Assembly: GCA_016235455.1 (NCBI GenBank)
Contig: JACRKZ010000101.1
Span: forward strand, 1 to 34,464
Direction: 5' to 3'
Origin: Armatimonadota bacterium
GTDB taxonomy: Bacteria > Armatimonadota > UBA10988
DNA length: 34,464 nucleotides
Shown here: in pieces, positions 1-34,464 of the stretch
Position numbering within the stretch: the stretch's first letter is position 1
Layout of the letters: every line of letters begins with the position of its first letter
Position numbers and translations under genes: made by a program
The notes under the pieces: model-generated
Told to the model about the DNA's origin: nothing
Databases searched by the model: none
The model's input: only the letters and a program-made list of their open reading frames with translations

Positions 1-4
1 TACG

Positions 5-1204
<1,200 letters not shown>

Positions 1205-1269
1205 CACGGTCGCTTCGGGCGTCGTCACGAAGATCATCGAGTAAACGGACAACGGACGGGAGCGGACCA

Positions 1270-1578
1270 ATGGCGCAACAACGCATCCGCATTCGGTTGA
1301 AGTCATTCGACCATAAGGCCCTGGATCGCTGGGCCCAGAAGATCTCGCAGACAGTGGTGCGTACGGGCGCCAAAATCCGCGGCCCAGTACCGCTGCCCAC
1401 GGAAGTGCGGCGGTTCTGCGTGCCGAAGTCGCCGTTCATCGACAAAGAGTCGATGGAGCACTTCGAGATCCGCACGCACAAGCGACTGATCGACATCGTC
1501 GATCCGACGCCGCGCACGGTGGACGCGCTCATGCGGGTGGATATCCCGGGTGGCGTGGACATCGAGATCAAGGTCTGA
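1270..1578 (+). CDS. rpsJ: 30S ribosomal protein S10 (uS10)
   Basis: [11 protein letters not shown]...GPVPLPT...[14 protein letters not shown]; ATG at 1270 chosen over the ORF-track start, which lies in the duplication. Confidence 0.98.
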
Positions 1579-1588
1579 GAGGAATCTG

Positions 1589-2257
1589 ATGAAAGGCCTG
1601 ATCGGACGCAAAGTCGGCATGACCCAACTGTTCCGCCCCGCTGGTGAGCGGGTTGCGGTGACGGTGCTGCAGGTCGGCCCCTGCGTCGTGACGCAGCAGA
1701 AGACTGCGGCGAACGACGGTTACGAAGCCCTGCAGTTGGCTTTCGAACCCGTCATCGACGATGAGACCGCGCGCGGCCTCTCGCCTGAACGGCGCGAGAA
1801 GCGCTTGGCCAAGCGGTGCAACAAGCCGCAGCGCCGGCACTTCGAGAAGGCCGGCATCGCCCCGCACAGGGTGGTGCGCGAGATCCGCGTCGACGACGCG
1901 GCCGCCACCGCCGTGGGTACCGTGCTGACGGCCGACCTGTTCGCCCCTGGCGACAAGGTCGACATCATCGGCACCACCCGGGGTTTCGGCTTCCAGGGCG
2001 CGATGAAGCGACACAACTTCAAGGGTCAGGGGGCCAGCCATGGCGCCAAGATCCATCGCAAGCCGGCCAGCGCCGGTGCCACGGACGCCGCGCGGGTGTT
2101 CAAGGGCAAGCGCAGCCCGGGTCATATGGGCCACGTGCGCATGACCGAGCAGAACCTGGTGGTCGAAGTCGTCGACCTCGAGGCCAACCTGTTGGTCGTG
2201 CGTGGCGCGGTGCCTGGTCCCAAGGGCGGCCTGATCATGGTTGTCGCCGAGGAGTAG
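1589..2257 (+). CDS. rplC: 50S ribosomal protein L3 (uL3)
   Basis: MKGLIGRKVGMTQ, GFGFQGAMKRH, GAVPGPKG; SD GAGG upstream of ATG 1589. Confidence 0.98.
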   Translation: MKGLIGRKVGMTQLFRPAGERVAVTVLQVGPCVVTQQKTAANDGYEALQLAFEPVIDDETARGLSPERREKRLAKRCNKPQRRHFEKAGIAPHRVVREIRVDDAAATAVGTVLTADLFAPGDKVDIIGTTRGFGFQGAMKRHNFKGQGASHGAKIHRKPASAGATDAARVFKGKRSPGHMGHVRMTEQNLVVEVVDLEANLLVVRGAVPGPKGGLIMVVAEE

Positions 2258-2261
2258 GACA

Positions 2262-3029
2262 ATGCCCCAGATCAAGGTTCATAATCTCGGCGGCGACGCG
2301 GCGGGCGAACTCGCGCTGAACGACACCCTCTTTGGGGCGCCGGTGCGCGGTGACCTGATGCACGCCGCGGTGGTGGCCCAGCTGGCCGCCAAGCGCGCGG
2401 GTACGCAGAGCGCTCTGACGCGCGGCGAGGTGCGCGGCGGTGGCAAGAAGCCGTACCGCCAGAAGGGCACCGGCCGAGCGCGCCAGGGCTCCACGCGGTC
2501 CCCGCAGTGGAAGGGCGGCGGCGTCGTCTTCGCACCCAAGCCGCGCAGCTACGAGCAGAAGTTGCCGCGCAAGGTGCGCCAGGCCGCGCTGCGTAGCGCC
2601 TGGAGCGACCATGCCGCCTGCGGTACGCTGGTGGTGGTGGACGCGCTGGCCCTGGAAGTCAAGACCAAGGCCGTGGCCGACACGCTGAAGTCGTTGCTCG
2701 CGCCGTTCGCGGAGGCGCTCGCCGCCACCATGCCGGCGGCCACCGAGCGCGGTGAAGGCGATACGCGACCGGGTCGGCGGGTGCGCGCGCGGCGTCATGT
2801 GATGCTGCTGCTCGGCCCGGACGAGCTGGCGCTGCGGCAGGCCACGCGCAATCTGGCCAGCATCGAGTTCGATCTGGCCGACAAGAAGACGGTCACCTAC
2901 GCGGTGCAGGTCAACACGGCGCCGTATGCGTCGGTCTATGACCTGGTCTGGGCCGATGTGGTGGTGGCCAGCGCGTCGGCTCTGGCCCGGGTCAGCGACG
3001 AGTTCGCGCCGCAGGAGGAGACGGCCTGA
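2262..3029 (+). CDS. rplD: 50S ribosomal protein L4 (uL4), with insertions
   Basis: EVRGGGKKPYRQKGTGRARQGSTRSPQWKGGG; position after rplC. Confidence 0.98.
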   Translation: MPQIKVHNLGGDAAGELALNDTLFGAPVRGDLMHAAVVAQLAAKRAGTQSALTRGEVRGGGKKPYRQKGTGRARQGSTRSPQWKGGGVVFAPKPRSYEQKLPRKVRQAALRSAWSDHAACGTLVVVDALALEVKTKAVADTLKSLLAPFAEALAATMPAATERGEGDTRPGRRVRARRHVMLLLGPDELALRQATRNLASIEFDLADKKTVTYAVQVNTAPYASVYDLVWADVVVASASALARVSDEFAPQEETA

Positions 3030-3316
3030 TGGACGCAACGGATATCATCGTTCGCCCGGTGGTGAGCGAGAAGACATTTGATCTGGCGGGCGAGGGGCGC
3101 TTCACCTTCGAGGTGGCCGCCCGCGCCAACAAGATCCAGATCCGCGAGGCGATCGAGAAGCTGTTCAACGTCCACGTGACGGCGGTCAATACCATGTGGG
3201 TGCAAGGCAAGTCGCGCCGGCTCGGCCGGCTCAAGGCGGGCCGCACACCCAAGTGGAAGAAGGCCATCGTGACGCTGGTCGCCGGCGAGTCGATCCCGAT
3301 CTTCGAAACGGGCTAA
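3029..3316 (+). CDS. rplW: 50S ribosomal protein L23 (uL23)
   Basis: RPVVSEK...[16 protein letters not shown]...WKKAIVTL; TGATG overlap with rplD. Confidence 0.98.
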
Positions 3317-3326
3317 GGAGCAAGCC

Positions 3327-4163
3327 ATGCCGGTGAAGGAATATAGACCAACCTCGCCCGGTCGCCGCTCGATGAGCGTCGTGGTGCGCTCCGAGGTGAC
3401 TCGCGAGACACCCGAGCGCAGCCTCGTCAAGGGCACCAAGCGCGGGTCCGGTCGCAATAATCAGGGCAAGCTGACGGTCCGCCATCGCGGCGGCGGTCAC
3501 AAGCGCAGGTATCGCCTGGTCGACTTCAAGCGGACTCGCGACGGCATTCCCGCGCGCGTGGCCACGGTCGAGTACGACCCGAACCGCTCGGCGTACATCG
3601 CGCTGCTCAACTATGTTGACGGCTTCAAGAGCTACATGCTCGCGCCCATGAACATCGAGATTGGCGCGGTGGTGCAGAGCGGGCCGGACGCGCCCGTGGC
3701 GCCAGGCAACTGCCTGCCGCTGAGCCGCATGCCGCTGGGTAGCGTGGTCCACAATGTGGAGCTCAAGCCCGGCCGCGGTGGCCAGCTGGCGCGTAGCGCC
3801 GGCAGCTTCGTGCAGTTGATGGCCAAGGAAGGCGACTGGGCCTTCTTGCGGCTGCCCAGCGGTGAGCAGCGCATGGTGCCCGTGGCCTGCCGCGCGACCC
3901 TCGGTCGCGTGAGCAACCCGGACCATTCGAACATCACCGTCGGCAAGGCCGGCCGCTCGCGCTGGATGGGCAAGCGCCCGACCGTGCGCGGTCTGGCTAT
4001 GAACACCAACGACCATCCCCATGGCGGTGGTGAGGGCGGCACGGATATCGGTCGCAAGGACGGTCCCCGCACCAAGTGGGGCAAGCCGGCCTTGGGCCGC
4101 AAGACCCGCCGCACCCGGCGCGAGAGCGACCGGTTGATTCTGCGGCGCCGCAAGACGCGGTAG
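3327..4163 (+). CDS. rplB: 50S ribosomal protein L2 (uL2)
   Basis: [36 protein letters not shown]. Confidence 0.99.
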
Positions 4164-4173
4164 GAGAGGGCTA

Positions 4174-4449
4174 ATGCCGCGAAGTCTGCGCAAAGGACCG
4201 TTTGTAGACGGCCACCTTCAGGCGAAGGTGGATACGTTGAACCAGACCGGACGCAAAGAGGTCATCAAGACCTGGTCGCGCCGGTCGACGATCACCCCCG
4301 ACATGATCGGGCATACCATGGCCGTGCACGACGGCCGGCGCCATGTGCCGGTGTACGTGACCGAGAACATGGTCGACCACAAGTTGGGTGAGTTCGCGCC
4401 GAGCCGGACCTATCGTGGTCACGGCGACGAGCGCAAAGGGCGGCGGTGA
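4174..4449 (+). CDS. rpsS: 30S ribosomal protein S19 (uS19)
   Basis: [10 protein letters not shown]...KTWSRRSTI...HKLGEFAP. Confidence 0.99.
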
Positions 4450-4454
4450 CAGCA

Positions 4455-4841
4455 ATGCCGAACCGACAAAAGCGCAAGGCGGAAGAGAAGCGCAGCCTCG
4501 AGGCCCGGCCGCAAGCCACCTCCTCGGTGCTACGCATGTCGGCCACCAAGGTGCGGCGCATCGGCGACCTGGTCAAGGGCCGCGGAGTGCAGGAAGCCAT
4601 GGCGACCTGCGACTTCCTGCCGCATCGGGCCGCGCCTGAAGTCCGCGCCGTGCTGCGGGCCGCCATGGCCAACGCCGAAGAGAATTGCGGCATGGATGCC
4701 GACAGCCTGGTCGTGGCCGATGTGCAGGTGAACGAAGGCTTCACCATCCCGCGCATCCGACCGCGCGCCCAGGGCCGCGCCTACCGCATTCGCAAGCGGA
4801 CTTGCCGGCTGACCATTGTGGTCGCTGAGCGCGAGGAGTAA
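4455..4841 (+). CDS. rplV: 50S ribosomal protein L22 (uL22) with a basic N-terminal extension (alternative GTG start 4446)
   Basis: ANAEEN...RIRPRAQGRAYRIRKRT; position between rpsS and rpsC. Confidence 0.96.
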   Translation: MPNRQKRKAEEKRSLEARPQATSSVLRMSATKVRRIGDLVKGRGVQEAMATCDFLPHRAAPEVRAVLRAAMANAEENCGMDADSLVVADVQVNEGFTIPRIRPRAQGRAYRIRKRTCRLTIVVAEREE

Positions 4842-4845
4842 GCAA

Positions 4846-5736
4846 GTGGGTCAGAAAGTCCATCCCATCGGCTTTCGGCTGGGCTACATCCGGGATCACG
4901 ACGCCAAGTGGTTCGCGGATCGCAGCTACCGCGAGTTCTGCGTCGAAGACATGAAGATTCGCGCCTACCTGGACCGCTACAACAAGAAGCGGCCGCCGAC
5001 GGTGGCGCACGACGACGAAGAGCGCAAGGTGGAGCAGGGCCTGGCCCAGGCCAGCATCTCGCGCGTCGAGATCGGTCGCAGTGTCAACTCCGTGCACCTG
5101 ACCATCCACTCGGCCAAGCCGGGCGTGATCATCGGTCGCGCGGGCCGCGGCATCGAGGTGCTGCGAGTCCTGTTGACGCGCATGACCCGCCGCGTGGTGA
5201 CCATCGACGTGATCGAAGAGCGCAATCCGGACCTGGATGCGCGGCTGGTCGCGGAGAAGGTGGCCAGCCAGTTGAGCCGGCGCATCAGCTTCCGGCGCGC
5301 GGTGCGGCAGGCCGTGCAGTCGACCATGCGGTCGAATGCGCAAGGCGTGAAGATCAGTGTCTCCGGTCGACTGGGCGGCGCCGAAATGGCCCGTCGCCAC
5401 GTCCACAAGGAAGGCAAGATCCCCCTGCAGACGTTGCGCGCCGACATTGACTACGGCACCTGCGAGGCCATGACCGGTTACGGCAACATCGGCGTCAAGG
5501 TGTGGGTCTATCGCGGCGAGAAGCTGCCCAGCAACGACGAGCCGGAGGCCGCTCCGATCCTTGAGATCACTCCCGAGCGCCCCGACTCCCCCGCTGGCGA
5601 CGATGCTTCCAAGGGCCGACGCCGGGGACGGCGCCGCGGCCGCAGCGATGATGCGCCGGTGACCGAAGGTGTTGGTCCCGTGGCTGACGCGGCTCCCGTC
5701 CAGGCGCCGCCCCCGCCCGCGGGCGATCAGGCGTAA
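4846..5736 (+). CDS. rpsC: 30S ribosomal protein S3 (uS3), with an internal insertion and a long C-terminal tail
   Basis: [45 protein letters not shown]; GTG start behind GAGGAG. Confidence 0.98.
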
Positions 5737-5748
5737 GGAGAGCCGGCC

Positions 5749-6174
5749 ATGTTGATGCCACGACGTGAGAAGTACAGGCGGCTGCACCGCGGCCGCATGC
5801 GCGGCGAGACCAAGGGCGGCGCCGAGGTGTCGTTCGGCGACATCGGCCTGATGGCGCTGGAGCCTTGTTGGATCAAGGCCAGCCAGATCGAGTCGGCTCG
5901 TATCGCCATGACCCGCAAGATCCGCCGCGGCGGTAAGGTGTGGATTCGCATCTTCCCGCACAAGTCGGTCACCAAGAAGCCGGCCGAGACCCGCATGGGT
6001 TCGGGTAAGGGCATTCCGGAGTTCTGGGTGGCCGTGGTCAAGCCGGGCCGGATCATGTTCGAGATGGGCGGCGCCGAGCTCGACCTCATGCGCGAAGCGC
6101 TGGGGATCGCGGCTCACAAGCTGCCGGTGCCGTGCAAGATCGTGTATCGGGAGGGCCTTGGCGATGCCGAATGA
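5749..6174 (+). CDS. rplP: 50S ribosomal protein L16 (uL16)
   Basis: [11 protein letters not shown]...WIRIFP...[12 protein letters not shown]. Confidence 0.99.
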
Positions 6175-6385
6175 GACCAGCCGGGTAAAGACGGAGATCC
6201 GCGAGGCCAACGAAGAAGAGCTGACGCGGATGCTCTCGACCTACAAGCAGGAGCACTTTCAGCTGCGCATGCAGTCGGCGACGGCTGCGCTGGATAACCC
6301 CAAGCGCATCTGGTTCGTGCGCAAGGTGATCGCGCGCATCGAGACGGCCTTGGCCCAGCGCCGGTCGCAAGGAGTGGCTCAATGA
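6164..6385 (+). CDS. rpmC: 50S ribosomal protein L29 (uL29)
   Basis: EHFQLRMQ...LDNPKRI...RKVIARIET; position between rplP and rpsQ. Confidence 0.93.
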
Positions 6386-6633
6386 GTGAGTCGACAGGAC
6401 GCCGCCGCCAGTTGGAAGGCGTCGTGGTCAGCGCCAAGAGCGCCAAGACCGTGGTGGTCAGGGTGGAGCGCCGCACGCGGCATCCGCTGTATCAGCGGGT
6501 GGTGCGGACCTCGACCAAGTACCACGCCCATGACGAAAGCAACGGCTTGACGGCCGGGCAGCGCGTGCGGATCGAAGAGAGCCGCCCGCTGAGCCGCCTC
6601 AAGCGTTGGAACGTGGTGGCGGTTCTGGACTGA
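6382..6633 (+). CDS. rpsQ: 30S ribosomal protein S17 (uS17)
   Basis: GVVVS.K..KTVVV.VE...HPLY...KYHAHDE...[11 protein letters not shown]. Confidence 0.98.
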
Positions 6634-6657
6634 GCGAGGGGCAACCACTGTAGGCGG

Positions 6658-6695
6658 AGCGGCGTTCGCGAACACGGTTCGTGAGCGCGACCGCT
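6658..6695 (+). promoter_or_regulatory. Stem-loop in the rpsQ-EF-G2 spacer
   Basis: cgttcgcgaac-acg-gttcgtgagcg (11 bp with two G.U pairs) closed by agcgg/ccgct; no U-tract. Confidence 0.45.
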
Positions 6696-6715
6696 GGGCG
6701 ACTGGAGAAGCGCTG

Positions 6716-8788
6716 ATGGCGCAGACGGCCGACATTCGCAATATCGCCCTGATCGGGCACCGTGGCGCGGGCAAGACCTCGCTGACCGAGGCCTTGTTGC
6801 ACGCCGCCGGCGCGACCAACCGCATGGGTTCGGTCCAAGGCGGCAACGCCGTTACCGACTTCGATGACGAGGAACGCGCTCGTCAGCTCTCGATCAGCGG
6901 CGCCGTGGCCAGCTTCGAGTACAAGGGCAAGCGCATCAACCTGCTGGATACCCCTGGGTATGCGGACTTCCTGGGCGAGACCTACGGCGCGTTGCGCGTC
7001 GCGGACTGTGCCGTGCTGGTGGTCCACGCCGAGTCGGGCGTCGAGGTGGAGACCGAGAAGACTTTTGCCTATGCGCAGGAGTTCGGTCTGCCGGTGATCG
7101 CGGTCATCAACCACGCCGACGCGGAACGCGCCGATGTGGAGCGGGTCATCGACCAGCTGAGCAGCAAGCTCGGCGCTCGCGTGGCCATCGTCGGCCTGCC
7201 GTGGGGCAAGGGCGCCAGCCTCGAAGGCGTGGTGGACCTGGCCCAGAACGCGGCGTTCCCCGGCGGACAGACCAAGACCGCGCAAGCCGCGCCGATTCCG
7301 GCCGACCTGGCCGGTCAGGCGGAGGAGCTGCGCGGCACCATGGTCGAGTTCGCCGCCGAGAACGACGAAGGCCTGATGGAGAAGTTCTTCGAGGGCGAGT
7401 CGCTGTCCGCGGACGAACTGCTGGCCGGTCTGAAGATGGGCGTGGCTACGGGCCTGGTGCCGGTGACGGTGACCAGCGCCACGCGCAACATCGGCACGCT
7501 GCCGTTGCTCGACCTGCTGCTGGGCCTGGCGCCTTCGCCGGCCGACCGACCGGCGGTCAAGGGCCTGCGGCCGCACAGCCAGGACGAAGTGGAGCGCGCT
7601 CCGGACGCCAAGGCGCCGTTCAGCGCCTACTGCTTCAAGTGCGTGCTGGGTGAAGGTCGCCGCATCAGCCTCATCCGCGTGCTGTCGGGCTCCGCCTCGG
7701 CCGGCATGCAGGTGCTCAACAGCACCAAGGGTGAGAAGGAGCGGCTGGGCACCTTCGGCGTCATGCGCGGTGGTGAGCTCAAGGATGTGACCAGCCTGGT
7801 GGCGGGTGACATCGTCGGCGTGGTCAAGATCGACGCCAGCGCGGGCGACACCTTGTGCGACGATAGCGCGCCGGTGGTGTACCCGTCGACCAAGTACCCG
7901 ACGCCCCTGATGAGCCTGGCCATTCAGGCCAAGAGTCGGGGCGACGACGAGAAGGTCGGCGCGGGCATGAGCGCGCTGCGCGACGAGGACCCCAGCATGC
8001 GCTTCGCGCGCAATCCGGAGACGGAGCAGCAGGTCCTGAGCGGCATGGGCGACATGCACTTGCAGGTCATCCTGAGCAAGCTCAAGAACCGCTTCAAGGT
8101 CGAAGTGGAGACCAGCAAGCCCAAGATCGCCTACAAGGAGACGGTGCGCAGCCGCGCCGAGTCCCAGGGTCGCTACAAGAAGCAGACCGGTGGCTCGGGC
8201 CAGTTCGGCGACGTGCACATGCGCCTCGAACCGCTACCCCGCGGCTCGGGCGTGGAGTTCTCCGACGAGATCTTTGGCGGCTCGGTGCCCAAGCAGTACA
8301 TTCCTTCGGCCGAGAAGGGCTCGCGCGCTCGACTCGCGGAAGGACTGATTGCCGGGTTCCCGGTGGTCGATACGAAGATCACGTTGTACGATGGCAGCTA
8401 CCACAACGTGGACAGCTCGGACATCGCTTTCCAGCTGGCCGCGCGCATCGCCATGGAGGCGTGTGCGCAGAAGGCCGGCGTGGTGTTGCTGGAGCCGATC
8501 ATGGACGTCTATGTGAGCGTCCCTGACGACTACGTGGGCGACATCATGGGCGACCTGCCGCGGCGGCGCGGCACGGTCATGGGTTCCACCGGCGAAGGCA
8601 ACCTGCAGACCATCCAGGCGCAGGTGCCGGCGGCCGAATTGGCGACCTACGCGACCGATCTGCGCTCCATGACGCAGGGCCGAGGTTCGTTCCGGATTGA
8701 GTTCAACCGGTACGAGGAAGTGCCCGGCGACTTGCAGCAGAAGATCGTCGCGGAGCGAGCAGCGGAAATGGCGGAAGCCCGCAAGTAA
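6716..8788 (+). CDS. fusA2: Elongation factor G paralogue (EF-G2/EF-G II type translational GTPase)
   Basis: 690 aa with five-domain EF-G layout. G1 GHRGAGKTS, G2 ERARQLSI, G3 DTPGY, G4 NHAD; domain III GMGDMHL; domain IV KKQTGGSGQFGD and DGSYHNVDSS; domain V LLEPIM...YATDLRSMTQGRG. SD GGAG upstream. Confidence 0.95.
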   Translation: MAQTADIRNIALIGHRGAGKTSLTEALLHAAGATNRMGSVQGGNAVTDFDDEERARQLSISGAVASFEYKGKRINLLDTPGYADFLGETYGALRVADCAVLVVHAESGVEVETEKTFAYAQEFGLPVIAVINHADAERADVERVIDQLSSKLGARVAIVGLPWGKGASLEGVVDLAQNAAFPGGQTKTAQAAPIPADLAGQAEELRGTMVEFAAENDEGLMEKFFEGESLSADELLAGLKMGVATGLVPVTVTSATRNIGTLPLLDLLLGLAPSPADRPAVKGLRPHSQDEVERAPDAKAPFSAYCFKCVLGEGRRISLIRVLSGSASAGMQVLNSTKGEKERLGTFGVMRGGELKDVTSLVAGDIVGVVKIDASAGDTLCDDSAPVVYPSTKYPTPLMSLAIQAKSRGDDEKVGAGMSALRDEDPSMRFARNPETEQQVLSGMGDMHLQVILSKLKNRFKVEVETSKPKIAYKETVRSRAESQGRYKKQTGGSGQFGDVHMRLEPLPRGSGVEFSDEIFGGSVPKQYIPSAEKGSRARLAEGLIAGFPVVDTKITLYDGSYHNVDSSDIAFQLAARIAMEACAQKAGVVLLEPIMDVYVSVPDDYVGDIMGDLPRRRGTVMGSTGEGNLQTIQAQVPAAELATYATDLRSMTQGRGSFRIEFNRYEEVPGDLQQKIVAERAAEMAEARK

Positions 8789-8817
8789 CGGGACGAGACT
8801 GAAGAGAGGCAACGGCC

Positions 8818-9189
8818 ATGATTCAACAAGAAACGCGACTGCGGGTAGCCGACAACACGGGTGCGCTTGAAATTCTGTGCATCCAGGTCATGGGCGGTAC
8901 GCGACGACGGTACGCGCGGGTCGGCGACATCATTCGGGCGACGGTCAAGTCGACCCGGCCTGGTTCGTCGGTACCCAAGGGTAGCGTCATCAAAGCCGTC
9001 GTGGTGCGCACGCGCAAAGAGTATCAGCGGCCGGACGGGACAACCATCCGGTTCGACGATAACGCGGCGGTGATCGTCGGTGACGACGGCAGCGAGCCCC
9101 AGGGCACGCGCATCTTTGGACCGGTGGCGCGCGAATTGCGCGACAAGCGGTTCATGCGCATTGTCTCCCTGGCGCCGGAGGTGTTGTGA
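8818..9189 (+). CDS. rplN: 50S ribosomal protein L14 (uL14)
   Basis: [16 protein letters not shown]...IRFDDNAAV...[13 protein letters not shown]...SLAPEVL. Confidence 0.99.
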
Positions 9190-9572
9190 TGAAGCGGGAG
9201 CGACCGGATACCCGGCACAAAGAGCGGCCTAAGGTCCGGCTGCATATTGGTGATGAGGTCGAGGTGATTACCGGCAAGGACGCGTCCAAACGCGGCCGGG
9301 TCACCGAGGTCTTGCGCGACGAGCAGCGCGTGCGGGTCAGTGGCGTCGCCATGATGACCAAGCACCAACGCGCGCGAGGTCGGTCGCGTGCCATGCAGTC
9401 CCAGACTGGGCGCATTCAGATGCCGGGCACGATCCATGTGAGCAACGTACAGTTGGTCTGCGGCGTGTGCGGCAAGCGGACTCGGCCCCGGTTCGAGGTA
9501 AGTGACGCTGGCAAGCAGCGGCTTTGCCGGCTGTGTGGCGCTGATATCAGCCGCCAGCACGGGGAGGAGTAG
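9189..9572 (+). CDS. rplX: 50S ribosomal protein L24 (uL24), Zn-ribbon (CxxC...CxxC) form
   Basis: GDEVEVITGKD KOW motif, IHVSNVQLVCGVC...CRLC; alternative GTG start at 9186. Confidence 0.97.
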   Translation: MKRERPDTRHKERPKVRLHIGDEVEVITGKDASKRGRVTEVLRDEQRVRVSGVAMMTKHQRARGRSRAMQSQTGRIQMPGTIHVSNVQLVCGVCGKRTRPRFEVSDAGKQRLCRLCGADISRQHGEE

Positions 9573-9575
9573 AGC

Positions 9576-10127
9576 ATGGCCACCACACCGCGGCTGCGCG
9601 ACCGGTACTCGACCGAGATCGTCGCGCAGATGACCGAGGAGTTCGCCTATAAGAACGTCATGCAGGTGCCTAAGCTGGTCAAGGTTGTGGCCAGCATGGG
9701 TGTGGGCGAGGGCCGCGAGGACGCGGCTCACGTGACCACCGCTGCGGACGACCTGATGGCCATCTGCGGGCAGCGCCCCAAAATCACGCGCGCCCGCAAG
9801 TCGATCAGCAACTTCAAGCTGCGCGAGGGTATGACCGTCGGTTGCTTCGTGACGTTGCGCGGCGACCGCATGTACGAGTTCATGGACCGCTTGGTGGCCT
9901 TGGCGCTGCCCCGCATCCGGGACTTCCGCGGTCTGTCGCCCAACGGCTTCGATGGCCGGGGCAACTACTCGCTCGGTCTCAAGGAGCAGACTGTGTTCCC
10001 CGAGATCGATCCGGACAAGGTGCAGCGGATGCAGGGCCTGAACATCACGATTGTGACGACGGCCAAGACCGATGCCGAGGCGCTGGCGTTGCTCAAGCGC
10101 TTTGGTCTGCCGCTGGCTGAGAAATAG
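9576..10127 (+). CDS. rplE: 50S ribosomal protein L5 (uL5)
   Basis: [33 protein letters not shown]. Confidence 0.99.
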
Positions 10128-10138
10128 GGAGAGGCAAG

Positions 10139-10324
10139 ATGGCCAAGAAGTCGTTGATTGCCAAGGCCAAGCGGCGACCCAAGTTCAGCGTCCGTGCCTA
10201 CAACCGCTGTGGTGTGTGTGGCCGGAGTCGTGGTTACATGCGGCATTTCGGGCTGTGCCGCGTGTGCTTCCGCGAGCGCGCCCTGCGTGGCGAGCTGGCG
10301 GGTGTGACGAAGGCGAGCTGGTAG
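10139..10324 (+). CDS. rpsZ: 30S ribosomal protein S14 type Z (Zn-binding, 61 aa)
   Basis: [11 protein letters not shown]...[10 protein letters not shown]...GVTKASW. Confidence 0.98.
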
Positions 10325-10349
10325 GCCTGAGCGGAGGGCTCCAGACACT

Positions 10350-10748
10350 ATGATGACCGATCCGATTTCGGATATGTTGACGCGGATTCGCAATGCCAAC
10401 CAGCAGAAGCTGGTGCAGGTGGATATTCCGCACTCGAACCTGAAGGCTCAGATTGCCCGCATCCTTTTGGCGGAGGGCTATATCAAGAGCTGGAAAGTCG
10501 TCGAGGAGGAAGGTCCCCAGGACACGATCCGCATCAAGCTCAAGTACGGCCCCAAGAACGAGCGGGTGATCAGCCATCTCGAACGCGTGAGCAAGCCGGG
10601 CCGGCGTATCTACCTGCCGCGCAAGCGATTGCCGCGGGTCCTCAGCGGCCTGGGTGTGGCCATTGTGTCCACCTCCCAGGGCGTCATGACCGACCGCGAC
10701 GCGCGCCGACAGGGCGTGGGCGGCGAGGTGCTGTGCACGGTCTATTGA
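10350..10748 (+). CDS. rpsH: 30S ribosomal protein S8 (uS8)
   Basis: MTDPISDMLTRIRNA...RVSKPGRRIY...STSQGVMTD...GGEVLC. Confidence 0.99.
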   Translation: MMTDPISDMLTRIRNANQQKLVQVDIPHSNLKAQIARILLAEGYIKSWKVVEEEGPQDTIRIKLKYGPKNERVISHLERVSKPGRRIYLPRKRLPRVLSGLGVAIVSTSQGVMTDRDARRQGVGGEVLCTVY

Positions 10749-10792
10749 GCGGCCTGGCAACGGTTCAGGCGGCTTGTTAAGGAGAGGGTTCG

Positions 10793-11341
10793 ATGTCTCG
10801 CGTTGGACGAGCTCCGATTCCCCTGGCCAAGGGCGTGACGATCGACATCCAGGGTTCGGTCGTCACGGTCAAGGGCCCCATGGGGTCGATTACGAAGAGC
10901 TTCCATCCCGACATGACCGTGGAGGTTGTCGATGGTGTGGCGCAAGTCACACGACCCAGCGACAACCGCGACCATCGGTCGCTGCACGGCTTGACCCGCG
11001 CGCTCTTGGCCAACATGGTCAAGGGCGTGACCGAAGGGCACAAGCGGGCATTGCTGGTCACGGGTATTGGTTTTCGCTGTGAGCAGATCGGCTCGTTTGT
11101 GTCGATCAGCTGCGGCTTGAGCCACCCGGTGCTGGTGCGCCCGGAAGCCGGTGTTGAAGTCAAGGTGGAAACTGCCAACAAAGTGGTGGTGAGCGGCATC
11201 GACAAGGAGCTGGTCGGCGACGTCGCCGCACGGATCCGTGCCGTCCGCAAGGTCAAGCCGTACATCTTCCGCGGCGACTTCCAGGGCATCCGCTACGAGG
11301 ATGAGCGGCCGCGGCGCAAGGCCGGGAAGCAGGGAGTCTAA
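10793..11341 (+). CDS. rplF: 50S ribosomal protein L6 (uL6), with an altered C-terminal signature
   Basis: [36 protein letters not shown]...RRKAGK. Confidence 0.97.
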
Positions 11342-11343
11342 CC

Positions 11344-11709
11344 GTGGGTAAGAGCGTTGACCGCTACACCGGTCGTGTGCGCCGCCAACGGCGCGTCCGC
11401 AAGAAGGTGCGCGGCACGGGCGAGCGCCCGCGGCTGAGCGTCTTCCGCAGCGAACACCATGTGTACGCGCAGTTGATTGACGACGAGCGCGGCTTCACGC
11501 TGGCGGCTGCGTCCACCCTTGACTCCGAGCTCAAGGGCGAGGTCACTGGGCGCAACTGCCCCTCGGCCCGGCAGGTTGGCATGCTCATCGCCAAACGGGC
11601 CAAGGAGAAGGGCATCGACACCGTCGTGTTCGATCGCAACGGCTACGTCTACCATGGCGTGGTCAAGGCGGTCGCCGAAGGTGCTCGCGAAGGAGAGTTG
11701 GTCCTATGA
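11344..11709 (+). CDS. rplR: 50S ribosomal protein L18 (uL18)
   Basis: [19 protein letters not shown]...[12 protein letters not shown]; GTG start. Confidence 0.98.
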
Positions 11710-12305
11710 GCGAGGCTGGCGACAATGTCTTCGGTCGTGGCCGACGAGGCCGTGATGGCGATGGCCCGCGCGGTCGTCGCGATCGTGCGCCGCGCCGCGA
11801 CGAGGGACCGACCCTCGACGAGCGCGTGGTGAACATCGCCCGCGTCGACAAAGTGCACAAGGGTGGTCGCAACCTGTCCTGGCGCGCGCTGGTGGTGGTT
11901 GGCGACAACCAGGGCCACGTGGGCGCCGCCATCGGCAAGGCCCGCGAAATCCCGGATGCCATCCGCAAGGGCTCCGAGCGCGCCCGCAAGGACATGATCA
12001 CGGTCAAGCTGGTGGGCGGTACCATTCCGCACACCGTGCAGACGCGTGTGCAGACGGCGGACGTGCTGCTCAAGCCGGCCGTGCCGGGTACCGGTGTCAT
12101 CGCTGGTGGTCCGGTGCGCGCGGTCATGGAGGCGGCTGGTGTGAGCGACGTGTTGACCAAGAGCCTCGGCTCGAACAATCCGGTCAACATCGTCTGGGCG
12201 ACCATCGCGGCGTTGCGCAGCCTGCGCACCGTCGACGCCGTCGCCGAGCTGCGCGGCCTGCAGGTCCACGAAGTGGGCTTCCGACCGCGGCAGACGGGAG
12301 AGTAG
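11706..12305 (+). CDS. rpsE: 30S ribosomal protein S5 (uS5)
   Basis: KGGR...ALVVVGD...[30 protein letters not shown]. Confidence 0.98.
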
Positions 12306-12306
12306 C

Positions 12307-12492
12307 ATGGCCCGCTTGCGGATCACTTGGATTAGGAGCGCCAGCGGGCGGCATCAGAACCAGCACGCCACGTTGCGCACGCTGGGCCTGCGTCGGCTCA
12401 ACCATAGCGTCGAGCGGGACGATGATCCCACCACGCTGGGGTTGATCAACACGGTGGTCCACCTGTTGAAAGTAGAAGAGGTGTCTTCATGA
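12307..12492 (+). CDS. rpmD: 50S ribosomal protein L30 (uL30)
   Basis: LRITWIRS..G...ATLRTLGLRRLN...HLLKVEE. Confidence 0.97.
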   Translation: MARLRITWIRSASGRHQNQHATLRTLGLRRLNHSVERDDDPTTLGLINTVVHLLKVEEVSS

Positions 12493-12965
12493 GGCTGGAA
12501 GACCTGCAGCCGAATGCCGGCGCACATCGCGAGCGCAAGCGCATTGGCCGCGGCCACGGCAGTGGCACGGGTAAAACCAGCGGCCGCGGCCAAAAGGGCC
12601 AAGGCTCGCGGGCGGGTGGCGGTCCTCGACCTGGTTTCGAGGGCGGTCAGACGCCGCTGAGTATGCGCACCCCCAAGCTGCGCGGTCCCTACTCGCGCCG
12701 CTCGCGCAACATCGGTCTGTTCGAAAAGACCTATTCGATTGTCAACGTCGGGCAGCTCAACAGCTTTGCCGAAGGCACCGAGGTGACCCAAGACCTGTTG
12801 GTCGACCTGAACCTCTGTGGCAAGGGCAAGGATGGCCTGCGCGTGCTCGGCAATGGCGAGCTGACGGTCAAGTTGACCATCACGGCGCAGCACTTTACCG
12901 GTTCGGCCAAGACGAAGATCGAGGCCGCCGGCGGCCAGGCACTGCTCTTGGGTGATGTCAACTAG
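12489..12965 (+). CDS. rplO: 50S ribosomal protein L15 (uL15)
   Basis: RIGRGHGSGTGKTSGRGQKGQ, GFEGGQTPL, KIEAAGG. Confidence 0.99.
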   Translation: MRLEDLQPNAGAHRERKRIGRGHGSGTGKTSGRGQKGQGSRAGGGPRPGFEGGQTPLSMRTPKLRGPYSRRSRNIGLFEKTYSIVNVGQLNSFAEGTEVTQDLLVDLNLCGKGKDGLRVLGNGELTVKLTITAQHFTGSAKTKIEAAGGQALLLGDVN

Positions 12966-13001
12966 GATGGTCACGGCGGGTGACCCACAGGAGTGCTCAG
13001 C

Positions 13002-14318
13002 ATGAAGATGATCTCTCAGCTCCAGGAAGCAGCCAAGCTGCCGGACCTCCGGCAGCGCATGCTGTTCATGCTCTGGGGCTTCCTCATCTTCATCATTGGT
13101 CGCCACATCCCGTTGGCGCAGGTGAACCGTGCGGCACTGGAGAACCTGTTCGGCGGCAGCGGGGGCAGTGAGAATCTGTTCGGCATGCTGAACATGTTCT
13201 CCGGCGGCGCGCTGAAGCAGTTCAGCATCTTCGCGCTGGGCGTCATGCCGTACATCAATGCGTCGATCATGATGCAGCTGATGACGGTGGCCATGCCGCA
13301 GCTCAAGAAACTGGCCCAGGAAGGCGAGCATGGCCGCAAGGTCATGGCTGCCTGGACCCGCTGGATGACGGTGGGCCTGGCCTTCGCCCAGGGCTTCGGC
13401 CTGACGCAGATGCTGCGCTCGGCCGGCGCTCTCAGCGGCGGCGTGGGCTCGCAGCTGGGTATCGTCATGGCCGTGGCGGCGGGTACGATGTTCCTGCTGT
13501 GGCTGGGCGAGCAGATCACGGACAAGGGCATCGGCAACGGCGTGTCCCTGATCATCTTCATCGGCATCATGGTTTCCATGCCGGGCGAAGTGATGCAGAC
13601 CCTGCTGTTGCTGCGCGAAGGTTCGATCAGCGTGTTCTCCGTGCTGCTCTTGGCGGTGTTCGTGGTGGGTACCATCATGGGCATCATCTTCATCCAGCAG
13701 GGCGAGCGGCAGATCCGCGTGCAGTATGCACGCCGCGTGGTGGGCACCCGCATGATGGGTGGCGCCTCGACCTACCTGCCGATGAAGGTCAACCAGGCCG
13801 GCGTGATGCCGATCATCTTCGCCATCTCGGTGGCGCTGTTCCCGCGTACCATCGTGACGTTCATCCCCAGCCAGGCGCCGTGGTTCCTGGCGCTCAAGGG
13901 GTTCGTCGACACGTGGCTCACGCCCAACAGCCGGCCGGGCGCGCCGATGCTCGTCTCGCTGACCTTCTACTTCATCCTGGTGGTGGCGTTCACGTTCTTC
14001 TACACCGCGGTGACGTACGATCCCGTCGACGTGGCCGACAACCTGAAGAAGTACGGTGGCCAGATCAAGGGCATCCGCGCGGGCTCGGAGACGGCTCGCT
14101 ACATCGACCGGGTGCTGACCCGCATCACCTTCGCGGGCGCGCTGTTCCTGGGCATCCTGGCGCTGCTGCCGTACCTGGTCCCGCACATCACGGGCGTGAC
14201 CACCATCGGTCTGGTCGGCGGCACCTCGCTGCTCATCGTGATTGGCGTGGCCATGGAGACCATGCAGCAGATCGAAGCACACCTGCTCATGCGCCACTAC
14301 AAGGGCTTCATAGGCTAA
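13002..14318 (+). CDS. secY: Preprotein translocase subunit SecY
   Basis: SIFALGVMPYINASI, WLGEQITDKGIGNGVSL, GGTSLLIVIGV; ATG 13002 lies downstream of AGGAG. Confidence 0.99.
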   Translation: MKMISQLQEAAKLPDLRQRMLFMLWGFLIFIIGRHIPLAQVNRAALENLFGGSGGSENLFGMLNMFSGGALKQFSIFALGVMPYINASIMMQLMTVAMPQLKKLAQEGEHGRKVMAAWTRWMTVGLAFAQGFGLTQMLRSAGALSGGVGSQLGIVMAVAAGTMFLLWLGEQITDKGIGNGVSLIIFIGIMVSMPGEVMQTLLLLREGSISVFSVLLLAVFVVGTIMGIIFIQQGERQIRVQYARRVVGTRMMGGASTYLPMKVNQAGVMPIIFAISVALFPRTIVTFIPSQAPWFLALKGFVDTWLTPNSRPGAPMLVSLTFYFILVVAFTFFYTAVTYDPVDVADNLKKYGGQIKGIRAGSETARYIDRVLTRITFAGALFLGILALLPYLVPHITGVTTIGLVGGTSLLIVIGVAMETMQQIEAHLLMRHYKGFIG

Positions 14319-14331
14319 GAGGAGCGAATCC

Positions 14332-14973
14332 ATGCGGCTGTTGATCTTCGGGCCTCCGGGTGCCGGGAAGGGTACCGTGGCCCAGGATGTGACGTCGGCG
14401 CTGTCGCTGCCGCACATCTCCACGGGCGATATGCTGCGCGCGGCGGTGGCTTCGGGCAGCGAGCTTGGCCAGAAGGTCAAGGCGGTCATGGAGTCCGGCG
14501 CCCTGGTCTCCGATGACCTGATCATCGATCTGGTGCGGGACCGCATCGCGCAACCGGACGCCGCTGGCGGCTGGATGCTCGACGGCTTTCCGCGCACGTT
14601 GCCGCAGGCGCAGGCCTTGGACGCTGCGCTGACCGAGCTCGGTGGCGGCATCGACAAGGTCATCATGATTGACGTGCCGGACGCGCTCATCGTCGACCGC
14701 CTCAGCGGCCGACGCGTGTGCAAGGCCTGCGGCGCGGGCTACCATGCGACATTCAGCCCGCCCAGCACTGAAGGCGTTTGCGATAAGTGCGGTGGCGAGG
14801 TGATCCAGCGGGCCGACGACTCGTCGGAGACCGTACTCAAGCGGCTTGGCACATACGCCGACCAAACGGCGCCGCTGATCCGTTTTTATGAATCCCGTGG
14901 TATCCTGGAAAGGTTCGACAATACCGGGTCGGCCCAGGACACCGTGGCCAAAGTGGTCGCTGCGCTGTCCTAG
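14332..14973 (+). CDS. adk: Adenylate kinase with a Zn-binding LID
   Basis: [29 protein letters not shown]...CDKC, QRADD. Confidence 0.99.
14898..14906 (+). promoter_or_regulatory. Candidate extended -10 promoter inside the adk 3' end, possibly driving infA-rpmJ-rpsM-rpsK-rpoA
   Basis: TGgTATCCT preceded by the AT-rich run cgtttttatgaat, atypical for this GC3-rich gene. Confidence 0.4.
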
Positions 14974-15059
14974 GTTCCGAGCGGCCAGGCCGTGAGGCTG
15001 GGCCTGAAGGCCCTAGTGCCGCCGGAGACCAGCGCGCGTTGCGCAGCAGAGGAGTTCAG

Positions 15060-15287
15060 ATGGCGAAAGGGGACAAGCCCGAGGTCGAAGGCATCGTGCG
15101 GGAATGCCTGCCGAATGCCGAGTTCATCGTGGAAATCGATGTAGCCGGCACGAAGCACAAGGTCCATGCCCATGTTTCTGGCAAGATCAGGATGCACTTT
15201 ATCAAGATTCTGCCTGGTGACAGGGTGCTGGTCGAGTTGACCCCGTACGATCCCGGTCGGGGACGTATCCTCTATCGCTACAAATAG
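15060..15287 (+). CDS. infA: Translation initiation factor IF-1
   Basis: [15 protein letters not shown]...[32 protein letters not shown]; SD AGGAG. Confidence 0.98.
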
Positions 15288-15335
15288 ACTGCCGCGGGCC
15301 CGTCAGGGCTCGCCCGAGGTCGGGAGCGGTTTGAG

Positions 15336-15449
15336 ATGAAGGTGCGATCGTCAGTTCGCAAACGCTGCGAGCGGTGCAAGATCATCAAGCGCCGCGGTGT
15401 CGTGCGTGTGATTTGCACTAACCCCAAGCACAAGCAGCGACAGGGTTAG
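15336..15449 (+). CDS. rpmJ: 50S ribosomal protein L36 (bL36, Zn-binding); too short for the ORF track
   Basis: Manual translation gives [37 protein letters not shown]. Confidence 0.98.
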
Positions 15450-15469
15450 GATAGGGCAGGAGGAGCTAG

Positions 15470-15844
15470 GTGGCCCGCGTAGCAGGTGTTGATCTTCCCA
15501 ACCATAAGCGGTTGGAGGTGGCCCTGACCTACATCTACGGCATCGGCCGAAGCCGAGCGCTGGAGATCTGTGAGGTCTGTGGTCTGGAAGCGATGAGCCG
15601 CATCGGCGATCTGACCGATGAGGAACTGAACCGCGTGCGTGATTGCATCGACCGGGACTACCGCGTCGAGGGCGACCTGCGCCGTGAGGTGCAGGCGAAC
15701 ATCCGTCGGTTGATCGAAATTGGTGCGTACCGTGGGCGGCGCCACCGCATGGGCTTGCCCGTGCGTGGTCAGCGCACGAAGACCAATGCCCGCACCCGTA
15801 AGGGCAAGGCGAAGACCGTCGGCAAGAAGAAGGGCAAGCGGTAA
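15470..15844 (+). CDS. rpsM: 30S ribosomal protein S13 (uS13)
   Basis: [43 protein letters not shown]. Confidence 0.99.
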
Positions 15845-15862
15845 GGTAAGGGAGTAGAGTCG

Positions 15863-16249
15863 ATGCGTCAGAGCGAGACCCGACGGCGGCGCGAGCGGCG
15901 CCATGTGCCCCGTGGCGTGGTGCACATTCAGTCGTCCTTCAATAACACCATTGTGACCATCAGCGACCAGGCCGGCCAGCCGGTGTCCTGGGCCAGCTGC
16001 GGCACGGTCGGGTTCAAGGGCACCAAGAAGGGTTCTCCCTTCCCCGCCCAGCTCGCCGCCGAAGCTGCTGCCCGTAAGGCGCAGGAATATGGCATGAAGC
16101 AGGTCGAGGTCTACGTCAAGGGACCCGGCAGTGGCCGTGAAACGGCCATCCGCGCCATCGAGAATGCGGGCCTCGAAGTCCTCCTGATCAAGGACGTGAC
16201 GCCGATTCCGCACAACGGGTGCCGGCCGCCCAAGCGCCGTCGCGTCTAG
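15863..16249 (+). CDS. rpsK: 30S ribosomal protein S11 (uS11)
   Basis: [43 protein letters not shown]. Confidence 0.99.
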
Positions 16250-16322
16250 ACGCGGGCGTGAGCGTTACGCTGGGGCGTGGGCTGACCACGCCCATGGCTA
16301 GCTGGACGACGCGGGAGAGAAC

Positions 16323-17303
16323 ATGATCAAGGTTGCAGGCAAAGAGCCGATCGTCGATCCGGTGCGGGTCACCCCGGACTACGGTAAGTTCGTCGTTGAG
16401 CCGTTGCCCCATGGCTTCGGCACGACGATGGGCAATGCCCTCAGGCGGGTGCTGCTCAATTCGGTGCCGGGTGTGGCTATCACCGCGGCGCGCATTGAGG
16501 GCGTGGCGCACGAGTTCACCACGCTGCCCCACGTGCTGGAGGACATGACGGAACTGATCCTCAACCTCAAAGAGGTGGCGTTCCAGGTCAACCAGGCATC
16601 GCTGCTGGAGTCGGACACGCCGCAGCGCTTCCCCGGCCGCATCGAGGCCGAGGGCAAGGGTGAGGTGACCGGCGCCGACATCGTGGTCATGGGTGGCGAC
16701 ATCGAGGTGGTCAATCCGGATCTGCACTTGGCGCATCTGACCCATGATGACGCGCGCCTGGTGATTGACCTGACCATCGAGACGGGCGTGGGCTACACGG
16801 CGGCTGACAAGCATGACGTGTCGCAGATGGGCCTCGGGGTCATTCCCGTCGACAGCCTGTTCACGCCGGTGACGCGGGTCAACCATGTCGTGGAAAGCAC
16901 GCGCGTTGGCCATCAGACCGACCTGGACCGGCTGATCCTGGAGATCTGGACCAACGCCGCGATGGGCCCGGTGAACGCGTTGTCGCAGGCGGCACGCATC
17001 CTGGATGAGTACTTCCGGCTGTTCTTCGACTTCCGTGCCGAGCCGTCGGACGAGTCCCCGGCGCGGGCTGCCCGCTTGGACGGGCCGCGCGCGGAAGGCT
17101 TGGAAGCGAAGATCGAGGAGTTGGACTTCTCGGTTCGCACTTACAACTGCTTGAAGAAAGAGCACATCGACACCATCGGCGAGTTGGTGCAGTTGTCCGA
17201 GAAGTCGTTGCTGGAGATTCGTAATCTCGGCACGAAGTCGCTCAATGAGATCAAGGACAAGCTGGCCGAGCGCGGCATGGGCCTCGCCGAAGACGAAGGG
17301 TAA
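16323..17303 (+). CDS. rpoA: DNA-directed RNA polymerase subunit alpha
   Basis: YGKFVVEPL..GFGTTMGNALRRVLL, HEF, IEELDFSVRTYNCLK, IRNLGTKSLNEI. Confidence 0.99.
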   Translation: MIKVAGKEPIVDPVRVTPDYGKFVVEPLPHGFGTTMGNALRRVLLNSVPGVAITAARIEGVAHEFTTLPHVLEDMTELILNLKEVAFQVNQASLLESDTPQRFPGRIEAEGKGEVTGADIVVMGGDIEVVNPDLHLAHLTHDDARLVIDLTIETGVGYTAADKHDVSQMGLGVIPVDSLFTPVTRVNHVVESTRVGHQTDLDRLILEIWTNAAMGPVNALSQAARILDEYFRLFFDFRAEPSDESPARAARLDGPRAEGLEAKIEELDFSVRTYNCLKKEHIDTIGELVQLSEKSLLEIRNLGTKSLNEIKDKLAERGMGLAEDEG

Positions 17304-17309
17304 GCGACG

Positions 17310-17732
17310 ATGCGACATCGCAAAGCCAATGCACATTTGAACCGGCCCACCGACCAGCGCCTGGCCATGCTGCGCGAGCTGGCCAGTGGCGTCATTTACA
17401 ACGGCAAGATTGAGACCACGGTGGTGCGCTGCAAGGCCACCCGCCCGTACCTTGAGAAGCTGGTGACCAAGGCCGTTCGCGGCCTGCGCTTTGACGAAGC
17501 GGCCGCGGCCGCCACGAACCCCGAGGATGCGGCTCGGCTGCGCGCTCAGTCGGTGCATCTGCGCCGCATTGTGCGCGCCAAGCTGCAGAGCCCGGAGTTG
17601 GTCAAGCACCTGTTCGACCAGGTGGCGCCCCACTTCAAGACTCGGCCGGGCGGCTACACGCGCATCGTGCGCACGGGCTTCCGACGTGGCGACGGCGCCG
17701 AGACGGCGCAGTTGTCCTGGGTCGAGAGCTGA
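17310..17732 (+). CDS. rplQ: 50S ribosomal protein L17 (bL17)
   Basis: MRHRK...KIETT...RPGGYTRI...RRGDGA. Confidence 0.98.
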   Translation: MRHRKANAHLNRPTDQRLAMLRELASGVIYNGKIETTVVRCKATRPYLEKLVTKAVRGLRFDEAAAAATNPEDAARLRAQSVHLRRIVRAKLQSPELVKHLFDQVAPHFKTRPGGYTRIVRTGFRRGDGAETAQLSWVES

Positions 17733-17742
17733 TCTTCGGACC

Positions 17743-18492
17743 GTGGGTAGCGAGTACGTACCGATCCGAGCCACGGTGGCGTATGACGGCACCGACTTCG
17801 CGGGTTTCCAGCGGCAGCCCAATGTGCGCACGGTACAGGGCGAGTTGGAGCGAGCGCTGGCTGGACTCTACGGCCATCCAGTGACGGTGCGAGGCGCCGG
17901 TCGAACGGATGCCGGGGTCCATGCGCGAGGCCAGGTGATGGCCTGCATGGTGCCGGCCACCGTGCCACCGGAGAAGGTGGCGCATGTGCTGGGCGGCTGG
18001 TTGCCGGCTGACGTGGCGCTGCGCGAGAGCAGCGCGTCGGATGAGGGTTTCGACCCGCGCCGGCACGCGGTACGGCGGGTCTATCGATACTGCTTTGTGC
18101 AGGATCGCTGCCGCGATCCGTTGCGTGACAGGTTCGTCACTCGGCTCTGGCCGGGTCTGGACCTGGGCGCGATGGAGCAGGCGGCAGGGCTGTTGCTGGG
18201 CGACCACGACTTTCGGTCGTTCTGCACTGTGGATGATGAGGACGAGTCGACAACGGTTCGGACTCTCGGCGATGTGCGCTTCGAGACGCACGGGCCGCGA
18301 ACCACGGTGCAATGGGAAGCACGGAGCTTCCTGCGTAAGCAAGTCCGGTGTATGATGGGAGCGCTGTTCGCCGTCGGGCGTGGCAAGTTTGCTCCGCGGG
18401 TGATCGGAGAGATGCTGGCCGGGCAGGCGTGGCCGCCGCAGATGGCAGTGGCACCGCCGCAAGGGCTGGTTTTTGAGCGAGTGGATTACTGA
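17743..18492 (+). CDS. truA: tRNA pseudouridine(38-40) synthase TruA
   Basis: VAYDGTDFAGFQRQP..RTVQGEL, AGRTDAGVHARGQV, G.HDFRSF, SFLRKQVR, APPQGL; GTG start at 17743 inferred. Confidence 0.96.
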   Translation: MGSEYVPIRATVAYDGTDFAGFQRQPNVRTVQGELERALAGLYGHPVTVRGAGRTDAGVHARGQVMACMVPATVPPEKVAHVLGGWLPADVALRESSASDEGFDPRRHAVRRVYRYCFVQDRCRDPLRDRFVTRLWPGLDLGAMEQAAGLLLGDHDFRSFCTVDDEDESTTVRTLGDVRFETHGPRTTVQWEARSFLRKQVRCMMGALFAVGRGKFAPRVIGEMLAGQAWPPQMAVAPPQGLVFERVDY

Positions 18493-18501
18493 GAGGACCA
18501 G

Positions 18502-18936
18502 ATGAAGAGCTATCAGGCCAAGCCGCAGGAGATTGAGGCCACGCGAGCCTGGTTGGTGGTCGATGCGGCCAACAAGCCGCTCGGTCGCCTTGCCACGGAA
18601 ATCGCGACCCGCCTGCGCGGCAAGCACAAGCCCGTGTTCACCCCGAACGTGGACTGCGGCGACCATGTGATCGTGATCAATGCCGGTCAGATCGCCCTCA
18701 CGGGCCGCAAGGCCGAGCAGAAGATGTACTACCGCCACAGCGGCTATCCGGGCGGCTTGCGCGCTACCAGCTATGGTAGCCTGCGCGCCAATCGCCCTGA
18801 GCTGATGCTGGAGTTGGCGGTCAAGCGCATGCTGCCGAGGACCGTTCTGGGCCGACAGCAGATCCGCCGCATGAAGGTTTACGCCGGCGCGGAGCATCCG
18901 CACATGGCCCAGCAGCCCATCGAGCTGCACATCTAA
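18502..18936 (+). CDS. rplM: 50S ribosomal protein L13 (uL13)
   Basis: WLVVDA...LGRLA...[31 protein letters not shown]. Confidence 0.99.
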
Positions 18937-18948
18937 GGAGAGGTTGCA

Positions 18949-19347
18949 ATGCCGACGGGCGAAACGTATTACGGCACGGGCCACCGCAAGACGGCGGTGG
19001 CACGGGTGTGGCTGGTAGCCGGCGGTAGTGGCCAATTCACGGTCAACTACAAGTCGCTGGACGAGTTCTGCTCGGTCTCCACCTACCACGGCGAGCTGCA
19101 GGGGCCCTTCGCGGTCACTGGTACCAGCGGTCAGTTCGACGTGTGGGCCACGACCAACGGCGGTGGTGTGCACAGCCAGATGGGCGCCATCCGCCACGGC
19201 ATCGCCAAGGCGTTGACTGAGTATGAGGCCACGCTGCGCCCCATTCTGCGCCCGACCGGCTTCCTGACCCGCGACCCGCGTGTCAAGGAACGCAAGAAGT
19301 TCGGCCGCAAGCGCGCCCGCCGCGGCTTCCAGTTCAGCAAGCGCTGA
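18949..19347 (+). CDS. rpsI: 30S ribosomal protein S9 (uS9)
   Basis: YYGTGHRKTAVARV, GGG..SQ.GAIRHGI, LTRDPRVKERKK...QFSKR. Confidence 0.99.
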   Translation: MPTGETYYGTGHRKTAVARVWLVAGGSGQFTVNYKSLDEFCSVSTYHGELQGPFAVTGTSGQFDVWATTNGGGVHSQMGAIRHGIAKALTEYEATLRPILRPTGFLTRDPRVKERKKFGRKRARRGFQFSKR

Positions 19348-19374
19348 TCGGGCTTCGGCTTCGAGTCAGTGTTC

Positions 19375-19408
19375 GAGGGGTCTGCTTCGGCGGACCCCTT
19401 CGCTGTTT
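19375..19408 (+). terminator. Probable terminator hairpin closing the r-protein operon
   Basis: gaggggtctgc-TTCG-gcggacccctt (cUUCGg tetraloop, 11 bp), followed by cgctgttt. Confidence 0.65.
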
Positions 19409-19429
19409 GGGTGGGCGGCGCGGCCAGGG

Positions 19430-19458
19430 GTGCAACCTCGATTGCGCTGTGGTACACT
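19430..19458 (+). promoter_or_regulatory. Candidate sigma70 promoter for the LysM/NlpC gene
   Basis: GTGCAA-17 nt-TACACT with an extended TG at 19450-19451. Confidence 0.5.
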
Positions 19459-19485
19459 AACACCATGAGAGGGTCGGAGAGCCGT

Positions 19486-20535
19486 ATGAAGCGGTCAGTC
19501 TTGACCGGATTGCTGCTTGCCGTGCTGGTTGGCATGGCGGGCGCATCGACGACGTATGTCATCTACCGCGTGCAGCCGGGCGATACGCTGGACTCCGTGG
19601 CGCGTTCCTGCAACAGCTCGGTATCGGAGTTGCGCGCCCTCAATCAGCAGGTGCGCGAGCCCCTGGCGCTGCACGAAGTGCTCACCGTGCCGCTGCGAGA
19701 GGGTGCCTCGTTGGCCAGTGGCCAGGCGCCCAGCGCCAATCCCGGCGGCTCCGCCTCCTCGGTTGGCGCCAACGGCGTGAACACCGCGGGTAGCGTGGTG
19801 AGCAGCGCCGGCTCCAAGGTGCTCGGCGCCGATGGTCGGGTGGAGGGGGCCGGTCCCGTGGGGCCCGCGCCGGCGGCGGTGGCCGAAGCGCAGGCGCCGG
19901 CGAATCCGACTCGCCTGAGCTACGCGGTCAACGGTGCGCTGGGTCGGCTGGGTCAGGTGACCGGCGGCCAAGTACCCATCTACCGCGACCGCCAGCACGG
20001 CGGCACCAAGATGTACACCGCGCCCGCCGGCACGAGCCTGCTCGTGGTGAGCCGCGTGGATGGCTGGTACGGCATCCGCATGCTGGACGCCAGCATCGGC
20101 TGGGCTGAGTGTGAGTTCGTCAAGCTGACCGAGACCGAACTGCTGCCCGCGCCGGGCTCGCAGAGCGCCCCGACTCGCGGCGTGGGCATCATCCAGACGG
20201 CCTACACCTACCTCGGCGTGCAGTACGTCTGGGGTGGCACCGGTCGCGGTGGCATCGACTGCTCCGGCCTTGTGCTGCGCGCCTATGGCGCCCACGGCGT
20301 CAACCTGCCGCGCACGGCGCGCGAGCAGATTGGCGTGGGCCAGGTCGTTCCGCTGAATCAGTTGCAGCCGGGCGACCGTATCTACTTCTCGTCGGGCGGC
20401 TCGTACATTGACCATACGGGCATGTACATCGGCGACGGCAAGTTCATCCATGCCTCGGGCCGGCGTCGACAGGTCTGCATCGACAACCTGTTCGACCCCC
20501 GCTACATGGGCATCTACCAGGGCGCGCGACGCTAG
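19486..20535 (+). CDS. Secreted LysM + SH3-like + NlpC/P60 (C40) cell-wall peptidase
   Basis: Signal peptide MKRSVLTGLLLAVLVGMAGA; LysM YRVQPGDTLDSVAR; SH3-like DGWYGI..GW; NlpC/P60 YLGVQYVWGG..GIDCSG...DHTGMYIG..FIHAS (Cys-His-His). Confidence 0.92.
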   Translation: MKRSVLTGLLLAVLVGMAGASTTYVIYRVQPGDTLDSVARSCNSSVSELRALNQQVREPLALHEVLTVPLREGASLASGQAPSANPGGSASSVGANGVNTAGSVVSSAGSKVLGADGRVEGAGPVGPAPAAVAEAQAPANPTRLSYAVNGALGRLGQVTGGQVPIYRDRQHGGTKMYTAPAGTSLLVVSRVDGWYGIRMLDASIGWAECEFVKLTETELLPAPGSQSAPTRGVGIIQTAYTYLGVQYVWGGTGRGGIDCSGLVLRAYGAHGVNLPRTAREQIGVGQVVPLNQLQPGDRIYFSSGGSYIDHTGMYIGDGKFIHASGRRRQVCIDNLFDPRYMGIYQGARR

Positions 20536-20562
20536 GTCGGCGAGCCCGGTGTTGACTGGATG

Positions 20563-20602
20563 CAGGGCGGCTTGGCCACCGCGGCCGAGCCGCCTTGTTC
20601 TT
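20563..20602 (+). terminator. Probable intrinsic terminator
   Basis: 15-bp stem cagggcggcttggcc/ggccgagccgccttg followed by ttctt. Confidence 0.6.
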
Positions 20603-20619
20603 GAAGGGAAGACCTCACC

Positions 20620-21330
20620 ATGCAGTATGTCGCCATCGCGGCCGTCGTCATCATCGTCCTGCTGGCGCTGAGCCTGCGCGTCATCCAGCAGTATGAGCGG
20701 GGTGTCGTCTTCCGCCTGGGCAAGCTGCTGGCGCCGCGCGACTCGGGGCTGGCTTTCGTCTTTCCGGTCATCGACCGGCTGGTGAAGGTTAGTCTGCGCA
20801 TGGAAGCCGTGCCGGTGCGGGTAAACGCGGTAGTCTTCTTCAGCGTGGCCGATGCCGAGAAGGCCACGGTGAACGTGAAGAACTACACTGTGGTCACCTC
20901 GCAGAAGGCGCAGACGACGCTGCGCACCGTGCTGGGCGGCGTGGATCTGGACGGCCTGTTGACCGAGCGCGAAGTGCTCAACCAGCGACTGCAGAGCATC
21001 ATCGGCGAGCAGATGGAGCCCATCGGCATCCGCGTGCATGGCGTCGAGATCAAGGACGTGGAGCTTCCCGAGGGTATGCAGAGGGCCATGGCCCGACAGG
21101 CCGAGGCCGAGCGCGAACGCCGGGCCAAGGTCATCGCGGCCGAAGGCGAATTCCAGTCGGCGCAGCAGTTCGCCAACGCGGCCGAAATCCTGGACCGCAC
21201 CAAGTCCGGCGTCCAGTTGCGCTACCTGCAGACGCTGACCGAGATCGCCGCCGAGCACAACTCGACGACCATCTTCCCCGTGCCGATCGACCTGATCAGC
21301 AACTTCCTCTCGGGCCGCGGCGAGCACTGA
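20620..21330 (+). CDS. SPFH/stomatin-like membrane protein with an apparent internal in-frame deletion
   Basis: N-terminal TM, QYERGVVFRLG, QTTLRTVLG, VEIKDVELP..MQRAMARQAEAERERRAKVI, QLRYLQTL. Confidence 0.93.
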   Translation: MQYVAIAAVVIIVLLALSLRVIQQYERGVVFRLGKLLAPRDSGLAFVFPVIDRLVKVSLRMEAVPVRVNAVVFFSVADAEKATVNVKNYTVVTSQKAQTTLRTVLGGVDLDGLLTEREVLNQRLQSIIGEQMEPIGIRVHGVEIKDVELPEGMQRAMARQAEAERERRAKVIAAEGEFQSAQQFANAAEILDRTKSGVQLRYLQTLTEIAAEHNSTTIFPVPIDLISNFLSGRGEH

Positions 21331-21331
21331 C

Positions 21332-22102
21332 ATGGGCCGGCGACTGGGCCAGCATTGGTTGGCTGACCGGGCCGTGGCCGAGCGCATCGTGGAGTCGTTG
21401 GCGCTGCGCGCCGATGAGTCCGTGGTGGAGATTGGTGGCGGGCGAGGCGCGCTGACGGAGCATCTCGCCACACGCGGCCGACGGCGTGTGGTCATCGAGC
21501 TCGACGATGACTGCGCGGACGGGCTCACCCGCCGATTCGGCGAAGCCATCGAGGTCCAGCGTGGCGACGTGCTGGGTGTCCGGCTGGCCGAGCTCGGTCC
21601 CGGTCCATGGGCCATCGTGGGCAATCTGCCCTACTACGCGACTTCACCCATTCTGCTGTGGCTGTGCGCACAATCCGCGCTCATCAGCCGCGCCGTGGTG
21701 ATGATGCAGGCCGAAGTGGCCGAGCGCGTGCTGGCGCCGCCGGCCAGTCGCGAGCGCGGGCGTCTGTCGGTGGCGCTGCAGTACCGGTTCCGTGGCCGCC
21801 GCGTTCTGCAAGTCGCGCCCGGCAGCTTCGCGCCGCCGCCGGCTGTCAACTCCACGGTCATCGAGCTGGTCGCCCGGCCGGAGCCGGCGGTCGTCGTGGC
21901 CGATGAGAAGCGGTTCTTCGCCGTGGTGGAAGCAGGCTTCCGGCACCGCCGCAAGACCCTCTCCACGGCGCTGTCGTCCACGGTGGGCGAGCGAGCCGTG
22001 GTGGACGCGGCGCTGGCGGCGGCTGAGGTCGACCCCAAGCGCCGTGCCGAAACGCTGACCATGGCCGAGTGGGCCGCCGTGGCGGAAGGGCTGACGCTGT
22101 GA
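21332..22102 (+). CDS. rsmA: 16S rRNA adenine dimethyltransferase RsmA (KsgA)
   Basis: LGQHWL, VVEIGGGRGALT, VGNLPYY, MMQAEVAER, F.PPP.VNS, F.HRRKTL, RAETL. Confidence 0.95.
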   Translation: MGRRLGQHWLADRAVAERIVESLALRADESVVEIGGGRGALTEHLATRGRRRVVIELDDDCADGLTRRFGEAIEVQRGDVLGVRLAELGPGPWAIVGNLPYYATSPILLWLCAQSALISRAVVMMQAEVAERVLAPPASRERGRLSVALQYRFRGRRVLQVAPGSFAPPPAVNSTVIELVARPEPAVVVADEKRFFAVVEAGFRHRRKTLSTALSSTVGERAVVDAALAAAEVDPKRRAETLTMAEWAAVAEGLTL

Positions 22103-22968
22103 TCATCGACACCTGCGCCAAAGTGAACCTGACGCTGGAGGTGCTGGCTCGGCGCCAGGACGGATTCCACGAGCTGGCCACGGTCTTCCAGGCCGTCGAC
22201 CTGTGCGACCGCCTGGTCTTTGGCGAGTCCGACCAGTTGGAACTGGTGGTCCACGGCGCGCCGATACCGGCCGATGAGCGCAACCTCTGCTACCAGGCCG
22301 CGCAACTGCTGGCCCGCCACGCGGGCATCGAACCGCGGGTCCGCATCGAGGTCTTCAAGCGCATTCCGATCGGGGGAGGATTGGGTGGCGGCAGCGGGAA
22401 TGCGGCCGGCACTCTGGCGGCGCTCAACCTCCTGTGGCAGGTCGGGCTGGCAGAGAATGAGCTGGAGGGCCTGGCCGCCGAGCTGGGCAGCGACTGCGCC
22501 TTCTTCGTGCGCGGAGGTGCGGCGGTCGGGCGGGGCCGCGGCGAGCGGCTGGAGCGCTTGCCTGCGCCGACGGGCTGGACCATCCTGATCGTGGGGCCCA
22601 GCCAGCCGGTGCCAACGGGGCTCGTCTACCGCGCGCTGGAGAGCTTCCGGCCCGAGGCCGGAGCGGCTACGGCGGCGCTGGAGGCCGGGTTGCGCGCCGG
22701 GTGCGTGCCGCCGCTGGGCGAATGGCTGTGCAACGACCTGGAAGTGCCCGCGTCGAAGGTGAGCCGCGCCCTGGCCGCGGAGCGAGAAGTCCTGGAGGAG
22801 GCGGCCGCTGGGTGCTACCGGCTCAGCGGCTCCGGTGGGTCGTGGTTTGTCCTGGCCGAGGACGCTGACGCGGCTGAGAGCTTGCGAACGACGCTGCTGC
22901 AGGCCTGGCCGGGCCGATTGGTGGCCGTCACGCGGCCGGTCGACTGGGGCTGGCGCCAGGTGTCGTGA
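22099..22968 (+). CDS. ispE: 4-(cytidine 5'-diphospho)-2-C-methyl-D-erythritol kinase
   Basis: AKVNLTLEV..R.DGFHEL, KRIP.GGGLGGGSGNAA, LGSDCAFF, NDLE, LSGSGGS; GTGA overlap with rsmA. Confidence 0.95.
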   Translation: MIIDTCAKVNLTLEVLARRQDGFHELATVFQAVDLCDRLVFGESDQLELVVHGAPIPADERNLCYQAAQLLARHAGIEPRVRIEVFKRIPIGGGLGGGSGNAAGTLAALNLLWQVGLAENELEGLAAELGSDCAFFVRGGAAVGRGRGERLERLPAPTGWTILIVGPSQPVPTGLVYRALESFRPEAGAATAALEAGLRAGCVPPLGEWLCNDLEVPASKVSRALAAEREVLEEAAAGCYRLSGSGGSWFVLAEDADAAESLRTTLLQAWPGRLVAVTRPVDWGWRQVS

Positions 22969-22986
22969 CGAGGAGTTGACGGCGAC

Positions 22987-23418
22987 ATGGATGGTCAGGC
23001 ACCAGACTCCACCATCGCGCTGCTGCGGCTCCTGACATTCCTCTTCGCCGTGCTCGGCTCGGTCATTGCCGCCCAGCTCTACCTCTTTGCGCGCAGCACC
23101 GCGCTGGGCCGGGTGTGGCGGCCCTTCCTGGTGGGCGCGATGCTCCTGGCGGCATGGTCGCTGGCGCAGTTCGCCAACACCTTCTTCGACTCCCTGTTTG
23201 GCCGTGGCCAGCATGCGGCCATGGTCATGGACCTGCTGGTGCTGCTGGCCGTGATGCATCTGGCCATGGGCTTCTATGAGATGAGGCAGGCCTACTTCCG
23301 GCCCGACAGTCGGCGGCAGGAGGTCGGGGTGGACGACTACGACGAGTATGGCCGGCCGATCGTGCCGGCTGAACCCAAGCCGGAGCCAGCGGACGACGCC
23401 GGCGCGGAGGAGCAATGA
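22987..23418 (+). CDS. Hypothetical membrane protein (about 3 TM helices, acidic C-tail)
   Basis: Three hydrophobic stretches; SD GAGGAG; ATGA overlap with the next gene. Confidence 0.8.
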   Translation: MDGQAPDSTIALLRLLTFLFAVLGSVIAAQLYLFARSTALGRVWRPFLVGAMLLAAWSLAQFANTFFDSLFGRGQHAAMVMDLLVLLAVMHLAMGFYEMRQAYFRPDSRRQEVGVDDYDEYGRPIVPAEPKPEPADDAGAEEQ

Positions 23419-24212
23419 TGCCAACGATCGGTGTGTTTGGCGACGAGATCGCCGCGGACATCAAGACGCAGATCGAGGTCATGCTGGCCGAGGGCGTGCG
23501 CGCGCTGGAACTGCGCGGCGCCGAGGGCCAAGGCGTGATGGACCTGGCTGGCGCGACGCGTGACGACGTGCGTGCGCGCCTGACCGATGCCGGCATCGAG
23601 GTGCTGAGCATCGGCTCGCCGCTGGGCAAGGTGCCCATCGGCGATCCGCTGGAGGCCGAGGTCGAGCGGACCCGGCGCGCGGCTGAGCAGGCGCACTTCT
23701 TCGGCACGCGGCGCATCCGGGTGTTCTCTTTCTACATGGCGCCCGAGCAGTGCGCCGAGCATCGGCAGGCGGTCATGGACCGGCTCGGTGCCATGGCCGA
23801 GCTGGCCGAACGCGAAGACGTGCTGTTGTGCCATGAGAACGAGAGCGGCATCTACGGCGAGAGCGTGGCCAACTGCCGCGACATCCTCGAGACCATCAAC
23901 TCGCCGGCGCTGCGTGCCGTGCACGACACCTGCAACTATCTGCACAAGGGGCACGAGGCCTTCCCGGCGGGCTATGAGGCCGTCAAGCCGTGGCTGGAGT
24001 ACGTGCACATCAAGGACTGGGGCCAGGGCACCGTGCAGCCAGCGGGTGAGGGCGACGGGCGCATGAAGGAACTGTTCGCCGCGCTACGGGCGGACGGGTT
24101 CGATGGCTACCTGAGCCTGGAGCCGCACATCGGCGGCGGGCCGGACAACTTCCGCCGCGCCGCGCGCGCGCTCCGAAGCTGCCTGACCGAGATCGGCTGG
24201 AACTGGGAGTAG
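23415..24212 (+). CDS. Sugar phosphate isomerase/epimerase (xylose isomerase-like TIM barrel)
   Basis: IGSPLGK, RIRVFSFY, HENESGIYG, HDTCN, HIKD, YLSLEPH metal-ligand pattern. Confidence 0.88.
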   Translation: MMPTIGVFGDEIAADIKTQIEVMLAEGVRALELRGAEGQGVMDLAGATRDDVRARLTDAGIEVLSIGSPLGKVPIGDPLEAEVERTRRAAEQAHFFGTRRIRVFSFYMAPEQCAEHRQAVMDRLGAMAELAEREDVLLCHENESGIYGESVANCRDILETINSPALRAVHDTCNYLHKGHEAFPAGYEAVKPWLEYVHIKDWGQGTVQPAGEGDGRMKELFAALRADGFDGYLSLEPHIGGGPDNFRRAARALRSCLTEIGWNWE

Positions 24213-24219
24213 GCACGTC

Positions 24220-25086
24220 ATGTTGATGGCCACGAGCCTGAACATCTTCGAGGATCTGCGGCCCGACATGCTCGGCTACATGCGGCGTATCGCCGCGGCC
24301 GGCATCGAGGGATTGGACTTCAACGGCATCGACGTCATCCGCGACTGGGTCAAGGGCGACGGCGCCCGCTGGTCCGCGGAGATGGCTGACGCCGCGTCCG
24401 CGGCCGGGCTGGTGTTCGTGCAGTCGCACGGCCCGATGTTCAGCGGGTACGACGACCAGTGCGCCACGCATGAGGCGCTGGTCAAGCCCTGCTTGGAGTA
24501 CAGCGCGCGCCTGGGCGTGCCGTGGATGGTGATGCATCCCTTCACGCTGCCGGCGCCGGCCACCTGGCAGGACAACTTCCGCGCCAACCTGGCGTTCTAC
24601 CAGGCTTATCTGCCCGCCTGCGAGGCCACCGGAGTGGGGCTGGCTTTGGAGAACATGTCCGACTTCTTCAGCCCCGGCCGGCGCTACTGCGCCACGCCCG
24701 ACGAACTGGCCAACCTGTGCGACGCGCTGAACCATCCGCTGGTCGGGCTGTGCTGGGATACCGGCCATGCCCACCTGCAGCGTGTGCCGCAGGCCTGGGC
24801 CATCGGTATGTTGGGCGAGCGGCTGAAGGTGGTCCACATCCAGGACAACAACGCGCAGAACGACGACCATATCCTGCCGCTGCACGGCAGCATCGACTGG
24901 TCGACGGTGCTCGATGGCTTTCGCGCCGCGGGCTACGCCGGCGCCTGGTCGCTGGAGACGCACAACGGCATCCGTCGACTGCCCGACCATCTGCGCGACG
25001 ATGCGTTGGCGTTGGCGGTCAAGGTCAGTCGCTGGATCACCCGCGACTACGCGGCGCCATTGGGCGGCGCGGCGCCCAGCGCGTGA
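24220..25086 (+). CDS. Sugar phosphate isomerase/epimerase (xylose isomerase-like TIM barrel), second divergent copy
   Basis: QSHGP, VMHP, LALENM, CWDTGHAHL, HIQDN..DDHILP..G.IDW, SLE. Confidence 0.88.
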   Translation: MLMATSLNIFEDLRPDMLGYMRRIAAAGIEGLDFNGIDVIRDWVKGDGARWSAEMADAASAAGLVFVQSHGPMFSGYDDQCATHEALVKPCLEYSARLGVPWMVMHPFTLPAPATWQDNFRANLAFYQAYLPACEATGVGLALENMSDFFSPGRRYCATPDELANLCDALNHPLVGLCWDTGHAHLQRVPQAWAIGMLGERLKVVHIQDNNAQNDDHILPLHGSIDWSTVLDGFRAAGYAGAWSLETHNGIRRLPDHLRDDALALAVKVSRWITRDYAAPLGGAAPSA

Positions 25087-25376
25087 AGGAACTCGTAGGT
25101 GTAGATGCCTGAACTGTGACCGTCGGCCCACTGGAAGCGGATGGCATAGCCGCCGACGCGTTCCACACCCAGCAACTGGGCCGACGGCTCCGGGCCGCTG
25201 ATGACCGTGAGCGGATTGGCCGCGCTCTTGTCGCGCTGGTCCGAGCAGAGCGAGCACGGGCAGAGCCGGCGCAGGTCGGTCAGGGCGATGACCTGCTCGC
25301 TGCGGTCCGACCAGGTGATGGCGCAGGTGCCGCGCGCACGGCTCACGGCAATGTCGAGCGGCGTCAGGTCGGGCAT
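25047..25376 (-). CDS. DUF971 / gamma-butyrobetaine hydroxylase N-terminal-like domain protein
   Basis: ITWSD...LRRLCPCSLC...VGGYAIRFQWADGHSSGIYTYEFL; SD GGAGG upstream of ATG 25376. Confidence 0.88.
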   Translation of the reverse strand: MPDLTPLDIAVSRARGTCAITWSDRSEQVIALTDLRRLCPCSLCSDQRDKSAANPLTVISGPEPSAQLLGVERVGGYAIRFQWADGHSSGIYTYEFLHALGAAPPNGAA

Positions 25377-25378
25377 CG

Positions 25379-25912
25379 TCAAGCCTCCGTGCTGGTGGTG
25401 TGCTCGTCGCGGGCGGTGCCCGTCATACGCTGTCGCGGTGTGCTGGTGCCGCCGGCCTGTTTGAGCCATTCCTCGGGGCTGGCGTCGTCGGTGGCTGGTG
25501 GGCCGAGCTGGAAGGTGTAGAACGGCCGCCCATGGTCGTCACTGTCCACCGTGCAGAAGCCATCGCGCGCCATGGCATCGAGCTGGCTCTTGGCGCCGGC
25601 GATGTCCAGGCCAGGGACTTCCATCGTCACCAGCGCCGGAGAGACGCGGCCCTGGTGGGTGGCGGCGATGGCCAGGATGCGCCGTTCGACATTGGCCAGC
25701 GCGGCCCGGCGCCGTTCGGCCGAGCGGCGCAGATCGCCGCGGACCAACTGCGTCGCACCCAGCAGGCCCGGTAGCGACATGAAACCGAAGAAGACCGCCA
25801 TGCCGATGCTGCCGGCGCCGTCCAGGGCGATGGCCAGCATGAGCAGACCCGCCGAGCCCAGCACGGCGGCGCCAAACATCGTTCCGCAGCCTATGCCACC
25901 GCGTTGGTCCAT
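25379..25912 (-). CDS. Hypothetical 2-TM membrane protein with a possible winged-helix-like cytoplasmic domain
   Basis: Two hydrophobic helices, then ILAIA..HQGRVSP..V...L.I..AK..LD.M...G.C....D..G...YTF. Confidence 0.75.
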   Translation of the reverse strand: MDQRGGIGCGTMFGAAVLGSAGLLMLAIALDGAGSIGMAVFFGFMSLPGLLGATQLVRGDLRRSAERRRAALANVERRILAIAATHQGRVSPALVTMEVPGLDIAGAKSQLDAMARDGFCTVDSDDHGRPFYTFQLGPPATDDASPEEWLKQAGGTSTPRQRMTGTARDEHTTSTEA

Positions 25913-25936
25913 CGTTGTGCTCGTGCCTCCAGGTGC

Positions 25937-25965
25937 ATTCTACCGCCGTCCTACTTGGCCCGCAA
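25937..25965 (-). promoter_or_regulatory. Candidate sigma70 promoter for the 25912/25376 operon
   Basis: Minus strand TTGCGG-17 nt-TAGAAT, followed by GGAGG. Confidence 0.6.
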
Positions 25966-26077
25966 CGCACGGCGCATGAACCCAACAGCCCAACGCCCCT
26001 CGTCGGCGCCGCGTTCCGTCGGACCGCGGCCGCACTGGACCCGCGGATTCGTCGTCCATAGGGTAGCGATGCCACGG

Positions 26078-26106
26078 TTGTGGCGCGCTATGGCGTGCGC
26101 TATCCT
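26078..26106 (+). promoter_or_regulatory. Candidate sigma70 promoter for the GH76 gene
   Basis: TTGTGG-17 nt-TATCCT. Confidence 0.45.
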
Positions 26107-26129
26107 GCCCGCACGCGGAGGAGTCGAGG

Positions 26130-27236
26130 ATGATGACGGCACGAGTCGGGTGGGCGGCCATGGGTGTTCTGGCGGTGCTGGGCGGCGCCGTGGCTGACGA
26201 GCCGCTGCCGACGCGCGAGCAGCTTATCGCCTGGGCGCGCGAGACGCTGGCCCTGATCGCGCGCGAGTTGCAGTCGCCCTACACCGGGTTGTACCTGGAC
26301 GAAGCGCACCTCGACGGACGGCGCAGCGGCCCGTGCTTCGCCTGGGGTGGCGGGGTCATGCTGTCCGCGCTGGACGCCGCGGCCAAGGTGGATGCTGCCT
26401 ACAAGCCGGCGCTCGAAGCCTATGCCAAGGGGCTGGAGCGCTACTGGAACCCGACCGGGCCGGTGCCTGGCTTCGACGTTCTGCCCGGGCCCAAGCCGGT
26501 CGACCGCTACTACGACGACAACGCCTGGCTGGTGCTGGGCTATGCCGAGGCCTATGAGGTCACCGGCAACGCCGCCTGGCTGGAGCGCGCCAAGGCCACG
26601 CTGACCTACGTGCTCAGCGGCGCCGATGACAAACTCGGCGGCGGGCTCTACTGGCGCGAAGTGCCGCGTGACACGAAGAACACCTGCATCAACGCGCCGG
26701 CCGTGGTCTGCTGCTACCGGCTGGCCAAGCTGACGGGCGATGCGAGCCTGGCCAAGCGCGGCGACGAGTTGCTGGCCTGGACGCTGGCCAACCTGCAGGA
26801 TCCGGCCGACGGGCTGATGTGGGACGCGAAGAAGCTGGACGGCACCATTGGTCGCGCCAAGTGGACGTACAACACCGGCCTGACCATCCGCGCGCTGGCC
26901 GACCCCAGTCGCGACGCGGCCTCGCTGGAGCAGGCGGTGAAGATGGCGCGCACGGCGGTGGCGCACTGGCAGGATCCGGCCACGGGAGCCATCCGCGACG
27001 ATGGTGCGTTCGCCCATCTGCTGACCGAGGCGCTGTTGTTCGTCGACCAACGCACGGGCCGCGCCGAGTTCAGGCCGGCGGTGCTGCGCGCCCTGGCCTT
27101 CCTCCATGCGAGGAACCGCGACGCCAACGGACATTACCCCAAGCGCTGGCAGGAAGCGCCGACCGCGCCGATCGAGGGCTGGAAGCTCATCGAGCAGGCA
27201 TCGGTGGTGCGGGGCTATCTGACGGCGGTGGAGTAG
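26130..27236 (+). CDS. Secreted glycoside hydrolase family 76-like (alpha/alpha)6 protein
   Basis: Signal peptide; RYYDDNAW catalytic DD motif, GGGLYW, KNTCIN, WTYNTG. Confidence 0.85.
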   Translation: MMTARVGWAAMGVLAVLGGAVADEPLPTREQLIAWARETLALIARELQSPYTGLYLDEAHLDGRRSGPCFAWGGGVMLSALDAAAKVDAAYKPALEAYAKGLERYWNPTGPVPGFDVLPGPKPVDRYYDDNAWLVLGYAEAYEVTGNAAWLERAKATLTYVLSGADDKLGGGLYWREVPRDTKNTCINAPAVVCCYRLAKLTGDASLAKRGDELLAWTLANLQDPADGLMWDAKKLDGTIGRAKWTYNTGLTIRALADPSRDAASLEQAVKMARTAVAHWQDPATGAIRDDGAFAHLLTEALLFVDQRTGRAEFRPAVLRALAFLHARNRDANGHYPKRWQEAPTAPIEGWKLIEQASVVRGYLTAVE

Positions 27237-27351
27237 CGCGAAGTTCGCGGTGTTGGGCTGATCACCGGGCACGCGCTGACGCGGCCGGCTGTTCGGCGGG
27301 CGAGTGGGCTTGCCTGCACGGAACGCCATGGCGCACAGCCGCCCTCGGCGA

Positions 27352-29712
27352 CTAGAATCCCTCATGCTCCGTGCGTTCGATGATCTCATCCTGCAACGCC
27401 CGCGACAGATCGCAGAAGTAGTCGCTGTAGCCCGCCACCCGCACAATCAGGTCGCGGTGCTTTTCGGGCTGGGCCTGCGCCTTGCGCAGCGTGTCGGCGC
27501 GGACCACGTTGAACTGCACATGATGGCCGTTGAGCCGGAAGTAGGTGCGTACCAGCCGGCCCATGTTCTCGATGCCCTCGTCGCCGGCCAGCAGGCTGGG
27601 TGTGAACTTGCAATTGAGCAGCGTGCCGCCCGTGCGCAGGTGGTCCATCTTGGCGGCGCTGAGCATCATCGCCGTCGGTCCGCGGCGGTCGGCGCCCTGC
27701 ACCGGGCTGATGCCTTCGGACACCGGCACGCCGGCACGGCGGCCGTCGGGCAGGGCGCCGATGACCTGGCCGAAGTAGACATGGCAGGTGGTTGGCAGCA
27801 TGTCGATGTGGTACTGCCCTCCGCGCGTGTTGGGGCGGCCGTCGACCGTGGCGAAGTAGGCCTCGAAACAGGCCCGCATGATATCGTCCGCCGCGTCGTC
27901 GTCGGTGCCGTACTTCGGCGCGTCGTTGAGCAACCTCCGGCGTAGCGGTTCCTGCCCAGCGAAGTCGTCAGCCAGAGCGGCGAGCAGTTCGTCCATGCTC
28001 AGCGTCGCGCGCTCATAGACGTGCGAGCGGATGGCGGCGAAGGCGTCAGTCAGCGTGCCGATACCCACGCCCTGGATGTAGCTGGTGTTGTAGCGCGCGC
28101 CGCCGGCATTGTAGTCGCGGCCCTTGGCAATGCAGTCATCGATGAGGATGCTCAGGAACGGCGCCGGCGCGTACTTGGCGTACATCCGCTCGATGAGCTG
28201 ATTGCCGCGGACCTTGATGTCGACGAAATGCCGGACCTGCGTCTGCCAGGCGGCGAACAGCTGGTCGTAGGTGCCGAACTCGCGCGCCTCTCCGGTCCGC
28301 GGGCCGAGCTGCCGGCCGGTGCGCGGGTCGCGGCCGTTGTTCAGCGTCAGTTCCAGCACCTTGGGCAGGTTGAAGTAGCCGGTGAGGACATACGCCTCCT
28401 TGCCGAACGCGCCGGCCTCGACGCAGCCGCTGGTGCCCGCGGCACGCGCGTCGGCGATGGACTTGCCCTGGCGCAGCAGTTCCTCGATCACCGCGTCGCA
28501 GTTGAACACCGAGGGGAAGCCGTAGCCCTGGCGGATGACGCGGCAGGCGGCGTGGAGGAAGTGGTCCGGGTTCTGTCGCGAGAGCTGGATGTTGTTGCTC
28601 GGCTGGAGCAGGTGCATCTCATCGATGACCTCCAGCAGCAGGTATGAGACGTCGTTGACCGCATCGCTGCCGTCGGCGCGTACGCCACCGAGGTTGATGT
28701 TGCAGAAGTCGGTGTAGGTGCCGCTCTCGGCCGCCGTCACGCCCACTTTGGGCGGTGCGGGATGGTTGTTGAACTTGACCCAGAAGCACTCGAGCAACTC
28801 GGTGGCGCGCTCGCGGTCCAGGCTACCATCGGCCAGGCCGGCGGCGTAGAAGGGCGCCAGGTGCTGGTCGAGATGGCCGGGGTTGAAGCTGTCCCAGCCG
28901 TTCAACTCGGTGATCACCGCCAGGTGGCACCACCAGTACATCTGCAGCGCTTCCCAGAAGTTGCGCGGCGGCTCGGCTGGCACCCGCTCGCAGACCTCGG
29001 CGATACGCAGCAGCTCAGCGGCGCGCGCGGCGTCGGCGCAGGTGGTGGCCTTCACTCGGGCCAGGTCGGCGTGGCGCTGGCTGAATACGATGACCGCCTC
29101 GGCGGCGATGTGCATGGCCTGGAGCTGCTCATCGCGCGAGTGCGCGTCGGGGTCGGTCTCCCAGTCCAGCGCGGCGCGCGCCGCGGCGATGTCGGCCTGG
29201 AAGCCCCTCATGCCCTTGGCATACATCTTGCCATCGGCGACGGTGTGGCCCGGCGCGCGCTGCTCCATGAACTCGGTGAAGACGCCAGCCTCATAGGCGG
29301 CGTGCCACTCGGGCGGCAGCTGGCCCATCAGGCGGTCGCGCATGGAGCGGCCCTGCCAGTAGGGGATGACCGTCTGCTCGTAGGTCTCGACCACCTCGTC
29401 GTCGACGCGATACCAGGTCAGCGGCCGGCTGTCGAGCACGCGCAGATCTTCCGCTGAGTGACAGGTGAGCTCGGGGAAGGTCGGTGTGAGCTTGGGCGCC
29501 GGGCCGCGCTCGCCGACGATCAGTTCGTCATCGCCCAGGTAGATGGTCTTGGTGGCACAGAGATGCCAGAAGGCCTTGGCCCGCTGCACCGGCACCGAGT
29601 GGCGGCCGTTCTCGGCCAGGTAGAACTCGGTCATCAGCCGCGCGCGCTCGGCCGAGATGCGCGGCTCGGTATCCAGGCTCAGACGGCGAAGACGTTCGAC
29701 ACGCTCGGTCAC
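27352..29712 (-). CDS. hypD: Glycyl radical enzyme, trans-4-hydroxy-L-proline dehydratase (HypD)-like
   Basis: Gly-radical loop RVAGYS and Cys loop SGCVEAG; HypD-type segments TEFMEQRAPGH, WDSFNPG, ESGTYTDF, AYVLTGY, MLPTTCH; 786 aa; GTG start with AGGAG. Confidence 0.88.
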   Translation of the reverse strand: MTERVERLRRLSLDTEPRISAERARLMTEFYLAENGRHSVPVQRAKAFWHLCATKTIYLGDDELIVGERGPAPKLTPTFPELTCHSAEDLRVLDSRPLTWYRVDDEVVETYEQTVIPYWQGRSMRDRLMGQLPPEWHAAYEAGVFTEFMEQRAPGHTVADGKMYAKGMRGFQADIAAARAALDWETDPDAHSRDEQLQAMHIAAEAVIVFSQRHADLARVKATTCADAARAAELLRIAEVCERVPAEPPRNFWEALQMYWWCHLAVITELNGWDSFNPGHLDQHLAPFYAAGLADGSLDRERATELLECFWVKFNNHPAPPKVGVTAAESGTYTDFCNINLGGVRADGSDAVNDVSYLLLEVIDEMHLLQPSNNIQLSRQNPDHFLHAACRVIRQGYGFPSVFNCDAVIEELLRQGKSIADARAAGTSGCVEAGAFGKEAYVLTGYFNLPKVLELTLNNGRDPRTGRQLGPRTGEAREFGTYDQLFAAWQTQVRHFVDIKVRGNQLIERMYAKYAPAPFLSILIDDCIAKGRDYNAGGARYNTSYIQGVGIGTLTDAFAAIRSHVYERATLSMDELLAALADDFAGQEPLRRRLLNDAPKYGTDDDAADDIMRACFEAYFATVDGRPNTRGGQYHIDMLPTTCHVYFGQVIGALPDGRRAGVPVSEGISPVQGADRRGPTAMMLSAAKMDHLRTGGTLLNCKFTPSLLAGDEGIENMGRLVRTYFRLNGHHVQFNVVRADTLRKAQAQPEKHRDLIVRVAGYSDYFCDLSRALQDEIIERTEHEGF

Positions 29713-29724
29713 GCGACAAGCTCC

Positions 29725-29762
29725 TGACCCGATATCGTGACCCGATCGGCCCGATTTGGCAA
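29725..29762 (-). promoter_or_regulatory. Candidate hypD promoter overlapped by direct repeats
   Basis: Minus strand TTGCCA-17 nt-CACGAT; ATCGGGTCA x2 (29725-29733, 29738-29746) plus a partial ATCGGG (29750-29755). Confidence 0.45.
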
Positions 29763-29878
29763 GCGCGGGCGCGGGCGCGCTGCGCGTGGGGCGTCAGGCG
29801 TGAGGCGCGGGGGGGAGCAACACCGCGCCGATGGGCGGAACCAACCACGTGTCCAGCACCCCGACGCCCGACGCCTGC

Positions 29879-29907
29879 TTGCGGCCAGCGCCGCCAGCGG
29901 GGATAAT
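29879..29907 (+). promoter_or_regulatory. Candidate sigma70 promoter for ppk1
   Basis: TTGCGG-17 nt-GATAAT. Confidence 0.5.
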
Positions 29908-29927
29908 GGGAGGCCAAGAAGGGCACC

Positions 29928-32063
29928 ATGGACCTCAAGGACGCACGGCTGTACATCAACCGCGAGCAGAGCTGGCTGGAGTTCAACCATCGCGTGCTGG
30001 AAGAGGCCAGCGATCCGCACAATCCGCTGCTCGAGCAGCTCAAGTTCCTGGCCATCGTCTCGAGCAATCTGGACGAGTTCTTCATGGTCCGCGTGGCCGG
30101 CGTCATGAGCCAGGTCCATGCCGGCGTGACGCGCGCCAAAGGCACCGACCCTTCACCGCCGGCGTTGCTCGCCGCGATTCGCCGTCGCACGCAGCGCATG
30201 GTGCGCGAGCAGTACCAGAGGCTACGCGAGGGAGTGTTGCCCGGGCTGCGCGCCGAGGGCTTGCGGCTGCTGGCGCTGACCGAGCTGACGGCCGAGCAGC
30301 GCGAGGCGGCCGACCGCTTCTTCCGCGAGCGCGCCTTCCCCGTGCTGTCGCCACTGGCCATCGATCCGGCCCATCCGGTGCCGCACCTGCACAACATGTC
30401 GCTCAACCTCATCGTGGCGCTCGAGGGACCCGCCAACGGCGAGGCCTGCGGGCCGCTGGCCTTCGTCGAGGTGCCGGCGGTGCTGCCGCGCTTCGTGCCG
30501 CTGCCCAGCGCCGACGGGCAGCGCGACTTCATCGCCCTGGGTAGCCTGATCGCGGCGCATCTGGGCGAGCTGTTCCTGGGCTATGGCGTGCGCAGCGCCA
30601 CGCTGTTCAGAGTCACGCGCGACGCCGACCTGAACATCGATGAGGACGACGCCGAGGACCTGCTGCGCGATATCGAGCAGGCGCTGCGCGAGCGCGACCG
30701 CGGCCGGCCGGTGCGCCTCGAGATTGAGGCCGGGTGCGACACGGAGTCGCTGGCCTACCTGCAGCGCACGCTGGAGCTGGGTGATGACGACACGTACGTC
30801 ATCGACGGCCCGCTGAACCTCAAGGACTTCTTCGCGCTGGCCGGCACACCGGGCTTCGATCGGCTGCGCTACCGCTCATTCCTGCCGCGCATCACGCTCG
30901 ATGCCGACGGGCAGGACGACCTGTTCGCCGCCATCCGGCGCCGGCCGATCTTCATGCACCACCCGTTCGACAGCTTCGCCACGGTGGTCGAGTTCCTGCG
31001 GCAGGCCGCCGACGACCCGGACGTGCTGGCCATCAAGATGACGCTGTACCGCACCAGCGGCGACTCGCCCGTGGTGCAGGCGCTGGCCCGCGCCGCTGAG
31101 AACGGCAAGCAGGTGGCCGCACTGGTCGAACTCAAGGCGCGCTTCGACGAAGGGTCCAACATCCGCTGGGCACGCGCGCTGGAGCAGGCGGGCGTGCATG
31201 TAGTCTATGGACTGGTCGGCCTCAAGACCCACTGCAAAGTGGTCAGCGTGGTGCGGCGCGAGCGCGAAGGCCTGCGCTTCTACGTTCATCTGGGCACCGG
31301 CAACTACCATCCGCAGACCGCGCGGCTGTATACCGATTGCGGGCTGCTGACCTGCGACCAGGCCATCGGCGAGGACGTCAGCCAGCTCTTCAACATCCTC
31401 ACCGGCTACAGCCAGTTCCCCACCTGGCGCAAGCTGGCTGTGGCGCCCGAGGACCTCAAGAAGCGCGTCATCGAGCTGATCCGTGCCGAGGCCGAGTTGG
31501 CGCGCTCCGGGGTGGGCGGGCAGGTCATCGCCAAGTGCAACGCCATCATCGAGCCCGACGTCATCGAGGCGTTGTACGAGGCGTCCATGGCCGGCGTGCA
31601 GATTGACCTCATCAGCCGCGGCATCTGCGGGCTGGTGCCTGGCGTCAAAGGCGTGAGCGAGACCATCCGCGTGCGCAGCATCGTCGGTCGCTTCCTCGAG
31701 CACAGCCGCGTGTTCTGCTTCGGCAACGGCGGCGACCCCAAGCTCTACATGGCCAGCGCCGACTGGATGGAGCGCAACCTCAACCGGCGCATCGAAACCA
31801 TGTTCCCCATCGAGGACCCGGCACTGCGCGACCACATCATCCGCGACATCCTCATGGTCTATCTGGCCGACAACGCCAAGGCCCGGCTGCTGCAGTCCGA
31901 CGGCTCGTGGGTGCGACCCGCCCGCGCGGTGGACGCCCCGCTGCTCAATGCCCAGGAGGAGTTCCTGCGCCTGTCGGCCCAGAGCGACCCCAGCCGCACG
32001 GTCCGCAAATTCGGCGCCAGTTCGCGCTTCTTGGCTCGGGGCGCGGCCAGAACGCCCAAATGA
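29928..32063 (+). CDS. ppk1: Polyphosphate kinase 1
   Basis: YINREQSWLEFNHRVL, SSNLDEFFMVRVAG, AIKMTLYRTS, ELKARFDE, LKTHCK (phospho-His), GTGNY, SIVGRFLEHSR, SADWMERN. Confidence 0.98.
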   Translation: MDLKDARLYINREQSWLEFNHRVLEEASDPHNPLLEQLKFLAIVSSNLDEFFMVRVAGVMSQVHAGVTRAKGTDPSPPALLAAIRRRTQRMVREQYQRLREGVLPGLRAEGLRLLALTELTAEQREAADRFFRERAFPVLSPLAIDPAHPVPHLHNMSLNLIVALEGPANGEACGPLAFVEVPAVLPRFVPLPSADGQRDFIALGSLIAAHLGELFLGYGVRSATLFRVTRDADLNIDEDDAEDLLRDIEQALRERDRGRPVRLEIEAGCDTESLAYLQRTLELGDDDTYVIDGPLNLKDFFALAGTPGFDRLRYRSFLPRITLDADGQDDLFAAIRRRPIFMHHPFDSFATVVEFLRQAADDPDVLAIKMTLYRTSGDSPVVQALARAAENGKQVAALVELKARFDEGSNIRWARALEQAGVHVVYGLVGLKTHCKVVSVVRREREGLRFYVHLGTGNYHPQTARLYTDCGLLTCDQAIGEDVSQLFNILTGYSQFPTWRKLAVAPEDLKKRVIELIRAEAELARSGVGGQVIAKCNAIIEPDVIEALYEASMAGVQIDLISRGICGLVPGVKGVSETIRVRSIVGRFLEHSRVFCFGNGGDPKLYMASADWMERNLNRRIETMFPIEDPALRDHIIRDILMVYLADNAKARLLQSDGSWVRPARAVDAPLLNAQEEFLRLSAQSDPSRTVRKFGASSRFLARGAARTPK

Positions 32064-32065
32064 GT

Positions 32066-32097
32066 GAGGCGCGCCCCGTGTGAGCGGGGCGCGCCTC
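32066..32097. terminator. Perfect 13-bp hairpin between convergent ppk1 and the lipoprotein gene
   Basis: gaggcgcgccccg-tgtgag-cggggcgcgcctc; no clear U-tract on either strand. Confidence 0.65.
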
Positions 32098-32114
32098 GAC
32101 TTCGCCACGCTGGG

Positions 32115-33749
32115 TCAGCGCTTGCTCGTCTTGCGGTCGGGCTTGTACCCGCCACCTGTGCCGAACCCGTTGCCGGGCTCCACGGTGCCACCACCACCAC
32201 CGCCGCCGTCGACGGGCGGCACGTACGTCTCGAGCACCAGGTCGACGCCGTCGACGGTGCCGGACGTGGCCTCGATGGTGGTCGAGTTCCACTCGTAGCC
32301 ATCGGCGAAGGCGCTGACCGTGACCGTGCCTCCCTCAACATCGAGGGTGTAGCGACCGTTCTCATCGGTCTGGGCCACGCCGCCGGGCGGCATCATGTCG
32401 GCGCCCATCTTGACGCGCTTCCCGCGAGTGGGCCGGTTGCCCACTGCGGCGTAGGGCATGTAGACGTTGCCGTAGGCGTTGACCCACGCACCCGCGATGG
32501 GCACCAGGCTGCCGCTCGCTTGCCGCCCGCGCACCGTGCCACTCACGTGGACCAGGTTGCTGACCATCGTGGTGTTGACGGTCTGGTGGCCTTGGGCGGT
32601 GAAGGTCACCGTCTGTTCGACGCGCTGATAGCCGAACCGCCAGAACACCACCGTGTACGTGCCGGGCACGATGTTGGCGATGCTGTAGTGGCCCTGGGCA
32701 TCGGTCATGGTCGACTTGCCGCGCCAGAACGGCGGGACCATCCACGGGTCGATGTTGTTCAGTTCCTCGGTCGTGCCGCCGCCCGTGGCGGTCATCACGT
32801 CACCCGGGTCGGCGCCGCCGGCGTCGGTGCCACCGGTGTCGGTGCCGCCGGTGTCGGTGCCGCCGGTGTCCGCACCGCCGGTGTCGGTGCCGGTGCCGTC
32901 GGTCGGGTCAGCCTGGCGCGAGCGCCGAGCGGGCGAGCCGTTGGCCAGGGGCATGGGGAAGTCGCCACTGGTGACCGGCCACACGTCGACGCGAACCGCG
33001 GCCAGGGGGCCGGTGACGCCTTCCGACGTGCCGGTGACCGTGCCCTCGATGGAGGCATTGTTCGGGTCGACGGGCACCAACTGGGCATCGGCCGTTGCCG
33101 TCGTGCCGGCGCCGACCCAAGTGCCCACCTCCGCGGCTTCGAAGCCGTCAGCGGCGATCTCAATGGAATACGGGCCGACCAGGGCGCCGGTCAGCACATA
33201 CGAACCTGAGGAGTTGGTGACGGCCGTGCGCGGCGGCGGCCGGTTGGCGTCGGTGTTGTCGGTGGCCTGACGGCGCGCCGAGCCATTGGCGGCGTCCACG
33301 CCGCTGGCTACGCCAGGTGCCGTGGCATCGCCGTAGGCCCACATGAGCGGCGTCAGGCGCGCCGAGATGCGGGCCCCGACGATGGGCTGGCCGGTGGCGG
33401 AGTTGGTCACCAGACCGGCGATCTGGCCGACCTCCACCAATTCCACCTGGCTCACGTCGGTGGCATCGCCATCGACGACGCGCACCAGCACGGCGCCGCC
33501 CATATTGCCGGGCGCCGTGACCGACAGGGTGTATTCACCCGGCGGCACATTGGGCAGCGAGAATGAGCCATCCGCTCCCACCGGGCAACTCAGCGAGGTG
33601 CCCTCAATGCGCACGGTGCCGCCGGCCGCGTTGGTCAGCCGACCCGTGACGCGTCCGTTGCCACCCGAGCCGCCACCGGCGCTGCTGCCGCAGCCGGCGA
33701 CCAGTGCGCCGATCGCCAGCGCCGCCAGCGTCGCGCGTAACCATCTCAT
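32115..33749 (-). CDS. Surface lipoprotein with four carboxypeptidase-regulatory-like (prealbumin-fold) repeats
   Basis: Lipobox LVAG-C after MRWLRATLAALAIGA; repeated G.V.G.V...P.A.V...T...G.Y.....PG.Y pattern; SD GGAG 8 nt upstream of ATG 33749. Confidence 0.85.
   Translation of the reverse strand: MRWLRATLAALAIGALVAGCGSSAGGGSGGNGRVTGRLTNAAGGTVRIEGTSLSCPVGADGSFSLPNVPPGEYTLSVTAPGNMGGAVLVRVVDGDATDVSQVELVEVGQIAGLVTNSATGQPIVGARISARLTPLMWAYGDATAPGVASGVDAANGSARRQATDNTDANRPPPRTAVTNSSGSYVLTGALVGPYSIEIAADGFEAAEVGTWVGAGTTATADAQLVPVDPNNASIEGTVTGTSEGVTGPLAAVRVDVWPVTSGDFPMPLANGSPARRSRQADPTDGTGTDTGGADTGGTDTGGTDTGGTDAGGADPGDVMTATGGGTTEELNNIDPWMVPPFWRGKSTMTDAQGHYSIANIVPGTYTVVFWRFGYQRVEQTVTFTAQGHQTVNTTMVSNLVHVSGTVRGRQASGSLVPIAGAWVNAYGNVYMPYAAVGNRPTRGKRVKMGADMMPPGGVAQTDENGRYTLDVEGGTVTVSAFADGYEWNSTTIEATSGTVDGVDLVLETYVPPVDGGGGGGGTVEPGNGFGTGGGYKPDRKTSKR
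32808..32892 (-). repeat. 15-bp tandem repeat (about 5.5 copies) encoding DTGGT/DTGGA pentapeptides
   Basis: Plus-strand units gtcggcgccgccggc, gtcggtgccaccggt, gtcggtgccgccggt x2, gtccgcaccgccggt, then a partial unit. Confidence 0.9.
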
Positions 33750-33900
33750 GGTCATATCTCCCTCTGGGCGTGTGGATTGCTCTAACGCGCGCGCGAACAC
33801 GTTCTTCAACGTGCTGGGCCGTCTCTTGGTGAGTATGGCACATTGGGGTGCGCCGCGACAGGCCGTTTGGGCCGGTGCTGGAATGGTAGTGGAGACGGCG

Positions 33901-34125
33901 ATGAGCGTGCGGGAGATCGTCGAGCAGATCGGCCGGCTGGCGACGGAGGAACTGGCGTTGGTGCGTGTAGCGCTTGACGCTGCGCCAGTGGCCCGCGGGG
34001 ACGTTTCGTCTCTGGCAGCGCGCTATGCCGAGGTGCTGGCACGCCTTGATGACGGCTACTGCGACGGCGACGGCAGCCCAGTTGCTGACACCATCGACGA
34101 TGTGCTCTATGGCCGCGCACAGTGA
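33901..34125 (+). CDS. Putative antitoxin (74 aa, acidic C-terminus)
   Basis: SD GGAG, small size, C-terminal ...DTIDDVLYG, and a GTGA overlap with the downstream PIN gene. Confidence 0.7.
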   Translation: MSVREIVEQIGRLATEELALVRVALDAAPVARGDVSSLAARYAEVLARLDDGYCDGDGSPVADTIDDVLYGRAQ

Positions 34126-34464
34126 GCCGGCCGCAGGTCTTCGTCGACTCGTGGGCGTGGGTTGCCATTGCGATCCGCTCTGACCCCGGCCACTCCCGTG
34201 CTCGCGACCTGCGGCGCGCGGCCGAGCGTTGCGGTGCGCTCCTCGTCACGTCTGACATGGTCATGGCAGAATTGCTGACTCGATTGCGGTACGACGCGGG
34301 CCTGGCGGTTGCGGCGAGTCTGGCCGATGATGTGGAAGTCACGCGCCTGGTCGGTGCGGTGGACGTCGTCTATACCGATGAGCGGACCTACGGATCAGCC
34401 CTCGACTGGTTCCGCCGCTTCGACCACTAGCGTTTCTCGTTCGTCGACTGCACCTCGTTCGCCA
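34122..34464 (+). pseudogene. vapC: PIN-domain (VapC-like) toxin interrupted by an in-frame TAG at 34428-34430; runs off the window end
   Basis: VFVDSWAW, VTSDMVMAE; after the TAG the same frame reads RFSFVDCTSFA, the conserved PIN S..D motif. Confidence 0.8.

Follow-up and report, generated by a model that had tools for sequence, protein, structure and literature searches.

An EFG II-type elongation factor G paralogue between ribosomal protein genes in Armatimonadota

We report that the ribosomal protein gene cluster of an Armatimonadota bacterium (assembly GCA_016235455.1) harbours, between rpsQ and rplN, an intact gene for a second elongation factor G (EF-G) that has lost the catalytic histidine of the family. 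The window, that is the whole stretch of DNA that was analysed, comprises 34,464 nucleotides of contig JACRKZ010000101.1 (Table 1). We consider it probable that this gene encodes a vertically inherited alternative EF-G of the EFG II type, which is co-expressed with ribosomal proteins and attaches to the ribosome but has little capacity to hydrolyse GTP, a function that we infer from the motifs it keeps and those it lacks.

Table 1. Features of the locus, with positions in the window
Feature	Position	Strand	Remarks
tuf (EF-Tu)	5..1204	+	first gene of the window; TIGR00485 718.7 bits
rpsQ (uS17)	6382..6633	+	last gene of the S10 block; NF004123 107.6 bits, cutoff 74
82-nt spacer	6634..6715	+	12-bp hairpin at 6662-6688, no U-tract; GGAG at 6704-6707
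EFG II-type EF-G paralogue	6716..8788	+	open reading frame, profile matches, domains
G1/P-loop GHRGAGKT, residues 14-21	6755..6778	+	Gly14 is the EFG II state; EFG I has Ala (Margus 2011, as given in its Table 1, PMC3150367)
G2/switch I RQLSI, residues 56-60	6881..6895	+	replaces RGITI; EFG II pattern RxxSI
Tyr82 codon in DTPGYADF	6959..6961	+	catalytic His position of EF-G (DTPGHVDF), by alignment to T. thermophilus EF-G
G4 NHAD, residues 132-135	7109..7120	+	replaces NKxD
29-nt spacer	8789..8817	+	AGAGAGG, its end 8 nt upstream of the rplN start
rplN (uL14)	8818..9189	+	first gene of the spc block; TIGR01067 170.3 bits

The open reading frame encodes 690 amino acids followed by a stop codon, contains no internal stop and is co-oriented with rpsQ and rplN, from which it is separated by 82 nt on the 5′ side and 29 nt on the 3′ side. 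Reading frame, profile matches and spacers agree on this point and bear out a preliminary description of the locus, which had claimed an intact EF-G paralogue splitting the rpsQ-rplN junction with gaps of this size. The Shine-Dalgarno sequence that it had attributed to the gene is present as a GGAG motif 8 nt upstream of the ATG. The 5′ spacer starts at coordinate 6634 and the gene proper at 6716. Downstream of rplN, the cluster goes on with rplX, rplE, rpsN, rpsH, rplF and further genes. Whether a canonical fusA lies upstream of tuf had been left to be checked: it does, on the adjoining contig C24, where rpsL-rpsG-fusA is followed by the first part of tuf, and about 141 bases are equal between the end of C24 and the start of the window's contig (C55), as read by eye from the contig ends. 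The window itself begins at a contig break within tuf, the genome being a 185-contig assembly.

The str-S10-spc-alpha order rpsL-rpsG-fusA-tuf-rpsJ...rpsQ / rplN-rplX-rplE-rpsN-rpsH-rplF...secY-adk...rpsM-rpsK-rpoA-rplQ is thus kept here, and the difference consists of a 2.1-kb translation-factor gene inserted at rpsQ/rplN (at rplE/rpsN in other families). The rpsQ/rplN site is the S10/spc boundary, which in E. coli separates two operons; the insertion site is therefore a permissive site and not an operon interior. Consequently, while the paralogue does lie between rpsQ and rplN, the earlier placement within a ribosomal protein superoperon has to be narrowed to this boundary.

Other genomes of the phylum share this arrangement. 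Among 81 Armatimonadota genomes, 34 (15 families) have the paralogue between rpsQ and rplN, so that a survey of this neighbourhood, as suggested in the preliminary description, returned the same order in 33 genomes other than ours; in another 34 of the 81 (19 families) it lies between rplE and rpsN. The two positions never occur together in a family, and all in-cluster copies are co-oriented with their neighbours. Nonetheless, residence in the cluster is not obligatory, since seven genomes have the paralogue elsewhere and in five no second EF-G was seen, a last one being ambiguous. Forty extra loci had been chosen from the top of the match list, with one to three per family, a choice that is biased towards high-scoring paralogues. 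By a hand count with at most five candidates scored per genome, two EF-G matches at E <= 1e-90 were present in 153 of 201 genomes, one in 44 and none in 4.

Outside Armatimonadota, no ribosomal protein neighbour was found within 4 kb of any of 74 close EFG II loci (79 loci minus 5 str-operon fusA genes), nor within 1.5 kb of any of 17 Chloroflexota non-str loci. This agrees with the earlier statement that EF-G2 genes are normally separate, and the placement in the ribosomal protein cluster is phylum-specific among the groups sampled. No published description of EFG II genes placed among ribosomal protein genes was found in the openly accessible literature that was searched; the supplementary figures of Margus et al. 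(2011) might show EFG II contexts. Within that literature the arrangement can still be called undescribed, as proposed before, but it is Armatimonadota-wide and comes with a second variant at rplE/rpsN.

That the gene could be an artefact, through misassembly of a metagenome-assembled genome, or the remnant of a pseudogenising duplicate is already contradicted by several observations and hardly credible. The fragmented assembly, the contig break in tuf and the degenerate motifs of the G domain are what such a reading can draw on. However, the genomes that share the gene order include single-contig ones, positions 8398-9335 recur with a single difference in a DNA contig that the same study obtained from another sample, and the junctions are crossed by independent contigs from DNA as well as from RNA libraries. 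Misassembly, which the preliminary description named as a threat to the finding, is therefore unlikely. As for decay, the 690-codon frame is open, no internal stop occurs in any of 75 Armatimonadota paralogue copies, and identity across the family of the window is 64-78%. The dN/dS ratio of the paralogue, calculated against a genome of the same genus, is 0.24, the five flanking ribosomal protein genes having values of 0.10-0.26. The paralogue is under purifying selection. It evolves faster than fusA (within-family identities of 65-68% versus 73-75%).

The protein has all five EF-G domains, detected with Pfam as GTP_EFTU (residues 6-273), D2 (301-382), III (395-467), IV (469-587) and C (590-676), and NF009381 is its best NCBIfam model (834.6 bits). 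With TIGR00484, the canonical EF-G equivalog, it scores 640.3 bits and stays below the cutoff of 659.4, while the fusA product of the same genome, with which it shares 38% identity, reaches 1023.7 bits. The motifs AHIDAGKT, RGITI and DTPGH of canonical EF-G are all altered in the paralogue, the own fusA having DTPGHVDF at the catalytic His site. The paralogue is not a member of the 'EF-G-like protein EF-G2' equivalog NF009377 (603.9 bits, cutoff 890), for which three other Armatimonadota paralogues score 605-685, nor of NF012153, the tetracycline ribosomal protection proteins (307.3 bits, cutoff 775), nor of NF058620, the Bacteroides EF-G2 group (569.6 bits, cutoff 1000). The preliminary assignment to the EF-G2 type is sustained by the EFG II motifs, by NF009381 as best model and by the score below the TIGR00484 cutoff.

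Several traits link the paralogue to EFG II as delineated in the available parts of Margus, Remm and Tenson (2011, PMC3150367). First, the gene is located apart from the str operon in a genome that also has an EFG I gene, the own fusA occupying rpsL-rpsG-fusA-tuf, and the two share with the published pair the faster evolution of the second copy. Second, RGITI is absent and Ser occupies the fourth G2 position; according to the same source this position is Ser, rarely Thr or Gly, in EFG II, and RxxSI is listed for its Clostridia and Chloroflexi subgroups. Third, the G1 motif beginning with Gly, the Leu that ends the P-loop and DxPG are shared, and five of the six Type I positions match (Gly14, Leu23, Ser59, Gly352 and Lys371), with Cys309 where Thr is usual. 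These positions (in T. thermophilus EF-G-1 numbering 19 Gly, 28 Leu, 64 Ser, 316 Thr, 360 Gly and 379 Lys/Arg) were mapped by hand from a HMMER alignment. Finally, the two conserved Lys of domain IV loop I are present (RYKKQTGGSGQFGD), where the own fusA has RFVRQTGG. A further difference is NHAD in place of NKxD, which is reported there as conserved in EFG II and not as diagnostic. The Lys-to-His change in G4 is found in all six members of the window's family (f1) and in no other of the 35 Armatimonadota EFG II copies of the alignment; K or R is retained in most of the remaining Armatimonadota copies.

The three-residue 'KDG' insertion in switch I, described in the literature available for spdEFG1, is absent, residues 7-109 aligning without gaps to T. 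thermophilus EF-G. Judged by its motifs and by five of the six positions above, the paralogue is assigned to EFG II and not to the spd groups. A ranking by sequence similarity against the PDB places T. thermophilus EF-G (578 bits) above EF-G-2 (1WDT, 437 bits) and would misfile the paralogue; motifs decided.

To place the copies in a phylogeny, 150 sequences were thinned to 79 by identity (0.62 for outgroups, 0.72 for canonical copies and 0.97 for paralogues), leaving out L155, which is truncated, and L038, a duplicate of L011; the tree was built by quick search under LG+G4. In this phylogeny, which had been called for earlier, a 100* branch divides the canonical copies from the whole set of paralogues. 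The EFG II backbone is without resolution, and the Armatimonadota copies are scattered over several places instead of forming one clade. In AU tests, monophyly was rejected neither for all 35 Armatimonadota copies (p 0.165) nor for the 14 copies at rpsQ/rplN (p 0.262).

The loss of the catalytic His extends to every copy read: the position holds Tyr, Phe or Gly in 75 of 75 Armatimonadota EFG II copies, none of which has RGITI, while the His and RGITI are both retained in each of the 35 full-length canonical copies. Every str operon that was read contains an intact canonical fusA. The preliminary description overlooked these losses in the paralogue, and because of them the protein is less likely to be a housekeeping translocase or recycling factor driven by GTP in the canonical way. 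Since the P-loop, DxPG, the tip loops of domain IV and the five domains are kept, the protein would still be expected to dock at the EF-G site of the ribosome. Its ability to hydrolyse GTP is probably poor, judging from the altered motifs. Indeed, M. smegmatis EF-G2, with the same His-to-Tyr change, is reported in the accessible part of a preprint (10.64898/2026.05.25.727771) to have no ribosome-dependent GTPase activity. By analogy with T. thermophilus EF-G-2, however, loss of the His need not prove loss of GTPase activity: this EFG II member, which is compared here by subfamily and not by the residue at the His position, is reported in the part of the literature available to have intrinsic and ribosome-dependent GTPase activities and to support translocation.

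The preliminary description had named recycling and subunit maturation among the possible roles. In this reading, the paralogue would be a dedicated ribosome-recycling or subunit-maturation factor that splits the labour with fusA, like spirochaete spdEFG2 or mitochondrial EF-G2. The location among ribosomal protein genes, the conservation of domains IV and V and of the tip loops, and the division of labour between two factors described in the available literature for Borrelia and mitochondria all fit such a role. We nonetheless find it improbable. According to the preprint, as far as its accessible part goes, mitochondrial EF-G2 retains its G motifs together with the catalytic His, which are lost here, and needs its GTPase, and mycobacterial EF-G2, in which the His is likewise changed to Tyr, reportedly does not recycle ribosomes (10.64898/2026.05.25.727771). 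Moreover, the lack of the 'KDG' insert and the EFG II positions separate the paralogue from the spd groups, and every str operon read has an intact fusA.

Regarding its expression, the paralogue most likely shares an mRNA with the neighbouring ribosomal protein genes, because it is on the same strand, the spacers are short and no terminator is detectable. A scan of positions 5700-9700 found no terminator-like site on the + strand, the only one being on the minus strand; this and the missing U-tract of the spacer hairpin agree with the earlier remark that no U-tailed terminator is visible on either side of the gene. A sigma-70 consensus scan of the same region found no promoter-like site, and an internal promoter in rpsQ or in the spacer could lie outside this consensus. 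In addition, two metatranscriptome runs yielded contigs of a relative with about 94% identity, and not of the window's own strain, that bridge both the rpsQ-paralogue and the paralogue-rplN junctions: X7 covers 5971-8082 and 8053-9600, and X12 covers 5800-6934 and 8358-9600. Such contigs cannot prove a single transcript, and RNA libraries can contain DNA; the co-transcription claimed earlier is thus made plausible by strand, gaps, lack of a terminator and these contigs, short of proof. Among the pieces listed, no DNA or RNA record of the window's own strain bridges rpsQ and the paralogue, and neither does any piece from DNA runs X3 and X4, where this is a gap in coverage and not counter-evidence.

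Alternatively, the gene could reside in the cluster and be self-regulated, by an internal promoter or by the spacer hairpin, as a stress or starvation backup whose location is neutral at a permissive boundary. This could be suggested by the S10/spc operon boundary at this place in E. coli, by the copies outside the cluster in 7 of 81 genomes and by the hairpin, which is stable and in which three of the four changes in the relative preserve pairing. The spacer as a whole folds at -41.1 kcal/mol (z -1.16), which is not significant, and a search of the entire window with Rfam, at gathering thresholds, gave no match to a known ribosomal protein leader or other RNA. Precedents for such a backup exist: in the part of the report available, carbon limitation raises Bacteroides fusA2 expression 238-fold through a promoter of its own (PMC6989115), and mycobacterial EF-G2 is described as stress-specific in the accessible part of the preprint (10.64898/2026.05.25.727771). 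However, the approximate spacers of 19-38 nt on both sides in four of five relatives of the window's family leave no room for a spacer promoter and leader. The rplE/rpsN position is inside the spc block and not at a boundary, and the gap to rpsN in several of these loci is 1-13 nt (approximate, HSP-based), which may point to translational coupling. With, in addition, a placement kept in 34 + 34 genomes of 34 families, no terminator-like site found on the + strand and both junctions crossed by RNA-library contigs, we regard a self-regulated backup as unlikely. The residence of the paralogue in the ribosomal protein cluster, here and in most of the phylum, suggests that it is made together with ribosomes rather than under stress alone.

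We can thus propose the following scheme for the alternative EF-G. An EFG II-type paralogue residing in the S10-spc cluster would have been passed on vertically within Armatimonadota, at rpsQ/rplN in one set of families and at rplE/rpsN in another. Through a shared mRNA, its synthesis, and presumably its level of expression, would be tied to ribosome production. The retained motifs and domains would allow it to occupy the EF-G site of the ribosome, while the lost His (Tyr82), RGITI and, in the window's family, the lysine of NKxD would leave it with poor or no GTP hydrolysis there. Its physiological role might then be that of a slow, low-energy alternative translocase, or of a ribosome-bound factor, alongside the canonical fusA product. 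From the growth-coupled housekeeping factor of the preliminary description, the growth coupling is thus retained as a conjecture, and the canonical GTP-driven activity, given the loss of His and RGITI, is less likely. A stronger version seems to us rather doubtful: the EFG II lacking the His would serve most Armatimonadota constitutively, as a core translation factor whose amount follows that of ribosomes and whose gene is hard-wired into ribosomal protein operons, and not as a stress backup. It would act either as a hydrolysis-free default low-energy translocase of slow-growing oligotrophs or as a checkpoint factor occupying new ribosomes. Were it true, the two conserved insertion sites would represent an ancient, phylum-level rewiring of EF-G2 regulation.

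Among known systems, Bacteroides thetaiotaomicron EF-G2 (fusA2, BT2167) is likewise a second EF-G with a non-canonical G domain, about 31-38% identical to the canonical protein. A 2023 study by Han et al. reportedly describes it, going by the title, as a paralog lacking GTPase activity. In the accessible part of Townsend et al. (2020, PMC6989115), BT4338 switches on its own, starvation-induced promoter when carbon is limiting, and fusA mRNA decreases at the same time; in contrast, the Armatimonadota gene lies among ribosomal protein genes, outside the NF058620 group. Mycobacterium smegmatis EF-G2, as portrayed in the available part of the preprint (10.64898/2026.05.25.727771), shares with the window protein the His-to-Tyr change, non-conserved switch I residues and an altered G4, but has a degenerate P-loop, is stress-specific and is dispensable, whereas GHRGAGKT is intact here. 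With regard to EFG II as a whole, the available text of Margus et al. (PMC3150367) gives a conserved context for EFG I only, in the str operon, while the paralogue studied here has a conserved S10-spc context.

EFG II and EF-G2 proteins are widespread, their role is understood in few organisms, and there they are reported to be dispensable, or stress-induced and self-regulated. A phylum that keeps the paralogue in ribosomal protein operons at two family-consistent positions would represent a different regime, with expression coupled to ribosome synthesis. As cultured Armatimonadota exist, this is a testable system for the action of a His-less EF-G in normal growth and for the use of two EF-Gs at once.

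Codon adaptation was considered as a proxy for expression and dropped: the paralogue is at the 84th percentile of CAI and fusA at the 52nd, but the median of the reference ribosomal protein genes is below background and the index is dominated by GC3. Depth in the RNA runs, a single figure per contig, was left unused for ranking expression. From the model scores, annotation pipelines probably label both genes 'elongation factor G'. The S10-spc cluster, a syntenic marker block in phylogenomics, carries in this phylum a specific 2-kb insert.

The open reading frame between rpsQ and rplN bears out the preliminary description, which had placed there an intact 690-aa EF-G gene with its own Shine-Dalgarno sequence and no visible terminator. 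The flanking spacers measure 82 nt (rpsQ side) and 29 nt (rplN side), and a GGAG motif lies 8 nt ahead of the ATG. By consensus scan, positions 5700-9700 contain no promoter-like site and a single terminator-like one, which lies on the minus strand. The genome amounts to 6.5 Mb in 185 contigs, C55 being the one described here, with a G+C content of about 67%.

Features of contig C55
Feature	Position	Strand	Remark
tuf	5..1204	+	first gene, followed by the S10, spc and alpha r-protein blocks
rpsQ	6382..6633	+	5' neighbour of the paralogue
Spacer hairpin	6662-6688		12 bp, without U-tract
EF-G paralogue	6716..8788	+	open frame, 690 aa, all five EF-G domains present
G4 motif of the paralogue	7109-7120		NHAD, residues 132-135
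rplN	8818..9189	+	3' neighbour of the paralogue
Alpha block	15470-17732		rpsM-rpsK-rpoA-rplQ
Glycyl-radical enzyme, pyruvate formate-lyase type	27352-29793	-	PFL-like (748 bits) and Gly_radical
Polyphosphate kinase 1	29907-32063	+	adjoins the glycyl-radical enzyme gene

A whole-genome search revealed a second full-length EF-G, 38% identical to the paralogue, at the end of contig C24, whose terminal genes are rpsL, rpsG, fusA and the opening codons of tuf. Read from the contig ends, the end of C24 and the start of C55 share about 141 identical bases (window 1-145), so the two contigs abut and the joined order is rpsL-rpsG-fusA-tuf-rpsJ...rpsQ-[paralogue]-rplN. Whether a canonical fusA lies upstream of tuf, as the preliminary description asked, is thus answered in the affirmative. 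The assembly break falls inside tuf, and contigs of many relatives likewise begin or end at this gene, which fits either a fork in the assembly graph or the collapse of a second tuf copy. At four loci, L136 (G023), L152 (G014), L154 (G029) and L184 (Chloroflexota G250), fusA is directly followed by rpsJ, indicating a str-S10 junction without tuf in some Armatimonadota families and one Chloroflexota genome.

Where the fusA product reads AHIDAGKT (G1/P-loop), RGITI (G2/switch I), DTPGHVDF (switch II) and NKxD (G4), the paralogue reads GHRGAGKT, RQLSI, DTPGYADF, with Tyr82 at the catalytic His position, and a G4 with His; its domain IV tip motifs are intact, and loop I of that domain carries the two lysines. 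In the available text of Margus et al. 2011 (PMC3150367), these changed G-domain motifs are the hallmarks of the EFG II subfamily. Mapped by sequence alignment, the Table 1 positions of that paper are matched at Gly14, Leu23, Ser59, Gly352 and Lys371, the sole departure being Cys309, where EFG II usually has Thr. With TIGR00484, the canonical EF-G model, the fusA product scores 1023.7 bits and the paralogue 640.3 bits, under the curated cutoff of 659.4, so the latter is not a canonical EF-G. It is also excluded from NF009377 EF-G2 (603.9 bits, cutoff 890), the Bacteroides EF-G2 model (569.6, cutoff 1000) and the Tet protection proteins (307.3, cutoff 775). By plain similarity it matches T. thermophilus EF-G (578 bits) better than EF-G-2 (1WDT, 437 bits); its EF-G2-type label, upheld here as EFG II, therefore rests on motifs, including the Table 1 positions, and on the tree. 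All six EFG II copies from the window's family carry His in place of the G4 Lys (NHAD, NHLD, THVD, GHLD), against 0/29 other Armatimonadota copies of the same alignment; the change may alter nucleotide affinity or specificity.

The closest named relative, an uncultured Fimbriimonadaceae bacterium, has the same gene order and a 64% identical paralogue, which assigns the genome to the phylum Armatimonadota. We surveyed 41 Armatimonadota genomes from 22 families (all EF-G-type matches at E <= 1e-100, minus two partial ones) and 40 further paralogue loci taken from the highest-ranking matches of a 201-genome search, with one to three loci for each family. The paralogue lies between rpsQ and rplN in 34/81 genomes (15 families), so the arrangement proposed from one genome is no peculiarity of it. 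It lies between rplE and rpsN in another 34 (19 families) and away from r-protein genes in seven (4 families); five genomes have no second EF-G at the threshold, and one position (G034) was left unassigned. Across the 81 genomes the paralogue is always on the strand of its neighbours, and no family has both positions. Of 75 Armatimonadota paralogue copies, 68 have Tyr at the catalytic His position, five have Phe and two have Gly, and RGITI is absent from every one; His and RGITI are both retained in all 35 full-length canonical copies. The copies off r-protein genes are L022, L024 and L027 (family f3), L145 and L148 (f5), L035 (f11) and L198 (f28). Those of f3 have NKMRR at G4 and a GGRGQYGH loop ending in His, as in canonical EF-G, and fall near the canonical clade in a quick tree.

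In the canonical part of the tree, the phylum forms two groups largely matching the two paralogue positions. The EFG II backbone is without resolution, as in the available text of Margus et al. 2011 (PMC3150367), and AU tests rejected neither a single clade of all Armatimonadota paralogues (p 0.165) nor one of the rpsQ|rplN copies (p 0.262). Two insertions would fit these data, as would a single ancient one with a later 1.3-kb shift past rplN-rplX-rplE.

Outside the phylum, the best 79 loci of a species-genome collection (Bacillota, Acidobacteriota, Actinomycetota, Chloroflexota and others) comprise five ordinary fusA-tuf loci and 74 with no r-protein gene within 4 kb. The best 30 loci of an 81-genome Chloroflexota sample comprise 13 str-operon fusA genes and 17 others (one from an unpublished genome), none of which has an r-protein neighbour within 1.5 kb. 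Placement in the r-protein cluster is thus an Armatimonadota trait among those sampled. Full-text literature searches turned up no report of an EF-G gene within the S10-spc cluster, in keeping with the preliminary view of it as a candidate undescribed arrangement, nor does the accessible part of the F. ginsengisoli genome paper describe one. EFG II is an established family; the novelty lies in its conserved operon context and in the regulation that this context implies.

The paralogue evolves faster than fusA (within-family identity 64-68% against 73-75%), yet is clearly constrained, with a dN/dS of 0.24 against a same-genus genome (0.10-0.26 for five flanking r-protein genes). Public sequencing runs were compared over positions 5800-9600. 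A DNA contig assembled from a different sample of the same study spans 8398-9335 and shows a single difference, and contigs of a ~94%-identical relative from two metatranscriptome runs of two studies cover 5971-8082 and 8053-9600 (X7), and 5800-6934 and 8358-9600 (X12). Spanning both junctions, they independently confirm the gene order. The proposed co-transcription is plausible: contigs from RNA libraries fit it, although such assembled pieces fall short of proof of a single transcript and may include carried-over DNA. Most members of the window's family have spacers of 19-38 nt, and several rplE|rpsN genomes have 1-13 nt before rpsN (approximate, HSP-based); these short distances in relatives argue for operon membership with the r-protein genes. 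In the spacer hairpin of the ~94%-identical relative, three of four stem substitutions preserve pairing and one breaks the terminal pair; the region folds with a z-score of only -1.16, and other genera have a far shorter spacer here.

Judging from its residues, the paralogue keeps what nucleotide binding and docking at the ribosomal factor site require, and lacks the residues that place the water for hydrolysis and touch the sarcin-ricin loop. The most likely reading, in our view, is an alternative EF-G with poor GTP hydrolysis, probably produced alongside ribosomal proteins. Han et al. 2023, going by its title, reports a Bacteroides EF-G paralogue devoid of GTPase activity. In the accessible account of M. 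smegmatis EF-G2 (10.64898/2026.05.25.727771), the His-to-Tyr change that it has in common with the paralogue accompanies lost ribosome-dependent GTPase activity. However, poor hydrolysis is not a safe assumption for the paralogue, since T. thermophilus EF-G-2 is described, in the available parts of two sources, as GTPase-active and translocation-competent (PMC3150367; 10.64898/2026.05.25.727771). The contrast with Bacteroides fusA2 is informative: as far as the available text goes, that gene has its own starvation promoter and is induced 238-fold on carbon limitation while fusA mRNA drops (PMC6989115), whereas the paralogue resides in the r-protein cluster and would be made with ribosomal proteins.

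Elsewhere on the contig, the rpsK-rpoA gap of only 52 nt in the alpha block places rpsD outside the cluster, and the glycyl-radical enzyme gene hints at anaerobic capability in this groundwater organism.
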